Shown: positions 1 through 64,000 of the stretch, piece by piece
Position numbering within the stretch: position 1 is the stretch's first letter
Layout: each line of letters opens with the position of its first letter
NCBI GenBank assembly: GCA_965262715.1
Contig: OZ253553.1
Coordinates: 2,875,091-2,939,090, forward strand
From: Bdellovibrionales bacterium
GTDB lineage: Bacteria > Bdellovibrionota > Bdellovibrionia > Bdellovibrionales > JAUICD01
DNA: 64,000 nt
Direction of reading: 5' to 3'
Made by a program: the position numbers and the translations under genes
The notes under the pieces: generated by a model
What the model saw: only the letters and a program-made list of their open reading frames with translations
Told to the model about the DNA's origin: nothing
The model's database searches: none

Positions 1-909
1 AATCGTCAAAATTATGATTTACAATTTTTGCCTGTTATATCTCCTTATATAAGGAGTTTAATTTACCTTTCTTTATTTATTTGTTTGTTTTTTATTTATA
101 TTCCTGAACAAATAAATATTCTAATGAATTATTTTAGCATTAAAATGACAAATTATCATTTTAATGAACTTGCTTATCTCATTCTTTTTATTTCTGTAGC
201 TATTGGAGGATGGGCGACTCACGAGTTTGCTAAAAAAGGAGAAGGCACTCCTATTCCTTTAGATGAACCTCATTTTTTAGTGACTTCTGGGCCATATCTT
301 TTTATGTCCAACTCTATGCAAGTTTCTGGAATTTTGTTGACCATATCGATTCTTCTTTTTAATTTTAACTGGATAAATTTGATCTATCTTGTTGATGTTA
401 TACTTGTTGTCTGGTTGATATTTGAACGTTTTGAGAGCATACACCTCCATCGAGTTTACAAGGAAGCCTTTCGAAGATACCTTGAGTCAGTTCCTCCTTG
501 GAAGATTAAGTTTATAGCGCAAAAATTAGATAAAAAGTTAAGACCAACACTTTTTATAGATTCTGGATGTAAAATATGTGTTAGACTTTCTAAAAAGTTT
601 AAGAGATTTGACTTTTCTGATAACATCAAGATCAAATCATTAAATGATGTATCTAAAGAAGGCCATTATCACTTAGAGACTTTAGCTAAGTCTAAAACCA
701 CTATGATTTTTATCGAGCCAAGAGTTAGTAAAAATAGCCATCAACCACTTGACTTTCTTTACTCTATAAAAGGAAGGGCTGTTTTAAGATTATTTGGATA
801 TATGCCGGCTCCATTTTGTTTTATAGCTGCCTTTGAAGGAATTCATGGAATTCCTTTATTAACTGATTTATTCTATAATTTTTTTGCAAAAATGCGAAAA
901 TATATGTAA
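1..909 (+). CDS. ICMT/PEMT-like membrane methyltransferase fused to a C-terminal DCC1-like (DUF393) thiol-disulfide domain; 5' end probably lies outside the window
   Basis: GEGTPIP..LVTSGPY..NSMQ motif of the ICMT/PEMT family, then FIDSGCKIC (DxxCxxC). The frame is open back to base 1. Confidence 0.7.
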   Translation, partial: NRQNYDLQFLPVISPYIRSLIYLSLFICLFFIYIPEQINILMNYFSIKMTNYHFNELAYLILFISVAIGGWATHEFAKKGEGTPIPLDEPHFLVTSGPYLFMSNSMQVSGILLTISILLFNFNWINLIYLVDVILVVWLIFERFESIHLHRVYKEAFRRYLESVPPWKIKFIAQKLDKKLRPTLFIDSGCKICVRLSKKFKRFDFSDNIKIKSLNDVSKEGHYHLETLAKSKTTMIFIEPRVSKNSHQPLDFLYSIKGRAVLRLFGYMPAPFCFIAAFEGIHGIPLLTDLFYNFFAKMRKYM

Positions 910-929
910 TAAGCTATTTCTCAAAAATA

Positions 930-1121
930 GGTTTTGTATTTTGTTTTTACAAGTTAAAAGTTAAGGTAGCAAATCCGTACTACACGTACCACTGTACTAC
1001 AAAGGACTTCTGGCAAGTCCGGCAAAGAAGTTCATGGCAACTGTTTGTCGGATTGCCTGAAAAAGTATAGGTAATACAGGAACATTATACTAACACATAT
1101 AAATATTTGCGCAACAAAGCT
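930..1121. mobile_element. Degenerate IS903-type MITE remnant
   Basis: Right end TTTGCGCAACAAAGCT matches the IR of the IS at 35989-37304. The left end is poorly conserved. Confidence 0.4.
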
Positions 1122-1136
1122 CATCTGATTTATAAT

Positions 1137-3548
1137 TTAGATGGCAACTGGAATTGAGGACTTCCTTTTAAGCCTTGTGGAAGCTAATTTTGTTTTTGCT
1201 TTTCTTTCAAGAGCAACAGCTAAAACTTCATCGATATGCTTAACAGGTATAAATGTTATCTTTTGTCTTAATTCTTTAGGTATATCTATCAAGTCCTTTT
1301 TATTTTGAAAAGGGATAATAACACTCTTTGATCCATGTCTTAAAGCTGCAAGAACTTTATCTTTTAATCCTCCAATAGGAAGAATCCTTCCAGTAAGTGT
1401 CATTTCACCTGTCATAGCAATATCACTTTTCACACTGGTTTCTGTAATCAGAGAGATAATTGCTGTGGCGATAGTGATACCTGCAGAAGGACCATCTTTT
1501 GATATAGCACCTGCTGGCAGGTGGACATGAATTTCATGATCATCAAACCATTTATCAGGAATACCTAAAGCTTTTGCATGAGCTCTTGTATAGGCAAGTG
1601 CAGCCTGTGCGGATTCTTTCATTACATCTCCCAACTGACCTGTGAGAGTGATTTTGTTCTTTCCTTTCATTTTAAGAGCTTCAATATATAAAATTTCCCC
1701 TCCTACAGGAGTCCAAGCAAGCCCTGTGGCAACTCCTATACGATCTTCATTTTCCATGTCATCTCTAATAAACTTTGCTGGTCCTAAGAATTTGTCAATG
1801 TTATTTGATTTGATAACATATTTTTTATTTTTTTCACCTTTTACAATTTTCGTGGCTATTTTACGACAAATACTCTCAATTTCACGTTCTAAATTACGTA
1901 AGCCGGCCTCTCTAGTGTAATCAGAAATCAATGTTTGGAGTCCGCCATCAGTAAATTCTATGTTTTTCTTCTTATCAATACCATGAGCTTTTAATTGCTT
2001 TTCAATAAGATGTTTTTTAGAAATTAATAATTTTTCTTGTTCAGTATATCCAGATAAGTTAATGACTTCCATACGATCTCTTAAAACTTTAGGGATGTTT
2101 TCTAAAACATTTGCTGTTGCTAAAAACATCACCTTGCTTAAATCAAAATTCACATTTAAGTAATGGTCTCTAAAAGTATGATTTTGTTCAGGATCTAAAA
2201 CTTCTAAGAGCGCAGCACTTGGGTCTCCACGAAAGTCATTTCCTAATTTATCTATTTCATCTAGAACAAAGACAGGATTTTTAGATTTGGCATTTTTTAA
2301 AGCTTGTATAATCTTTCCAGGCATAGCTCCTACATAAGTACGTCTATGACCTCGTATTTCTGCTTCATCTTTTACACCACCTAATGAGACACGTTCATAT
2401 TTTCGTCCCATAGCTTTGGCAATACTCTTACCTAAAGATGTTTTACCGACTCCAGGAGGACCTGCAAAACACAAAATAGGACCTTTCATATCCTCTTTGA
2501 GTTGTCTAACAGCCAGAAATTCTAAAATCCTCTCTTTGACTTTTTCGATAGCATAATGATCGGTATCTAAAAATTGACGAGCATGTTCAATATTCAAATT
2601 ATCTACAGTTTCATGTTTCCATGGTAGTTCAATACACCAATCAATATATGTTTGAAGAATGGAGTTTTCACTAGCATCTGGGTGTGTCTTAGAAAGTCTG
2701 TGTAGTTGCTTGAGACATTCTTTTTCAACATCCTCAGGCATTCCAGCTTTTTTAATGCTTTCACGCAGTTCATCAATATCTTCACCTTTATAATCGACTT
2801 CTCCAAGTTCACTTTTAATGGCTCGTAATTGTTCACGTAAGAAATATTCTTTCTGTGTTTTACTCATTTCGTCCTTTGCCGTATTTTTGATTTTTTCTTG
2901 CATGGATAGAACTTCTAATTCATTTTTCAGATGTTCTAAAACTATCTTTAATCGATCTGCAGGATTCTCTGTTTCTAATATTTTTTGAGCATCTGGCACT
3001 TTAAGATCTAGGTTACTAGCAACTAAGTCGGCTGTTCTTCCTGGGTCAACTACATCATCAAGAACTAAAAGAATATCTGGTGAAAAGACTTTCCCATGAG
3101 CAATGATTCTTTCTAAAAAATCTTTTAAGTTTCTCATAATAGCTTCAGCCTCTAAATCGTGGCTCATGTTTTTATTTTGCTCCTTTTGAAAGCATTCTAC
3201 TTTAACTTCTAAATGAGGTTTTGTATGAATATATGAAGTGATTTTTCCTTTAGAAATACCTTGTATAAGTATTTTAATTCGACCATCTGATAACTTACGC
3301 ATTCTTGTGATCATACCTACAGTACCTACACTAAATATAGATTCAGGCACGGGGTCTTCGTCTATCATATTCTTTTGAGACGATAGAAAAATCAGTCTAT
3401 TTCTAGAAAGAGACTCTTCTACAGCTTTTATAGAAGATTCACGTCCTATAAAGAGAGGTAAAATCATATAAGGAAATATCACAATGTCTCGGACAGGTAA
3501 TAAAGGCATATTTTCAGAAATCTCTATATTTGAGTCATCAAATATCAT
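1137..3548 (-). CDS. lon: Lon ATP-dependent protease
   Basis: LON N-domain, Walker A GPPGVGKT, KDGPSAG catalytic Ser, PIGGLKDK. Confidence 0.97.
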   Translation of the reverse strand: MIFDDSNIEISENMPLLPVRDIVIFPYMILPLFIGRESSIKAVEESLSRNRLIFLSSQKNMIDEDPVPESIFSVGTVGMITRMRKLSDGRIKILIQGISKGKITSYIHTKPHLEVKVECFQKEQNKNMSHDLEAEAIMRNLKDFLERIIAHGKVFSPDILLVLDDVVDPGRTADLVASNLDLKVPDAQKILETENPADRLKIVLEHLKNELEVLSMQEKIKNTAKDEMSKTQKEYFLREQLRAIKSELGEVDYKGEDIDELRESIKKAGMPEDVEKECLKQLHRLSKTHPDASENSILQTYIDWCIELPWKHETVDNLNIEHARQFLDTDHYAIEKVKERILEFLAVRQLKEDMKGPILCFAGPPGVGKTSLGKSIAKAMGRKYERVSLGGVKDEAEIRGHRRTYVGAMPGKIIQALKNAKSKNPVFVLDEIDKLGNDFRGDPSAALLEVLDPEQNHTFRDHYLNVNFDLSKVMFLATANVLENIPKVLRDRMEVINLSGYTEQEKLLISKKHLIEKQLKAHGIDKKKNIEFTDGGLQTLISDYTREAGLRNLEREIESICRKIATKIVKGEKNKKYVIKSNNIDKFLGPAKFIRDDMENEDRIGVATGLAWTPVGGEILYIEALKMKGKNKITLTGQLGDVMKESAQAALAYTRAHAKALGIPDKWFDDHEIHVHLPAGAISKDGPSAGITIATAIISLITETSVKSDIAMTGEMTLTGRILPIGGLKDKVLAALRHGSKSVIIPFQNKKDLIDIPKELRQKITFIPVKHIDEVLAVALERKAKTKLASTRLKRKSSIPVAI

Positions 3549-3912
3549 GGGGTGTTTTCTCCTCGTCTTAATTTTTGTTTCATCAATATCTAGGGTATTC
3601 TTAAATTTACTTAAAGCTTATGCTTCTTATAAAAATATTCGGAGCATATAAAGGATGGCTTAACCTCAAAAAGACCTAAAAATAACTAAATGATGATTTG
3701 AAAATAGAACATAGGTATAGAATAGAAGCTATTACTGTTTTGATGTAAATCATTGAAGTTACAAATTATTTCTTATTAAGTCTTTTTTGGCATCTAGCAA
3801 AATGGACTTGGCATGATCATTCTCATTCTCATTCAATCTTACATTTGCAAGCACTTTATACTGAATACCAGATGAAATAAGAGTTGTAAAAGCTAATGAT
3901 AAGGATGAACAG

Positions 3913-4178
3913 AGGCTTGTCGCACGAATCTGACCTTAGGGCAATGGTTTTGAGGTTTAGGAAATAAAGTGAAGACTCAGCTCAATTAGGCAGACTGACA
4001 GCAGCCCCAGACAGGTGCTGCCAGTTTATGAGACTGTATTGATTACTTGAGAAGTGTTTGTAATGTATTGGCACACTTATTTATAACAAATTCATAGTTT
4101 TTGAGATGGCTTCTATATTATGAGCTACAAGTCTTAGTATATATAAGCAGTTACAAGCGATGTTTGTGCAATAAGGTT
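3913..4178. mobile_element. MITE with IS903-like terminal inverted repeats and a different interior
   Basis: AGGCTTGTCGCACGAA ... TTTGTGCAATAAGGTT ends, no ORF, internal GC-rich hairpin ACTGACAGCA/TGCTGCCAGT. Confidence 0.6.
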
Positions 4179-4186
4179 GTTGAAAT

Positions 4187-4561
4187 CTATCCAATGTATT
4201 GCCTTTGAACAGATTCTCTCATCTCTGCTCCTTCAACACTCATTCTTGCCCAAGGAATAGCATGTAATCTTGCAGCGTCAATAGGTTCCTCTGTCTCTTC
4301 ACAGATACCATAAGTCCCTTTGGCAATTTTTGCTAAGGCGTCTTCTATTTCATGAAGCTGATGTCTTGTTCTCTTTTGGGCGTTGACAACTTCTGATTCT
4401 ATAAGGCTTTTTACAGCTTGATCTGTTTCATCTCCACCCTTTTCTATACTGTTTTTTTGCAATTTTTCACGATTAGAACGTGACATATTCATCAATTTTG
4501 TTTTCTTTTTCAATAAATTTTGACGGCACTCTTCAATAAATTCCGCAGAATGAACAGTCAT
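4187..4561 (-). CDS. dksA: DksA/TraR family transcription factor (single-Cys variant)
   Basis: GDETDQA coiled-coil tip and GTYGICEETEEPI..RL.AIPWAR. The ATG at 4561 is preferred over the longer called ORF. Confidence 0.88.
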   Translation of the reverse strand: MTVHSAEFIEECRQNLLKKKTKLMNMSRSNREKLQKNSIEKGGDETDQAVKSLIESEVVNAQKRTRHQLHEIEDALAKIAKGTYGICEETEEPIDAARLHAIPWARMSVEGAEMRESVQRQYIG

Positions 4562-4985
4562 GATTTTCCCCTTTTTTTTAAAAACATATTTATTATTTAT
4601 ACTTTTGGTTTGTGACAAGGTGTCTTATAAGATTGGTTAATTATTTATTAAAATTAAATTATCATAGCTATAAAATAAAAAATCAATTTCTATATCTTTC
4701 ATCTAAGATCTTTGTAGTGAAAGCATAAAAAATCATAAAAACTATTAGATAATCGGGTTTTTACAAAAAATCTTTACTAAAAAAACATATTTATTATGAA
4801 GATTTCTTAATAAGGTATGAGGCAAATAGCCTGCCCAAGCTGTCATAAAGTTAGACGTCTATATATTATTATGACATTCTATTTTAACATTTACTCCTCC
4901 TTCGTCTATAGGCTTTCAAAGAGTTTAACATCTAACTGCTTAATATTAGAAGGAAAACACTGAAAAACATTTTTTTTTGAGATAT

Positions 4986-5001
4986 TGGCACACTTTTGGC
5001 T
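4986..5001 (+). promoter_or_regulatory. Possible sigma54 (-24/-12) promoter
   Basis: TGGCAC-N5-TGGCT upstream of the 5037 ORF, with one mismatch to TTGC. Confidence 0.35.
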
Positions 5002-5036
5002 TGTATAAAATAAAGGTATAAAAACAAGGAGAGAAA

Positions 5037-5255
5037 ATGAAAAGATTATTTTGTTTAATGTCTACTATTATTATAACAAGTTTTGCATCATCTACTTTTG
5101 CTAATTCAATGTGTTCTCAGCAATGGGGAGGAGAAAGCATTTTTACTAATTCTAATCAAGTAAAACAAAACAGTTCTGGAAATCAAAATCCAGGTCAGGG
5201 AATTAATGAGCAGAAATCTCGTCGTTCATCAAGTAGCACTCATCGCAGAAAGTAA
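5037..5255 (+). CDS. Small secreted hypothetical protein
   Basis: AGGAG RBS and a signal peptide ending TFA. Confidence 0.65.
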   Translation: MKRLFCLMSTIIITSFASSTFANSMCSQQWGGESIFTNSNQVKQNSSGNQNPGQGINEQKSRRSSSSTHRRK

Positions 5256-5307
5256 TCTTATATAGTGATTCTTAGCTCTAGTTACTGATTAAATAATGGA
5301 ACTTGTT

Positions 5308-5727
5308 TTATTTCTCACTAGAGCTGTTAGGACTTTGGGTTGTTTTGGTTCCTGATATAACACCTTTGATACCATCAAAAACAACTTTCTGATCTATGAG
5401 TTTTTTAGGATCTACTATATCAAATGTTTCATTTGGGGAATCAGAAATAGGTTTTTCAAGCCTTTTTACCCTAAGCATTGATTCTTTTATGCTTTTAGGT
5501 GTATATTCTTCGAGAGGGTTTGTGTCTGCATTTGTTAGCTTCTGTTTTGTAAATTTCCGAAGATAAAAAATACCTACATGCGCAATATCATTGATATAAA
5601 AACCTAGTGCTGTTTGTTCAATCGATCTGTTGATCTTTTCAGCACAGCTAATTCCTTTAATTTTTATGGTATGTAAAGTCAATGAAATGATGAATGCGCA
5701 GAATATTTGCCCTATATAAAATAACAT
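5308..5727 (-). CDS. Hypothetical protein with N-terminal hydrophobic segment
   Basis: 139-aa ORF with GAGG RBS. Confidence 0.5.
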   Translation of the reverse strand: MLFYIGQIFCAFIISLTLHTIKIKGISCAEKINRSIEQTALGFYINDIAHVGIFYLRKFTKQKLTNADTNPLEEYTPKSIKESMLRVKRLEKPISDSPNETFDIVDPKKLIDQKVVFDGIKGVISGTKTTQSPNSSSEK

Positions 5728-5852
5728 CTAAATCACCTCTTATAAAAAATAAATCGGTCTTTTTTTATTTTTTTCAATTATATATTAAAAAAATATGTCT
5801 AAGATTCATATATGTGCATATAATTGTAATTATACAACAATGGTGATTATTT

Positions 5853-6479
5853 ATGAAAGATCATGGGTTTATTTATAAAATTTTCTCTTTATTTGTCGGG
5901 TTATCTGGGCTTCAAGCCTATGGTTTTATTTTTGGAGTATTATTTTTGTGTGGAATAGGGCTACCTGTTCCTGAAGACCTAACACTTATTGCTGCAGGGT
6001 ATTTATCTGGCGAAGGCTCTATCTCTTTTGTAGGAGCTCTATTAGTAGGCTTTATAGGTGTTTTAGCAGGTGATATTCTGCTTTTCACAATAGGCTATCG
6101 ATTTGGAGATCAAGTCTTTAAGTGGCCTATCTTTGTCAAAGTTTTTACACCTCCTCGTATACAAAAGGCAAAATACCGGATTAATAAAAATGCAAAACTT
6201 ATTTGTTTCACTGCTCGGTTTGCTCCAGGATTGAGAGCAGCTATCTATTTGACAGCAGGGACACTTAAGGTACCATTTAAAGTATTTATATTTCAAGATG
6301 GACTAGCTGCATTGGCTAGCGTACCATTTTGGGTTTGGACAGGTTATAAGTTTCATGAACATCGTGAAAAGGCACTTGAAGTATTGACACAAGTTCATAT
6401 TTATCTTTTTATCTTTGTTGCTTTTATTTTTAGTTATCTCTTATGGAAATGGATATATAAAGATAAAAAATCTGTCTAA
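5853..6479 (+). CDS. dedA: DedA family membrane protein
   Basis: GLPVPEDLTLIAAG, GD..F.IG and ARFAPGLR motifs. Confidence 0.92.
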   Translation: MKDHGFIYKIFSLFVGLSGLQAYGFIFGVLFLCGIGLPVPEDLTLIAAGYLSGEGSISFVGALLVGFIGVLAGDILLFTIGYRFGDQVFKWPIFVKVFTPPRIQKAKYRINKNAKLICFTARFAPGLRAAIYLTAGTLKVPFKVFIFQDGLAALASVPFWVWTGYKFHEHREKALEVLTQVHIYLFIFVAFIFSYLLWKWIYKDKKSV

Positions 6480-6779
6480 TAAAAAAATATTTATATCTCA
6501 AAAAAGCACACAATTTTTGTTCTAAAAATTAAATTAAAAATAAAAAATTTAAGAAAAATTATATAAATTCAGATAAGATAATTAAGAAGAGTATCATATT
6601 TATAATTTTCATCTGCGCACTTTAGCATAATCTTAACAACATCAATGATTTAAGCCAATCAACTTAGATAGAACCAAAAATTGATGTTTTTACAAACTTG
6701 TTACATCTTGTATCTTAGATTTTGACATCCTTTGATTTAAAAAATTTATTAAATTATTTTTTTAATAAGGAATTTTAAA

Positions 6780-7985
6780 GTGCAAGTCAGTAAATTAGCA
6801 TTTCAAATGAAGGTATGTTGTTTCATTTTAATTATTTTTGTATTGATGTATAAGATGAATACCATAGTGGTTAAAGCTGATACACGGGGTGAAACATGGA
6901 GCATAAAAACGGCGGTAGACAACTTTGTTGTAAAGAAAGGTGCTAGAGGGCAATATTTTATCAATGGAAGAAAAGTTCATTTAAATACCTTTAATGAATT
7001 GAAGGATTTTGTTGATAATAAGTTGTCGTTTGCTGATGAAGATATAGGAGATAATGAAGATTCATGTTCAAAACCAAGTGGGGCACCTGACCTGCAGATT
7101 TTAAAGACAACAGGAAATCAAAAGAAAAAAATCTTAGTGTATATTGACGAGCGTCTCCTCATTGTCAATCACAGGTGTTCTTCAATAGAAGGAAATGGCA
7201 TTTTTGCTCTTCCTATGCATCGTGAATGGTATATTGGAACTAAAACAGTAAATATCAAGATAGGAACTCAAAGAAGATTAGTGTTTAGTGATTCAAAACC
7301 TATAGTATACAGAGAAAGCACAAATTCTCAGGATAGAACGGTGAAACTCCTTGTGAGTGGTCCGATGCTTGATTGGAGTAAAATTGATCTTTTTGAGAAA
7401 AAATTAAAATCTATAGAAATTTCAGGAAGACGGCATTTATCTTATATTAAAGATAGGCCTAGCTTTACTTTTATTACAAATAATAGAGAGTACACATTTT
7501 ATGAAATTCGAGATCCAGAGCTTGTATGGGTTTTAAAATTACCGGATAAACCATTTCTCATCTTATCTGAATCATTTAGTTGGCGTGAGTTTAATTTAGA
7601 ATATGTTGCAGATCTGAAAGCTGACATTATCAATACTTTACAAAACTCTGAAAGTGCAGAAAATAAACGTATAAGGGCTCTTAAGACATTGAAGAACTAT
7701 TGGAATCCGTCTTTTCAAGAAATACTATTTACTATTTTCAAAGATGAAGATGAGTCAAGTCAATTACGTAAGGAGATTGCAGAGTTCTTAATTCAAAAAC
7801 CAACATCTTTAAATAAAGAAACTTTATTAAATGCGCTTATTGTAACGCAAAACCCTTCCTTGAGAGAGTATATTTCTATGCGGTTAAGAATTTTTTATCC
7901 TAAGGGAAAAGCTATCTCTGCAAATGATGATGATTATACAGTCACGGAAAAGATGAATACTTGGAGAGGTTTTCAACCTCAATAA
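6780..7985 (+). CDS. Hypothetical exported protein with C-terminal HEAT-like helical repeats
   Basis: N-terminal hydrophobic helix; R..AL..L and LR..IA..L helical repeats at the C-terminus. Confidence 0.55.
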   Translation: MQVSKLAFQMKVCCFILIIFVLMYKMNTIVVKADTRGETWSIKTAVDNFVVKKGARGQYFINGRKVHLNTFNELKDFVDNKLSFADEDIGDNEDSCSKPSGAPDLQILKTTGNQKKKILVYIDERLLIVNHRCSSIEGNGIFALPMHREWYIGTKTVNIKIGTQRRLVFSDSKPIVYRESTNSQDRTVKLLVSGPMLDWSKIDLFEKKLKSIEISGRRHLSYIKDRPSFTFITNNREYTFYEIRDPELVWVLKLPDKPFLILSESFSWREFNLEYVADLKADIINTLQNSESAENKRIRALKTLKNYWNPSFQEILFTIFKDEDESSQLRKEIAEFLIQKPTSLNKETLLNALIVTQNPSLREYISMRLRIFYPKGKAISANDDDYTVTEKMNTWRGFQPQ

Positions 7986-8029
7986 ATATACATATTGAAA
8001 GAGTAGTTACAGTTGGCCTTCTTGTTGGC

Positions 8030-8416
8030 TCATAGCTTCATATCTTTGATGATTGGGGTTAATATATGACCTTCAAACACAGAACCAGGAAAAACCTCTC
8101 TTGTCACAACCACTGCTAAACAAACTTGAGACTCTTTAAACTTAGCATTTTTACGGTAACCCTTCTGACGTAAATCATCTTCAATAATCAATTCAAAGTA
8201 CAAGGTTGTACAATCAAAAAATAAAACCTTCAAAGGTTCTTTAAAAACCCTTTGAACTGCTTGACTTGCCAATTTGTTATCTTATTTATCCTCGTAAATA
8301 ACTTTGTACACTACACTTTTTGGCAAAATCCAATAACCGATAACTGCTAATAACTATAAATACAACATTCTGTGTAAAAAATATGAAGAAAATTCAAATT
8401 AACTGTCAAACTCAGG
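8030..8416 (-). pseudogene. Internally deleted IS1634-family remnant
   Basis: Peptide VLFFDCTTLYFE..QVCLAVVVT matches the transposase at 29128-30789; terminal IR CTGTCAAACTCAGG ends at 8416. Confidence 0.85.
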
Positions 8417-8500
8417 AGCGCATTGGAATCAAGTGTCTTTTCACTCAGTTTGAAAAATATTTCTTAACATAAAGCTTTATATTATGCTTTCATAAAAGTT

Positions 8501-9742
8501 ATGTGGGAGCAACATTGGATATATCTCTATAAAAACATTAGGGTTCTATTTTATTTTTATTGCTTTATTTTTACCTTTGTTTTGGTAAAAGACCTTTTAG
8601 CTTCTCAAGCAAATGATCCAAACTTTCATCAAGATTCTTGCCGTGAGTATGCTAATGGAGAGGAGAGAATCTTATCTGTGCCTTTTGTTGATATAGGGGC
8701 TTTTCCTATGTCTGTGTTTTCGATGCAATGTCATTATAAAATAAAAAGACAAACAAGTCAGACTTACACGGCTTCCATAGCTTTAGAGTTTTCTCCAAGT
8801 TTGGCGTACTTTAATGGGCCTGTCCCCACAGATCAAGTGCATAAACACTATTTGCAAAAAGTAAAAAATTGCATAGCAAAGAGCAATCATAAAATAATAG
8901 GGGTAAATGGAAAACAAATTCTTATTGATATTGAGGATGCTAAGGTAGCAAGAGAAACCAACTCTTCAACACCTCGGCATTCTATTCAAATCCACACTCA
9001 TTATAATATACCATCTTCTTTTAAGAGCTTTAATGCTTATATTGGTTGCCCTTCGATATTTCATGAAATACTGCACTATTTCTGTTTAGGTGATGAATAC
9101 AGTTTCCATCTTAGTAACTTTTTTCGCTTAGCATCACAATATACAGAAGATAGACTATTGTTTGATTGCCGAGTGACTCAAACAAATAGCATTATGAGTG
9201 ATAGTATAAGATGGTCAATGGTACTTGATGATCCATTAGATCATGGGTTCCAGTGGCGTTCACCTCTTCATCGCGAAGAGCCTACTTTTTTTAATGAAGA
9301 TATAGAATACTCTCTTCTTGATCCAACACATTTTAATGCTATTCTCTATGGAAATTGTTCAAGTAGGGATGATGTCAGACATTATAGAGAATGTATGCGT
9401 TTAGCTTTTCAAGATTCTAGTTTGAATTTTAATTGCTTAAGTCAAAAACATCAATGTGAAAACTTGAACTTACTAGGCCGTGATAAAAACAAAGAGCTTG
9501 CAAGATTATATACTGAATCCTATTTGTTACAATTAGATCTTGGGAGGACAAATGAGGATTTAGTAGAAAATCTTTTTAAACGCTTTTCTTATGATCCCTC
9601 TAATCATGATCTTTCGATATTCCAATATGGATATATAGCGTATGATCATGGATATTTATTATATCTTAAAGAAGGATATGAAAAGGAAATAGAAGAGTTA
9701 AATAGAAGAATCCATAATGTACAAAACTGGCCTGATGAGTGA
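8501..9742 (+). CDS. Secreted zinc metallopeptidase-like protein
   Basis: HEILHYFCLGDEY (HExxHxxxxxDEY), downstream NSIMS Met-turn-like motif, N-terminal hydrophobic segment. Confidence 0.6.
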   Translation: MWEQHWIYLYKNIRVLFYFYCFIFTFVLVKDLLASQANDPNFHQDSCREYANGEERILSVPFVDIGAFPMSVFSMQCHYKIKRQTSQTYTASIALEFSPSLAYFNGPVPTDQVHKHYLQKVKNCIAKSNHKIIGVNGKQILIDIEDAKVARETNSSTPRHSIQIHTHYNIPSSFKSFNAYIGCPSIFHEILHYFCLGDEYSFHLSNFFRLASQYTEDRLLFDCRVTQTNSIMSDSIRWSMVLDDPLDHGFQWRSPLHREEPTFFNEDIEYSLLDPTHFNAILYGNCSSRDDVRHYRECMRLAFQDSSLNFNCLSQKHQCENLNLLGRDKNKELARLYTESYLLQLDLGRTNEDLVENLFKRFSYDPSNHDLSIFQYGYIAYDHGYLLYLKEGYEKEIEELNRRIHNVQNWPDE

Positions 9743-9786
9743 CAGTATGAACCGTTAGACTTACTGCCGGAAAGTGGTCAGAGGCA
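9740..9786 (+). repeat. 3' half of the nested-hairpin repeat family
   Basis: TGACAG..GTTAGACTTACTGCCGGAAAGTGGTCAGAGGC matches the reverse complement of 24597-24643. Confidence 0.7.
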
Positions 9787-9805
9787 GTTTTATTGAAAAT
9801 AGCTT

Positions 9806-10417
9806 CTAATTTTTTGAAATGTTGTGTTTGTTTTTGAGGTCAAGGTGCCATTGATCTATTCGATCTTTTGCCCTTTGTTGACTTAATGCTTTTTTAATCT
9901 GACCACTCACATTTGAAAAACTTGTACCATCATAATTGTTTTTATTTTCTTGATAATAATTTACAGCCTCTTCATCTGTTATAGGAATTAAAGAGGACTG
10001 CTCTTTGAACTTTATAAACTTCTTAGCACGTAGTTTTCTTTGTATTGAAGATACCAATTCAGATCTTGAAACCTGCAAATCTTTCCATAAACTGAATAAA
10101 TCTTTTTTTGAGGATAACTGAGTTTGAAATCTTGTAAGCTCAGATATAACCTCTCTTTTAGAAATACGACTTAAAGCAAAAATTTGAGCCTCTTTATCAA
10201 TAGCATATTCTAACAGCACTTGATCTGTGTGCAGTTTAAGTTCTGGCAGGGGCTTGTTAAATAAAACAGATTCAATAATTCTGTCTATTTCAATGTCACG
10301 ACTTGTGATAACTTGGTCTGCTGATGTTCCAACAATGTTCAATATCGTATCTGCAAATAATAATTGGTGAAAACAGAAGACCCCTATTATTAAAACTAAA
10401 GTGTTATATGATTTCAT
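9806..10417 (-). CDS. SurA/PrsA-like periplasmic chaperone (no PPIase domain)
   Basis: Signal peptide, IVG...VITSRD, ITDEEAVNYYQENK, W..DLK.K..I. Confidence 0.6.
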   Translation of the reverse strand: MKSYNTLVLIIGVFCFHQLLFADTILNIVGTSADQVITSRDIEIDRIIESVLFNKPLPELKLHTDQVLLEYAIDKEAQIFALSRISKREVISELTRFQTQLSSKKDLFSLWKDLQVSRSELVSSIQRKLRAKKFIKFKEQSSLIPITDEEAVNYYQENKNNYDGTSFSNVSGQIKKALSQQRAKDRIDQWHLDLKNKHNISKN

Positions 10418-10566
10418 GGGACTTTTATCCTTTAAAGAGCCTTCTTTGAGCTTACCACATCAAATAAAGTATAACAGTTATTTCAAAAAAATGACTACTG
10501 AAAAAAAGTAAAACTGATTTTAGAGAAATAGCTCATTATGGCTTTGTCATTTAAAAGATAGAGTTA

Positions 10567-11730
10567 TTATGAATCTTTCATTTTAGAAATTTCTTGGATA
10601 AGAGAGCGTACAGTTTGAGAGGTTCTTCTTTTTTCATGACGCTTTTGAAATTGTTCAAGGGCAAATTGCCGCATATCTTCTACAGAATCAAACTCATCCA
10701 TGATCTCTACGCCCAATAAGGTCTCTAGAGCATCCTCTAAAGTAATCAGTCCTGTTGTTTGTCCATCCTGATTTACTGCTATAAAAATATGCTCCTTATA
10801 TTTTAAAAACTCATTAAGAGTGGTACCTATAGACTGATTTTCTGGCACTTTATGAATAGAATGGCATATATCTCCTAATGTTGTATTTGATGCTTCCACA
10901 GATTTATTTGAACCCATAGGTGAAGTAGCAAAAGCCCCATCTTCTAACAAAGTTTTTTTTGTATTGCTTTGAGCATAGTTTTCTAAGAGTTCATAACGTA
11001 AAACAACACCTACAATATCATCCATGCCCATCTTATAAATAGGTATACGAGAAAAAGGTATAGATGGATGCTGCTTGACAACTTGACCAACAGAAACATC
11101 TGCGGGAAAGGCTACAATAACAGACCTAGGTGTCATCACATCCTTAATGTAAATCTTATCAAGGCGTAGTAGGTTTTTGATCACATTACGTTCTTGGTGC
11201 TTAATAGAGCCTTCCTCTTGACTGATCTCTGCTGTAGCAATTAGCTCATCCCTTGTAAAAAGTAGAGGGCGTTTTTTACCAAAAGTACTTAAGTCTGCTA
11301 CAAATTCACAAAATGAAACAATAGGGTAAAGTAGAACAATAAGATATTTAATAATGTAAGCAGAGGGAATAGCAAGTCTTCTCCAATAAGTAGCTCCTAT
11401 TGTTTTAGGGATGATCTCTGAAAATATCAAGATACCAAATGTGAGGATTCCAGAAATAATAGCTACCATTTCACTGCCATATAATCTCATAACAGTTGCA
11501 CTGATTAAAGCAGCTCCTAAAGTGTTAGACACGGTATTTAAAGTTAAAATAGCTGCTAGTGGACGATCAATATCTTTTCTGAGAGCATGAAGAACATCAC
11601 CTGATTTAGATCCTTGATTTTGCAATTGACCAATAAAAGAATCCTTAACAGATAAAATAACAGATTCTAAAAGAGAACAAAAAAAGGAAATAGTAAGAAC
11701 AAAAATAAAATAAGAAATTAATAGAACCAA
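10567..11730 (-). CDS. CNNM/CorC-HlyC family membrane protein (DUF21 + CBS pair)
   Basis: SFFCSLLES, ILTLNT.SNT.GA, SEIIPKT, VMTPR, FSRIP, GLITLED. Confidence 0.92.
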   Translation of the reverse strand: MVLLISYFIFVLTISFFCSLLESVILSVKDSFIGQLQNQGSKSGDVLHALRKDIDRPLAAILTLNTVSNTLGAALISATVMRLYGSEMVAIISGILTFGILIFSEIIPKTIGATYWRRLAIPSAYIIKYLIVLLYPIVSFCEFVADLSTFGKKRPLLFTRDELIATAEISQEEGSIKHQERNVIKNLLRLDKIYIKDVMTPRSVIVAFPADVSVGQVVKQHPSIPFSRIPIYKMGMDDIVGVVLRYELLENYAQSNTKKTLLEDGAFATSPMGSNKSVEASNTTLGDICHSIHKVPENQSIGTTLNEFLKYKEHIFIAVNQDGQTTGLITLEDALETLLGVEIMDEFDSVEDMRQFALEQFQKRHEKRRTSQTVRSLIQEISKMKDS

Positions 11731-11733
11731 GTT

Positions 11734-13845
11734 TTAAGCACCTTTAGCGTTTTTTTTATGTGCTTCTATAAGCTCTTCTTGAATACTTTTAGGAACTGGC
11801 TTATATTCTGAAAACTCCATTGTGAATTCTCCCTTTCCTTGAGTTGCTGATCTTAAATCAGTAGAATATCCAAACATCTCTGTCAATGGAACAAGAGATT
11901 CCACTGTAATATAACCTTCTATTGCTTGAGTGCCTGTGATTTGACCACGACGTTGGTTCAATTGTCCAATCACAGAACCTTGGAATTCTTCAGGAGCAGA
12001 AACTTCTACCTTCATAATAGGTTCTAGGATCACAGGATTTGCTTGAGGGATATGTTCACGAATGGCCGCCATAGCACAAAGCTTAAAGGCCATTTCACTA
12101 GAGTCCACTGAGTGAAAATCTCCATCATTAAGTTCTATACGTATGTCAATAAGAGGAAATCCTATCAAAAGTCCTTTTTCTAATTGCTGTTGAAATCCTT
12201 TGTCACAAGCTGGAATATATTCCCTAGGAATAGATCCTCCCACAATTTTATTGATGAATTCATAGTGCTTATGTTCAGAGCTTTCTGGATCCTGCGTGAG
12301 AGGCTCCATATATCCTCCCATCTTAGCAAACTGCCCTGCACCTCCTGTTTGTTTTTTATGAATCTGTACAAAGTCAACATGAGATGAGATGGTTTCCCTA
12401 AAAGCTACCTGTGGCTTACCTACTTTGCAAGTGACTTTAAATTCTCTTTTCATTCTTTCTACATAAACATCTAAATGCAACTCTCCCATACCAGATATAA
12501 TAGTCTCTCCTGACTCCTCATCCCTGTGTACACGGAAAGTAGGGTCCTCTTTAGTGAACTTATTAAGAGCTTTGGAAAAATTAGCAATAAGTGCCTTATC
12601 AATAGGAGCAATAGAAAGAGAAATAACAGGATTTGCTACATGCATAGACGTCATAGCTGCATTGATTTTTCCATCGGTAAAGCTATCTCCTGATGAGCAG
12701 TCTACACCAAACATAGCAATGATATCACCTGCACTAGCAGACTGAATATCTTCCATTTCATCGGAGTGCATGCGCACCAATCTAGGCACTTTGATTTTCT
12801 TTCCTGTACCTGTATTAATAATGGTATCACCTTTTTTAACACAGCCCTGATAGATACGCATATAAGTCAGCTGGCCATATCGGCCATCTTCTAATTTAAA
12901 GGCTAACATTAATAAAGGTTGATCAGCATCTGATTGAATGACAAATTTTTCCTCATTTTTGTCTAAATCTAAAGCTTCATTTGTCACTTCCTTTGGATTA
13001 GGAAGATAATCTGTGACAGCATCAAGAAGAGGTTGCACTGCTTTGTTTTTAAAGGCAGACCCCATAAGCACTGGGATAAATTTAAGACTCAAAACACCAG
13101 CGCGAATAGCTACTTTCAATTCATCTGCTGTGACTTCTTGTTCCATAAGAAACTTTTCACCAACCACATCATCAAAATCAGCAACAACGCCGATAAGATC
13201 ATGTCTTGCTGCTTCAGCCTCCTGTTTTCTGTCATCGGGAATATCAGTAATTTTAATTTCTTCTCCATTTTCACCTAAGAACTCCATTTGTTTCATCTCT
13301 ACTAAATCAATCACTCCAGTATGTTTATCTTCTAAACCAACGGGTAATTGAATAAAATGAGCATTTAATCGAAGTTTTTCATGGAGTTGCTCTAAAACAC
13401 GCTCAGGGTGAGCTCCTGTTCGGTCTAATTTATTAATAAAAGCAAGGCGTGGCACACTGTAACGCCTCATCTGTCGATCAACTGTAATAGATTGAGACTG
13501 AACTCCTTCTACCCCAGAGAGAATCAAAATAGCTCCATCAAGAACTCTTAATGCTCTTTCTACCTCGATAGTAAAGTCCACGTGACCGGGAGTATCAATA
13601 ATATTGATGTTGGTATCTTTCCATTGACAAAATGTAGCTGCAGATTGAATTGTGATACCTTTTTCTCGCTCTAAGTCCATGGAGTCCATTTTAGCTCCAA
13701 CACCGTCTTTACCGCGCACCTCATGTATAGCATGAATACGCCCAGTGTAAAACAAAATACGCTCTGTTAGTGTGGTTTTACCAGAGTCAATATGCGCTGA
13801 AATCCCAATATTTCTTAAGTTACTCCAATCTCCAGGCTGATTCAT
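11734..13845 (-). CDS. fusA: Elongation factor G
   Basis: [27 protein letters not shown] and [11 protein letters not shown]. Confidence 0.98.
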
Positions 13846-14177
13846 TTGTTATCCCCCTCAAATAACTTTATGATAAAAAGATAAAGTATAACATTTAAAC
13901 AATAAAAATCAATATTCTTGTTAAACAATACTTCGTCAATTTCTCACAATAACCTTATTTTATGTTATGAAGCTCTTTTTATATCAAATGTGTTAAGATA
14001 TCTCACCTAAAGTTTCATTATGAAACAAATTTCTTAAGGTTCATGACATCTTAAAATCTAGAAAGCAAGACATTTAGAACAACAAAACAAGATGGATCCT
14101 TTTTTCTCTATAAAAGTTCTTTCTAGAAGCCATCTCAAAAATAAATATTTGCATTTATTTCATTTCCCTAAAAATAA

Positions 14178-14465
14178 ATTGAAGGTTCAGCTCAGTTAGC
14201 ACTTAAATTCTATCGTAATTCTCAAAAATTACATTTATACAGTCCTCATAAAGACCAATTTAAAAGAGCTGCTTCAAGTATTGTACTTAACTTAGCTGAA
14301 GGCAGTGCTAAACCAACAGCTAAAGATCGCAGAAAAATTTATTATATTAGCCTTGGCTCTTTAAGAGAAGTACAAGCTATATTGAATATGATAGGCCATG
14401 TTGACTTAGCAAAACAGGCAGATCAACTAGGAGCTTATTTATATAAACTATGTCAAAATACTTAA
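14178..14465 (+). pseudogene. Four-helix-bundle (23S rRNA IVP/TIGR02436-like) protein, 5'-truncated; absent from the ORF track
   Basis: Manual translation gives ..QLALKFY..DQFKRAASSIVLNLAEGSAK.TAKDRRKIYYISLGSLRE..; in-frame TAA at 14175 and no ATG. Confidence 0.75.
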
Positions 14466-14468
14466 ATT

Positions 14469-15240
14469 TTATTTGAATTTTACTTTATTTGTAGGACAAA
14501 CAAGATTTTTGTGTATACGTTCAGAAGATTTAACTTCAATGGCAGTGTGCATATCATTACAAATAAAATCAACTTCATAACCAGATGTTGTTCTCCAATA
14601 ATGTATATCTAATTCGGGATTTTTATATTTTTTGTAATTTATAAGTTCCATAAAAATATAATGTTCAAAACTTTTTCCAAAAGCCTCATTTCCTTTATAG
14701 GGTTTTCTTTGAGCTATATAATTGGCAATACCAACATCAAAAAAATAAAACTTATCTGTCAAAACCATTTTTCTATTTTTAGAGGCCCTCCAAGGAGAAA
14801 GACGGTATCCTAAAAAAGTATCCTCTAAAATTTCAAAATATCGACGAACAACTTTAGCACTGATGCCTGTTTCTCTTGCTACATTCGTATAATTTAAAAG
14901 CTCAGAGTTGGTTAAGGCTGCTACTTTTAAAAACTCAGTAAAGGCAGGTATATTTCTTATTGAAGATTCTGATACAATTTCTTCTTTTAAGTAATCAGAG
15001 ACATAAGACCTTAAATCTTTTAAATAATGGGAAGATAAGAAGTGAGAAGGTAAAAGTCCTGTATGTAAAGCTTTTTCCAATAAAAATCCTTTTGTCTCAT
15101 AAAAAGAAAGAGGACCCATTTCAAATCGCCATGCTCTTCCAGCAAGTAAATTAGAACCAGCTCGTCTTAATTTTCTTGCACTAGATCCAGTAAGGAGAAA
15201 TGAAGCAGATTTATTCTCAATAAGCCAATGAACTTCATCA
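14469..15240 (-). pseudogene. AAA+ ATPase/DUF4143 protein fragment
   Basis: The frame extends upstream as LLTGSSARKL..LAGRA; KFYFFDVG, YWRT..EVDF and IEVKS present; Walker A region missing and C-terminus truncated. Confidence 0.8.
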
Positions 15241-15312
15241 TTTTACAAAAGCCTATTGCAGGCTCTTAACTAAAATATTAATTTGATATTTATGTAATAC
15301 CTTTTGCAAAGA

Positions 15313-16104
15313 TTAGCTGCCACCATCTACCGTTAATACAGAACCTGTTACCCAAGTGGTTTTCATAAGATAATCGACAGCCTCAACTACATCTTGCGCT
15401 TGCCCCATACGTCCTAAAGGAGATATCTGATGACATCTTTTAATAGCCACTTGAGAGGTTTTATCTGTTTTTTCATAAAAATCATGTATAGGAGTATAAA
15501 TAATACCTGGATTGATAGAGTTTACACAAATACGATACTCTGACCACTCCATTGCTAAAGACCTTGTCCAATTGTTCATAGCAGCCTTAGAAGCAGAATA
15601 GATGGAGGTATAAGCAATCGGGTCCTGCGCTAAACTTGAAGATATATTAATTACATGTGGAGACCCTGCTTTCTTCAGCAACTTAAAAATACCTTTTGTG
15701 ATACGGAAAGCGCCAAAAAGATTAGTTTGAAAATGCATAGACCAATCATCTTCATTAGATTCTAAAAAAGATTGCCTGTTAATACGTCCTGCATTATTGA
15801 CCAATAAGTCTATAGTATCTGTCCATTTTTGAATTTTTTGCAGGGCTTTTTTAACATTAGAAGACTTAGAAATATCTGTAATTAAAATAAGAGGTGGATG
15901 AGTCAACTCAGAAGCTACAGCATTCAATTTTTTTTTATCACGTCCTAAAATAGCTACTTGAAAATCATGAGCATCAAGGTGCTGAGCAATAGCAGCACCA
16001 ATACCAGAACTTGCCCCTGTTATAATAGCTCTTTTTAAATGACTTTTCTTCACCATTCTCTCCTTATATCTATTTATCATAAAGTGACCTTGTGGCACAA
16101 ACAT
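15313..16104 (-). CDS. SDR family NAD(P)-dependent oxidoreductase (true start may be 16056)
   Basis: TGASSGIG, NNAG, YSASK. Confidence 0.93.
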   Translation of the reverse strand: MFVPQGHFMINRYKERMVKKSHLKRAIITGASSGIGAAIAQHLDAHDFQVAILGRDKKKLNAVASELTHPPLILITDISKSSNVKKALQKIQKWTDTIDLLVNNAGRINRQSFLESNEDDWSMHFQTNLFGAFRITKGIFKLLKKAGSPHVINISSSLAQDPIAYTSIYSASKAAMNNWTRSLAMEWSEYRICVNSINPGIIYTPIHDFYEKTDKTSQVAIKRCHQISPLGRMGQAQDVVEAVDYLMKTTWVTGSVLTVDGGS

Positions 16105-16203
16105 CGGTTGTCATTTTTTATATATACTAAGGTTTGTAGTAGGCTTATTCACTAGCAGCAGAGGGCCTTTGGCCACCATATCCTAATATAATATTAATGC
16201 CAT

Positions 16204-16437
16204 AGCCTTGTTGCACGAATATTGACGCTATTACATTGGGTTACCATTAGCGTCTTTTGGCAGGCTTGTGAACTAACTCAGGCCAGAGCATTATGAGGTA
16301 AAGATTTTAAAAGAACTTTTATTCTATAATTAATTATAAAAGTAATAGAAATTCATTGCACGGGGGTTGCCTGTTGCTAGTGAATAAGCCTGCCAAAAGA
16401 CGCTGCTAATACATACAAATATTTGTGCAACAAGGCC
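16204..16437 (+). mobile_element. IS903-type MITE, structured family copy
   Basis: IRs AGCCTTGTTGCACGAA / TTTGTGCAACAAGGCC; perfect 19-bp inner stem 16249-16267/16386-16404; core shared with the 37082, 49843 and 60311 copies. Confidence 0.85.
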
Positions 16438-16600
16438 ACAATCAAGTAAACAGGTGTTTCGGTAGTTGTTAGCGGTTTGTGTTGAGTGCCATGTATTTTG
16501 ATTCCGGTTACATATGCCGCCGGTTTGCCGGATTTCCGGAAAAAGTAGTTATGAACTTATTTTTTTAAGTTGGTTTTTAAATATTTGGAAGAATAGATAA

Positions 16601-16632
16601 AAGAAAGGATACTTATTTAAGTATCCTTTCTT
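16601..16632 (-). terminator. Likely intrinsic terminator
   Basis: 15-bp inverted repeat AAGAAAGGATACTTA/TAAGTATCCTTTCTT downstream of the 16704-17657 gene. Confidence 0.6.
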
Positions 16633-16703
16633 CTTGTTAATATAGGAGGTATTCAATTAATCAATAACTCTCTCTATAAAAAAGCTCACATCTTTTCTTT
16701 TTT

Positions 16704-17657
16704 TTAAAGAGCAACACCAGCAGTAGCAAGTCTACGAGAATATACTTGACATACGTCAGAAGTCAAAGTGTTAAGTCTTCTTATCAATGCCGCTATAGGT
16801 TCTGTAAATGTACGATGCATTGCATTTAACATCTGATCTGCAGCTGCAGCATAAGTAGTTGTATCAAGACTTACAGCTAATAGAAAACGGGCCATATTTC
16901 TAACTGCAGGATTGTAAGAACCTTGCCACCCACGAATGCACACCTCTGCCCGCTCGCCTAAAAGAGCAATGTGAACCTTATCTACTAATGTATTAAGATG
17001 AGTGTATAATGTTCTAGCAAGATCAGAAAATTGAGGCATTGCAAAATCTGCCGCTCTTTTCATTAATGCATCTCTAACAGCACCTATGACAATTCTAAAA
17101 TTGCTTTTCTCTGTTGCCATTTGACCTGCTGCCTGCGGGCTTAACTGAGCATTACCTGTTGCAAGTTGTAGATCAACAGGTATTTGCTGCACAGCAGTAG
17201 GCTGTACATCAACATCAAAATAACCTGGGCGAACACCTTCTCTTCCAACATCACTTGTGCCAATGATAGTAGAGTAAGCGTTTGCATATTCTAATTGAAA
17301 TGCTTTTTCAAGCTCTGCATCTAGCATAGCTAATGAACCTGTAACGTCTTTCATTAATTGTGCATTTCCTTGATGCGATTTAATCATTTGTAGGAGTGAT
17401 CCAACGCCCGCGGTTGCAATTATTGCTTCGTTTCCAAGATGGCTTGCTATAGCTGTTCTAAGCCCTGGAAGGACGCTCTTAGACCTAGCAGTAGCAGAGA
17501 AACTAGCTATAGCCGTGGGATTAGCCTTACTCACTGCACTCACTACTTGTGTTACTCTTGTCAGCACACGAAGAACACTTTGGCCTTTGGCACTTTGTAT
17601 ATTTATAACACTTAAAAGCAAGAGAGCACTGACACTAAAAAAAACTGATCGTAACAT
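16704..17657 (-). CDS. Secreted Ala-rich hypothetical protein
   Basis: Strong AGGAGG RBS, signal peptide, own terminator. Confidence 0.75.
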   Translation of the reverse strand: MLRSVFFSVSALLLLSVINIQSAKGQSVLRVLTRVTQVVSAVSKANPTAIASFSATARSKSVLPGLRTAIASHLGNEAIIATAGVGSLLQMIKSHQGNAQLMKDVTGSLAMLDAELEKAFQLEYANAYSTIIGTSDVGREGVRPGYFDVDVQPTAVQQIPVDLQLATGNAQLSPQAAGQMATEKSNFRIVIGAVRDALMKRAADFAMPQFSDLARTLYTHLNTLVDKVHIALLGERAEVCIRGWQGSYNPAVRNMARFLLAVSLDTTTYAAAADQMLNAMHRTFTEPIAALIRRLNTLTSDVCQVYSRRLATAGVAL

Positions 17658-17954
17658 AAAAACCTCCTAATACATAATTCTAATACATAATTACAACCGT
17701 TAATATAAATAAATAATTTGTAAGTCTCTTATTCTCTATTATTCAATATTTTGCAAGCAAAAAATAAAAATTTATAACTTATTGTAAAAAATACATGATT
17801 TTGTAAATTTGACATAGTTAGTATAATACAATATAAGCACCTTGTAATGTTCTGCTCATTTCCAATTTCTTTTTATCTTTAAGCCACTTACTGAGTAATA
17901 ACAAGTGCTTAAGGATATATCCTGTCTTATGATGAATATTTAACCACTGCGACA

Positions 17955-17970
17955 TGGCATAGTTATTGCT
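17955..17970 (+). promoter_or_regulatory. Sigma54 (-24/-12) promoter candidate
   Basis: TGGCAT-AGTTA-TTGCT about 90 bp upstream of the 1380-aa gene. Confidence 0.55.
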
Positions 17971-18057
17971 GTGCTCTACATAAACAACTATTGATCTGGG
18001 ATATATGGGCTTATAAAAGCTAAAAAACTGATAAAAGTTTAGGGAGACCTTATATTA

Positions 18058-21000
18058 ATGCAAACAAGACTATTTTCTGCTTTTTCTATAAGGATGCAGT
18101 TTCAGCGTTATATGATATATATGATCTGCTTTTCTCTATGTGTTGCAAATCCTGGCTTTATTCATCTTGCCTTATCTCAACAGCAATCTCCACCAGCAAA
18201 TCAAGATCAAGCAAATCAAGAGGAAGATATACCTGAAAATAATGAGGATAACCTGCAAAACCCCCTTCAAGACAAAGCTGAACTAGATAAGAATAGGCTG
18301 CTAGATCACCCTCTCTACGCAGAGGTATCTCGTTTAGGTGAAGAAGTTGAAAGGCAACGTCAGGCAGCCTGCTGTGAAGATATTCCTGGAGTTGAAAGTC
18401 GTAATTTAGAGCCTCTTAACTCGATCATTCAAAGATATCAACAGGTCAAGCAGTCTGTAGAAGACTATGTTAATGGCAAGACTCCTTTGCAGAATATCCC
18501 TACAGAGCATATCAAAGATTATTGCCTTAACCAAGAAGATATCCCAAGAGAATGCCTCCCAATAATAAGACATCTTACAAAGACTTATGCCAATGATGGT
18601 TTTTTAGAATACTTAACAGAATATTGTCTTGAGCAAGAAGGGTTCCCAGAAGAATGTCTTCCAATAATAGAGCATTTTATCAGAAATAATACTGTTATCG
18701 ATAATGTGTTTTTAGAACATCTACAAGAACATTGTCTGAATCAAGAAACGGCACCAGAGGAATGCTCATCAGTTGAACAGTTTAGGTTGTTTTTTATTAA
18801 CAACAATAAGGCTGTTATAGAAGAGCCGCTTAATGATGCTTTTAAACCATATTTAGAACAATACTGTTTTAATCAAGAGAGTATGCTCATAGAATGCTTA
18901 CCTCTTGACGTGTTGAGATTAGATTTTATCAACAACAGTAAAGCTCTTATAAATCGACTTAATGATATTTTTACACCATATTTAGAGCGATACTGCTTTA
19001 ACCAGGAAGATATACCTATGCCTGAGGAATGTTTATCAATTGAAAATATTAAATCGTCTCTTAATATAATCAACAATATCATTTTTATGGGGTTAATCCT
19101 ATCGATTGCTTATAAAATTGTGTTAACCCAAATGTATTTAGGAACAACCTTAAACGAGATAGATCTTTCTCCTTTTACTTTATCAGTTAATAGAAATACA
19201 TATATAGATGGCCAACAAGCTGATGATTGTTTACAAAATACAGATACTTTTCTTAACGATGAAATTAATAGAAGTTTAGGGTTAAGTTTTTCAAATGCTA
19301 AGACAACTGAACATGAAGAGGAAGAAGGACAATGTTTTCACAATATTGAAATAGACCAATCAGTATTCATAGAGTCTCAGTTTGCAATTGAAATGTCTAA
19401 AGATTCCGATGATGCTCTCATTCAATTTCTGCTTTACCCTATCTTAGAAAATTATTATGAAAGTCTTTTTACTATACAAATATTGAAAGGAGTTAGGTCT
19501 GAAGATATTGATCTTCCTGGTATTGATATCCTTTCTCAAAATACAACTTTTTCTATTAATGATCTTATACAAGATACAGTCCAAAGAGAAGCAAAGGTAA
19601 AACTTCGAACACTCAATTTCGGTGAAGCTCTCAAAGAAGCCTTTAAGACATTAATTGATGATAATCCACAATGGCTACAAACAACAAGGCTTTATACTCT
19701 TGATGCCTTAAGAGATATTTCAAATGAAACTGGAATACTAATAGATAAAAGCTTACGAGAAAGTATTTATCAAGAAGAGTTTTCTTCTCGTTTTATTTCT
19801 AGAATTGAATCCACAATCGACGGTGACTTAGGAAATCTCTACTGTGCAAACTGCGAGTCACATACTCTTGAAAGCTATAAACAACAAAGGATTCATAGAT
19901 CTTTAATGATAATATTTCTAACTTCCAAGATTGAAAATATTTGGGAGAATCTTATTGTAGAAGGAGAAGAGGAAGAGGGTAATAGAAGATACAGACTGGG
20001 AATTTATCCAGAAATAGCAACAAAAATCCAGGAAGTTTACACGCCTATTGACAACTCTTTAAAGAATGATCAAGAGCCTCCAGCTAGATACTTAGGATTA
20101 TTGGAAAGCTTAGAAGGTTTAGTAGACCAGTGGATTGAGAAAGCATTAGAAATCATGGAGGAACAATCCTTAGAAACACATCCAACACACCAAGAGTACA
20201 TAGAAGAGATTATTCAAGAGGTAAATAGAATATCATTAACAGATCAAAGCCGTCTTTCTGCTTATGCCGTCTACCAAGCTGTCAAATCACAACACGACTT
20301 CCCAATTCATCCAGAAGTTTCTGCAACTCTAGATCGAATGTTTCTTGTTTCACCCTCTTATCAGAGTGCAAGAGATGCTTTTAATAGCTCTATACTTAGG
20401 TTAACAGATGATATAAGCAGTTACATTGAAGAGGAAACTGGAGAAACTGAGGAGAGTGATGATCTAAATCAAGTACCTAATAAAATTATTGATCCAAATC
20501 AGATAAGAGATATTTTAGAAAAGGCCAGTGCAATGGCATTTCAAGGGCGTATGAACCAAGTGGCCGACCAGCAAGGCATGAATGCCAAAAAAAGATCTAT
20601 AGAATACCTTCTTGTTGTAGGAGAAGATATGGGCTTTTTCGATGCATATCTTATTCCAGAAGGGCAAGATGAAGAAGATATAGTTCCTCTCATTAGAGAC
20701 ACTATTTTTTCTCGACTTAATAGATATCCTAAGAGGGAAAAGGGTTTTTGGGATTTCTTTAAGCCATGTTATTATTATTATCTTTCTTCTCCTGTCTTGT
20801 GTAAAACAGATGCTCAAGTGTATTTAGATATTTACAAAGAACATCAAAAAAGTGAAATACTCAATAAAAACCGGATCCTTTCAGATCGTTATTCTCCGAT
20901 TGATGGAAAACCTCTATTTGAGATCATACAAGATCATTGTGGCCCTGAGATGGATAAAGATATCTGTAGATCTCGTGTTACAAATATTATGATCGAGGCT

Positions 21001-22200
21001 TTAGAAAGACAAGAGCAAGACATACAAGATAATTTTCAAGAACTTATGAGAGATCTAACCAATGAGGACACTTCAGAGGCTCTTCGAAAAGTCATGTTCG
21101 CCTTAGAAGAAGATGAAGCAGGTATTTTTACGAATCTTCGCACTCATCTCGAAGAAAATCATAGAGCACTATTTGATTTTCACAAAGAGCGTTTGCAAAG
21201 TCACTTAGAACCTACAGCCTCAGAGAGGTTTGTTGAGAATTATATCAGTAAGCCTGCAGATGACTTAATGCTCTTATCATTTATATTGCTAGCTCCTGAA
21301 TTTGTAGGAGGACTCGCTAGATTCGGTAGAACATTTTCGAGTTCCAATAGGCTACTATCTCTGGCAAGTCAGAGCACAAAGACACATCCATTAGCAAGGA
21401 TGTGGCTGCCTATCTTTGTTGGCAAAGGATTTGAAAATTATTATGATTATAAGGACATAAGCTCTAGGACAGACTTTATTGAAGACCTTTATTATATATC
21501 ACCTCAAAGAAGCGCGCTTGTCGATCAAGCCCAACTTATAATGAGTGAAGAATTAGAAGATGAAGCACACCGTAATGCAGTCATTCTACCTATAGTATTA
21601 GGCGGCCTAATAGGTGTGATGTTTGTAGGCGGTCTAATAAGATGGTATACAGGATCTAGTGCTTTAAGATGGACTATGAACCGTATGTTGGATGCACGAG
21701 TGAGGTCTCTAGCTGGTTATTACCATAAGAGTGGGTATCGTCCTGGTCATCTTGAAAAGTTAGGAATTAGATACCCAAATAGTACAAAGTGGAGCAGTGC
21801 AAAATGGGAAGGTGAAATAAATGCTTGGGATATGAAGGCTCTAAAAGAGAAAGTCGATATACTCAAACAAAATGCTATTATTCCTGAAGAAGCTGAATCT
21901 ATTCGAGTAAGTTGGTATGTTGTTAGCCGTTTTTATAATAGGCACGTGAAATTAGTTAGCAGGGTAAAAGAAGCTAGAAGACAAGTTGGTGCTTCTACTG
22001 ATCTTAGCTTTAAAAATGTAGGGGAGACAACTATAGAAGGGCAAATAAGAGCAGGTGGTAGTAGCAGTCGTGTTGGAGATCTTAGAATCTTACAGAAAAT
22101 GATGCAAAAAGAAGAAGCTTTATTGAATAGCCTTCGACAACATGAAGAAAATTACCCATTTATACGCAGCCTTATTGATCATTTAAATACACTTCCTTAA
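18058..22200 (+). CDS. Large exported hypothetical protein with five Cys-pair repeats and C-terminal hydrophobic segments
   Basis: 1380-aa ORF; (Y/H)C(L/F)(N/E)QE..EC repeats encoded near 18505-19050. Confidence 0.75.
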   Translation: MQTRLFSAFSIRMQFQRYMIYMICFSLCVANPGFIHLALSQQQSPPANQDQANQEEDIPENNEDNLQNPLQDKAELDKNRLLDHPLYAEVSRLGEEVERQRQAACCEDIPGVESRNLEPLNSIIQRYQQVKQSVEDYVNGKTPLQNIPTEHIKDYCLNQEDIPRECLPIIRHLTKTYANDGFLEYLTEYCLEQEGFPEECLPIIEHFIRNNTVIDNVFLEHLQEHCLNQETAPEECSSVEQFRLFFINNNKAVIEEPLNDAFKPYLEQYCFNQESMLIECLPLDVLRLDFINNSKALINRLNDIFTPYLERYCFNQEDIPMPEECLSIENIKSSLNIINNIIFMGLILSIAYKIVLTQMYLGTTLNEIDLSPFTLSVNRNTYIDGQQADDCLQNTDTFLNDEINRSLGLSFSNAKTTEHEEEEGQCFHNIEIDQSVFIESQFAIEMSKDSDDALIQFLLYPILENYYESLFTIQILKGVRSEDIDLPGIDILSQNTTFSINDLIQDTVQREAKVKLRTLNFGEALKEAFKTLIDDNPQWLQTTRLYTLDALRDISNETGILIDKSLRESIYQEEFSSRFISRIESTIDGDLGNLYCANCESHTLESYKQQRIHRSLMIIFLTSKIENIWENLIVEGEEEEGNRRYRLGIYPEIATKIQEVYTPIDNSLKNDQEPPARYLGLLESLEGLVDQWIEKALEIMEEQSLETHPTHQEYIEEIIQEVNRISLTDQSRLSAYAVYQAVKSQHDFPIHPEVSATLDRMFLVSPSYQSARDAFNSSILRLTDDISSYIEEETGETEESDDLNQVPNKIIDPNQIRDILEKASAMAFQGRMNQVADQQGMNAKKRSIEYLLVVGEDMGFFDAYLIPEGQDEEDIVPLIRDTIFSRLNRYPKREKGFWDFFKPCYYYYLSSPVLCKTDAQVYLDIYKEHQKSEILNKNRILSDRYSPIDGKPLFEIIQDHCGPEMDKDICRSRVTNIMIEALERQEQDIQDNFQELMRDLTNEDTSEALRKVMFALEEDEAGIFTNLRTHLEENHRALFDFHKERLQSHLEPTASERFVENYISKPADDLMLLSFILLAPEFVGGLARFGRTFSSSNRLLSLASQSTKTHPLARMWLPIFVGKGFENYYDYKDISSRTDFIEDLYYISPQRSALVDQAQLIMSEELEDEAHRNAVILPIVLGGLIGVMFVGGLIRWYTGSSALRWTMNRMLDARVRSLAGYYHKSGYRPGHLEKLGIRYPNSTKWSSAKWEGEINAWDMKALKEKVDILKQNAIIPEEAESIRVSWYVVSRFYNRHVKLVSRVKEARRQVGASTDLSFKNVGETTIEGQIRAGGSSSRVGDLRILQKMMQKEEALLNSLRQHEENYPFIRSLIDHLNTLP

Positions 22201-22205
22201 AACAG

Positions 22206-22238
22206 AAAACCCCTTTAACTGAAACTAAAGGGGTTTTT
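22206..22238. terminator. Bidirectional intrinsic terminator
   Basis: AAAACCCCTTTA..TAAAGGGGTTTT between convergent genes. Confidence 0.8.
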
Positions 22239-22303
22239 TGTTTTAACAATATCTTTTCTAAATTATTTTCTTTAAAGACAGAAAATATAGAAAAAAGTAT
22301 AGG

Positions 22304-23971
<1,668 letters not shown>

Positions 23972-23989
23972 CTATTACCTTTAATTTAT

Positions 23990-24301
23990 TTAATTGATAA
24001 TCCCTAAAACATCATCTTCACGAATCATCAAATATTCCTCTCCCTTTAGCTTTAATTCAGTGCCAGCATATTTGCTAAATAGAATCTGATCACCGCTCTT
24101 AACCTCTAAAGGCAGATATTTTCCATGTTCAGTTTTTTTACCAGAACCAACAGCTATAACACGTCCCTCTTGAGGTTTTTCCTTAGCCGTTTCTGGAATG
24201 TAAATACCCCCAGCTGTCTTCTCCTCTTCAGATAATCGTTGTATCAAAAGGCGATCATGAAGAGGTCGAACCCCAACTGTAGTCGTCATTGTATTGTCCA
24301 T
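23990..24301 (-). CDS. groS: Co-chaperonin GroES
   Basis: RPLHDR, TAGGIYIPETAKEKP. Confidence 0.98.
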   Translation of the reverse strand: MDNTMTTTVGVRPLHDRLLIQRLSEEEKTAGGIYIPETAKEKPQEGRVIAVGSGKKTEHGKYLPLEVKSGDQILFSKYAGTELKLKGEEYLMIREDDVLGIIN

Positions 24302-24524
24302 AACTTATCCTCCCTATAAAAATAATAAAATTATCCAACTATCAGCAATATTGTGATGTGACATGCTAATGTCAAGGGTAAAAACATCTTTTTTCATAAA
24401 TTTTATCTAGACAAGCAAATATCTTGCCGGAAAACCACAACAAGTCATTCATAGTAAGTCACAGCCTTATTTAAGCTTTAAATCAAATTATAATGACTTT
24501 TCAAAATGATATGATGTGCCATGC

Positions 24525-24974
24525 TGTTTCCCTAAAAATAGTCTGGCCTCTGTATCACTAAAGTGCATCTCGTCTGTGTTTCCCTAAAAATAGTCTGGCC
24601 TCTGGCCACTTTCTGGCAGTAAGCCTGACAGTTTACACTGTCAGCAAATAGCTTACTGCCTAGAAAGCCTGACTATTTTTAGGAGGGAGATACTCTTCGC
24701 TTCTTTACAAAATGTTAAGGAAATTGAGCTAAAGTGATTTTTTAGGAAAAAAGATTCTTCAGTTCTGTTTCACTAAAATGCATCTCGTCTGTGTTTCCCT
24801 AAAAATAGTCTGGCCTCTGGCCACTTTCTGACAGTAAGCCTGACAGTTTACACTGTCAGCAAATAGCTTACTGCCTAGAAAGCCTGACTATTTTTAGGAG
24901 GGAGATACTCTTCGTTTTTTTACAAAATGTTAAGGAAATCGAGCTAAAGTGGTTTTTTAGGAAAAAAGATTCTT
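24525..24974 (-). repeat. Two tandem copies (215-bp period) of a nested-hairpin element plus partial tails
   Basis: Hairpins at 24583-24683 and 24798-24898 are near-identical; the duplication includes the last codons of grxD. Confidence 0.9.
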
Positions 24975-25265
24975 AAGCTCTCCTGACTCATACATTTCTG
25001 TCATGATGTCAGATCCACCAATTAACTCTTTGTTCACATAGAGTTGAGGGATGGTTGGCCACTGACCATAAGCTTTAATGCCTTCTCTTATCTCTGGGTC
25101 TTCTAATACATCCACATCTTGGAAGTTGACATTGAGTTCTTTAAGAATAGCTACTGATCTAGCTGAAAAACCACATTGTGGAAAATTAACAGTCCCCTTC
25201 ATAAATAACACAACATTGTTTTTATCTAAAATTTCTTGAATTTTTGATTGGGTGTCTTCACTCAT
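24957..25265 (-). CDS. grxD: Monothiol glutaredoxin Grx4
   Basis: FMKG..PQCGFS, WPTIPQLY, GGSDI. Confidence 0.96.
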   Translation of the reverse strand: MSEDTQSKIQEILDKNNVVLFMKGTVNFPQCGFSARSVAILKELNVNFQDVDVLEDPEIREGIKAYGQWPTIPQLYVNKELIGGSDIMTEMYESGELKNLFS

Positions 25266-25289
25266 TTTTTACCTCTTTCTCTGTTTTAT

Positions 25290-25511
25290 TTATTTTATAT
25301 TAATGGTTAATGCATGTATTTCCCCACTTTTAAGTTGCTCTTCAAAAACACTCATAACTAAGCGATGAGAGGCAATTCTCGACATTTTTGATAGCTGGCT
25401 ACAAGATATAGTAAGTTGATAATGGTTATTTGTTCCCGTTAAGTCAATAACCTCCATCTTAGTATTAGGATATTGTTTCAAAAAATGCTGTTTAACTTCA
25501 TCACTTTGCAT
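25290..25511 (-). CDS. bolA: BolA/IbaG family protein
   Basis: DLTGT.NHY, SRIASHRLV, IHAL; adjacent to grxD. Confidence 0.88.
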   Translation of the reverse strand: MQSDEVKQHFLKQYPNTKMEVIDLTGTNNHYQLTISCSQLSKMSRIASHRLVMSVFEEQLKSGEIHALTINIK

Positions 25512-25545
25512 ACAAAGCCTCTTGTTATCAACTTTAAAGTAGTGT

Positions 25546-25845
25546 TTATAAATAACTGTGTATTTTATTTTTTTCAAGAACAAAATCCACTGATGTTTTT
25601 GTCCCTTTTTTTATGTTACAACCTTGACAAGAAATAACTATATTTAATTTTGATGAATGGCCTCCTCTTGCAAGAGGTAGTTTATGATCCATTGTCAGCT
25701 CATCGGTAGCAAAGGTTTTTTGACAATAATAACAAATACCTTCTTTGAGCTTTTGTCTCCACCATTTTGTAGACCTTAATTGTTTCGCTTTAAGTCTCTC
25801 CTTTTGAAGATGAGACTTTGATTGGGGTTTATAAAAAGTTGTCAA
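25546..25845 (-). CDS. HNH endonuclease
   Basis: CYYC..LTMDH..PLARGG.S...NIV.SC..CN..K. Confidence 0.9.
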   Translation of the reverse strand: MTTFYKPQSKSHLQKERLKAKQLRSTKWWRQKLKEGICYYCQKTFATDELTMDHKLPLARGGHSSKLNIVISCQGCNIKKGTKTSVDFVLEKNKIHSYL

Positions 25846-26083
25846 AACACAAATCCTTAATTGTTACTTCTAGAGACTCTATTTTATTAGCACTTGCTTT
25901 TATAGGGATATTATTATACATTTAGCTATCTTGTGTGTTTTTATATATCTCATGATGCTGAAAATGTCAAAAAACAAATAGCTATTTCAATGATTATGAT
26001 GAGGTGATATAATAATATGAATACAAGTCAAAATGAGTGGTACATCTAAAAAATAAAATTCATATATGAGGGTGTTATAATCA

Positions 26084-26683
26084 ATGCAAAATCAAAGACA
26101 TGCAGACTATGTCATAGAAGACCTTAAAAAAGAAACACAAGGCCTTTTAGAGACAGCAGCTCTTACAACATCTTTTGACAAGTTTATGGCTTGGGGGCGT
26201 AAAAACTCTTTATGGCCTCTGCCTTATGGTACAGCTTGTTGTGGGATTGAATTGATGTCAGTCCTAGGTCCTAAATATGATCTGGCTCGCTTTGGCGCAG
26301 AGGTTGTAAGATTTTCTCCAAGACAATCTGATCTTTTATTAGTGGCAGGAACCATCACAGAAAAAATGGCTCCAGTCTTAATTCATATTTATAAACAAAT
26401 GTTGGAACCTAAATATGTGCTTTCTATGGGAGCTTGCGCTAGTTCAGGTGGTTTTTATAGGGCTTATCATGTTCTCCAAGGTATTGACAAAGTGATTCCT
26501 GTAGATGTGTATGTTCCCGGATGCCCTCCTACACCTGAGGCTGTCCTTGACGGAGTTATGGTTTTACAAAAGATGATTGAAGCTAATAGACCTCGTCCAT
26601 GGAAAGACAACTGGAAGGATACTTGGAAGCCTCATGATTATCAAAAAAGGCAAGATCAAGTGGAATCTTCTCATACAGAATAA
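26084..26683 (+). CDS. nuoB: NADH-quinone oxidoreductase subunit B
   Basis: TACCGIE, SPRQSD, MGACA, VPGCPP. Confidence 0.97.
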
Positions 26684-26713
26684 TCTTAAAGCAATTACAT
26701 AAGTAGGAATGAA

Positions 26714-28450
26714 ATGAATCATCTAGATGAGATAAGGAAAGATTTAACACATAAGTTTGATGTTTCTCAATTTCAATTTCAAACAGAATGTGATGATGAT
26801 GTTCTGACAATTCCATGCGATCAAGTCTATGGTGTTGTAGAGCATTTTAAAAAAACAAAAAGATTTGATTTCTTGATGGATGTATGTGGAGTTGACTTAT
26901 TAGAGCACCCTCATTTCACGTCATCACAGGCAAATGGTTCTACTCAGTCATCAGATGTCTCACAAAAAGGACGATTTCATGTAGTATATCACTTCTTCTC
27001 ATCTCAGAACTTTCATCGCTTGCGGCTCAAAACAAAATTACCATCTCATCCTAAGGTCAAATCAATTACTCCTTTATGGAAAGGAGCTAACTGGTTTGAG
27101 AGAGAAGCTTATGATATGTTTGGTATTGAATTTGACGGACATCCTTATTTAGAAAGATTGCTAACGCATCATGAATTTAAAGGGCATCCTTTACGTAAAA
27201 ATTACAGTTCAGATCAGCAGCAGCATTGCTATTCTGTTAAGCCACTTCATTTTGAAAACGATGCTACATACATTAAAGACCCTCATAAAAACTTTGTTTC
27301 TTTAAACATTGGACCTTCACACCCCGCCACTCATGGAACTTTAAGGATTATGGCAGAACTGGATGGAGAGGTTGTTCATCGAGCTAATGTAGAAATTGGT
27401 TTTTTACATCGCTGTTTTGAAAAAATGGCTGAGACTCATCATTACAATCAAGTGATTCCCTATACAGATAGACTTAACTATTGTTCTGCTCCAATGAACA
27501 ATGTAGGTTATTGCAAAGCTGTTGAAAGATTGCTAGACGTTGAAGTTCCTCCAAAAGCGCAAGCTATTCGCATTGTTTTGTGTGAACTAAGCCGTATTAT
27601 TGATCACATGGTGTGTATTGGAGCTAATGCTGTAGACTTAGGAGCACTCACAAGCTTTCTTTATTTGTTTAATATGAGAGAGATGGTCTATGAGCTTTTT
27701 GAAAAACTTTGTGGCGCTCGATTGACGGTTTCTATGACACGTGTTGGGGGCATGGCCAACGATCCACCTGATGGTTGGTTTGATGATGTTTTAGAAACAT
27801 TGAAAAAAATTGAAAAAGGCATTGAAGAAATTGATACACTACTAACTCATAATAAGATTTGGATGAAAAGAACAAAAGGGATTGGCCAAATCACAACAGA
27901 AGAGGCTATTGCTTTTGGATACACAGGTCCTTGCCTGCGTTCTACTGGCATGAATTTAGATTTAAGAAAGGTTATTGGCTATTATGGTTATGACCAACTT
28001 GACTTTGATGTACCTGTAGGAACTTGTGGAGACGTATATGATCGCTACTTGGTTCGTTTAGAAGAAATGAGGCAGTCCATTAAAATTATTAAGCAGGTGG
28101 CAAATAATATTCCAGAAGGAGACTTTACCATTCGTGATAAGCATATTGTGCTGCCAGACAAAAAAGATGTTTATGGAAATATTGAAGGTTTAATGAACCA
28201 CTTTATGTTGGTTATTAAAGGATTAAAACCTCCTCAAGGAGAGTTATACGATATGACAGAGGCTGCAAATGGAGAGCTTGGTTTTTATTTGATCAGTGAT
28301 GGAGAAGCAAAGCCTTATCGTTTGAAAGTCAGGCCACCTTGTTTTGCTATTTTTCAATCCTTTGCTAAAGCTATTGAAGGCAGCCTCCTATCTGATGTGG
28401 TTGCCATTCTTGGAAGCATGAATGTTATTGCAGGAGAGCTTGATAGATAA
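26714..28450 (+). CDS. nuoCD: NADH-quinone oxidoreductase subunit C/D fusion
   Basis: EREAYDMFG, GHPLRK, GPSHPATHG, terminal GELDR. Confidence 0.96.
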   Translation: MNHLDEIRKDLTHKFDVSQFQFQTECDDDVLTIPCDQVYGVVEHFKKTKRFDFLMDVCGVDLLEHPHFTSSQANGSTQSSDVSQKGRFHVVYHFFSSQNFHRLRLKTKLPSHPKVKSITPLWKGANWFEREAYDMFGIEFDGHPYLERLLTHHEFKGHPLRKNYSSDQQQHCYSVKPLHFENDATYIKDPHKNFVSLNIGPSHPATHGTLRIMAELDGEVVHRANVEIGFLHRCFEKMAETHHYNQVIPYTDRLNYCSAPMNNVGYCKAVERLLDVEVPPKAQAIRIVLCELSRIIDHMVCIGANAVDLGALTSFLYLFNMREMVYELFEKLCGARLTVSMTRVGGMANDPPDGWFDDVLETLKKIEKGIEEIDTLLTHNKIWMKRTKGIGQITTEEAIAFGYTGPCLRSTGMNLDLRKVIGYYGYDQLDFDVPVGTCGDVYDRYLVRLEEMRQSIKIIKQVANNIPEGDFTIRDKHIVLPDKKDVYGNIEGLMNHFMLVIKGLKPPQGELYDMTEAANGELGFYLISDGEAKPYRLKVRPPCFAIFQSFAKAIEGSLLSDVVAILGSMNVIAGELDR

Positions 28451-28673
28451 GCTTTATACAGAAGAGGGCTAGCAACAGGCTTAAAACTTAAAGGCTTTGA
28501 TATCGAAAACTCTCACTTTTTTACTTCTTAAGGAATTCTACTTACAACTTGAATCCAAAAATCATTATGTAAGTTTTACATCATTATGTAATTTTTACAA
28601 TTTAAGACGTTTATCAATCATATTTATTGATAAATGTTCCTTTTCATGTTATTCACTCCTAATATTACTTTTT
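28329..28673 (+). repeat. 345-bp target-site duplication, left copy
   Basis: Identical by eye to 32758-33102 and abuts the IS terminal CCTGAC. Confidence 0.92.
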
Positions 28674-29025
28674 CCTGACTTCGACGGTTTAAACTTATAA
28701 GTTACTGGGATCATTGGATGATACATTACATCATAGGCACTACAATTGATTTTTAGTTATGTATTAAGTGTATTTTTATTCAATAAGATAAGGTGTTGTA
28801 GAGTGCTTAAGTCCCATAATCTGATAGATTTTCAGAGCTTCCTTACTTATATTTGAAGGTATAGAGTACTTTCTGTTATTGGTTTGATCTACTAATAAAC
28901 TATGCTGTACATGGATTAAAGCATTTCGTATAATTTCCGGTGAACAGGCTTCATATTGTATCTTCACTCTGTAAGCTAAGTGTCTTATACAGACTAAACA
29001 GATAAAAGCAATGGCTATGTGTGCT

Positions 29026-30945
29026 CCTGACTTCGACGGTTTAAACTCATAAGTTACTGGAATCACTAGATGATACATTACATCATAGGCACTACAATTG
29101 ATTTTTGGTTATGTATTAAGTGTATTTTTATTCAATAAGATAAGGTGTTGTAGAGTGCTTAAGTCCCATAATCTGATAGATTTTCAGAGCTTCCTTACTT
29201 ATATTTGAAGGTATAGAGTACTTTCTGTTATTGGTTTGATCTACTAATAAACTATGCTGTACATGGATTAAAGCATTTCGTATAACTTCCGGTGAACAGG
29301 ATTGGTATTGTATCTTAATTCTGTAAGCTAAGTGTCTTATACAGACTAAACAGATAAAAGCAATGGCTATGTGGGCTTTGATTCGATCTGATGTCCAGTG
29401 AAATATAGGACGTATTTTTAAATCATGCTTAGCTATCCGGAATGTTTCTTCGACTTGCCATAACCCCTTATATTGGCTAATAATGTCTAAATCATCCATA
29501 TCTTTGAGGTTTGTTATGACTCCAAACAAACCATCCCACTTTTGATCTTCTTTGACTCGATTTTCATTGACTGAAAGCTTTTGTTTCTTGCCTGTGACTT
29601 TTAAATACTTCTTATAACCGTAATTGTTTAATAAAGTCTTCACATCTTGAGCCTTTGAGAGTTTCTTAACTAAACTATCTATAGTTTGTTGACGATCATG
29701 TCGATCTTTCTCCGCTCTCTTATAAGAATAACAAACTATCACTTTCCTCTTATTATCTTTATCTTCTAATGATTGAATCTTGAAACCTTCTTGTTTACTG
29801 ACAATTTTGTACTTTGACTTATCTAATACAAGCTCTTGTTTTACTTTTGGTAATTTCTTAAGCTTAGCTCCTACAATATAATGAAGATTCTCATCTTCTA
29901 GTGCTTTTAAATTATCTTCACTTAACATTCCTCTATCAGCGACATAAATAGCTTGTTCTAAGTTATATTTAGACTTCATCTCTTTTATCACTGGATTTAA
30001 GGTATGACCCTCGAAGATAGCACCCGGGAAAGTCTCGTAACTGACAGGAAAACCTTCTTTGGTCACAACGACTGCTAAACACACTTGAGATTCTTTAAAC
30101 TTAGCATCTTTACTGTAACCTCTTTGTCTTAAATCATCTTCAATAATTGATTCAAAATACAGTGTCGTACAATCAAAAAACAAAACTTTCAAAGGCTCTT
30201 TAAAAACCTTTTGTGCCACTTGACCTGCCAGTCTCTTTATCTTATCTATCCTTTTGCTATCTAAACGATCCATCATGCGATAAATCTTCTCTAACGAAAT
30301 ATGAACTCCAAAATCCTCTTCTAAAAATCGACTGCTCTCTCTTTTACTTTGAGGATTAGCTATCCGAGCCATCACTGTATGAAATAAAACCCAATGTGAT
30401 GAATGATAACGACTCACTGGTAAAATGCGATCTAAACCTAATTCCTTGTACATAGCTCCATAAACCTCATGAATACCTACAATGACTCTTTGATCTTCCC
30501 TTAGTTTCTTAAGATCTACTTTTAAGGGTTTATTGCAATGACGAAACTTGGACTCAATCACTTGTTTAGAAATCTCTTCCGGAGCAAAAAAAGATAATTG
30601 ATTTTCATTTGTTAGTTTAGCTTTGATGAATTCTCCAAGCTCTTGAAGACGAAATAGCTCATCCTCATCTTGAGCCACTCCGACATGACGGATGATCTTT
30701 TGGCGAACTTTATTGCCATAACGGATAGAATCAACGATCTGAACTGACTGCCTTGGACTGTTTGGTGTGCTTTTGATTCTTACAAACATAAAAATAATTT
30801 AATGCTTATTAAAAAAAAAGTCAAAATAAAAATAAAAATAATCTGACTTGGTGTGTTACTAGGCACTACATCGAAAACTTACTCCAAAATCCTATAACCA
30901 TCAATGTTACAAAACCAATACCAAACTTAAACCGTCGAAGTCAGG
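29026..30945 (-). mobile_element. IS1634-family element (inner, complete, 1920 bp)
   Basis: Both IRs present and transposase intact. Confidence 0.92.
29128..30789 (-). CDS. IS1634-family DDE transposase
   Basis: FFDCTTLYFE, VADRG, Y..LWQVE..FR..K..L.IRPIFH. Confidence 0.93.
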   Translation of the reverse strand: MFVRIKSTPNSPRQSVQIVDSIRYGNKVRQKIIRHVGVAQDEDELFRLQELGEFIKAKLTNENQLSFFAPEEISKQVIESKFRHCNKPLKVDLKKLREDQRVIVGIHEVYGAMYKELGLDRILPVSRYHSSHWVLFHTVMARIANPQSKRESSRFLEEDFGVHISLEKIYRMMDRLDSKRIDKIKRLAGQVAQKVFKEPLKVLFFDCTTLYFESIIEDDLRQRGYSKDAKFKESQVCLAVVVTKEGFPVSYETFPGAIFEGHTLNPVIKEMKSKYNLEQAIYVADRGMLSEDNLKALEDENLHYIVGAKLKKLPKVKQELVLDKSKYKIVSKQEGFKIQSLEDKDNKRKVIVCYSYKRAEKDRHDRQQTIDSLVKKLSKAQDVKTLLNNYGYKKYLKVTGKKQKLSVNENRVKEDQKWDGLFGVITNLKDMDDLDIISQYKGLWQVEETFRIAKHDLKIRPIFHWTSDRIKAHIAIAFICLVCIRHLAYRIKIQYQSCSPEVIRNALIHVQHSLLVDQTNNRKYSIPSNISKEALKIYQIMGLKHSTTPYLIE

Positions 30946-32601
30946 AATAAGATAAGGTGTTGTAGAGTGCTTAAGTCCCATAATCTGATAGATTTTCAGA
31001 GCTTCCTTACTTATATTTGAAGGTATAGAGTACTTTCTGTTATTGGTTTGATCTACTAATAAACTATGCTGTACATGGATTAAAGCATTTCGTATAACTT
31101 CCGGTGAACAGGATTGGTATTGTATCTTAATTCTGTAAGCTAAGTGTCTTATACAGACTAAACAGATAAAAGCAATGGCTATGTGGGCTTTGATTCGATT
31201 TGATGTCCAGTGAAATATAGGACGTATTTTTAAATCATGCTTAGCTATCCGGAATGTTTCTTCGACTTGCCATAACCCCTTATATTGGCTAATAATGTCT
31301 AAATCATCCATATCTTTGAGGTTTGTTATGACTCCAAACAAACCATCCCACTTTTGATCTTCTTTGACTCGATTTTCATTGACTGAAAGCTTTTGTTTCT
31401 TGCCTGTGACTTTTAAATACTTCTTATAACCGTAATTGTTTAATAAAGTCTTCACATCTTGAGCCTTTGAGAGTTTCTTAACTAAACTATCTATAGTTTG
31501 TTGACGATCATGTCGATCTTTCTCCGCTCTCTTATAAGAATAACAAACTATCACTTTCCTCTTATTATCTTTATCTTCTAATGATTGAATCTTGAAACCT
31601 TCTTGTTTACTGACAATTTTGTACTTTGACTTATCTAATACAAGCTCTTGTTTTACTTTTGGTAATTTCTTAAGCTTAGCTCCTACAATATAATGAAGAT
31701 TCTCATCTTCTAGTGCTTTTAAATTATCTTCACTTAACATTCCTCTATCAGCGACATAAATAGCTTGTTCTAAGTTATATTTAGACTTCATCTCTTTTAT
31801 CACTGGATTTAAGGTATGACCCTCGAAGATAGCACCCGGGAAAGTCTCGTAACTGACAGGAAAACCTTCTTTGGTCACAACGACTGCTAAACACACTTGA
31901 GATTCTTTAAACTTAGCATCTTTACTGTAACCTCTTTGTCTTAAATCATCTTCAATAATTGATTCAAAATACAGTGTCGTACAATCAAAAAACAAAACTT
32001 TCAAAGGCTCTTTAAAAACCTTTTGTGCCACTTGACCTGCCAGTCTCTTTATCTTATCTATCCTTTTGCTATCTAAACGATCCATCATGCGATAAATCTT
32101 CTCTAACGAAATATGAACTCCAAAATCCTCTTCTAAAAATCGACTGCTCTCTCTTTTACTTTGAGGATTAGCTATCCGAGCCATCACTGTATGAAATAAA
32201 ACCCAATGTGATGAATGATAACGACTCACTGGTAAAATGCGATCTAAACCTAATTCCTTGTACATAGCTCCATAAACCTCATGAATACCTACAATGACTC
32301 TTTGATCTTCCCTTAGTTTCTTAAGATCTACTTTTAAGGGTTTATTGCAATGACGAAACTTGGACTCAATCACTTGTTTAGAAATCTCTTCCGGAGCAAA
32401 AAAAGATAATTGATTTTCATTTGTTAGTTTAGCTTTGATGAATTCTCCAAGCTCTTGAAGACGAAATAGCTCATCCTCATCTTGAGCCACTCCGACATGA
32501 CGGATGATCTTTTGGCGAACTTTATTGCCATAACGGATAGAATCAACGATCTGAACTGACTGCCTTGGACTGTTTGGTGTGCTTTTGATTCTTACAAACA
32601 T
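30907..32601 (-). CDS. IS1634-family transposase of the outer copy; C-terminus reads into the inner copy's IR
   Basis: Identical to 29128-30789 except one D/N change and the tail PDFDGLSLVLVL. Confidence 0.9.
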   Translation of the reverse strand: MFVRIKSTPNSPRQSVQIVDSIRYGNKVRQKIIRHVGVAQDEDELFRLQELGEFIKAKLTNENQLSFFAPEEISKQVIESKFRHCNKPLKVDLKKLREDQRVIVGIHEVYGAMYKELGLDRILPVSRYHSSHWVLFHTVMARIANPQSKRESSRFLEEDFGVHISLEKIYRMMDRLDSKRIDKIKRLAGQVAQKVFKEPLKVLFFDCTTLYFESIIEDDLRQRGYSKDAKFKESQVCLAVVVTKEGFPVSYETFPGAIFEGHTLNPVIKEMKSKYNLEQAIYVADRGMLSEDNLKALEDENLHYIVGAKLKKLPKVKQELVLDKSKYKIVSKQEGFKIQSLEDKDNKRKVIVCYSYKRAEKDRHDRQQTIDSLVKKLSKAQDVKTLLNNYGYKKYLKVTGKKQKLSVNENRVKEDQKWDGLFGVITNLKDMDDLDIISQYKGLWQVEETFRIAKHDLKIRPIFHWTSNRIKAHIAIAFICLVCIRHLAYRIKIQYQSCSPEVIRNALIHVQHSLLVDQTNNRKYSIPSNISKEALKIYQIMGLKHSTTPYLIPDFDGLSLVLVL

Positions 32602-32757
32602 AAAAATAATTTAATGCTTATTAAAAAAAAAGTCAAAATAAAAATAAAAATAATCTGACTTGGTGTGTTACTAGGCACTACATCGAAAACTTACTCCAAA
32701 ATCCTATAACCATCAATGTTACAAAACCAATACCGAACATAAACCGTCGAAGTCAGG

Positions 32758-33102
32758 TCAGGCCACCTTGTTTTGCTATTTTTCAATCCTTTGCTAAAGC
32801 TATTGAAGGCAGCCTCCTATCTGATGTGGTTGCCATTCTTGGAAGCATGAATGTTATTGCAGGAGAGCTTGATAGATAAGCTTTATACAGAAGAGGGCTA
32901 GCAACAGGCTTAAAACTTAAAGGCTTTGATATCGAAAACTCTCACTTTTTTACTTCTTAAGGAATTCTACTTACAACTTGAATCCAAAAATCATTATGTA
33001 AGTTTTACATCATTATGTAATTTTTACAATTTAAGACGTTTATCAATCATATTTATTGATAAATGTTCCTTTTCATGTTATTCACTCCTAATATTACTTT
33101 TT
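32758..33102 (+). repeat. 345-bp target-site duplication, right copy (includes the nuoD 3' end)
   Basis: Identical by eye to 28329-28673. Confidence 0.92.
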
Positions 33103-33170
33103 AAGATGCATAAAACTTATACGTCAGAGGCTTGCCTTGAGAGGCGTAATTCATTTTGGTAAAATAATAT

Positions 33171-33335
33171 GATTTCCTTAACATGATGTAAAAAAACGAA
33201 GGGAATCTCCTTACTAAAATGCATCAAGCTTTCTAGGCAATGACCTATTTGCTGATGGCGTAAGACCATCAGGGTCATTGCCAGAAAGTCGCCAGAGGCT
33301 TGCCTCGAGAGGCGAGATGCATTTTAGTGAAAAAA
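33171..33335 (+). repeat. Nested-hairpin element, diverged copy
   Basis: Leader and bulges match the reverse complement of the 24.6/24.8-kb copies; stems ACTAAAATGCATC/GATGCATTTTAGT, GGCAATGACC/GGTCATTGCC and CTGATGG/CCATCAG. Confidence 0.85.
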
Positions 33336-33660
33336 GACGAGATGCATTTTAGTGAAAAAAGACGAGATGCATTTTAGTGAAAAAAGACGAGATGCATTTT
33401 AGTGAAAAAAGACGAGATGCATTTTAGTGAAAAAAGACGAGATGCATTTTAGTGAAAAAAGACGAGATGCATTTTAGTGAAAAAAGACGAGATGCATTTT
33501 AGTGAAAAAAGACGAGATGCATTTTAGTGAAAAAAGACGAGATGCATTTTAGTGAAAAAAGACGAGATGCATTTTAGTGAAAAAAGACGAGATGCATTTT
33601 AGTGAAAAAAGACGAGATGCATTTTAGTGAAAAAAGACGAGATGCATTTTAGTGAAAAAA
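33311..33660 (+). repeat. Tandem array, 14 x 25 bp (GACGAGATGCATTTTAGTGAAAAAA)
   Basis: Exact 25-bp period with no spacers; the first unit begins GGC. Confidence 0.97.
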
Positions 33661-33674
33661 GAAAGGATGAAAAA

Positions 33675-35876
33675 ATGAAATATAAAATAATATGTTTGTT
33701 TATATGGTTATTGACCATAAGCCTGTCATTTTCTGTATTTTCACAAGATCAATTCAAACAAGATGAGATGGATAGGAATCTTTTACGTGTAGTTCGCACT
33801 GGCAATTTGGAAGAAGTTGAAAAATCTTTATTAGCTGTAGCCAATCCTAATGCTAAAGATGAATATGATCAAAACAACACAGCTCTTCACTATGCTGCTA
33901 TGGAGGGGCATACAGCTATAGTAGAGATGTTGATTCGACATGGAGCAGATTCTTTAGCTGTTAATGATTTACACCAAACTCCTGCCATGGTGGCAAAAAG
34001 CAGATCTGTTACCAACATGTTAAATCAATATGGAACATACTCCCCACCATCTCCTGAAATTCTCCGCCAACAGCAATTAGATGAACAGCTCATCAGAGCA
34101 ACTATAAATTTTGATGGTTATGACAAAGCTATTCAAGCTTTATCAGAAGGAGCTAATCCCAATGCAACAGACGATAGAGAGGTCCGTATTTTATCACTGC
34201 GTTTAAGTACAGGTCAGGTGATCTCTGTTGAGCAAAGATTTGGATGGGAAGGTATGCCTGTTTTATTTTTAAGTGTGATGCACAGTGGATATCAATTAGT
34301 TGAGGCCTTAATCAGAAAGGGAGCAAATATTGACACTGTATTGACTGTTAATATTATAAAGAAGATCAATGTTTTATCGGAAGGTTTGTCTGTTAAAGAT
34401 CCACAAACACGTCAAGTACTACAACGTCATGGTGCTAGAGAGTTGCCTCCAGATGTCAATGAGCGTTCCATAACAGAACAACAAATGGATTCTAGCTTAT
34501 TGGTAGCAGCAGCTCATGGGGATGTCCAACAAATATTAGAGCTTTTAGGGGCAGGAGCTAATCCCAATGCGGCCGACCACAATAACACAACAGCTCTGCA
34601 CTGGGCAGCAAGCAGTCACAATGTGGATGCTGTTAGAGTGTTGATTGCTTATGGTGCTGATCCTAGTGCCATTACTGTTTTTGCTGAAACTGTTTTTGAT
34701 TGGACAACAAATACAGATATACGAAGTATATTAGGAAAACGTTCATCGACTTCTCTAGGTTTAACTTTGAATTCTTATTCCGATGTTTACATTTACACAA
34801 CAAATGATCACAGCCGGCAGGAACAACTTGATGATCAATTACGTCTTGCCATTCTTAGATATCCAGAGGCTTATAAAAGAAGGGCTATGGGTATAGATGA
34901 TATAGGTGAAGCCATTGCTTTAGGTGCTGATGTCAATGCTATTTATAAAGACGTGAGAATAACTCAGCTTGGGGAGAGAATAGTTTCTATTTATACTCCT
35001 CTTCATCTGGCCATTCGAACTAACAATATTAAAGCTATACGGATATTATTAAGTCAAGGAGCCTCTATCACATTTCCTTATAGAATCTTTACCCTCTATC
35101 AAGGGCATGGCAACGACCAACAAGATTTTACAGGAGATCATCGAACACATTATGAAGGAATGCGCACAGGTTATGAAATTACTGTAGAGGCTTCAGCTAT
35201 CAATCTGGCTCTTCAAAACGGAAATACATCTGCACAGCATTTAATAGAAGTTTTTAGAGATCATGACTCTTTGGATGTGAATATCCCTTTAAATCAAAAT
35301 AGACAGACCCTTTTACACCAGGCTGCCCATGCTAATGATTCTTCTACTGTTTCTAGTTTATTACAGTTAGGAGCTAATCCTAATATGAAAGATCATCAAA
35401 ATAGGCTTGCAGCACAGATCACGACACAGCCTGAAATTGAAGTGCTGATCCTCTCACATGAAGACTTTGAATCTTATGAGTTTACAGTAGATGAATTATA
35501 TCAAATATACGGAAAGCATTCACAGCTTTTGTTTGCTGTAGTCAAGTATGGATCTGTAGAGGCTGTAAAAGAAACTTTAACCACCATGCAAGCTCAAGGT
35601 GTGGATATAAAAAATATGGTAAATATGGTAGATACAAGTGGACGTAATTTTTTGCATTGGGCATCTCTTCGTGGTGATCTCACAATCATCCAGTTATTGA
35701 TGTCAGTTGGTGTTTCTTCCACAGCACTTAATAAATCTGGCCAAACTCCTGTTGATGTCGCTAGAAGTAGTCAAGTGGCCAAGTTTATTAATGAATTTGT
35801 TACACCAAGCAGAGTATCTCAGGAATTAGCGATGGAAAAGTGCTTAACTTCTTTAACTGCTGGGCCTGGCAATTGA
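33675..35876 (+). CDS. Secreted ankyrin-repeat protein
   Basis: Signal peptide after MKYK; multiple TALH.AA..G and GANPN repeats. Confidence 0.92.
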   Translation: MKYKIICLFIWLLTISLSFSVFSQDQFKQDEMDRNLLRVVRTGNLEEVEKSLLAVANPNAKDEYDQNNTALHYAAMEGHTAIVEMLIRHGADSLAVNDLHQTPAMVAKSRSVTNMLNQYGTYSPPSPEILRQQQLDEQLIRATINFDGYDKAIQALSEGANPNATDDREVRILSLRLSTGQVISVEQRFGWEGMPVLFLSVMHSGYQLVEALIRKGANIDTVLTVNIIKKINVLSEGLSVKDPQTRQVLQRHGARELPPDVNERSITEQQMDSSLLVAAAHGDVQQILELLGAGANPNAADHNNTTALHWAASSHNVDAVRVLIAYGADPSAITVFAETVFDWTTNTDIRSILGKRSSTSLGLTLNSYSDVYIYTTNDHSRQEQLDDQLRLAILRYPEAYKRRAMGIDDIGEAIALGADVNAIYKDVRITQLGERIVSIYTPLHLAIRTNNIKAIRILLSQGASITFPYRIFTLYQGHGNDQQDFTGDHRTHYEGMRTGYEITVEASAINLALQNGNTSAQHLIEVFRDHDSLDVNIPLNQNRQTLLHQAAHANDSSTVSSLLQLGANPNMKDHQNRLAAQITTQPEIEVLILSHEDFESYEFTVDELYQIYGKHSQLLFAVVKYGSVEAVKETLTTMQAQGVDIKNMVNMVDTSGRNFLHWASLRGDLTIIQLLMSVGVSSTALNKSGQTPVDVARSSQVAKFINEFVTPSRVSQELAMEKCLTSLTAGPGN

Positions 35877-36065
35877 AAAAATGAAGTTAAGTAATCTTAA
35901 TAAGTTAAGACTTTTTTTTGGCAGTCATTTGTTCTTTACATTAAAGTACATTAAGTGGTAAAAGAAATTCAAAGTCTTAGTAGAGAAGGGTCTTGTTGCA
36001 CAAAGATTTAAATAGTTTTTATTTTATTTATTTTTTAAGTAAGATTGTCATTTAATATTTTTTTA

Positions 36066-36977
36066 TCAAAGAGAAGAAGGCACAATCATCTGATTAAGGA
36101 TTTTACATTTAATAAACACTTCATTTGCTTGACGATGAAATTCTCTAGAAGATAATTTATCACCTAATAAAGTTTTAAATCTATACATAGCTGTTTCTGA
36201 TATAGACCTCCTGTGATATTTATGCTTTTTTTTCCACTTCTTTCTACCCATCTTCTTGATTTCTCTAATATAAGTATCTCTAAGAAGCGGCGATCCTCGA
36301 CAATTTCCATGCCTCTTAATCACAGCATTCTTTCTAGGTGGAGCAACCAATTTTATACTTCTATCACTTGTAAACTGATAACAATTCTTACAGTCATAAG
36401 CCCCATCAACTGAAACTTGGCCTATCTCATCTTCATATCCTGTCAATAACTCTTCAAAAACCTCATTATCCTTTACAGAATTATCACTTAAAACAGATGC
36501 CTTAATCTGGGAATTTGACTCATCTACCGCTAAATGTAGCTTCTTCCAGGTCCTTCTCTTAGAATACCCATGCTGACGGACTTTCCACTCTCCCTCCCCA
36601 TAAACTTTAAGACCTGTGGAATCAATGACAATATGAGGATTCTTGTGAGAAGATAGCTTTCTTTCTAGTTTTACTGATAACTTCTGTAATCTTCTGCAAA
36701 GAGTTGTATAATTAGGTATTTCTATATCAAGACACATAAGTTCAACTAGGGATTTAGCAAAACCTTCTGTAGATCGCAATTTTAAACCAAATATGAATCT
36801 TAATATATTAAGAGTTTCAATAGCTTTATCAGAGTAAACTTGTTGACCCCCTTGCTTTGAAGAACATTTTGCATACCAAGATTTGACGATATCTGCTGAA
36901 AACCAAAAAGTGATTTGACCTCTATTGACTAGAGACTTATTATAAAGACTCCAGTTTATTTTTTTATTTTTACCCAT
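36066..36977 (-). CDS. IS903-group DDE transposase
   Basis: NW..YN.SL..RG, IDSTGLKVYGEGEW, DGAYD, YHRRS..ETAM.R.K; ATG at 36977 with AGGAG RBS. Confidence 0.95.
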   Translation of the reverse strand: MGKNKKINWSLYNKSLVNRGQITFWFSADIVKSWYAKCSSKQGGQQVYSDKAIETLNILRFIFGLKLRSTEGFAKSLVELMCLDIEIPNYTTLCRRLQKLSVKLERKLSSHKNPHIVIDSTGLKVYGEGEWKVRQHGYSKRRTWKKLHLAVDESNSQIKASVLSDNSVKDNEVFEELLTGYEDEIGQVSVDGAYDCKNCYQFTSDRSIKLVAPPRKNAVIKRHGNCRGSPLLRDTYIREIKKMGRKKWKKKHKYHRRSISETAMYRFKTLLGDKLSSREFHRQANEVFIKCKILNQMIVPSSL

Positions 36978-37081
36978 CTCTAGCTCCTTCTGATTTAGTG
37001 ATTGTGAAAGTTGGGGATGGGTAAATTTTATAATCATTAAAAACAAAAAATCAAAGTAATAGATATATCAAACTCATAAAA

Positions 37082-37304
37082 GATCTTATTGCATAAAAAT
37101 TTAAGAATGAGATTTGTGAAAGACTTCTGAAATAGGACTAGGCTAGCGGCTTAGGGTAAATATCTCTTAAACTATTTTATTCTATAATAAAATCTTAAAA
37201 TAATAGCAATACAAGGCGCGGGGGTTGCCTAGAGCCTATGGAAGATGCCTGACTTAATTCTCTAATCTTTTATATACTTCCTTAAATCTTTGTGCAACAA
37301 AGCC
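37082..37304 (+). mobile_element. MITE-homologous module forming the upstream end of the IS
   Basis: Internal degenerate IR GATCTTATTGCATAAA, then AGAATGAGATTTGTGA..TTTTATTCTATAATAAAATC..GGGGTTGCCT as in 49843-50063. Confidence 0.8.
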
Positions 37305-37320
37305 GTAGAGAAGTCAAATT

Positions 37321-37683
37321 ATGAAATACTTTTTTAAATTTACTATATTGTTATTATGTATGACGGTTTTAACCGGATATGAGGTTTTGGCTCAACAAAA
37401 TACTGATTCTCCATCTCAAACTAATGATCAAACCGCTTTACTGAACCATCTCGAAGATGTTGAATCTTTTTATACACTTGTTGGCGAATCTGATAATGTT
37501 CAATGTACAGATGAGATTTTAAGAAGTATATTCATATATGAGATGGAGGTGTCAATAAATATAGCTGAATCTCTTTTTCAGCCTTATATGTTTGGTGATA
37601 TATTATGGTTCTTAGTGGGGAAGAATATAGTGTTACAATCAGGCACATTACTAAACCTAGACGACTTCGATATGTATCTGTAA
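37321..37683 (+). CDS. Secreted hypothetical protein, possibly frameshifted (coding-like sequence continues to about 37775)
   Basis: First ~37 aa paralogous to the 38081 protein; the IS sits 16 bp before its ATG. Confidence 0.55.
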   Translation: MKYFFKFTILLLCMTVLTGYEVLAQQNTDSPSQTNDQTALLNHLEDVESFYTLVGESDNVQCTDEILRSIFIYEMEVSINIAESLFQPYMFGDILWFLVGKNIVLQSGTLLNLDDFDMYL

Positions 37684-38001
37684 CTCAACAACCTTCATCA
37701 GAAGACATTGAGCTTATGAGAGCAGGATTAGAAAGATTACAGGAAGAGTGGAATTCTTGTGTAGAAGAAAGTAGATAGCATCACTCCTCATGCCTCATAT
37801 ATCTTGGTATTGTACCTAGAGTCTGTTTTCCTAGAACTCCATGAGCATAAAAGTTAAGTCTTCAGCAGAATATCATCTTTACATGGTTCCTAATAAAATA
37901 AGGCATTTTTTACATGGTTATCATTACCTCTATTTTGACTTATTCTTTAGGTAAAATAGAAAGATAATTGATTTCAATAACTTGGCTTATCCTCCTTATT
38001 C

Positions 38002-38017
38002 TGGCAGAGATTTTGCT
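38002..38017 (+). promoter_or_regulatory. Sigma54 (-24/-12) promoter candidate
   Basis: TGGCAG-AGATT-TTGCT upstream of the ankyrin gene. Confidence 0.55.
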
Positions 38018-38080
38018 TGTATTATGAATCATTAAGTGTTAGAAATAATTCACAATTTTATTAAGAAAGGAAGTTAAACT

Positions 38081-38980
38081 ATGAAATATTTTATTAAATT
38101 TATAGTATTGTCATTATGTATAACGGTTTTGACCGGATATGAGGCTTTAGCTCAACAAGATACCAGTTCCCCATCTCAGACTGATGACCAAGAAGTATCA
38201 ATGGATCGTCATAAAGAAAGGCAATTAATTTTAGCAGTTCGTTTTGGACACGAAGGTGTAGTTCGTACAATTTTAAATGAGGGTGTAAATCCAAATATCT
38301 TTGACTCTGATGGACTCTACCCACTCCATTTAGCTGTTCAAAATGAAGATTTTAACATAGTTCAACTGCTATTAGGTGCCGGTGCAGATGTGGATATCTT
38401 TAGTCCTGATGGATATTACCCACTTCACTTGGCTATCACTATGGGTAATATGGATATAACTGAGGCACTTGTAAATGCTGACGCAAATGCAGATATCCCT
38501 GATCCTAATGGAAATTATCCAATTCATTTAGCTATTAATAGTGGAAGTGATGAGATAATTGGTAAAATTGCAGGCGTTGCTACAAATGTAAATGTTCCTG
38601 ATCCTAATGGACTGTATCCAATCCATTTACTAGTCAATAATATAAGAAACACTCATCTGAGAAGGGCATTTTTAATATCTAATTCTTATTTTCATGAAAA
38701 TGTCAATAATCAAGCTGACCTAGCTTTGGTAAATATTCCCGATCCTAATGGAGTCTATCCATCCCAGTGGGGTATTTATTATGCATATAGGTCTTATAAC
38801 GACATCAGCCTACCTGTATTTCCAGAGATTAGTACTATTCCCACAGATATATTAAACAAAATCTGTGATGACTACAATATGAGATCCCGTCCCTATTGGC
38901 TGAGGAGAGCGATAAGGTCGTCATCCTACATGGCTTATTTAGATTTAGAGATTATAACAGATACTTGTAAGTCAGATTAA
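38081..38980 (+). CDS. Secreted ankyrin-repeat protein
   Basis: Signal peptide; repeats of N.PDPNG.YP(L/I)HLA. Confidence 0.9.
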   Translation: MKYFIKFIVLSLCITVLTGYEALAQQDTSSPSQTDDQEVSMDRHKERQLILAVRFGHEGVVRTILNEGVNPNIFDSDGLYPLHLAVQNEDFNIVQLLLGAGADVDIFSPDGYYPLHLAITMGNMDITEALVNADANADIPDPNGNYPIHLAINSGSDEIIGKIAGVATNVNVPDPNGLYPIHLLVNNIRNTHLRRAFLISNSYFHENVNNQADLALVNIPDPNGVYPSQWGIYYAYRSYNDISLPVFPEISTIPTDILNKICDDYNMRSRPYWLRRAIRSSSYMAYLDLEIITDTCKSD

Positions 38981-39223
38981 AAATAGACAATCTCATTTTT
39001 AATAGATAGTTTCTTAAATTTTTGAATCTTATAATTGCTCTATAAGTAAATTTTTTATTTAAGGTGTAGTTGTAGTATATAGACGTAGCCAGAATTGATA
39101 CGCAATTGAACTTTAGAAAAAAGATTTCAAAGTTTAGATTAGAAGCTTAATGGAGCATACTCGGCATGCTCATAGACCCTAAAACTTCAAGTATTAAACT
39201 TAGGACACTTAAGCTTAATAGGA

Positions 39224-39847
39224 TTATAAATCAAGAGGCATAACGCCTGTGGTAATTAATCCGGTTGTTGGATCTTCTGCAAAAAAGTTAGGATCTGAAA
39301 AGATCTCGAAATCACTTCCAGAAACTGATCTTAATTTAGGTAAAAGAAATGAATTAACTTCGAAATCTCTTATATTAAAAGCTAGACTATGGCTACTTTC
39401 ATTGTAGCTGAATTTGACAAGGACAAATCCCGGAATAGTTTTTCCTTCAGAAATTAAGGGGGAAGTTAAAGTAAAGTAAAACTCGTAATTATGAAAAAGA
39501 TCATCCATGATACTATCAGAGATAGAGATGTCTAATCTAAATAAAGAATTCATGACAGAATCCATGACTTCAGCTCCAAAAATGGTTATTGGAAGAACTC
39601 CAAGAGTGCCAAAGAACAATATACTTTTATCATAAACAAGGAGCGCAAAGCTTTCTTGTCTGTTGATCTGCAATTGGTATTTTTGCAGATCAGGTGTTTC
39701 CAGATATTCTTGCACATGGTTATTAAGTTGTTCAATCATCATGTCATAACCTATAAGGTCATGCACAAGTTCTTGTGCCTGTACCCTCTGCTTATTCATA
39801 GAAAAAACAGTAGTCAGGATAGTTAAAGTCAAAAGTTTACTTTTCAT
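39224..39847 (-). CDS. Secreted hypothetical protein
   Basis: AGG RBS and a signal peptide ending VQA. Confidence 0.6.
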   Translation of the reverse strand: MKSKLLTLTILTTVFSMNKQRVQAQELVHDLIGYDMMIEQLNNHVQEYLETPDLQKYQLQINRQESFALLVYDKSILFFGTLGVLPITIFGAEVMDSVMNSLFRLDISISDSIMDDLFHNYEFYFTLTSPLISEGKTIPGFVLVKFSYNESSHSLAFNIRDFEVNSFLLPKLRSVSGSDFEIFSDPNFFAEDPTTGLITTGVMPLDL

Positions 39848-40024
39848 AACCGACCTTCCTTTCTTATACTCTTCAAAATCAGAGCATATTATATATCAAA
39901 TTGAAATTTTTGTCAAGCTAGATTTTACTATCCCTCTTTGCTTTTTGAATAATATGTCTTTTAAATTAGAACCAATCTCAAAAATGTATTACCTTATACA
40001 AATCAATGCATTTTACAAAAACAT

Positions 40025-40261
40025 TCACTCTTTCCGAGAAATAACAAAAGGACTATTGAGGGCATGACTAATGGCCACCATTAATGGTGTATAACCTGAT
40101 TCATTTCTTGAGTTAGGGTTTGCTCCTGTTTCTAATATGTTTGTAATCCATTCATGTTGATCCCGATAACGAAAACTTTCATAAGATGCTCTTTCCATAG
40201 AGGTGTTTAAAGCATTAGGGATAAGAATACCTTCTAAGCCTCTTAATATAGAACAGATCAC
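40025..40261 (-). pseudogene. Ankyrin-repeat gene fragment
   Basis: GANPNSRNESGYTPLMVA; no convincing start. Confidence 0.6.
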
Positions 40262-40292
40262 AAAGTAGCTGAACAGGCACCCCTAAGTCTTT

Positions 40293-40880
40293 TCATAAAG
40301 GTGTAATGGGCATGGGTTTGAAATCTTTTTTGTTTAAAAGGGTAGCTCTTTCTCCAAAAGCATGGATGACAAACAAACCTTGAGCCTCTGCTTCTGCGAC
40401 CACTCCTTTTTCACAGGATAAAAAGGCAATGCCTCCATAAAGGGCTTTGTTTTTAGCAAGATCGCTTTCTTTTTTGAACAAAGCTAGCACTTCTATAAAC
40501 TTTTTGATATGCTTCTTTTTGAAGTTTTTTTTGACTTCTAAAGCAACAGCTTCTCTTCCATTGATGGCCAGAGAATCAATCTCTCCGTAACTCGGATTGT
40601 AGAGACGTGTTAAAGTTTCCTGCACATCAATACCTCTATCTTTTAATAACCGGGAAGCATTGGGAGTTGCAACATTTTCTATAAATTGACCCCACTGGTT
40701 ACCCAACTCGCCAGATATCTTATCACCAATCTCCTTAATTTTTTGGTCAACCTCTGCTAAACTACGCTTTCGTGCTTCGTCAACTTCCTTAAATTTTTGA
40801 TTGACTTCTTTAAAGCCACGCTCTTGGGTTTCAGCCAATTTTTTAATACTTTCCCTGACTTCATCTATACTCGTTGTCAT
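40293..40880 (-). CDS. Coiled-coil + PD-(D/E)XK-like domain protein (DUF3782-like)
   Basis: N-terminal heptads, LGNQWGQFIE, EID..A..G.....LEVK. Confidence 0.7.
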   Translation of the reverse strand: MTTSIDEVRESIKKLAETQERGFKEVNQKFKEVDEARKRSLAEVDQKIKEIGDKISGELGNQWGQFIENVATPNASRLLKDRGIDVQETLTRLYNPSYGEIDSLAINGREAVALEVKKNFKKKHIKKFIEVLALFKKESDLAKNKALYGGIAFLSCEKGVVAEAEAQGLFVIHAFGERATLLNKKDFKPMPITPL

Positions 40881-41055
40881 TTACCCTCCTTTGTTGTGGC
40901 CATTGTTCTCACTTATCATAGAGGCAAAAGCTCCTTTTGGACAAGCCTTTTCCATTTTTATCTGACTTATGTAAACTGTATAAAAATAAAACAGATTGTT
41001 GATTTTATGATCTTTAAATTTACTGCTAAATCTTAAAAACACTATCCACAACCTT

Positions 41056-41127
41056 GCGAATTTATATATGACAAGGCAATTTTTGAGGCTTCGCAGACTT
41101 AACCGATTTTTGTCTCTTTCTTTGTAA
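41056..41127 (+). repeat. 72-bp direct repeat of the Beta-gene 3' end (43370-43441)
   Basis: Four mismatches, three of them synonymous in the Beta frame. Confidence 0.85.
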
Positions 41128-41224
41128 CGTAACTTCAAATAGGTTGACAAAGAGATAGCCTGTATTCATATTGAAAACCTATTAAACTCAAATTTACATT
41201 TGTTGTTTTTAGAGGAAATATCTT

Positions 41225-41794
41225 ATGAATTGGAAACTTCAAATTGCAAAAGGTGCTTTACTTTCGGTTGGACTTATAGGTTCAATTTTGGTTGTATTTT
41301 TTATATTTAAAGGTTTTATAGGTATAGATAGGTTGTTAGAAATAAAAGGATTCTTTTTTACTACTGAACCCATAGATAGTGAAACTATAATGAATTTAAA
41401 GAAGCTCGGAACTTCAGATAAAATTCTTCCCTTTAATTCGATATTTACTCAAACTTTAGCTTACTACGACACAATCATAACTATATTAATTGGAATATTA
41501 GGAGTTGTGATTGCTATTGCATTTGTTTACATAAAATACAATTCCGAAGAAAAAAGCAGAGAACATGCAGAAAAATACATGGAAAATTATTTAAAAACAA
41601 CAAGTTTTCGTGATATGGTTGAAGAGATGGCTGAAAAAATTGCAAAAGATAGGATAGAATCATGGGGAGAAGATATTACCAAAGGATTTGAAAGAATTGA
41701 ACAACTAGAGAAAAATGTTGAACAAATAAAAAGAAAAGTGGCTTCTTTAGAAGAAGATAGAAAAGAATCAAATGAGTCTCTAGACAAAGATTAA
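41225..41794 (+). CDS. Two-TM membrane protein with C-terminal coiled coil
   Basis: Two hydrophobic helices and heptads; first gene of a three-gene run. Confidence 0.7.
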   Translation: MNWKLQIAKGALLSVGLIGSILVVFFIFKGFIGIDRLLEIKGFFFTTEPIDSETIMNLKKLGTSDKILPFNSIFTQTLAYYDTIITILIGILGVVIAIAFVYIKYNSEEKSREHAEKYMENYLKTTSFRDMVEEMAEKIAKDRIESWGEDITKGFERIEQLEKNVEQIKRKVASLEEDRKESNESLDKD

Positions 41795-41823
41795 AATTAT
41801 AACCTTTAAAACTGGAGTTAAAA

Positions 41824-42354
41824 ATGGCTACAATTTATCCAGATAAAGATTATGAGTTTCCACAATACTCTGATTATCCAAGACTTCTTGATCCTCAAAA
41901 AATTCTTATAGAAAATAAGGAAAAATCATATCCTTTAGACATTGAAGCTTTAATAAAGAAATACAATATTGAGATTCTCAAAGAAGATATGGACTATGAT
42001 ATTTCTGGGTACATTGAACAAAGAGGGAGAAAATGGACTATAGGAATTAATAAGTATCATAGCAAAAAAAGGCAACGATTTACAATGGCACATGAATTTG
42101 CTCATTATGTTTTACACAGGGGTCACATCGAATTAAAACATAAAGATATGGCTTTATTTAGAAATAACGAAATAAACTCTATTGAGGTAGAAGCAAATAA
42201 TTTTGCAGGTGAACTATTGATGCCAAGAGAAAAATTTAAACAATACATTGCTGATGGAATAAAAAAAATATCAGATTTATCTGAAAAGTTTGATGTATCT
42301 ATTAGTGCTATTCGTTATAAAGCTTACAGGTTAGGTTATTTGAACAGTGTCTAA
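41824..42354 (+). CDS. ImmA/IrrE family metallo-endopeptidase
   Basis: RQRFTMAHEFAH, E.EANNFAGELLMP, C-terminal HTH F.VS. Confidence 0.92.
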   Translation: MATIYPDKDYEFPQYSDYPRLLDPQKILIENKEKSYPLDIEALIKKYNIEILKEDMDYDISGYIEQRGRKWTIGINKYHSKKRQRFTMAHEFAHYVLHRGHIELKHKDMALFRNNEINSIEVEANNFAGELLMPREKFKQYIADGIKKISDLSEKFDVSISAIRYKAYRLGYLNSV

Positions 42355-43441
42355 AAATTTTTGTTACTTTCCAATACTGAAGACAACAGATGCAGAATTG
42401 AAGGCATTTAACTTTTTAGACGCTTCTGTAAAGGATAGGGTTCTTCCTATTTTTGAATTAACAAAATCAAGAATTTCAAAAAAAAATCCTGATGGATTAA
42501 TAGCAAAAAAACTGGATAAACTTCATGAAATTATGAAAACAAATCCATTTATATTGGATTTAACAACAGAACCAACATTTTCAAATAGAGAAATTGAAGA
42601 GCTAATTCATAACGGTGCAAATGGATATGAAAAGTGGACCAAGTTTTTAATAAAAAGAAAAGAACAATTTAATATTATTCCTATGGTACATTACCAACCT
42701 CAAAAAAAAGAAGAGGTTAAAAAACAAATAAACAAATTAAAAGATAATTTTCCATCAGTTGCTTTTAGAATAGAAATTTTTCAAAAAGAATCCTTTAATT
42801 ATATAGAAGATTTTTTTTCTCTTTGTGAAACAGACTATGAAAAAATTATCATCATTTTAGATGGGAAATATATTCATAGTAAAGATGATGAAAAAAAGAA
42901 GGGTTTTAAAACAAAAGTTATTGATATAGCTGAAAAAATCAATGTTAATTCAAATATTGTATGTGCTTTTTCAAGTTTTCCCAAATCTCCTAGAAAGGAA
43001 GCTAATTGTTCTGAAAATTATGGAGAGTTTAACCTAATAGAAGCTAAGACTAATCAAGAAGTCATTAATGCTCTAAAACAAAAAACAGAAAAAATTTATC
43101 ATGGAGATTTTGCTTCAATTCATCCTGTAAGATATGATACAGGAGGCGGTGGATGGATACCAAGAATTGATGTTCCTTTAGATGACAAATTTTTTTATTA
43201 TCGTTATAGGAGAGATGAAGGTTCTTATTCTCTTTGTGCAAAAAATGTTATAAAAGACCCAAGATATAAAAAAATAGAAGGCTTAAACTCGTGGGGAGAT
43301 TTAGAAGTTAAAGATGCCTCAGAGGATAATCCTAATGGAAAAAATCCATCTCATTGGATAGCTGTTCGTGCTAATCTATATATGACAAGGCAATGTTTGA
43401 GGCTTCGCAGACTTAACCGATTCTTGTCTCTTTCTTTGTAA
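42347..43441 (+). CDS. Beta family protein (T4 beta/Sce7725-related)
   Basis: Y.PILK...AE..A, P.FEL, SSFP, GDFASIHP, PRID.P, W...R.N pattern; overlaps the peptidase stop. Confidence 0.7.
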   Translation: MSKNFCYFPILKTTDAELKAFNFLDASVKDRVLPIFELTKSRISKKNPDGLIAKKLDKLHEIMKTNPFILDLTTEPTFSNREIEELIHNGANGYEKWTKFLIKRKEQFNIIPMVHYQPQKKEEVKKQINKLKDNFPSVAFRIEIFQKESFNYIEDFFSLCETDYEKIIIILDGKYIHSKDDEKKKGFKTKVIDIAEKINVNSNIVCAFSSFPKSPRKEANCSENYGEFNLIEAKTNQEVINALKQKTEKIYHGDFASIHPVRYDTGGGGWIPRIDVPLDDKFFYYRYRRDEGSYSLCAKNVIKDPRYKKIEGLNSWGDLEVKDASEDNPNGKNPSHWIAVRANLYMTRQCLRLRRLNRFLSLSL

Positions 43442-44045
43442 GAACACTTATGTCTGAAAAATGTGTTTTATTGCTACGTTCTTTTAAAAACAAATCAAAC
43501 CGATGACGATATCTTTTTTCTAAAGCTTTTATAGCTAGTTGGTGTAAATTTTTTGTTGTAATTTTTTGAATAAGTTTTTTTCTTATGGATATCATATCTT
43601 CATGTTTTTTTTTAAACAAGGATGGTATATCTTCTCTCCATAAAAAGTAACTCAAATTTTCTTTTGATAAATAAGTTCTTTTTATCGACCTTCTTTTTAA
43701 AGAAATAATTTTTTTATGTGAGTCCACTGAAAAATAACCTATTTTTTTGGGGACTTTATATTTGTCAATAAATCTTTTTGATAACACCAAGTAAACTTCA
43801 TTAAATGTTTCAGCATAATCATTGATTTGGCCTTCGATCGTTGAAAGATTATCTAAGTCACTTTTTATCTCATAAGCTACTAAAGAGTTTTCTTTGATTT
43901 CTAAAATATCAACCCATCTTTTCCCTCCTAGAAAAGGAACTTCTGAGCAAATAATTTTATTCTTTGGATTGTTTTTTATGAGTTCATCTATCAAAATAGC
44001 TTTGATTTTCTTCTCATCTAATTTCTTATAAGTATTATTTTTCAT
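43413..44045 (-). CDS. Sce7726-like PD-(D/E)XK nuclease-fold protein
   Basis: E..IK..LI, SEV, VDI, AYEIKSDLD.L....QI..Y...F..VYLV. Confidence 0.75.
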   Translation of the reverse strand: MKNNTYKKLDEKKIKAILIDELIKNNPKNKIICSEVPFLGGKRWVDILEIKENSLVAYEIKSDLDNLSTIEGQINDYAETFNEVYLVLSKRFIDKYKVPKKIGYFSVDSHKKIISLKRRSIKRTYLSKENLSYFLWREDIPSLFKKKHEDMISIRKKLIQKITTKNLHQLAIKALEKRYRHRFDLFLKERSNKTHFSDISVLTKKETRIG

Positions 44046-44070
44046 CTTTAATACACCTAAAATTATTATT

Positions 44071-45153
44071 TTATAATTTATGTTTAATACCTTCCTTTAA
44101 AGAACCTAATATCTGTTTTGCGCGAGATAAAACTTGATCATAAGTCAATATAGTTAAACTGTGAAAACTTGAATTTAATATTCTATACGCCTCAAACTCT
44201 TTATCTTTCCATTCATTTGATCTTCCAAATATCAAGGTACATCTTGGTTTTATTACTTTTATATTTTCAACTCTTTCTGAAAACTTCTTACTATTTGACT
44301 CTTGTTCAACTTTATAAATATAATTAGTAGCTTGTATAATAGCTTTGATTAAATCAGTAGATGGTATAAAATTATCATGATCTTTACTTTTTGCCCAAAA
44401 TGGCAATTCATCACTTGGTCTTTTTATCTCTATAATGTCTAAAAATCCATCATAAGCTTGCACAAGATAATCTGATATGTTTTGAGTATCTATTTGCCGT
44501 TCATCTACAATCTTTATAAAATCTGTTCCTAATATCCAATCATTTTCCTTAAACCATTTTTGCCAATTATACTCTGATAATTCTTTACTTAACATTTCTT
44601 CAAATTTTTCAACAGCTTTTTTTCTTTTAATATTTTGTATCGCCAATGAAAAATCTTTAAAGATTCTATTTAATTCATCTTGACTTAGTTTATTCAATTC
44701 TTGAATCACTAAACTTTTATCTTCAAAGTTAAGTTTTGTAAGTTCTATAATAAATTTTGGAATATTTCCACTAATCAAAGAAAAAGAAGATTCGCCCCAA
44801 GGAATTCCATGTTCTTTATAAAGGGTTTTTAAATATTTGAGATTATCAAAAAGTATCTTTATTTCACCAGATCTTAACTCGAGCTTAACTCCTTCTCCAC
44901 TTTTTAATTTATTGAGTGGAAACTTGTTATATTCTTCCCATTTATCTGAGGGTGATTTTCTTTGAAAGACAAAGAGGCCTCTTACACAAGCTTTTTGATC
45001 TTTAGGGTTGCTTACAATTGATGGTTTAAAAATCAGACGAGTTGTTTTAGTTTCTCTCAAAATTATAGGATCTGCTTCTGCTGTATTTAATGATGTTGAT
45101 CTTGTCTTTATTTTTTCCATAAAATTGCTCTCTTTAAATTGTTCTATACTCAT
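44071..45153 (-). CDS. sduA: Shedu anti-phage nuclease (DUF4263)
   Basis: E..WQ.WF..N.WI.G, DY, IIEIKRP, AI.Q..NY, LIFGRS, ILTYD. Confidence 0.85.
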   Translation of the reverse strand: MSIEQFKESNFMEKIKTRSTSLNTAEADPIILRETKTTRLIFKPSIVSNPKDQKACVRGLFVFQRKSPSDKWEEYNKFPLNKLKSGEGVKLELRSGEIKILFDNLKYLKTLYKEHGIPWGESSFSLISGNIPKFIIELTKLNFEDKSLVIQELNKLSQDELNRIFKDFSLAIQNIKRKKAVEKFEEMLSKELSEYNWQKWFKENDWILGTDFIKIVDERQIDTQNISDYLVQAYDGFLDIIEIKRPSDELPFWAKSKDHDNFIPSTDLIKAIIQATNYIYKVEQESNSKKFSERVENIKVIKPRCTLIFGRSNEWKDKEFEAYRILNSSFHSLTILTYDQVLSRAKQILGSLKEGIKHKL

Positions 45154-45160
45154 TTTTTAT

Positions 45161-45997
45161 CTATAGGTTTTTTTGGTTTTTACTGATTTGTGAAATGGCT
45201 GCTTGTAAAACTTGCCAGCTAATTTTTGCCGTTGCAATATCAGGGAGAAATTCTGATAATGCTTGTTCGTATGGATGAATATAATTCCTAAAATCCCTTA
45301 AGGAATGACTGTGTTTTTTTACATCTAAATCTAATAATCTAACTTCGTAGGCTACATCAATCATATTTTTTAAGCTCCAATCTTGAAAACCTTTAACTTG
45401 TCCATTTTTATCTTTAGGGCTAGATTTTGCTTGATTAAACTTTTGTTTACTTTGACTCCTAGTTATTGCATCAAGCAATAATCCCTCAAGGGTACTGCCA
45501 CATAAAAATATCACTGATAAAGGCATATTTCCTGTAAGTGCTTTTTGAACTTCATCAATTCTTTGATTAAGGACTTTTTCTAATTGTTCATTTTCTATAT
45601 TGAGCTTTTGCAACTCAATCCGGCCAAAATCTTTTTTTAAAAAATCTTCTTCTGATAATGGCCTAGTATTGTCTTGATTTTTTCCTTGAAGTCTATAAAT
45701 GCTTTTATAAGCTCTTTCTTTATCTTCTTCATCAACATTTCCAACTGATTGAGCATATTTTAGTAAAGCTTCCAGTACTTCACCAACAATTTTATCTGGT
45801 TCTATATCCCAAAAAGCTCTTAAGCGATTCATTTTAGACTTCCCATTTTTTAAATACTTTCTATCATCAATATTTATGCTATGCTTTTTAAAGAATTGAG
45901 AAAACTTAGCATTAGTAAAACTTTCAGTTACAACATACCCTGCTCTATTAAATAATTTTTCAAAAAGTTCTGTTTCATGTAATTCTAGATTAGCCAT
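45161..45997 (-). CDS. AbiJ-like N-terminal domain + HEPN-like protein
   Basis: E.LF...GYV...F....F..FF and SK..RLRAFW N-domain; GS.LEG.LL and RNYIH C-domain. Confidence 0.6.
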   Translation of the reverse strand: MANLELHETELFEKLFNRAGYVVTESFTNAKFSQFFKKHSINIDDRKYLKNGKSKMNRLRAFWDIEPDKIVGEVLEALLKYAQSVGNVDEEDKERAYKSIYRLQGKNQDNTRPLSEEDFLKKDFGRIELQKLNIENEQLEKVLNQRIDEVQKALTGNMPLSVIFLCGSTLEGLLLDAITRSQSKQKFNQAKSSPKDKNGQVKGFQDWSLKNMIDVAYEVRLLDLDVKKHSHSLRDFRNYIHPYEQALSEFLPDIATAKISWQVLQAAISQISKNQKNL

Positions 45998-47460
45998 GTT
46001 TTAACCTTACTTGTCCATTGATGAGTTTTGGTAATAACATATCTCGCAAATTTGTCAAAGTTCTAATTTGAACTTGATTATAAAATATTTTATTAAAAAG
46101 TGGTTCTGCTAAATGACTAAACTTTTCAGCTTTTTCTTTTAATGGTGCATTAATTTTCAATTTTTTAAATACTGCTTTATTAATTTCCAAAAAAGTGGAG
46201 CCATCTACATAACTTTTTATATAATCCATTTTAGATTTTAACCATAAATAAATAAATTCTTTTGAATAGCCTTTATCATCAATGATTGCTACATATCCCT
46301 GGTTTATTGCTATTGGATGTACAGAAAAAGCAAGATAACCTATTGGAGCCCTTGATGACAAAAGCAATGTTTTAGCAGGTAATAATCCCGAACTAATTTC
46401 TTTTAACCCTTTCTTTGTAATTTTTTTCACTGTATCAAAAAGATACATATCTTTGTTTCTTGATAAGTCTTTGGGAGTTGTCCACAAAATTTTACCATTC
46501 CAATATGCTGGATTCTTTGTACTTGGAGTTGTTCCATCTTTTACCGATAATATGTCACCCAGTGACTTTTCTTTAAAATTAACCTCATGATCTTCGATGA
46601 ACCACTTTCTAAATAAACACTGAGCCATATCCTCCAATGTTCTGTTTTGACGACGCAATAACTCTATCTTATCATCCAAACTCGACAATACCTCCGCAAT
46701 CCTCCTCTGCTCTTCAATGCTTGGCAAAAACACTTTAAGGTTTTTGATCTCATCAGTTTGAACTCTCTGTCTTCCTGAAGACCTTGTCATAGATTTAATA
46801 GCAAAATTTCTAAAGTAAGAAGATGTAGCAAGATAAAACAGAAAATGCTTATTTGTTAAATTTGACTTACTCCTTATAACAATAAATTCTGTCGATCCAA
46901 ATCCTACTTCATTCTTTTCCAAAATATCAACAAAAGCTGTTTTTTCGTTTTCCAAATAAGGTGTTATTCTGGCTAATAAGGTATCACCATTTCTAAACTT
47001 TGATCCTCCTTTATAGATGCCTTTTGTGTAATTGGAGATTTTTCTTTGAAAAGAAGGCAAGTCATCCATTAAAACTTTCTTTCTAACTTTATCTTTTGAG
47101 ATGTCTTCTGATGGGTTAAAGGTAACAACATCACCCAACTTCACCGATCGCGAATCTCTACGATAAAGCACCTTTCCTCGACATTTGATTTGCTCCTTCA
47201 AATCTTCTGAAGTTACAGCAGAATAGGCCACCACATCAAAGAAAAAAGGCAAATTTGTCTCCTCGTCCAAATCGAATTTTACCTTTAAGGCCAAACTCTC
47301 ATCAATCTTTTTGCCCTTAAGAGCAATATCAATGTCGGAGGCCTGCTTGTAAGTGTCCATTGCCCTAGAACCAAACAAAATAGCCTCATCCACGTCATTA
47401 GTAAGAGGCTAAAACATTAACAATCTCATTGATCTGCTTATCTGAAAGACCATATTTCAT
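45990..47460 (-). pseudogene. hsdS: Minimal nucleotidyltransferase (MNT) fused in frame to a type I RM specificity subunit, with a frameshift near the 5' end
   Basis: ATG 47460 gives MKYGLSDKQINEIVNVLASY* then shifts to LFGSRA..SDIDIA; HsdS repeats PSIEEQRRIAEVLSSLDDKIE and LRDMLLPKL. Confidence 0.8.
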
Positions 47461-47541
47461 AACTTTTTTTCTCTCGGCGAAAACATAATAGAATCAGTAA
47501 ACATACATATATCTTATTTTGTTAAAAAGACAGCCTGAAAC

Positions 47542-47946
47542 CTATAACTCCTTTTTTAAATCAAAATACAAATTATGCACTATGGGATAAAATTTGATCT
47601 GAATAAATTCTAAAACTTGCTTGAGTATCTTTTCATCATAAACATGGGAGGTTTTATTTCTCTGCTTCAAAGCCTCTATCCAATCTTCACCCTTTCGAAT
47701 GACCTCTGCCTTAAAGGCTTCCTTTATGACCAATCTAGGTGTGGTGACCTCAATTCCTTGATTTTCTAAATAATCTCTTAGGGTCTTACATGAAAGTTCA
47801 AATAAAATTCCAAAGGCTTGTACAAAGGCCATTTGATACCCCTCATCTTTTGGGAATTCCTCATATTTGTCCTTCCTGCGTTGAAGTACCTTAAAAGATT
47901 TTTCAAAATTCTCAAATCGTTGCTTCCACCGCAAATCATTGTTCAT
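47542..47946 (-). CDS. HI0074-family HEPN protein (nucleotidyltransferase substrate-binding)
   Basis: RWKQRFENF, QAF...FEL, RNKTSH.Y. Confidence 0.88.
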   Translation of the reverse strand: MNNDLRWKQRFENFEKSFKVLQRRKDKYEEFPKDEGYQMAFVQAFGILFELSCKTLRDYLENQGIEVTTPRLVIKEAFKAEVIRKGEDWIEALKQRNKTSHVYDEKILKQVLEFIQIKFYPIVHNLYFDLKKEL

Positions 47947-47956
47947 AAAATAACCC

Positions 47957-48103
47957 CTATTTATCTATATCTAACTGGTTTAAGTTATCTAAAATGCGTT
48001 GATTAAGTTGGCCTTCTTTTTTTATTTGATTTTTAAATTCAGAATTTTTACGTAATTTATCAGCAACCTTAAAAAGCTGAGCTTCTAGTTTTTCTGATTT
48101 CAT
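47957..48103 (-). pseudogene. hsdM: Internally deleted type I RM methyltransferase remnant
   Basis: MKSEKLEAQLFKVADKLRKN (HsdM-like start) joined to EFKNQIKKEA/LNQRILDNL (HsdM-like end); correct position upstream of hsdS. Confidence 0.6.
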
Positions 48104-48575
48104 AATAGAACTTCCTTCCTGTACCTAAGAGGTTAATTCTTTACCCCTTAATGCCTGTAATTTCAATGTGTGTAAAGACAAAATGTAATCAAAGATCAAA
48201 TTCTAAGTCAACTTTCAAACTGGTCAAGTCTCACAATAAACAGGCTCATCTTTGAAGATTGAAAATTTGAATGCAACCCAGTCTAGTGATAGTATCAAGT
48301 CTGTGCTCAAGATAAAAGCTGATTCCAATATGGAAAAGGTTTATAACTAGAGGCGATCTCAAAAATGCTAAGTCTATTATCTAAACTTACCTTAATATAA
48401 TGATCTAGAATTTTTAGCAGATATCTGGGAGTTTCTGGAAATTTAATGTTCGAATGCATTATTTCTAATAATAGCTCATCCTGACTATCAAGGGTGCAGA
48501 ACACTAGACACAAGGCCAAGATATCTTTGTAGGTGGAACTTATTCAAACTTGGATAGATACTTAACTGGGTTTTG

Positions 48576-48606
48576 TACAGATCCGCAATACAATTGCGGA
48601 TCTGTA
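48576..48606. promoter_or_regulatory. Perfect 14-bp palindrome upstream of the AAA ATPase gene
   Basis: TACAGATCCGCAAT-ACA-ATTGCGGATCTGTA. Confidence 0.5.
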
Positions 48607-48612
48607 TAAGGT

Positions 48613-49809
48613 ATGTTACTATTAGGTATGGCTTATTTTCCCCGTAATATGCAAAGCAAACTTAAGGATTTAGCAAAATCTTATCCTGTTTTAGTGATTT
48701 CTGGTCCCAGGCAATCTGGCAAGTCCACTTTAGTTAAAAATATCTTTCCAAACCATCTTTATATTAATTTAGAGGATATTGATGAACGGATGATGGCAAG
48801 ACAAGACCCAAAGGCTTTTTTAGAAAGGTTTGATAAATATCGGGTGATCATTGATGAAATTCAACATGTGCCTTCTTTATTTTCCTATATTCAAGGTATT
48901 GTAGATGGGCAAAAAAAAAGCGGTCAATTTATTTTAACAGGATCGTCTCAAATGGATATTCTTGAAGGGGTTTCCCAGTCTCTTGCAGGTCGTGCTAGTA
49001 TCCTTTATCTGTTACCTCTTTGTTTTAAAGAGTTAGCTTCACAAAGTAAGCCTTCTTCTCTGGAGGAAATACTATTTTCTGGCAGCTATCCCAGCATTCA
49101 TTTTGATCACCAACCTATTGTGGATTGGTATCAAGATTATTGTCAAAATTATCTTGAACGTGATGTAAGAAGAATCACAGCAGTTAAAGACTTAGGAACA
49201 TTTCAATTATTTCTAAAGATGTGCGCAGCCAGATGTGGACAAACCATTAATTATTCTAACTTTGCTAATGATTGCGGTGTAAGTCCAAACACTGTTAAAG
49301 AATGGATGAATATCTTAGAAGCTTCCTTTATTATCTTTAAATTAAATCCCTATCACACAAATTACTCTAAAAGGCTTATTAAAAGCTCTAAACTCTATTT
49401 TTATGACACTGGTGTTGTTTGTTCTCTTTTAGGAATTACATCTCCTGAAGCTCTAATCACTCATTCAGTAAGAGGAGGGATCTTTGAAAGCTGGATCATA
49501 AGCGAGCTTAAAAAGAAATTTTATAACATTCATAGGGTAGCTCCTTTGTATTACTGGAAGAATAATCAAGGTATTGAGATAGATATTGTAATAGAAAAAT
49601 TAGAACAGTTGATGACTTTAGAGATTAAATCAGCAAAAACTCTTAACAAGGTTTTTTTTAGAAATTTAGATTATTTTTATCAGTTAGCGCAAAAGGATAT
49701 CTATGCCCAATACCTTATTTATGGAGGTGGTAGCAGGCAAGGTCAACAAATTGGAAAAACTCAAGTTCTCTCATGGAAAGAATTAAGTCACATATCTGTA
49801 GATGATTAA
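48613..49809 (+). CDS. AAA+ ATPase with DUF4143 domain
   Basis: GPRQSGKS, IIDEIQ, LTGS, SLAGR, KLYFYDTG, EID..LEIKS. Confidence 0.92.
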   Translation: MLLLGMAYFPRNMQSKLKDLAKSYPVLVISGPRQSGKSTLVKNIFPNHLYINLEDIDERMMARQDPKAFLERFDKYRVIIDEIQHVPSLFSYIQGIVDGQKKSGQFILTGSSQMDILEGVSQSLAGRASILYLLPLCFKELASQSKPSSLEEILFSGSYPSIHFDHQPIVDWYQDYCQNYLERDVRRITAVKDLGTFQLFLKMCAARCGQTINYSNFANDCGVSPNTVKEWMNILEASFIIFKLNPYHTNYSKRLIKSSKLYFYDTGVVCSLLGITSPEALITHSVRGGIFESWIISELKKKFYNIHRVAPLYYWKNNQGIEIDIVIEKLEQLMTLEIKSAKTLNKVFFRNLDYFYQLAQKDIYAQYLIYGGGSRQGQQIGKTQVLSWKELSHISVDD

Positions 49810-49842
49810 AAGGTTTAAATGAAAAAATTACATAAAACAATC

Positions 49843-50063
49843 GGCTTTGTTGCACAAAGGTTTTAGAATGAGATTTGTGACAGACTTGGAGTAAGCGTAA
49901 GGCCAGTGCCTTATGAGATAGGTTTTGTATAAGATATTTTATTCTATAATAAAATCATAAAACCAAAATAGTACATGGCACGGAGGTTGCCTGCTGCTTA
50001 TGGAAGAAGCCTGTCACAAATCTCTTGCACACAAACTAGAGTTAGTGTTTGTGCAACAATCCC
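49843..50063 (+). mobile_element. IS903-type MITE, structured family copy
   Basis: IRs GGCTTTGTTGCACAAA / TTTGTGCAACAATCCC; inner stem 49870-49887/50007-50024. Confidence 0.87.
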
Positions 50064-50236
50064 AAAATGGCTTATAATTAAATAAGCTCTAAAGACTGAG
50101 AAACCTTAATCTCTATGTAACAAAACTTCTGTAAGGTGCTGATATTTTTCTTGTGTGTGGAGCGGTAAAAGTGGTACAAAGGATAAACTAGAGCAGAAAA
50201 TTCAATACATTAAGCCTTCAAAAACAAGGTCATAAA

Positions 50237-50770
50237 ATGACAGAAGCAAAAGCCAATGTACAAACAGCAAATCAGTCAAATTCCTTTGAGCTTTCTCCAT
50301 CAGCTAAGGCTTTTATCAAGAAGGAACTAACAAGATATGAGAGCAAACGCTCTGCAGTGCTGCCAGCTTTGTATCAGGTACAAGAGGACAATGGTGGTTG
50401 GGTGAGTCAAGAGGCTGTTAGTGTTTTAAGTGAGTTTATGGAAATTCCTGAAGCACATATTAACGAAGTGTTACAATTTTATACCATGTTCAATAAAAAA
50501 TCTGTAGGTAAATACCACATACAAGTTTGTTGTAATTTGACTTGCTCTATGTTTCAAGCAAGACAACTAGTAGAGGAAACGTGTAAACAACTCAATATCA
50601 AGGAAGGTGAAATGAGTGAGGATGGTCTTTTTACAATTTCAAGAGTAGAGTGTTTAGGTTCTTGTGACAATGCGCCGGCTGTTCAGATCAATGATAAATA
50701 TTATGATAAGATAGATAAAGAAAAGATGAATGTTCTTCTAGAGTCTTTTAGATCAAATAACAATAAATAG
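50237..50770 (+). CDS. nuoE: NADH-quinone oxidoreductase subunit E
   Basis: FYTMF, C....C and ECLGSC..AP. Confidence 0.95.
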   Translation: MTEAKANVQTANQSNSFELSPSAKAFIKKELTRYESKRSAVLPALYQVQEDNGGWVSQEAVSVLSEFMEIPEAHINEVLQFYTMFNKKSVGKYHIQVCCNLTCSMFQARQLVEETCKQLNIKEGEMSEDGLFTISRVECLGSCDNAPAVQINDKYYDKIDKEKMNVLLESFRSNNNK

Positions 50771-50785
50771 AGAGAGAGAAAGAGA

Positions 50786-52063
50786 ATGGATTTATTATTA
50801 ACAGAACATTATGGCAAAAAAGATTTTCATACTCTTAAGGGTTATCAGAAGTATGGTGGGTATGAGATTTTACCTAAGGCTTTTAAGATGAAACCTAAGG
50901 CTATTATCAAAGAGGTTAAAGCTTCAGGATTAAGAGGTAGAGGGGGAGCAGGCTTTCCTACAGGGCTTAAATGGAGCTTTTTACCTAAAAATTCTGAAAG
51001 TCGTTATTTGCTTTGCAATGCAGATGAAGGAGAGCCTGGGACTTTTAAAGATCGCTTAATGATGGAAAAAGCACCTCATCAACTTATCGAGGGCATGGTT
51101 ATTTCAGGATATGCTATTTCTTCTCATAAGGGATATATTTATATTCGAGGGGAATATGTAGAGGCCTACAATATTTTAATGAAGGCTATTGATGAAGCTT
51201 ATTCTACAAATCTTTTAGGTTGTAATATCCTTAATACAGGTTTTGATTTTGATTTAGATGTGTACCGTGGAGCAGGAGCTTATATTTGCGGTGAAGAGAC
51301 AGGGATGATCTCTTCCTTAGAGGGTAAGAAAGGACAGCCTAAATTGAAACCTCCTTTTCCTGCTGTAGAAGGTTATTTAGGAAAACCTACTATTGTAAAT
51401 AATGTAGAGACTCTTGCTGCTGTTAAATATATTTTAAAAATAGGAGCAAATGGTTATCGCAAATATGGTACAGAAAAATCTCCAGGCACGAAGCTTTTTT
51501 CTGTGAGCGGAGATGTAAATAGGCCTGGTAATTACGAAGTGCCTTTAGGTTATCCTTTAATGGATTTGATTGAAAAAGAATGCCAGGGTATGAGAGAAGG
51601 TAGAAAATTAAAGGCCTGTATTCCTGGAGGGTCCTCTGCACCTATTTTAAATTATGAAGATTGCAAGCGTGCTACTATGGATTATGAATGCTTAGCAGAG
51701 ATGGGTTCTATGTTAGGTTCAGGTGCAGTGATTATTTTAGATGAAACCAGATGTATGGTAGACTTATTAAAGGTGACATTACATTTTTATCATCATGAGT
51801 CTTGTGGCCAATGTACCCCTTGTAGAGAGGGAACAGGTTGGTTAGAGAAAATTGTAACTGGCATTATGGAAGGCAAAGGACGGCTTCAAGACATTGATCT
51901 GTTAGAGAGAATGTCCGATAATATGCAAAACGGAAGAACTATTTGCGCTTTATCAGATGCTGCTGCCATGCCCACAGTAGGATTTATAAAAAAGTTTAGA
52001 GATGAATTTGACTTCTTCATTAAAGAGGGTCGGTCAAAAGTTCAAGAAAACGTATTAAATTAA
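50786..52063 (+). CDS. nuoF: NADH-quinone oxidoreductase subunit F
   Basis: GRGGAGFP, NADEGEPG, YICGEET, ESCGQCTPCREG. Confidence 0.97.
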   Translation: MDLLLTEHYGKKDFHTLKGYQKYGGYEILPKAFKMKPKAIIKEVKASGLRGRGGAGFPTGLKWSFLPKNSESRYLLCNADEGEPGTFKDRLMMEKAPHQLIEGMVISGYAISSHKGYIYIRGEYVEAYNILMKAIDEAYSTNLLGCNILNTGFDFDLDVYRGAGAYICGEETGMISSLEGKKGQPKLKPPFPAVEGYLGKPTIVNNVETLAAVKYILKIGANGYRKYGTEKSPGTKLFSVSGDVNRPGNYEVPLGYPLMDLIEKECQGMREGRKLKACIPGGSSAPILNYEDCKRATMDYECLAEMGSMLGSGAVIILDETRCMVDLLKVTLHFYHHESCGQCTPCREGTGWLEKIVTGIMEGKGRLQDIDLLERMSDNMQNGRTICALSDAAAMPTVGFIKKFRDEFDFFIKEGRSKVQENVLN

Positions 52064-52155
52064 TAGGTATAATGTAAAAAAACGAAATATGCCAAAATGA
52101 ATAACCAGTAGTAAACTTAGACTATAAAAGGTCATGATTAACAAGAGGAAGCGAT

Positions 52156-53646
52156 ATGCCTAAACTGACGATCAATGGTAAAGAGTGTGAAGTTAAGGAA
52201 AACACGTCTTTGATTGAAGCTTTTTTGCAATCTTCAGATGATATTGCTCATTATTGTTGGCATCCGGGCCTAAGTGTTGCTGGTGTCTGCCGCATGTGTT
52301 TGGTAGAAATTGAAGGCCGTCCTAAGTTAGAGATTGCATGTAATATCAAGGCAGAGGATGGGATGGTTGTTTCTAATAATTCTGATAAAGTTAAGGAAGC
52401 TGTTAAGTGGTGCTTAGAGTTCCATTTGATCAATCACCCTTTAGATTGTCCTATTTGTGATCAAGCTGGCGAGTGTGGTTTGCAGGAATACTTTATGACT
52501 CATGGAGATTATGATTCACAAATGGCTGAACGTAAGGTGAAAAAACGTAAAGTTGTGGATTTAGGCCATAGAGTTGTTTTGGATACAGAAAGGTGTATTT
52601 TATGTTCCAGATGTGTGAGGTTTACGGACGAAGTTTCTAAGACACATGAGCTGGGTATATTTAATCGTGGAGATCATAGTGAGATTGGTACTTTTAAAAA
52701 TAAACCTCTTAATAATAATTATTCTGCCAATGTGATTGATATTTGCCCTGTTGGTGCTTTAACATCAAAGGATTTTCGTTTTCAGCAGAGAGTTTGGCTT
52801 CTAAAGAATTTCAACACTATTTGTCAAGGATGTTCTGCAGGCTGCAATATCAAAATATATTTTAATGAAAATGGTCTTTATAGAATCACTCCTGTTTATA
52901 ACGAGAAAGTCAATGGCCATTGGATGTGTGATGAGGGACGTGATGTTTACAAGTTTGTCAATATTGAAAATCGTATCACACAAGCATATCATAAAAAAAA
53001 TGAGAAGATAGAGGTTCTAACAGCTGGTGCTGCTGCTATAGAGATTGCTAAAGAGTTAAAATCTTTAGATGCAGATCAAATAGCTTTGGTTTTAACTGGA
53101 CAATACACAACAGAAGAGTATCATGCCTTGCTGCAAGTTTTTAAAGACTTAGGAACAGATCAAGTTTTTCATTGGATAAATAATCCTGACAGCTTTGATC
53201 ATTTTGATGGCCTTTTAATGAGAGGAGATAAGAACCCTAATACAAAAGGATTACAAAAAGTATTAAAGAATTTTGGATTGACGAAAACATGGTCTGACTT
53301 AGAGGATGTGTTAGATAGGGGTTTGGATTACTTAATAGTATTAGGTCCGGAAAACCAATCAGTTTATCCAGACTTAGAAGACAAAGTGAAGCTATTTTCT
53401 AAGGCTAAAAAAGTAGCATGGTTAGCACCTACTCAAAATAATCTTTACAAGGATTTTAATTGGCAGGTACCTATAAAGTCTTTTGTAGAAAAATCAGGTA
53501 CTTTTATAAATCAAGCAGGACAAGTGCAACAAATCAGTAAAGGGCCTTTATTTGTTTCCCAAGCACTTTCTGGAATAGATATGGCCACTTTAATATCTGG
53601 ACAACCTTTAAAGGTCGTGTTAGATGCTGCAAATGAATTGAAATAA
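52156..53646 (+). CDS. nuoG: NADH-quinone oxidoreductase subunit G (short form)
   Basis: CRMC, HPLDCPICDQAGEC, CILCSRC, CPVGAL. Confidence 0.93.
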   Translation: MPKLTINGKECEVKENTSLIEAFLQSSDDIAHYCWHPGLSVAGVCRMCLVEIEGRPKLEIACNIKAEDGMVVSNNSDKVKEAVKWCLEFHLINHPLDCPICDQAGECGLQEYFMTHGDYDSQMAERKVKKRKVVDLGHRVVLDTERCILCSRCVRFTDEVSKTHELGIFNRGDHSEIGTFKNKPLNNNYSANVIDICPVGALTSKDFRFQQRVWLLKNFNTICQGCSAGCNIKIYFNENGLYRITPVYNEKVNGHWMCDEGRDVYKFVNIENRITQAYHKKNEKIEVLTAGAAAIEIAKELKSLDADQIALVLTGQYTTEEYHALLQVFKDLGTDQVFHWINNPDSFDHFDGLLMRGDKNPNTKGLQKVLKNFGLTKTWSDLEDVLDRGLDYLIVLGPENQSVYPDLEDKVKLFSKAKKVAWLAPTQNNLYKDFNWQVPIKSFVEKSGTFINQAGQVQQISKGPLFVSQALSGIDMATLISGQPLKVVLDAANELK

Positions 53647-53648
53647 AA

Positions 53649-54359
53649 ATGGTAAAACTTGAGATAAAAGCATTAAAAACTTTAAATAAACTGTTTGTGC
53701 GAGAGGGTTTGGTAATGACAAGGCAATCTACAATAGGTCAAATTATTATAGATCAGAGGGAGCAACTTATTTTATATAAAAAGGAGTTAATGATAGCCAA
53801 GTGGACACGGGCAGAGTTGAGTTGGAGAAAGATGATGGACCGATGGCAGCAAAATATGAGTCAATTGAATCTCTTACACGATAAATGGGACACTATTGTA
53901 GATTATTTGGAGGGAGTAGAAAAATCTCTACAAAAAAAACAATTAGAAAGAGAAAATAACAATGAATTATGGCAAGCAGAGATGAAGTTAAAAAATATGG
54001 TTGCTAGTTGGAAATATGCTAATTGTAAATGGAAACAAACAGCACGCAAAAGAAGACTTGCTCTTAAACAGTGGAATCAAGTCATAGATGAATATGGGAT
54101 GGTTATATATAAGAAGAATCAAACGGTAAGTGACTTAGACCAAATAATAAATTGCTTGGACAAAGTAACAAATAATTGGGAAATATCCAAAGATGAAGAA
54201 TTATCTGCTTTAAAAAAGTTAGAACAAGCGATAGACAGTTGGCAACAGACAATTAAAAAGCTAGAGTTAGTGATCAATATTAATAAGAAGGTAAAAAAGC
54301 TAAAAAAAGAGCCCAAGATAAAGCCAATAAAACCAATAAAATCAATAAAAAGAAGATAG
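53649..54359 (+). CDS. Trp-heptad coiled-coil hypothetical protein
   Basis: W recurring at about 7-residue spacing; starts 3 bp after the nuoG stop. Confidence 0.6.
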   Translation: MVKLEIKALKTLNKLFVREGLVMTRQSTIGQIIIDQREQLILYKKELMIAKWTRAELSWRKMMDRWQQNMSQLNLLHDKWDTIVDYLEGVEKSLQKKQLERENNNELWQAEMKLKNMVASWKYANCKWKQTARKRRLALKQWNQVIDEYGMVIYKKNQTVSDLDQIINCLDKVTNNWEISKDEELSALKKLEQAIDSWQQTIKKLELVININKKVKKLKKEPKIKPIKPIKSIKRR

Positions 54360-54368
54360 ATAACTTTT

Positions 54369-54947
54369 ATGGAATTTAAAGAAAAAGCAACAAATACAAA
54401 TCAGAGCAAGTCCAAAGGTGATACTTCTATTTTAAAAGGGCCTGATCTTCGAAAAACATGGTATCTGCCTGGTATTTTAAAGGGTTTATCTTTAACTCTT
54501 TCAAAGATGATTCAAAATATTTTTAATGGCGGTGAAATGCTGACATTAAATTACCCTGAAGAAAAGTACACTTATGGACCTCGTTTTAAGGGTAATCATG
54601 TTTTAACAGTCAAAAAAGATGGTTCTTTACGTTGTACAGCCTGTATGCTTTGCGCAACAAATTGTCCAGCAGATTGTATTACAATTGTAGCCTCACAGCA
54701 TGATGATCCTTCGGTAGAAAAATACCCTATTAATTATGAGATAGATATGTTAAGGTGTGTTTTTTGTGGCTTTTGTGAAGAGGCTTGTCCTGTTGACGCT
54801 GTAAGGATGGGGCCAGAATGGCAAAGTCCAGGGGTTAATGGCTCAAGCTTTATCAATAATATCGAAGAGTTAGCTTATCGGCCTGCATTAAAAGGCGGGG
54901 TACAAAGTGTTTTGGATGATAAAGATCGCATAAAAGATGGGCTTTAA
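54369..54947 (+). CDS. nuoI: NADH-quinone oxidoreductase subunit I
   Basis: CTACMLCATNCP and CVFCGFCEEACP. Confidence 0.95.
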   Translation: MEFKEKATNTNQSKSKGDTSILKGPDLRKTWYLPGILKGLSLTLSKMIQNIFNGGEMLTLNYPEEKYTYGPRFKGNHVLTVKKDGSLRCTACMLCATNCPADCITIVASQHDDPSVEKYPINYEIDMLRCVFCGFCEEACPVDAVRMGPEWQSPGVNGSSFINNIEELAYRPALKGGVQSVLDDKDRIKDGL

Positions 54948-55142
54948 AATTATTTCTTATAAGTTTAATTAGTGAAATACCGCTATAAACTCTATATGCA
55001 ATGTGTCTTTTGACTTTTATTTTGCTTTTTTTTCAAAGTTAGTTTAAGCCATTGTATAAGTGATGCCATCTAGGAAGTTGGTTTGACTTAGAGTATTTAG
55101 TTGTTTGGAGTAAAATCAAAACCAAAATTGTAGGAGCAAGCT

Positions 55143-55850
55143 ATGTTGAATGTAAATCAATTAAAAAATTCTCTTTATATTGGAATTTTATTAGGTGTAA
55201 TGAGTCTTTCCAATTTTGTTTATGCAAGTATGGAAGTAACAGCTTATGGTGGTGGAAATTTTAATAATGAAATGAAATTAAGTAATGTTATAAATGGACA
55301 GCTTGACCAAGAATATAAAGCATGGATTGTTGGTTTTGATTTAGTTTATAGATCGATACTCTCTGATTCTAGTTGCGGTATAGGTCTTAGGTATCAGCAT
55401 AACTTAAAGAGTATGCCATATAAGGCTGGTGGCGGCGATACAGGGCAAAATTTGATGTTTAATTCTAACCGTATAGCTATTTTAGGAAATTATAGATTTA
55501 TTAATGTAGATGAAGATACAGATGCAGGGTTATTTGTAGGAGTTTTAGCTGCATGGGATGTTTTCCGTTCTATGTCAGTACAAGTAGATGCAGGTACAGG
55601 TGGAGGAATTAGTGATACCCTTGATATAACTAGCAACAAATGGTTAGGTCTAACTGGTCAAGTTGGTCTAGAAACTGGCTTTAGATGGACCAATTTCTTT
55701 GTAAGAGGAGAGGTTGGCTATAGCTATTATGGATTTAATGACTTTAAATGCACTGGTCAGGCTTGTGCTTCTTCTGAGGAGATAAATGATAGGGATTTCG
55801 GTTTATCAGGTGTCTATGGAACAGTTGGGATAGGTTGGTTTTTCATCTAA
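55143..55850 (+). CDS. Outer-membrane beta-barrel protein
   Basis: Signal peptide, Gly/aromatic alternating strands, terminal GIGWFFI. Confidence 0.7.
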   Translation: MLNVNQLKNSLYIGILLGVMSLSNFVYASMEVTAYGGGNFNNEMKLSNVINGQLDQEYKAWIVGFDLVYRSILSDSSCGIGLRYQHNLKSMPYKAGGGDTGQNLMFNSNRIAILGNYRFINVDEDTDAGLFVGVLAAWDVFRSMSVQVDAGTGGGISDTLDITSNKWLGLTGQVGLETGFRWTNFFVRGEVGYSYYGFNDFKCTGQACASSEEINDRDFGLSGVYGTVGIGWFFI

Positions 55851-55884
55851 ATGACTTAAATTATATAACCCAGCGAAAAGTTTT

Positions 55885-55916
55885 TTATGGCTCTTTAGAA
55901 AGAAGAAGAGCCATAA
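55885..55916. terminator. Possible terminator between convergent genes
   Basis: TTATGGCTCTT/AAGAGCCATAA stem. Confidence 0.45.
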
Positions 55917-55994
55917 CACTATAGGTATTAATGTTGCTTTGAAGAAAACAGATCACAATACTTCAACTTTATTTTTTAGCTTTTGAAGGTCTTA

Positions 55995-56606
55995 TTAGGT
56001 GATATGACGAGATTCACGATAGAATATGATATCTGTGATACAACCTATCTTTAAATTGTGAGTCATTGCAAAATCTTTTAAGTCTGATGGGCGGGCCATT
56101 TCCCCATTTTTCTTTAATATTTCACAGATCACAGCAGTTGGAGGAAGGCCTGCTAGTTTAACAAGATCCATACTACCTTCTGTATGACCAGGGCGTTCTA
56201 AAACTCCATCATCTTTTGCTATAATAGGAAAGACATGGCCTGGCATGACTATATCATTTGAGGTTGATTGTGGATTTGCAAGCACTTTTATTGTATGCGT
56301 TCTATCAAAAACAGATGAGCCTGATCCAATACCTTTCGCTGCGTCTACAGTTATGGTAAAAGCTGTTTGTTGGTTATTTTGATTTTTAGATATCATAAGT
56401 GGTAACTTTAATTGATCAGCTTGTTTTTGGGTAATTGACAAACAAACTAGTCCTCTAGCCTCATGTAGCATAAAATTGATAGTTTCTGGTGTGACCAGAC
56501 TAGCAGCCGCAACGAGGTCTCCTTCATTTTCTCTTTTTTCATCATCTACCAGGATGACTATATGACCGTTTTGAATATCTTCAATCAATTCTCTTGGGTG
56601 ATTCAT
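55995..56606 (-). CDS. ribB: 3,4-dihydroxy-2-butanone-4-phosphate synthase
   Basis: DDEKRENEGD, TAFT.TVD, PGHVFP, R.GHTE, ICEI. Confidence 0.95.
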   Translation of the reverse strand: MNHPRELIEDIQNGHIVILVDDEKRENEGDLVAAASLVTPETINFMLHEARGLVCLSITQKQADQLKLPLMISKNQNNQQTAFTITVDAAKGIGSGSSVFDRTHTIKVLANPQSTSNDIVMPGHVFPIIAKDDGVLERPGHTEGSMDLVKLAGLPPTAVICEILKKNGEMARPSDLKDFAMTHNLKIGCITDIIFYRESRHIT

Positions 56607-57065
56607 TTGCCTTCTTTATATGGTTTTTAGTTTAAATAAAAAGCTTCAGGTTAGAAAAAATAAGGAAAGAGAAGCTTTCTTACTTTAAATAAACCTTTTA
56701 ATAGGTATTTCAAAAATAAGCTATTATGTTTTATATCCAATAAGTATTTTAAACAACAAGAAACTTGCAATCTTTCTAGCACTACATTTACCTTGAGCCA
56801 TAAGGCAATGGAAGAAAACTTTAGGTGAAAATTCAAAACAAATGGATGAGTACCAGTCTACCAGAATACCGGATGGACAGCTTTCTGGGATATAATGAAG
56901 AGTTGTTTTTCAGGATAGGTATGAAAGTGAAAATCAGTTTATGTTTGTGCAGCAAAATCGATACTATTTATGATATTTTAACACCCTGTAAATTTTAACT
57001 GGCATCTTTCATGTTGTTCTGGTAGGTTAGCAAGTTAGGTTGTTTTCGATAAAAAAAGGGAAAGT

Positions 57066-58157
57066 ATGAATATAATAGAAGTTAAAACAAGATCACAGTT
57101 AAAAAGATTTCTCAAACTGCCTCATAGTATTTATAACAACAATGATTATTATGTTACGCCTCTTAATGTGCTGATGAAGTCATTAATTGGTCGTCTCAAT
57201 AGTCCTAAAAAACATCTACTTATAGCTTCTGAAAATAATAATGATGTGGCTCGTATAGCTTTTAAGGTGCATAAGCACAAATCAGAAACTTTTCTTCACT
57301 TCGGTTTTTTTGAGTGTAAAGAAGGCTATGGTGAGGCAGTGAAAAAACTGATTGCATGGGGGCAGAATAAATACCCCCATCTTTCTTTGAAGGGGCCTTA
57401 TCATTTCACTATAGAAGACCCTTATATAGGAGTTTTAGTTGAGGGCTTTGATGAAGTGCCTTATTTTTTAATGCCTTATAACTTGCCATATTATGATAAC
57501 TACTTACAAAGTGCTGGACTTAAAAAAGCTATGGACCTTTTAACTTATCCTTTTAAACAAGACAGACAGCTTGACTCTCTTAAAGGACAAGTACAAAAAG
57601 CAAAGGATCATGGCATCACTATCCGTTTTATGAATGCGAGAGAATTTGACAAAGAGGCTCGGATTGTAGCTGGTATTTTTAATCAGGCTCTTTCTAACAA
57701 CTGGGGATTTGAAGAGTTTCAAGAAAGTCAAATTCGTGAGATGACTTCCATTTTCAGGTTTGCACTTGATCCTCGCATGGTTGCTTTGGCTGTAAAAGAT
57801 GGCAAAGATGTCGGATGTCTGATTATGCTCCCTAACTATAACCCTATTATTAAACCTCATAAAGGTAGAATCACTCCTCTTTTGATCTATAAGTATTTTA
57901 GAAGATATAAACTTTTTGACAGTATTAGAGGTTATGCTCTTGGAGTTTTAAAAGAGTACCACCATATAGGTATAGCCAGCTTACTGATAACAACAATGTT
58001 TGAACAAGGTGGAAAATATGGATATCCAAACTGTGAAGTTTCATGGGTCTTATCTAACAATGAATCTATGAACAGCTTTGGCCAAAGCCTATCTAAGACA
58101 GGAAAGTATAACAAAAAGTACCATAGTTATGAGGCTCCAGCTCTGCAAGCTCAATAA
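57066..58157 (+). CDS. YghO-like GNAT protein, probable bacterial ceramide synthase
   Basis: FGFFEC, GP, G.LVEGF, MPYN.PYY, NWGF, LP.YN, LGV..EY, E.SW.L..N..M; directly upstream of spt. Confidence 0.7.
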   Translation: MNIIEVKTRSQLKRFLKLPHSIYNNNDYYVTPLNVLMKSLIGRLNSPKKHLLIASENNNDVARIAFKVHKHKSETFLHFGFFECKEGYGEAVKKLIAWGQNKYPHLSLKGPYHFTIEDPYIGVLVEGFDEVPYFLMPYNLPYYDNYLQSAGLKKAMDLLTYPFKQDRQLDSLKGQVQKAKDHGITIRFMNAREFDKEARIVAGIFNQALSNNWGFEEFQESQIREMTSIFRFALDPRMVALAVKDGKDVGCLIMLPNYNPIIKPHKGRITPLLIYKYFRRYKLFDSIRGYALGVLKEYHHIGIASLLITTMFEQGGKYGYPNCEVSWVLSNNESMNSFGQSLSKTGKYNKKYHSYEAPALQAQ

Positions 58158-58245
58158 CGCTATAAGTCTTGCGCTTTGAGAAATTATATACTCTAAGTAA
58201 TGCTTTGAGTAGATCCAAGCTCTTAAAAAACTAGGGAGATATTTT

Positions 58246-59511
58246 ATGTTTAATTCTAAAAAGCATATTTTAGAATTTATAAGATTTATGAAACAAAAGA
58301 AGCTTTATCCTTACTTTAGAGTTCTAGAGGGATATCGTGGTAATAATGTCATTTATAACAATAAAGAGCTTGTCATGATGGGGTCCAATAATTATCTAGG
58401 GTTAACTCATGATCCAAGAGTTATGCAAGCGGCTATTGAAGCTATTAAGACGTGGGGGACAAGCTGTACAGGGTCTCGATTTCTAAATGGTAACTTATCA
58501 ATTCATGAGGAGTTAGAAGAAAATATAGCTGATTTTCTAAAATATGAGTCTTGTTTAGTTTATGCCTCGGGTTTTATGGCGAATCAAGGGAGTATTACTA
58601 CTCTGGTAGAGAAAGATACTGAAATTTTTAGTGATCAAGAAAACCATGCTTGTATTATTGAAGGTTGTAAATCTGCACAAGCTAAAGTTCATGTTTATAA
58701 GCATTCTGATATGGATGACCTTGAATCTAAATTAAAAAAATCTTCTTCTCGTGTGGATAAATTAATTATTACAGATGGTGTATTTTCCATGAAGGGGGAG
58801 ATTGCTCACTTAGATAAAATCACCAACTTGGCAAGGCAATACAATGCAAAAATTTACTTAGATGATGCACATGGACTTGGTGTTATTGGAGAAGGTGGTC
58901 GAGGAACTGGTAGTTACTACAATGTATGTCCTGATGTTATGATGGGAACTTTCTCTAAGTCACTGGCAAGTCAAGGCGGTTTTATTTGCGCTAGTCATGA
59001 GGTTATTGAGTGGATTAAACACCAGTCTCGTACTTTTATATTTTCTGCTGGACTGTCTCCTGCGAATGTAGCTGCTGCCAATATGACACTTAACATTTTA
59101 AGAAAAGAGCCAGAGAGAATAGACCAGCAAAGGGCCAATGCTAAATATTTGGGGGATGGATTAAAATCAGCAGGATTGACTGTTGTAGACTCTGAAACGA
59201 GTATCATTCCTATTTTAATTGGAGATGATCAAGCTACTCTTATGATTTGTAAACAGCTTTTAGATATGAATATTTTTACGACACCTGTGATTTTCCCTGC
59301 AGTTGCAAAGAGCCAAACATTGATCCGCTGTTCTGTCATGGCAACACATACGAAGGAAGAACTGAATAAAGCTATTGAAGCCTTTACGGGGCTTTCTGAC
59401 CAGATTATTAAAGCAAATAAGTCTGCCAACAATGATAAGTCTTATTTTGATATATTAAGTATGTCTCCTAACCGTGTATTTCAAGAAATACAAAAAATAG
59501 CACGTCATTAA
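58246..59511 (+). CDS. spt: Serine palmitoyltransferase (alpha-oxoamine synthase family)
   Basis: YPYFR, GSNNYLGL, GSRFLNG, DDAH, GTFSKSLAS (PLP Lys), RTFIFSA. Confidence 0.8.
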   Translation: MFNSKKHILEFIRFMKQKKLYPYFRVLEGYRGNNVIYNNKELVMMGSNNYLGLTHDPRVMQAAIEAIKTWGTSCTGSRFLNGNLSIHEELEENIADFLKYESCLVYASGFMANQGSITTLVEKDTEIFSDQENHACIIEGCKSAQAKVHVYKHSDMDDLESKLKKSSSRVDKLIITDGVFSMKGEIAHLDKITNLARQYNAKIYLDDAHGLGVIGEGGRGTGSYYNVCPDVMMGTFSKSLASQGGFICASHEVIEWIKHQSRTFIFSAGLSPANVAAANMTLNILRKEPERIDQQRANAKYLGDGLKSAGLTVVDSETSIIPILIGDDQATLMICKQLLDMNIFTTPVIFPAVAKSQTLIRCSVMATHTKEELNKAIEAFTGLSDQIIKANKSANNDKSYFDILSMSPNRVFQEIQKIARH

Positions 59512-59523
59512 GAGTTTTATAAA

Positions 59524-60276
59524 ATGATAAAGAATATAATCCTAATACTTCTATTGTTAGCTCCTTTAATCTCAAGTGCAAGTATTCAACAAGATAAAGT
59601 GTTAAAAGCAATGGCTGTTGAGTTAGATAGGTGGACCTCTGAGAGTCAAATGCGAGTTTTGATGGAAGATGCATTTACAATCACTAGAGACAAGCCTTTG
59701 GATGTGACTGTCACAAAACAAAATATGAAGATTGATGGAAAAAGATGGACTTTAGGTAGAGGTTCTATAAGGGTTTTGATCAAAGCACCCATAGATAAAG
59801 TCAAAAAATTATTAACATCTCCATCGTATTTTCAATCTATCTACAACTTAGATGCTCCCTGTGTTATAAATGAAGATATTCGTAAGAAAGCTGATTTAAC
59901 ATCTTCTTATTCAGGGGATTTTTTAGCACGCATTTACAAAAGAGTTCCTGTTTTTGAGGATCAAGATTACATTCTAAGTTATAAATCTTTCCAGAAAGAT
60001 TCTTTTTGGTTCCAGCGTGCCTCATTAGTCAAAGATTTAAAGAATTTTGCATTAAGAGATTCTATCCAAATTTTACAGTCTGTCGATAAGGATACAACCA
60101 TATTTAGAGAGATCTCACTTTTATATTTACGAAGATGGTATTTAAGATTACTTGGGCCGCAGGTAAGGGGAGTTGTAAGAAAGGAGCTACGAAAAGTAGC
60201 AAAAAATTTTAAATGCATTGCTGAATCTTCTAATGAAAATTTGCAAGCTATTTCTAAAGAGTGTTGGTCTTCCTAG
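59524..60276 (+). CDS. Secreted hypothetical protein, possibly START/SRPBCC-like
   Basis: Signal peptide; I.API..V..LL and P.F..QDYIL patterns; C-terminal amphipathic helix. Confidence 0.45.
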   Translation: MIKNIILILLLLAPLISSASIQQDKVLKAMAVELDRWTSESQMRVLMEDAFTITRDKPLDVTVTKQNMKIDGKRWTLGRGSIRVLIKAPIDKVKKLLTSPSYFQSIYNLDAPCVINEDIRKKADLTSSYSGDFLARIYKRVPVFEDQDYILSYKSFQKDSFWFQRASLVKDLKNFALRDSIQILQSVDKDTTIFREISLLYLRRWYLRLLGPQVRGVVRKELRKVAKNFKCIAESSNENLQAISKECWSS

Positions 60277-60310
60277 TCTTGTGTTTCCAAGACAGATTTT
60301 AAAAGTCATC

Positions 60311-60539
60311 GGCTTTATTGCGCTAATATCAACTTTAGTTTATGCGCTAGAGAGTTATGGCAAGCTTCTTCTATAGATAGCAGGCACCCCTGTGCTTTGC
60401 ATTGCTGTTATTTTAATATTTTTTATATAGAATAAAATATTTTAAAGACTTTTTTCTCTCAAGCACTGTCCTGAGCCTATTTCAGAAGATTGCCATAATC
60501 TCTCCAATCTTTATATACCTACATTTATGCAATAGACTC
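60311..60539 (-). mobile_element. IS903-type MITE, structured family copy (reverse orientation, diverged)
   Basis: GGCTTTATTGCGC / TTTATGCAATAGAC ends; stem GAGAGTTATGGCAAGCTTCT/AGAAGATTGCCATAATCTCTC; CAGGCACCCC and TAGAATAAAA core. Confidence 0.75.
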
Positions 60540-60541
60540 GG

Positions 60542-60730
60542 TTATTTCTAAAAAGTATCTGGAACTGCTATAATTTTATTTTTGAGACCAGCTTTAAATA
60601 AATTTGATTTTTTAATAACATATAGCAAATCTTTATCAGCAGTTAATAGTAAGGGTGTTTTTGAACAGAGAAAGAAATTTAAAATCATCGCATCAGATGA
60701 ACCAATACCAAGCTTTCAATAAATAAAATT
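60542..60730 (-). pseudogene. Diverged copy of the PIN gene 3' end
   Basis: GCATCAGATGAACCAATACCAA and flanks match 63185-63365 with indels. Confidence 0.8.
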
Positions 60731-60878
60731 ATAAATTTAGAGTTTATAAACTTTTACAATCATTTGTGTAAAACTTACATGGTTTCATCTCTATAAGCTC
60801 TTCCCTTGAGTTGTATTAAAAACTTTAGTATAATGTTCTTTATAAGCTTATTGATTCTATACCATAAAGAGATATCTG

Positions 60879-63044
60879 ATGCGTGTGTTATTGAGCTTAA
60901 TTTGTTTATTGATGTTTTGGAGTTCAACTCTAAAAGCTGCTGAGGAGGGCATACCTTCTTCTAGTGGGGATGGTATAGAATCAATAGCTTGTATCATTGC
61001 TCTTCAAGTAAAGAAAGTAGAGATGAAGAATGAAGCTCGTAGACAAAGTCTTAGGCTTGGATATGAAGAAGGGTTTTTAGAATTAGAACCACTAGATGAG
61101 CGCATTGAGATATGGGCAATCAAAGTTCTTTGGAAAGAAGTGCCTGCCGTAAGACAAGTTTTACAAAACTTTGCACAAAAAATAACACATAATTATACAC
61201 GCATACAAGGTCGCAGTTTTGGTGAAGATTATAATTATAAAGAGGAGCTAATAAATTCTATTTTGAGCTTTATGCAAATTCTATCAAAAAGAATAATAGG
61301 AGAAGAAACACTAAGAGGTATAATGGCTGATAGCCTTAATTATGGAATTTCAGAAGATAAAGCCGTTAGATTAACCAACCAAATAAAACAACTTGAAAAA
61401 TTGATTGATCGACTTGATATAATTTCTCCTATTGAGAGTTTTATATATACTAATATTATAAATAGAGTCACTGGATATTTAAATAATATTAAGGATATTA
61501 GTGAGTTTGATCTTGGACAATATACTGCTAAACATAGTAAATATATTTTTGAAAGTTTAAACTTATCTCGTATTGTAGATAGCCCAGAACAAAGAAGCCA
61601 CTTCCTTGAACAGTATCAATTATTACAAAGGGATACGCATCAGTTTACAGGAACAACACAGGTGAGAGAGCAAGGAGATGAATATTTTATTGAAGAAACT
61701 GATCATGTAAGTGCCAATCTTAGACTGGCACAATCTCTGCATGCAAGATCTGTTAATCCTATTGAAACACATATACCAGAGTTTGCTGATTTGATGGATG
61801 AACATATTGCTTATATTAGAAAAGGTGTTAGTGACTCTCAAGCGCTCTCAGATTCTGAAAAAACTGACAGATTAGAGTTATTAGATGCAATGCAATCTAA
61901 GGCAGAATCTTATAAAAGTTCTGAGGAGGTAACATATTTACGGTGGGTGATTTTTAATTTACATCTTTCAATAATTGCGACCTCTAATTCTGATTTACTA
62001 AATGATAAGTATAAAGATCTCTATTTATTTATATTAAAGAAGTATGAGGGTAATATAGATTTTGAATTTATTAAAGAATGGATGATGAATGATGATGGAT
62101 CAGATATTTTTAAAATTGCAGGCCTTTTTAAGCTTATCGATCACTTTCAGATGTATAAGCCTGTTGACTATAAAGACAATAACGATGTCATAATCATAAA
62201 TCGTATAGCAGCTGATATAGGATTGGATTTAAGTTTTGATGATATTAGAGACCTAGATTTAGGTCTTAAAAAAAATGGTGCTTTCTTATTGGAAGCATTA
62301 GCTCGTCGACTTAACCTAGAATTGGAACCAAGTGTCTATAGTAACTTTAGCCATTGCGACGGTTCAGCTTTTAAAGCAGATATTAAAAGGTTTTATCAAT
62401 TCAATCTACTTGGCAATTTTATCTACATATTTAATCGCTTTCCAGAAAGAATGATGATTCCTACAAGACATGACTTAAACGCTGATGACTTCAATAAGAC
62501 TTATGGAACAGGGGTGCACCTTATTGGTTTGAATAATGATTCTATGCATGCTGATGATCGGCCCATGCCTCCATTTGAGTTCTTTTTACATGATATAGGC
62601 CATTCTGTTACTCATCATAATGATGACTTCTTTGCACTTAGCTTTAGTAGATATGCTAACTATGCTAGTTATACTAATTTAGACACGCAGTTAGAAAATC
62701 TTCCAGAGCTCTTAAGGCCATTTATGCAAGAATTATATTTTAAATTCACTCATGAAGCTGGAGATGTGAGAGAGTTAATAAGAAGATATCGACAGCAACA
62801 AAGACAAATTCTTTTCCCTTTGTTACAAAAATTAGGAAATCTCACAGCTTCAGAAGAGTTAGAATTTAAAAAAGCAATACTTCTTTTCATTTATTTTGAA
62901 TTGCCTAAATATCAGGAGAGAGTATTCTTAGATGAAGATATAGAATTCACAGAAGAAAGCCTAAAAGATACAGATGTTTTTGTTAAGCTTATATTAAAAT
63001 TGTATATGTTATATGAAGGACAATCTGCACTGGTTAGCAATTAA
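60879..63044 (+). CDS. Secreted hypothetical protein with HDxxH..H(E) putative metal site
   Basis: Signal peptide; AD...M.P.EFFLHDIGH and FTHE. Confidence 0.65.
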   Translation: MRVLLSLICLLMFWSSTLKAAEEGIPSSSGDGIESIACIIALQVKKVEMKNEARRQSLRLGYEEGFLELEPLDERIEIWAIKVLWKEVPAVRQVLQNFAQKITHNYTRIQGRSFGEDYNYKEELINSILSFMQILSKRIIGEETLRGIMADSLNYGISEDKAVRLTNQIKQLEKLIDRLDIISPIESFIYTNIINRVTGYLNNIKDISEFDLGQYTAKHSKYIFESLNLSRIVDSPEQRSHFLEQYQLLQRDTHQFTGTTQVREQGDEYFIEETDHVSANLRLAQSLHARSVNPIETHIPEFADLMDEHIAYIRKGVSDSQALSDSEKTDRLELLDAMQSKAESYKSSEEVTYLRWVIFNLHLSIIATSNSDLLNDKYKDLYLFILKKYEGNIDFEFIKEWMMNDDGSDIFKIAGLFKLIDHFQMYKPVDYKDNNDVIIINRIAADIGLDLSFDDIRDLDLGLKKNGAFLLEALARRLNLELEPSVYSNFSHCDGSAFKADIKRFYQFNLLGNFIYIFNRFPERMMIPTRHDLNADDFNKTYGTGVHLIGLNNDSMHADDRPMPPFEFFLHDIGHSVTHHNDDFFALSFSRYANYASYTNLDTQLENLPELLRPFMQELYFKFTHEAGDVRELIRRYRQQQRQILFPLLQKLGNLTASEELEFKKAILLFIYFELPKYQERVFLDEDIEFTEESLKDTDVFVKLILKLYMLYEGQSALVSN

Positions 63045-63184
63045 TTTTTTTTAAACAGCACTGTTAATATAAAATCTACTGAACTTATCAAGTACAAACT
63101 GCTCTCATCAACAGCATTTAAGTTATTATTTTGCAATGCTTTAGATAGGGACTATTTCATAAGCCTGTCATAATTTTACATCTC

Positions 63185-63883
63185 CTAGCTTTTAGAAAAA
63201 CTATCAGGGATTGCTATAACTTTATTTTTAAATAAATTTGATTTTTTAATAACATATCGTAAGTCTTTATCGGCAGTTAGTAGTAAAGGTATTTTTGAAG
63301 AAAGAAAGAAATTTAAGATCATTGCATCAGATGAACCAATACCAAACTTTTCAACAAATGAAATCATCTCGTTCCACTTAGGCTCTTGATCAAAATAAGC
63401 AGGATTGTCTTTAGGAGATAATAAATTCATATTCCATTGTTCCTTTGTCTCATTCCAAAGGTTAGATAAAACACCGGATAAATAATATGAACAGAATTCT
63501 TCCCATCCATTTTTCCAATTACTGTCGAAAAGTTTACGAGCACCCTTAACATCTTGATCATAAAGCCTATTTTTTTCATCCCATTCTTTTAACTTATTTA
63601 GGTTTCTTATTGGAGGTTTTGATTTTTCTAAATCATAACGAATACGAATACCTCTATGAATAAAAAATCTGCGAAAAAGATCAATAAACTCTAACTTGAT
63701 ATTTACATTAGTATAAACAGGGATAGAATTTGTGCTTAAACAATCATAAACTTTTTGAGCAAACCTATAAAAGTTATCATTACAATGATAGAAAGCAAAT
63801 AAAGTATTGGTATCAATAAGACACCCATCTTTAATCATATCTAATTGATTATCCAATTGACTAATAGGGACAATTTGAGTCAT
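63185..63883 (-). CDS. PIN domain protein
   Basis: LIDTN, E, GSSDAMI, LLTADKD acidic PIN tetrad. Confidence 0.8.
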   Translation of the reverse strand: MTQIVPISQLDNQLDMIKDGCLIDTNTLFAFYHCNDNFYRFAQKVYDCLSTNSIPVYTNVNIKLEFIDLFRRFFIHRGIRIRYDLEKSKPPIRNLNKLKEWDEKNRLYDQDVKGARKLFDSNWKNGWEEFCSYYLSGVLSNLWNETKEQWNMNLLSPKDNPAYFDQEPKWNEMISFVEKFGIGSSDAMILNFFLSSKIPLLLTADKDLRYVIKKSNLFKNKVIAIPDSFSKS

Positions 63884-64000
63884 TCAATTCCAATCATTGT
63901 TCATCACAAATGGTACTCATTGATTAACAACCTACCTAGCAGATAAGATGAGCCAGTAACAATTAAGTAATCGACAGATGTTTTAACGTGTTTTGCTTTT

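What the first reader, a model, noticed from the sequence alone, without database searches (positions are those of the whole stretch)
24525..33660. Dispersed nested-hairpin element family with covarying stems, conserved bulges and a tail built from repeated arm units
Seen: copies A (24583-24683) and B (24798-24898) on the minus strand and copy C (33213-33328) on the plus strand share a ~45-nt leader (GATTTCCTTAACAT..TGTAAAAAAACGAAG.G.ATCTCC in B and C; A has a few substitutions). They also share the bulge/linker sequences GCTTTCTAGGCA, TATTTG and TGCCAGAAAGT.GCCAGAGGC. All three stems differ yet still pair: outer CCTAAAAATAGTC/GACTATTTTTAGG vs ACTAAAATGCATC/GATGCATTTTAGT; middle GTAAGC/GCTTAC vs ATGACC/GGTCAT; inner CTGACAG/CTGTCAG vs CTGATGG/CCATCAG. 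Partial copies lie at 9740-9786, 24525-24552 and 33122-33164. Inference: structure is conserved over sequence, so this may be an undescribed structured ncRNA or ssDNA mobile/recombination element. I see no cognate enzyme (HUH/RAYT, RT, integrase) in the window.
Basis: partly seen in the sequence, partly recalled or inferred. Interest (0 to 1): 0.85.

Follow-up and report, generated by a model that had tools for sequence, protein, structure and literature searches.

The report
One-ended three-way-junction mobile DNA repeat
The hairpins are copies of a 150-base selfish repeat found hundreds of times in one genus of uncultured bacteria; its fold is conserved and looks like single-stranded DNA, and it seems to spread by joining one fixed end to new sites, with an enzyme that is still unknown.

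Summary
Copies A-C belong to a ~148-nt repeat with 457 hits (285 full-length) in this Bdellovibrionales genome. It was found in 3 of 151 genomes of the order and has no Rfam match. It is a 45-nt leader plus a three-way junction; 32 of 42 pairs change on both sides. Few G·T pairs and GCGNNAGC tips on one strand only (197 vs 0 of 352) point to a DNA fold of the leader-first strand. Filled and empty sites show that it moves. There is no fixed target duplication. Duplications, junctions with gene ends and tails taken from other copies all anchor at the right end. That fits a REPIN/BIME-like nick-and-join mechanism, yet RAYT, IS110, IntI, Ssn-type and reverse-transcriptase genes are missing from at least one carrier. 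Avd-like four-helix-bundle genes sit beside it (12/19, 14/14) but may be cargo. The scan found this family before elsewhere in this genome; the one-ended mechanism and the DNA-strand evidence are added here.

The parts
24792..24939 (-). Copy B, full element: leader (24899-24939) plus three-way junction (24798-24898) and right end
24577..24724 (-). Copy A, full element; second unit of a 215-nt tandem duplication of [upstream flank + element + tail]
24811..24823 (-). Side hairpin of copy B with the invariant AGA loop (third arm of the junction)
24766..24791 (-). Tail unit after B's right end; it carries the outer arm of the C type, not B's own
24525..24576 (-). Two tail units after A's right end (one C-type arm, one A/B-type arm)
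24941..24978 (-). Upstream flank of B (reaches into the glutaredoxin gene's 3' end)
   Evidence: (37 nt, 0 nt from left end)
24726..24763 (-). Repeat of that flank, joined 2 nt after the right end of B's tail
33172..33334 (+). Copy C, full element with an extra small hairpin unit in the side arm
33313..33662 (+). 14.0 perfect copies of a 25-nt right-end unit (C's own arm plus 13 more); ends at the likely ribosome-binding site of an ankyrin-repeat gene (ATG 33675)
33122..33164 (+). Degenerate right-end fragment just upstream of C's leader
   Evidence: family D20, 80%
9740..9796 (+). Degenerate partial copy (model positions 83-145) between two converging genes

Best explanation
A non-autonomous, genus-restricted mobile repeat that works like a REPIN/BIME. 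SHOWN: fixed anatomy (sequence-conserved leader; three-way junction with a bulged A, a T-rich bulge, a GNNA tip and an AGA side loop); gain and loss between close genomes; exchange of whole stem modules between copies; rearrangements anchored at the right end. INFERRED: the leader-first strand folds as single-stranded DNA; a protein supplied in trans recognises the junction and the TTTC-like boxes at both ends and nicks at or next to the right end; that end is then joined to a second, loosely specified break. A break upstream gives a tandem copy of [flank + element]; a break downstream deletes DNA up to the next essential feature; a break in another copy's side loop or stem gives foreign tails and mosaics; a break at a distant site gives a new insertion carrying variable left flank. 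The enzyme is not identified. Four-helix-bundle (Avd-like) and Rpn genes are the only neighbours enriched, and both may be cargo.
For: Covariation: 425 two-sided cells vs 133 +/- 11 in shuffles; slid controls pair 34-48%. Strand and polymer: 94.2% Watson-Crick and 2.3% G·T among 14,569 cells; distinct isolated G·T vs A·C 81 vs 45, p = 0.002; GCGNNAGC 197 of 352 on this strand, 0 on the other; 72 of 239 GNNA tips are GNYA; GCGNNAGC is an extra-stable DNA mini-hairpin whose RNA form is weaker (PMC13037366, passages). Mobility: two G004 sites filled where G000 is empty; rpsQ-rplN filled in G000, empty in 3 of 3 others; groES locus empty in 4 of 4; copies inside CRISPR repeats and rpn genes. Right-end anchoring: upstream flank repeated after the element in 75 of 246 copies vs 4 of 246 controls, starting within 8 nt of the right end in 35 of 38 distinct cases; right end within 6 nt of a gene or tRNA 3' end in 14 of 153 copies, left end in 0 (p = 0.002); first tail has a foreign arm in 17 of 24 and 72 of 79 cases. 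The nick, extend and 3'-OH attack model for BIME amplification gives the same products (PMC3333891, passages); REPIN clusters also repeat their flanks and nest (PMC3116915, passages).
Against: No RAYT in G000 or G001; the one Y1 transposase is IS200-type and only in G000. No strand bias with replication (114 of 224 clusters), though the skew here is weak. Many of the 38 duplications are internal units of arrays, and 28 of 38 also reach the left end. Right ends are frayed over about 5 nt and the second break shows no consensus. Shared flanks occur on the right side too (10 groups), so left-flank transport is not clean. No excised or circular form was seen; only contigs were available. 167 of 239 GNNA tips are GNRA, which RNA also favours.
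Confidence: 0.58

Rival explanations
1. No dedicated enzyme. The stable fold stalls forks or is cut by host nucleases; template switching and repair make the duplications, deletions and paired double changes, and gene conversion swaps modules.
For: No known mobiliser is shared by both carriers. Template switching can create and maintain stems with multi-base compensatory changes (bioRxiv 2021.04.15.439925, abstract). Sites show both loss and duplication of target. No single-copy partner gene stood out: 32 of 151 orthologues are element-adjacent in both genomes, mostly housekeeping.
Against: Arm-to-arm copying should erase the bulges, yet the bulged A (98%), the T-rich bulge and the AGA loop (97-99%) persist. 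It does not explain the unpaired invariant leader, the one-strand tip motif or the one-sided anchoring.
Confidence: 0.16
2. A bacterial SINE-like element: transcripts ending at the right end are reverse-transcribed at nicks, giving exact 3' junctions, variable 5' ends and variable duplications.
For: Same junction geometry; frayed right ends with 0-3 extra bases; left-truncated copies follow intact right ends in 47 of 114 adjacent pairs in G001; GNRA tips are common; G000 has a group II intron RT and a retron RT.
Against: No RVT_1 match in G001 (90% complete, one contig), which is dense in copies (47 hits in 120 kb). Weak sense bias (75 vs 53, p = 0.06), and 11 of 29 hand-listed duplications lie antisense to the upstream gene. 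Only 2.3% G·T.
Confidence: 0.12
3. An ordinary MITE moved by a DDE transposase through its imperfect ~10-bp terminal inverted repeats.
For: Both ends carry the same TTTC..TAA box in inverted orientation; three right-left junctions exist; DDE transposases are abundant.
Against: No fixed-length target duplication in a scan of 2-10 nt over 153 copies. The ends of the IS families inspected do not match. MITEs need not keep an internal junction.
Confidence: 0.06
4. A functional structured RNA or regulatory element (terminator, mRNA stabiliser) kept for the host.
For: Strong covariation; terminator-like matches on both strands, 6 vs 0.7 expected; 424 of 457 hits lie mostly outside ORFs.
Against: Positions are not conserved between close genomes; copies break rpn genes and CRISPR repeats; both orientations occur. 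Side effects on transcription remain likely.
Confidence: 0.04
5. An attC-like cassette recombination site read by a tyrosine recombinase.
For: Bulged single-strand fold; in G001, rpn and four-helix-bundle genes often lie between a right end and a left end.
Against: No integron integrase over cut-off in 5 of 5 genomes. In G000, multicopy and single-copy genes are equally often adjacent (37 of 241 vs 264 of 1743). Junctions are imprecise.
Confidence: 0.04

Closest known systems
REPINs and E. coli REP/BIME mobilised by RAYT/TnpA-REP (PMC3116915, PMC3333891: passages read)
   Same: Hundreds of intergenic imperfect hairpins; bulges matter; tandem clusters that include flank; nesting in their own kind; mosaics; products fit the rolling-circle-like amplification model.
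   Different: Asymmetric leader plus three-way junction instead of two inverted REPs; no invariant GTAG foot; no RAYT in either carrier; one fixed end instead of cuts spread on both sides.
Ssn nucleases with NTS/SRM hairpins (PMC11893778: abstract and one results section read)
   Same: High-copy hairpin read as ssDNA on one strand only, in a host with many type IV pilin genes; cut next to the hairpin.
   Different: No small GIY-YIG gene: one 645-653-codon frame per carrier. The element is five times longer and its stems tolerate replacement.
IS200/IS605 and IS91/ISCR rolling-circle elements (IS200 features from the PMC6006769 abstract; IS91 features recalled)
   Same: Single-strand hairpin recognition, no fixed target duplication; one-ended movement with capture of flank (IS91, recalled).
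   Different: No autonomous copy with these ends; no tetranucleotide target; no lagging-strand bias seen.
Four-helix-bundle (PF05635/TIGR02436, Avd-like) gene cassettes with heptamer arms, and ORF-bearing 23S rRNA intervening sequences (recalled; scan notes)
   Same: Transposase-free mobile hairpin units; in G001 the cassette is followed by this element at a fixed place.
   Different: The cassette occurs without the element in G004's main contigs; the element has no heptamer arms of its own.
Cyanobacterial small dispersed repeats (SDR) and Rickettsia palindromic elements (recalled; primary papers not retrieved)
   Same: Structure kept by compensatory change; nested insertion; mobiliser unknown.
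   Different: Different size, fold and host; no sequence comparison was made.

Membership tests
REP/REPIN-RAYT | High-copy, extragenic, imperfect palindrome | tested here: met
   457 hits, 424 mostly outside ORFs
REP/REPIN-RAYT | Cognate RAYT gene flanked by the repeat | tested here: not met
   NF047646 0 in G000 and G001, control rang in 8 of 14; PF01797 only one IS200-type gene in G000
REP/REPIN-RAYT | Two inverted short REPs with an invariant tetranucleotide foot | tested here: not met
   Asymmetric leader plus junction; invariant positions listed
REP/REPIN-RAYT | Tandem clusters with flank; insertion next to own kind | tested here: met
REP/REPIN-RAYT | ssDNA cleavage through a 5'-phosphotyrosine | not testable with these tools
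   needs biochemistry
MITE (DDE) | Terminal inverted repeats | tested here: inconclusive
   Imperfect ~10-bp inverted box; the right copy is also part of the outer stem
MITE (DDE) | Fixed-length target duplication | tested here: not met
   153 copies
MITE (DDE) | IS with matching ends | tested here: not met
   Flank consensus of the multicopy transposase families of G000 inspected by eye; G001 IS ends not examined
Integron attC | Integron integrase in the genome | tested here: not met
   TIGR02249 under cut-off in 5 of 5 genomes; no control genome passed the cut-off either
Integron attC | One site after each cassette gene, same orientation | tested here: not met
Ssn/NTS | Small GIY-YIG gene beside the repeat | tested here: not met
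IS110 bridge/seek RNA | IS110 recombinase; variable unpaired guides | tested here: not met
   PF02371 0 in both carriers; variable parts are paired, loops invariant
IS91/ISCR | Y2 transposase | tested here: inconclusive
   PF04986 0 of 5, but nothing rang in the controls
Retroelement (group II intron, retron, SINE-like) | Reverse transcriptase in all carriers | tested here: not met
   3 in G000, 0 in G001
Known Rfam RNA | Match over gathering score | tested here: not met
   0 in the window; best E 0.075 over 10 copies

The most novel reading that the evidence does not exclude
The repeat is the cis-acting end of a transposase-free single-strand DNA mobility system. Its cognate factor is the multicopy Avd-like four-helix-bundle protein (alone or with an Rpn or host nuclease), and [heptamer arm - gene - heptamer arm - element] is the long, gene-bearing form. 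It would move itself and whatever lies to its left, and give the unexplained PF05635 family a concrete DNA substrate.
Probability: 0.15. Interest if true: 0.85.

Novelty: new variant of a known kind. Interest (0 to 1): 0.55.

Why it matters
How most small bacterial hairpin repeats spread is unknown outside RAYT and Ssn hosts. This family gives hundreds of natural variants with strong covariation, a defined strand and a defined active end, in genomes where the usual enzymes were not found. That makes the search for a new ssDNA-processing activity directly testable with oligonucleotides and two named candidate proteins. It also reshapes its host genome: it duplicates gene ends, trims intergenic DNA and breaks CRISPR repeats. 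If no dedicated enzyme exists, it shows how far host repair alone can build a structured selfish repeat.

Tried and rejected
Rfam: nothing. Viral contigs: one chance match inside a phage ORF and one blank. Metagenome contigs: 0 matches. The order-wide model search scored only 20 candidates per genome, so diverged homologues could be missed. Sequencing runs: no RNA holder listed; four contig sets laid on 22400-28300 gave no interpretable joint. Leader hairpin: no covariation, 107 of 500 shuffles as high. Whole-element folding energy hardly separates the strands (220 and 246 of 352). dif/XerCD: no convincing dif site found, so not testable. DUF559 one each, GxxExxY none. Rpn as specific partner: 14 of 16 adjacent in G001, but 0 of 19 intact G000 genes have a right end upstream and 16 G003 loci have none of the element. 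General cassette role: rejected in G000. Domesticated single-copy partner: none stood out, but only about a fifth of G001 was in hand and 93 of 310 adjacent ORFs had no G000 hit.
Full report
1. Observation. The three copies and the fragments lie at the stated places. With the leader, A is 24577-24724, B 24792-24939 and C 33172-33334. B and C fold far better than shuffles as DNA (z = -8.3, -8.0). A and B form a 215-nt tandem pair; C ends in 14.0 perfect 25-nt units. The window has no Rfam hit, and ten other copies give nothing better than E 0.075.

2. Family size and range. A profile from 53 seed copies finds 457 hits in the 2.94-Mb genome, 285 full-length; 33 of 457 lie mostly inside my crude ORF calls. 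The host order is Bdellovibrionales (record title). The element was found in 3 of 41 relatives by BLAST and 3 of 151 by covariance model: G000, G001 (same genus) and three small contigs of G004. Those contigs look like a G000-like organism binned into G004: their rplN is 98% identical to G000 and 75% to G004's genus mate, and their DNA is about 88-92% identical to G000. G001 had 47 hits in six 20-kb windows chosen without regard to the element. I collected 352 distinct full-length copies, 152 from G000 and 200 from the parts of G001 in hand, with mean identity 70%.

3. Anatomy. On 53 diverse copies a hand-set structure of 42 pairs pairs in 95.6% of cells; 32 pairs change on both sides; 425 such cells against 133 +/- 11 in shuffles; slid controls pair 34-48%. 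The shuffle ignores relatedness, and stems occur as a limited set of alleles that recombine, so cells overcount events. The fold is an outer 13-bp stem, a 16-bp stem with one bulged A, a T-rich bulge, an 8-bp tip stem, and a 5-bp side hairpin directly between the long and the outer stem: a three-way junction. Unpaired marks are nearly invariant: bulged A 98%, AGA loop 97-99%, leader box 95-100% except one Y. The leader's own inverted repeat does not covary, so it is a sequence signal. The same box recurs inverted at the right end.

4. Strand and polymer. Of 14,569 paired cells 94.2% are Watson-Crick and 2.3% G·T. Distinct isolated G·T outnumber A·C 81 to 45 (p = 0.002), which marks the leader-first strand. 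GCGNNAGC caps the tip in 197 of 352 copies on that strand and 0 on the other. Of 313 tips parsed, 239 are GNNA: 167 GNRA and 72 GNYA. GCGNNAGC is an extra-stable DNA mini-hairpin whose RNA counterpart is weaker, and RNA favours GNRA (PMC13037366; abstract and passages). That RNA helices usually hold more G·U is recalled. I infer a ssDNA fold; RNA is not excluded.

5. It moves. Two sites in G004's contig C1 are filled where G000 is empty. rpsQ-rplN holds four copies in G000 and none in G001, G002 or G003. The groES locus is empty in all four relatives. At the shared rpsQ site, G000 and G004 copies have the same flanks but different inner stems: modules are exchanged in place. Copies sit inside CRISPR repeats of two types and inside rpn genes; in one rpn gene the element replaces about 174 nt.

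6. One active end. No fixed target duplication appears in a scan over 153 copies. Instead, upstream flank is repeated after the element in 75 of 246 full copies against 4 of 246 controls. In 35 of 38 distinct cases the repeat starts within 8 nt of the right end, with lengths from about 20 to over 140 nt. Many of these are internal units of arrays, and 28 of 38 also reach the left end, as a tandem [flank + element] must. Right ends lie within 6 nt of a gene or tRNA 3' end in 14 of 153 copies, left ends in none (p = 0.002 against the 7-160 nt class); I read this as deletion from the right end up to the next essential feature. Tails follow 24 of 130 G000 and 79 of 249 G001 copies; the first unit has a foreign arm in 17 and 72 of these, and about half start at the side loop (13 and 43). 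Copies A and B show this in the window. Slippage cannot make foreign tails, although it may have lengthened C's perfect array. Seventeen scattered loci share one left flank with different right flanks, but ten groups share right flanks, mostly inside other repeats, so this test is suggestive only. There is no bias with replication (114 of 224) and only a weak sense bias (75 vs 53, p = 0.06).

7. Mechanism. The products are those of the BIME amplification model: nick, extension from the 3'-OH, and attack on the held 5' end (PMC3333891; passages). REPIN clusters likewise repeat flanks and nest (PMC3116915; passages). I therefore favour a single-strand nick-and-join process with one fixed and one loose break (0.58). 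Steps shown: fold, strand bias, mobility, anchoring. Steps inferred: ssDNA, nicking, intermediates, enzyme. Rivals are host template switching and repair alone (0.16; bioRxiv 2021.04.15.439925, abstract), retroposition (0.12), DDE MITE (0.06), functional RNA (0.04) and attC-like site (0.04).

8. The missing enzyme. RAYT: none in either carrier. Y1: one IS200-type gene, G000 only. RT: three in G000, none in G001. IS110: none. IntI: none over cut-off. GIY-YIG: one long frame each, of UvrC size by inference. Y2: uninformative. IS ends of G000 do not match. Both genomes score 90-93% complete, so absence is not proven. Four-helix-bundle genes (PF05635; TIGR02436; weak match to PDB 2GSC; Avd homology recalled) number 19 in G000, 14 in G001, 19 in G004 and 0 in G002 and G003. 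An element lies within 450 nt of 12 of 19 in G000 (control 75 of 432 small ORFs) and 14 of 14 in G001 (control 22 of 75 ORFs). All 9 of the longest G001 hits have a left end on the same strand 336-390 nt after the domain start. Against a partner role: these paralogues may descend from one composite; 17 loci fetched from G004's main contigs have no element; several hits are genes broken by the element; G001 rpn genes are adjacent too (14 of 16) while G000's are not; and no catalytic activity is known to me. RpnA is a non-specific endonuclease whose cuts can prime synthesis (PMC5350276; passages), so it stays a candidate helper.

9. Known or new. It fails the defining tests for REPIN, MITE, attC, Ssn/NTS (PMC11893778; abstract and one section), bridge RNA and Rfam, while working most like REPIN/BIME. 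PMC6006769 was seen as abstract and outline only. Searches found no description of this family; the library lacks most subscription journals, and I read no supplements. The scan had already noted this family at other places in this genome; I tested the fold and copy number myself. One note calls the partial tRNA copies debris; I find they follow the general right-end rule.

10. Verdict. A real, undescribed, genus-level selfish repeat: a new variant of a known kind, interest 0.55. The bold reading, a four-helix-bundle-driven, transposase-free ssDNA system, has probability 0.15 and would merit 0.85.

Noticed in passing
G000:C1:2607210-2608400 and 2693650-2694210: In a Cas12a-type CRISPR array, successive repeats near one end are split by the same two-element insertion with different spacers between them; related units lie 86 kb away. 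Three more copies sit in a second CRISPR repeat type (476742, 482119, 490459) with about 24 nt of repeat duplicated.
   Followed up: partly
G000 genome-wide, e.g. C1:2127921-2128089; L002:1859-2035: A second ~166-nt long-hairpin family has 130 hits in G000, 38 directly followed by the element, and none in the G001 loci examined.
   Followed up: partly
G000 IS30-like family, e.g. C1:2113737-2114690: All 8 copies printed of this 27-member transposase family carry a short form of the second hairpin family inside their right end.
   Followed up: partly
G004 contigs C1, C4, C11: These contigs resemble G000 (rplN 98%) far more than G004's genus mate (75%); probably mis-binned DNA of a G000-like species.
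   Followed up: yes
G003 rpn loci L278-L293: Noncoding flanks of rpn genes share their own hairpin repeats, unrelated to this element.
   Followed up: no
window 28673-32900: Two tandem DDE transposase copies (29128-30789, 30907-32601) plus a truncated third end, inside a 300-nt direct repeat (28328-28627, 32757-33056), unusually long for a target duplication.
   Followed up: no
window 16280-16378, 37138-37263, 49900-50025: A third dispersed intergenic repeat family with GC-rich inverted ends; over 100 related segments genome-wide.
   Followed up: no
window 44071-47393: Shedu (SduA) gene next to a type I restriction specificity subunit fused to a nucleotidyltransferase domain.
   Followed up: no
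L025:1282-3054 (G000): Retron St85-type effector and reverse transcriptase fused in one 590-aa frame.
   Followed up: no
window 14187-14423: A four-helix-bundle gene fragment with no element within 450 nt.
   Followed up: partly
L019:1417-1980 (G001), L020:1459-2016 (G000): A conserved ~186-aa tyrosine recombinase with only the catalytic domain, beside a single XerD-like gene elsewhere in each genome.
   Followed up: partly

Follow-up and report, generated by a model that had tools for sequence, protein, structure and literature searches.

Among the described families of short bacterial repeats, those closest to the one reported here are the REPINs and the pneumococcal repeats BOX, RUP and SPRITE, whose properties are summarized below as given in the cited sources. 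REPINs form clusters that are tandem repeats including flanking DNA, as well as unordered clusters, which are said to arise when a copy inserts into or beside one already present (Bertels and Rainey 2011, PMC3116915), and REPs inserted in other palindromes have been reported (PMC3733652). BOX, RUP and SPRITE combine a tandem-expanding module of variable number with mutual insertion and possible effects on nearby genes (PMC3049150, PMC3184786). A further point of comparison is the R2 non-LTR retrotransposon, in which one junction is precise and the other varies, showing microhomology, added bases and loss of target sequence upstream (PMC2718515).

We analyzed a stretch of 64,000 nucleotides (hereafter, the window; G000:C1:2875091-2939090) from the genome of a Bdellovibrionales bacterium (G000, 2.94 Mb, 33.6% G+C, single contig), using one other genome of the genus (G001) as a relative. 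Copies A, B and C of a ~155-nt folded repeat lie in the window (Table 1). As in the REPIN/RAYT system, this is an extragenic hairpin repeat with hundreds of copies, flank-containing tandem clusters and insertion into existing copies; as in BOX, it is dispersed and modular, with modules that expand in tandem (14, 16, 25 and 56 bp here). Unlike a REPIN, it is a branched and bulged three-way junction rather than two inverted REPs, its filled sites lose target DNA, and its arms form polar stacks, which the accessible text of PMC3116915 does not describe. It also differs from REPIN/RAYT in that no Y1 transposase was found in G001, while the only one in G000 is not flanked by copies. Whereas the expanding module of BOX is internal, here the arms stack terminally and are mostly of mixed type, and, unlike in the BOX, RUP and SPRITE comparison set, neither a duplicated target nor a matching IS end was detected. 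The likeness to R2 is one of footprint only: the present repeat encodes no protein and has no single fixed target, and searches of G001 returned no reverse transcriptase. The SDR repeats of Nostocaceae, reportedly described by Elhai in 2008, are said to be tiny mobile nesting repeats with no known enzyme; on that description, the present family is set apart by its ~155-nt length and its covarying three-way junction. In the open literature, that is, outside subscription journals, we found neither this family nor polar arm stacks described.

Here, we propose, with a probability of roughly 0.7, that a 25-bp array upstream of an ankyrin gene and the foreign arms found behind other copies arose as by-products of a dispersed, non-coding repeat that forms hairpins and nests in its own older copies.

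Table 1. Positions within the window of elements A, B and C, their arm units and the neighbouring features.
Feature	Position	Strand	Detail or basis
Element A	24574..24727	-	left arm 24671-24683, own right arm 24583-24595
Foreign arm unit after A	24547..24575	-	arm 24557-24569; 1 mismatch to array unit
Third arm unit after A	24522..24550	-	arm 24531-24543 identical to A's own
Element B	24789..24943	-	left arm 24886-24898, own right arm 24798-24810
Foreign arm unit after B	24763..24790	-	arm 24772-24784; 23/23 match to array including junction
Orphan 3' remnant left by an older copy, with small hairpin and decayed arm, just 5' of C	33125..33163	+	sequence
Element C, whole ~155-nt folded repeat	33170..33337	+	z -8.1
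Tandem array, 25-bp right-arm unit x14.0, all exact	33313-33662	+	first unit is element C's own arm
12-bp spacer from array to ATG, with ribosome-binding-site-like word	33663..33674	+	sequence
Ankyrin-repeat protein gene, 733 aa	33675..35876	+	hydrophobic signal-peptide-like N-terminus (by eye)

A covarying folded repeat in two genomes

Profile searches recovered 475 matches to the repeat in G000, 317 of them near full length, and 1354 matches in G001, with 761 near full length. A covariance model matched 3 of 61 relatives, the third being G004, in which the element lies on three contigs. G004 was rejected as a third carrier: of its element-bearing contigs, the two that were tested share 88-90% identity with G000, against 65-70% for its main contigs, and they are probably contamination from a sister species of G000. 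The sister-species-like contigs are C4 and C11 (L276, L086).

The consensus fold is a three-way junction with bulges, comprising 42 pairs. In an alignment of 39 copies (3 from the window, 34 from G001 and 2 from G004), two-sided changes are present at 30 of the 42 pairs and 98.5% of cells pair; none of 500 shuffles reached the observed level, and slid controls gave 31-47%. Apical loops are mainly GNNA, with GNYA making up 202/558 tetraloops in G001 and 28/182 in G000. Such GNYA loops would suit a folded DNA no less than an RNA. The 3' end of the family is sharp and the 5' leader is not sharply defined. Copies are found at hundreds of unrelated sites, including the inside of a coding gene and a CRISPR array, and they are not strongly biased in how they are oriented to the adjacent genes (52/36/36/31). 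Inspection by eye revealed no preference for one strand with respect to GC skew. An Rfam search returned merely sub-threshold miRNA matches, a pattern scan of metagenomes gave 0 matches, and the linker pattern of the G000 nests was not found in 4 relatives, G001 having other linkers.

Several copies carry or form part of larger structures. The same 86-bp insert occupies one inner-stem position in 8 copies (G000:C1:57485, 57801, 66304, 66620, 87976, 1975583, 1975917 and 2255497). A ~410-bp element with terminal inverted repeats contains a leaderless core of the repeat (G000:C1:1034219, 1090835, 1664146, 1784874 and 2155228), and its right arm is the foreign arm in a 257-bp array at 558528. In a tRNA-Pro-like gene, identified by eye on the minus strand at G000:C1:2823850-2824200, the anticodon arm is replaced by ~150 nt with a diverged repeat core. 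Nested copies also lie at the end of the CRISPR array at G000:C1:2606950-2608560, one of them inside a repeat with a 9-bp duplication; we take this array to have a Cas12a-type repeat.

The array upstream of the ankyrin gene

Element C is composed of a 5' leader stem, a left arm (33213-33225), a long bulged inner stem, two small hairpins and a right arm (33316-33328). Its left arm pairs 13/13 with the right arm, which lies inside the first array unit, in agreement with the initial annotation. The 14 units described there were recovered as 14.0 exact 25-mers, placed 2 bp later than the 33311..33660 given originally, and the distance to the ATG is 12 bp rather than 14. The ankyrin-repeat protein is putatively secreted, judging by eye from its N-terminus. 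A promoter-like match at 33137-33165 overlaps the orphan remnant 5' of C and is weak, with 5 such sites against 3.9 +/- 2.1 in shuffles. Further upstream, an exact 346-bp duplication (28328-28673 and 32757-33102), consisting of the nuoCD end and its 3' flank, brackets two adjacent DDE transposase genes.

Read depth rules out an assembly artefact as the source of the array, a possibility raised when it was first noted. In short-read assemblies, the unit appears as a 55-nt contig, the length expected of a closed loop of the unit, and its depth is 11.1-11.4 times that of the ankyrin contig, where 14 copies should give 12.8, in all three runs of one sample, probably the source. This depth corresponds to about 12-13 array copies, an estimate from contigs that cannot fix the exact count; relative to the upstream contig, the ratio is 8 in one run and 12 in another. 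Through the 55-nt contig, the array end connects to the ankyrin gene with zero differences. One run of another study also contains the array contig, at a lower ratio of ~3-6 times a single-copy depth that is itself merely 2-4. Nor does the 25-mer occur independently of the hairpin family, the other possibility raised at the outset: 73 of its 75 genome matches (at most 4 mismatches) have a same-strand family match no more than 400 bp away, and the remaining 2 look like orphan arms.

The units are head-to-tail and identical, and hence leave no unique spacers of the kind found in a CRISPR array. Perfect head-to-tail units are those of a slippage VNTR, and the array is probably a product of ordinary slippage. 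Other modules of the family, and whole copies, have expanded likewise (a 16-mer x17.9, a 56-mer x5.5, a 14-mer x6.4, a 257-mer x14.3 and a 431-mer x7), which supports this route for the array behind C.

Foreign arms behind elements A and B

The array unit also trails A and B, with 1 mismatch in 20 at 24556-24575 and 23/23 identity at 24768-24790, and A bears a second copy of its own arm, all as noted at the outset. B and A together form a 215-bp tandem duplication. The earlier statement that the foreign arms cannot pair on A and B is nearly right: their predicted pairing with the left arms of A and B amounts to -3.2 to -4.4 kcal/mol, compared with -15.3 kcal/mol for the own arm. The junction that the array shares with both tails is also real, since its 12-mer occurs in the genome only in the array, in A, in B and at one distant locus (position 2438000). 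This restricted distribution suggests that C gained an arm of the same lineage as the A and B tails.

No orphan left half was found upstream of A, B or C. As no host half remains there, the history of these three copies is read from other loci, from which we infer that the foreign arms of A and B are remnants of host copies. Empty orthologous sites for A, B and C were not obtained, groES and the glutaredoxin gene being non-adjacent in G001 and the ankyrin gene not having been found in that genome. Elsewhere in the window, one intergenic region (16134-16436) holds multiple nested inverted repeats of another family.

Right arms stack on the 3' side only

A right arm was counted as stacked when it lay at most 34 bp behind another right arm. 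By this definition, G000, with 412 left and 454 right arms, contains 51 stacked right arms, at 31 loci and with 13 in the array of C, and 0 stacked left arms, while G001 contains 284 and 0, respectively (1047 left and 1354 right arms). The genome-wide listing of arm tails proposed initially therefore found them to be general, polar and mostly mixed. Stacks contain 2-4 arms, and two-arm stacks are of mixed type in 29/32 cases in G000 and 181/191 in G001. Since most other stacks are mixed, C, the one long homogeneous stack, is an outlier; no homogeneous arm array like it was found among 1070 arm runs in G001. Short partial arms of 16-19 nt are stacked as well. On the 5' side, the stacked pieces are truncated left halves, and behind each comes a short leader and then a whole element.

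Stacked arms pair with these upstream halves more often than chance would predict. In G000, 7/12 pair without mismatch with the upstream orphan left arm, against 2.1 on permutation (p 0.0008), and 6/9 do so when foreign arms only are counted (p 0.005), although these nests have one common linker family and may descend from few events; in G001, 23 of 70 distinct cases pair without mismatch against 11.0 on permutation (p 5e-5), and all of these p-values overstate independence because copies are related. Together with the 3'-only stacking, this above-chance pairing suggests that foreign arms are remnants of host copies. Two thirds of the G001 nests fall short of perfect pairing, and 203 of the 284 stacked arms there have no upstream orphan left arm. 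Orphan left halves and stacked arms co-occur, with an odds ratio of 3.0 (p 4e-9) in G001 and 6.4 (p 8e-5) in G000, and the one-sided classes are similar in size (119 vs 102 and 25 vs 17).

The geometry of the nests is regular. Both arm pairs close in 24 intact G001 nests, in last-in-first-out order, and in the 24 perfect nests of that genome the host's small-hairpin loop is where the 3' end of the inner copy attaches, with the left junction varying over ~60 nt. The loop of the small hairpin ahead of the arm is the commonest right junction, and the 26-27-nt spacing that matches it is found in 235/284 stacked arms. Other fixed entry points are also used: out of 34 rows consisting of a left half, an inner copy and a longer 3' remainder, 21 can be read as clean nests with little lost and 13 cannot. 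The element ends and the hairpin loop have a 2-3-nt word in common.

At genome position 1004766-1003994 of G000, a single spacer frame holds two units of one arm type, followed by two units of another type that trail the arm of the first. On the sequence, we read this as visible body replacement, with a new body and the old arm kept. Such replacement, along with free combination of junctions, would account for the imperfect pairing and the missing left halves. In one orthologous nest, the host arm is present in the sister-species contig and absent in G000.

Insertion footprint and search for an enzyme

Target-site duplications, as expected of MITEs, were found in none of 97 single copies and in 0/6 filled sites. 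The flank repeats of the 97 copies equal those of permuted flanks, except for 4 long local duplications, and a 9-bp repeat flanking the nest inside the CRISPR repeat is the single possible exception. The six filled sites, all in a multicopy four-helix-bundle gene of G001, have lost 4, 30, 30, 49, 260 and 282 bp; they represent few distinct junctions, the two 30-bp losses being one event, and the 260- and 282-bp losses may be recombinants instead of insertion scars. Left and right junctions in this gene recombine freely, as expected of exchange across element bodies.

Regarding the terminal inverted repeats of an IS, the element ends are loosely complementary over ~10 bp only. Of the 11 IS types of G000 tried, 9 multicopy types gave clear ends, none of which resembles the ends of the family. 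The Y1 (RAYT) transposase PF01797 has 1 match in G000, which is IS200-like with the nearest copy ~1.8 kb away, and 0 in G001; the Y2 transposase PF04986 had 0 matches in 5 genomes, in a search whose control genomes were blank too, and IS110 and GIY-YIG do not track the family. Profile and tblastn searches, which a very divergent enzyme could escape, gave 3 reverse-transcriptase matches in G000 and 0 in G001. The G000 matches (G000:C1:1928850, 1880284 and 2650741), typed by eye, are two group II intron-type enzymes, one whole and the other with an internal deletion, and a retron-like enzyme extended at its N-terminus. Two further protein families were rejected as partners: the co-occurrence of PF12784 with the element (5, 14, 0, 0 and 1 in G000-G004) is voided by the contamination of G004, and PF04754 also occurs in abundance in G003, a genome without the element. 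Altogether, the searches run found no transposase, reverse transcriptase or matching IS end that tracks the family, which leaves room for pure recombination without a dedicated enzyme.

A four-helix-bundle gene (Avd-like, PF05635) is a lead, and a lead only. In G001, 26/28 ends of this gene are followed by an element start, compared with 124/1508 for other genes; the link holds only in that genome, the corresponding values in G000 being 2/26 and 50/1825. The protein resembles the DGR protein Avd (PMC10053308). The gene is present in many relatives without the element, and its co-occurrence with the element (19, 14, 0, 0 and 19 in G000-G004) was likewise voided by the G004 contamination. In G001, it is multicopy and lies between 7-bp repeat arms (e.g. 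L196:5300-6200 and L124:12100-12950), and the element is also inserted into it. The window itself contains a broken PF05635 gene (14125-14470, plus strand), in which a small-transposon end and an inverted right repeat arm stand in place of the start. It is conceivable, if improbable, that the family is a genus-specific mobile single-stranded element that replaces target DNA, homes on its own hairpin loop and moves with the help of neither a reverse transcriptase nor a known transposase, perhaps as a tail to a heptamer-armed PF05635 cassette; if true, the arm stacks would be a polar record of successive insertions.

Discussion

Nesting of the repeat in its own older copies would proceed from the 3' end. 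A new copy would join just ahead of the host's right arm, retaining this arm as a tail. Its 5' end would join in one of two ways: within the host, which leaves a nest that can be seen, or via homology to the host's 5' stem, in which case the host would have its body replaced and its arm retained, the route proposed for A and B. Left halves would then be parted from tails by homologous exchange between the 150-bp bodies. A would thus be an element trailing two host arms, and B a tandem duplicate retaining one of them. C would have acquired an arm of its own type and, because the gained arm matched C's own, its tail would have become a direct repeat; by the simplest route, slippage or unequal exchange expanded this repeat to 14 units, slippage being able to stretch one two-arm tail to that length. 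The moving intermediate would most likely be a folded single strand. The proposal in the initial annotation that arms are exchanged or added between elements holds insofar as arms do sit on copies with which they do not pair; they are now read as host leftovers after self-insertion, later shuffled, rather than as units gained singly.

The same structures could arise with no dedicated mobilizing step, if gene conversion and microhomology joining repaired breaks at the hairpins from other copies of the family, yielding nests, swapped bodies and copied tails. Bodies swapped within fixed frames and the freely recombining junctions of the multicopy gene fit such repair, as do the absence of a candidate enzyme tracking the family and the short word common to element ends and hairpin loop. 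We nevertheless regard repair as unlikely, since hundreds of copies, sharp at the 3' end, occupy unrelated sites, and the strong covariation (30/42 pairs) suggests that the fold was selected when copies spread. We give much less credence to a polymerase adding arm units at the 3' end, by template switching or by telomerase-like templated addition. Strict 3' polarity, the stacked partial arms and the three reverse-transcriptase matches of G000 are in line with it, and the fixed 3' and variable, target-deleting 5' junctions resemble those of R2 (PMC2718515). However, G001 has five times more stacked arms yet no reverse-transcriptase match, a finding that leaves the templated addition suggested initially unsupported, and the process does not predict pairing of a stacked arm with an upstream orphan left arm. 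The many GNYA loops, too, would fit folded DNA no worse than RNA.

Still more doubtful is the idea that the array is a selected device for tuning the ankyrin gene. The closeness of the array to the ATG (12 bp) and its place behind a weak promoter-like match give it some appeal, as do the prediction that the left arm shifts at equilibrium between the first and last unit, pairing with multiple units, and the depth in the second study, which hints at fewer copies. BOX repeats, too, are reported to affect neighbouring genes (PMC3049150). Yet from 1 to 20 array copies, the predicted unpaired probability stays flat at 0.50-0.53 for the ribosome site and 0.53-0.54 for the ankyrin ATG, and the earlier suggestion that array length could tune ankyrin expression is thus, as far as translation goes, unsupported in silico. 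Equally long perfect expansions exist in other modules at unrelated loci, G001 has no homogeneous arm array among its arm runs and no ankyrin orthologue was found there, and the orientation of the element to its neighbours is without strong bias.

Our preferred reading, nesting in older copies, places the family near known systems without assigning it to any of them. With no target duplication and no matching IS ends, the footprint does not fit MITEs, nor does it fit REPINs as tested, while in its clusters and self-insertion the family works like REPINs and BOX. The array by itself is ordinary tandem expansion. A mismatched arm on a hairpin repeat calls for caution, as it can be a nesting leftover and not a guide or an added repeat. 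Beyond the array, the family gives hundreds of readable insertion footprints in two complete genomes, without a known enzyme, characterized by a fixed 3' junction, target loss, no duplication and a preference for its own hairpin loop. These footprints offer direct assays for the spread of enzyme-less bacterial repeats.
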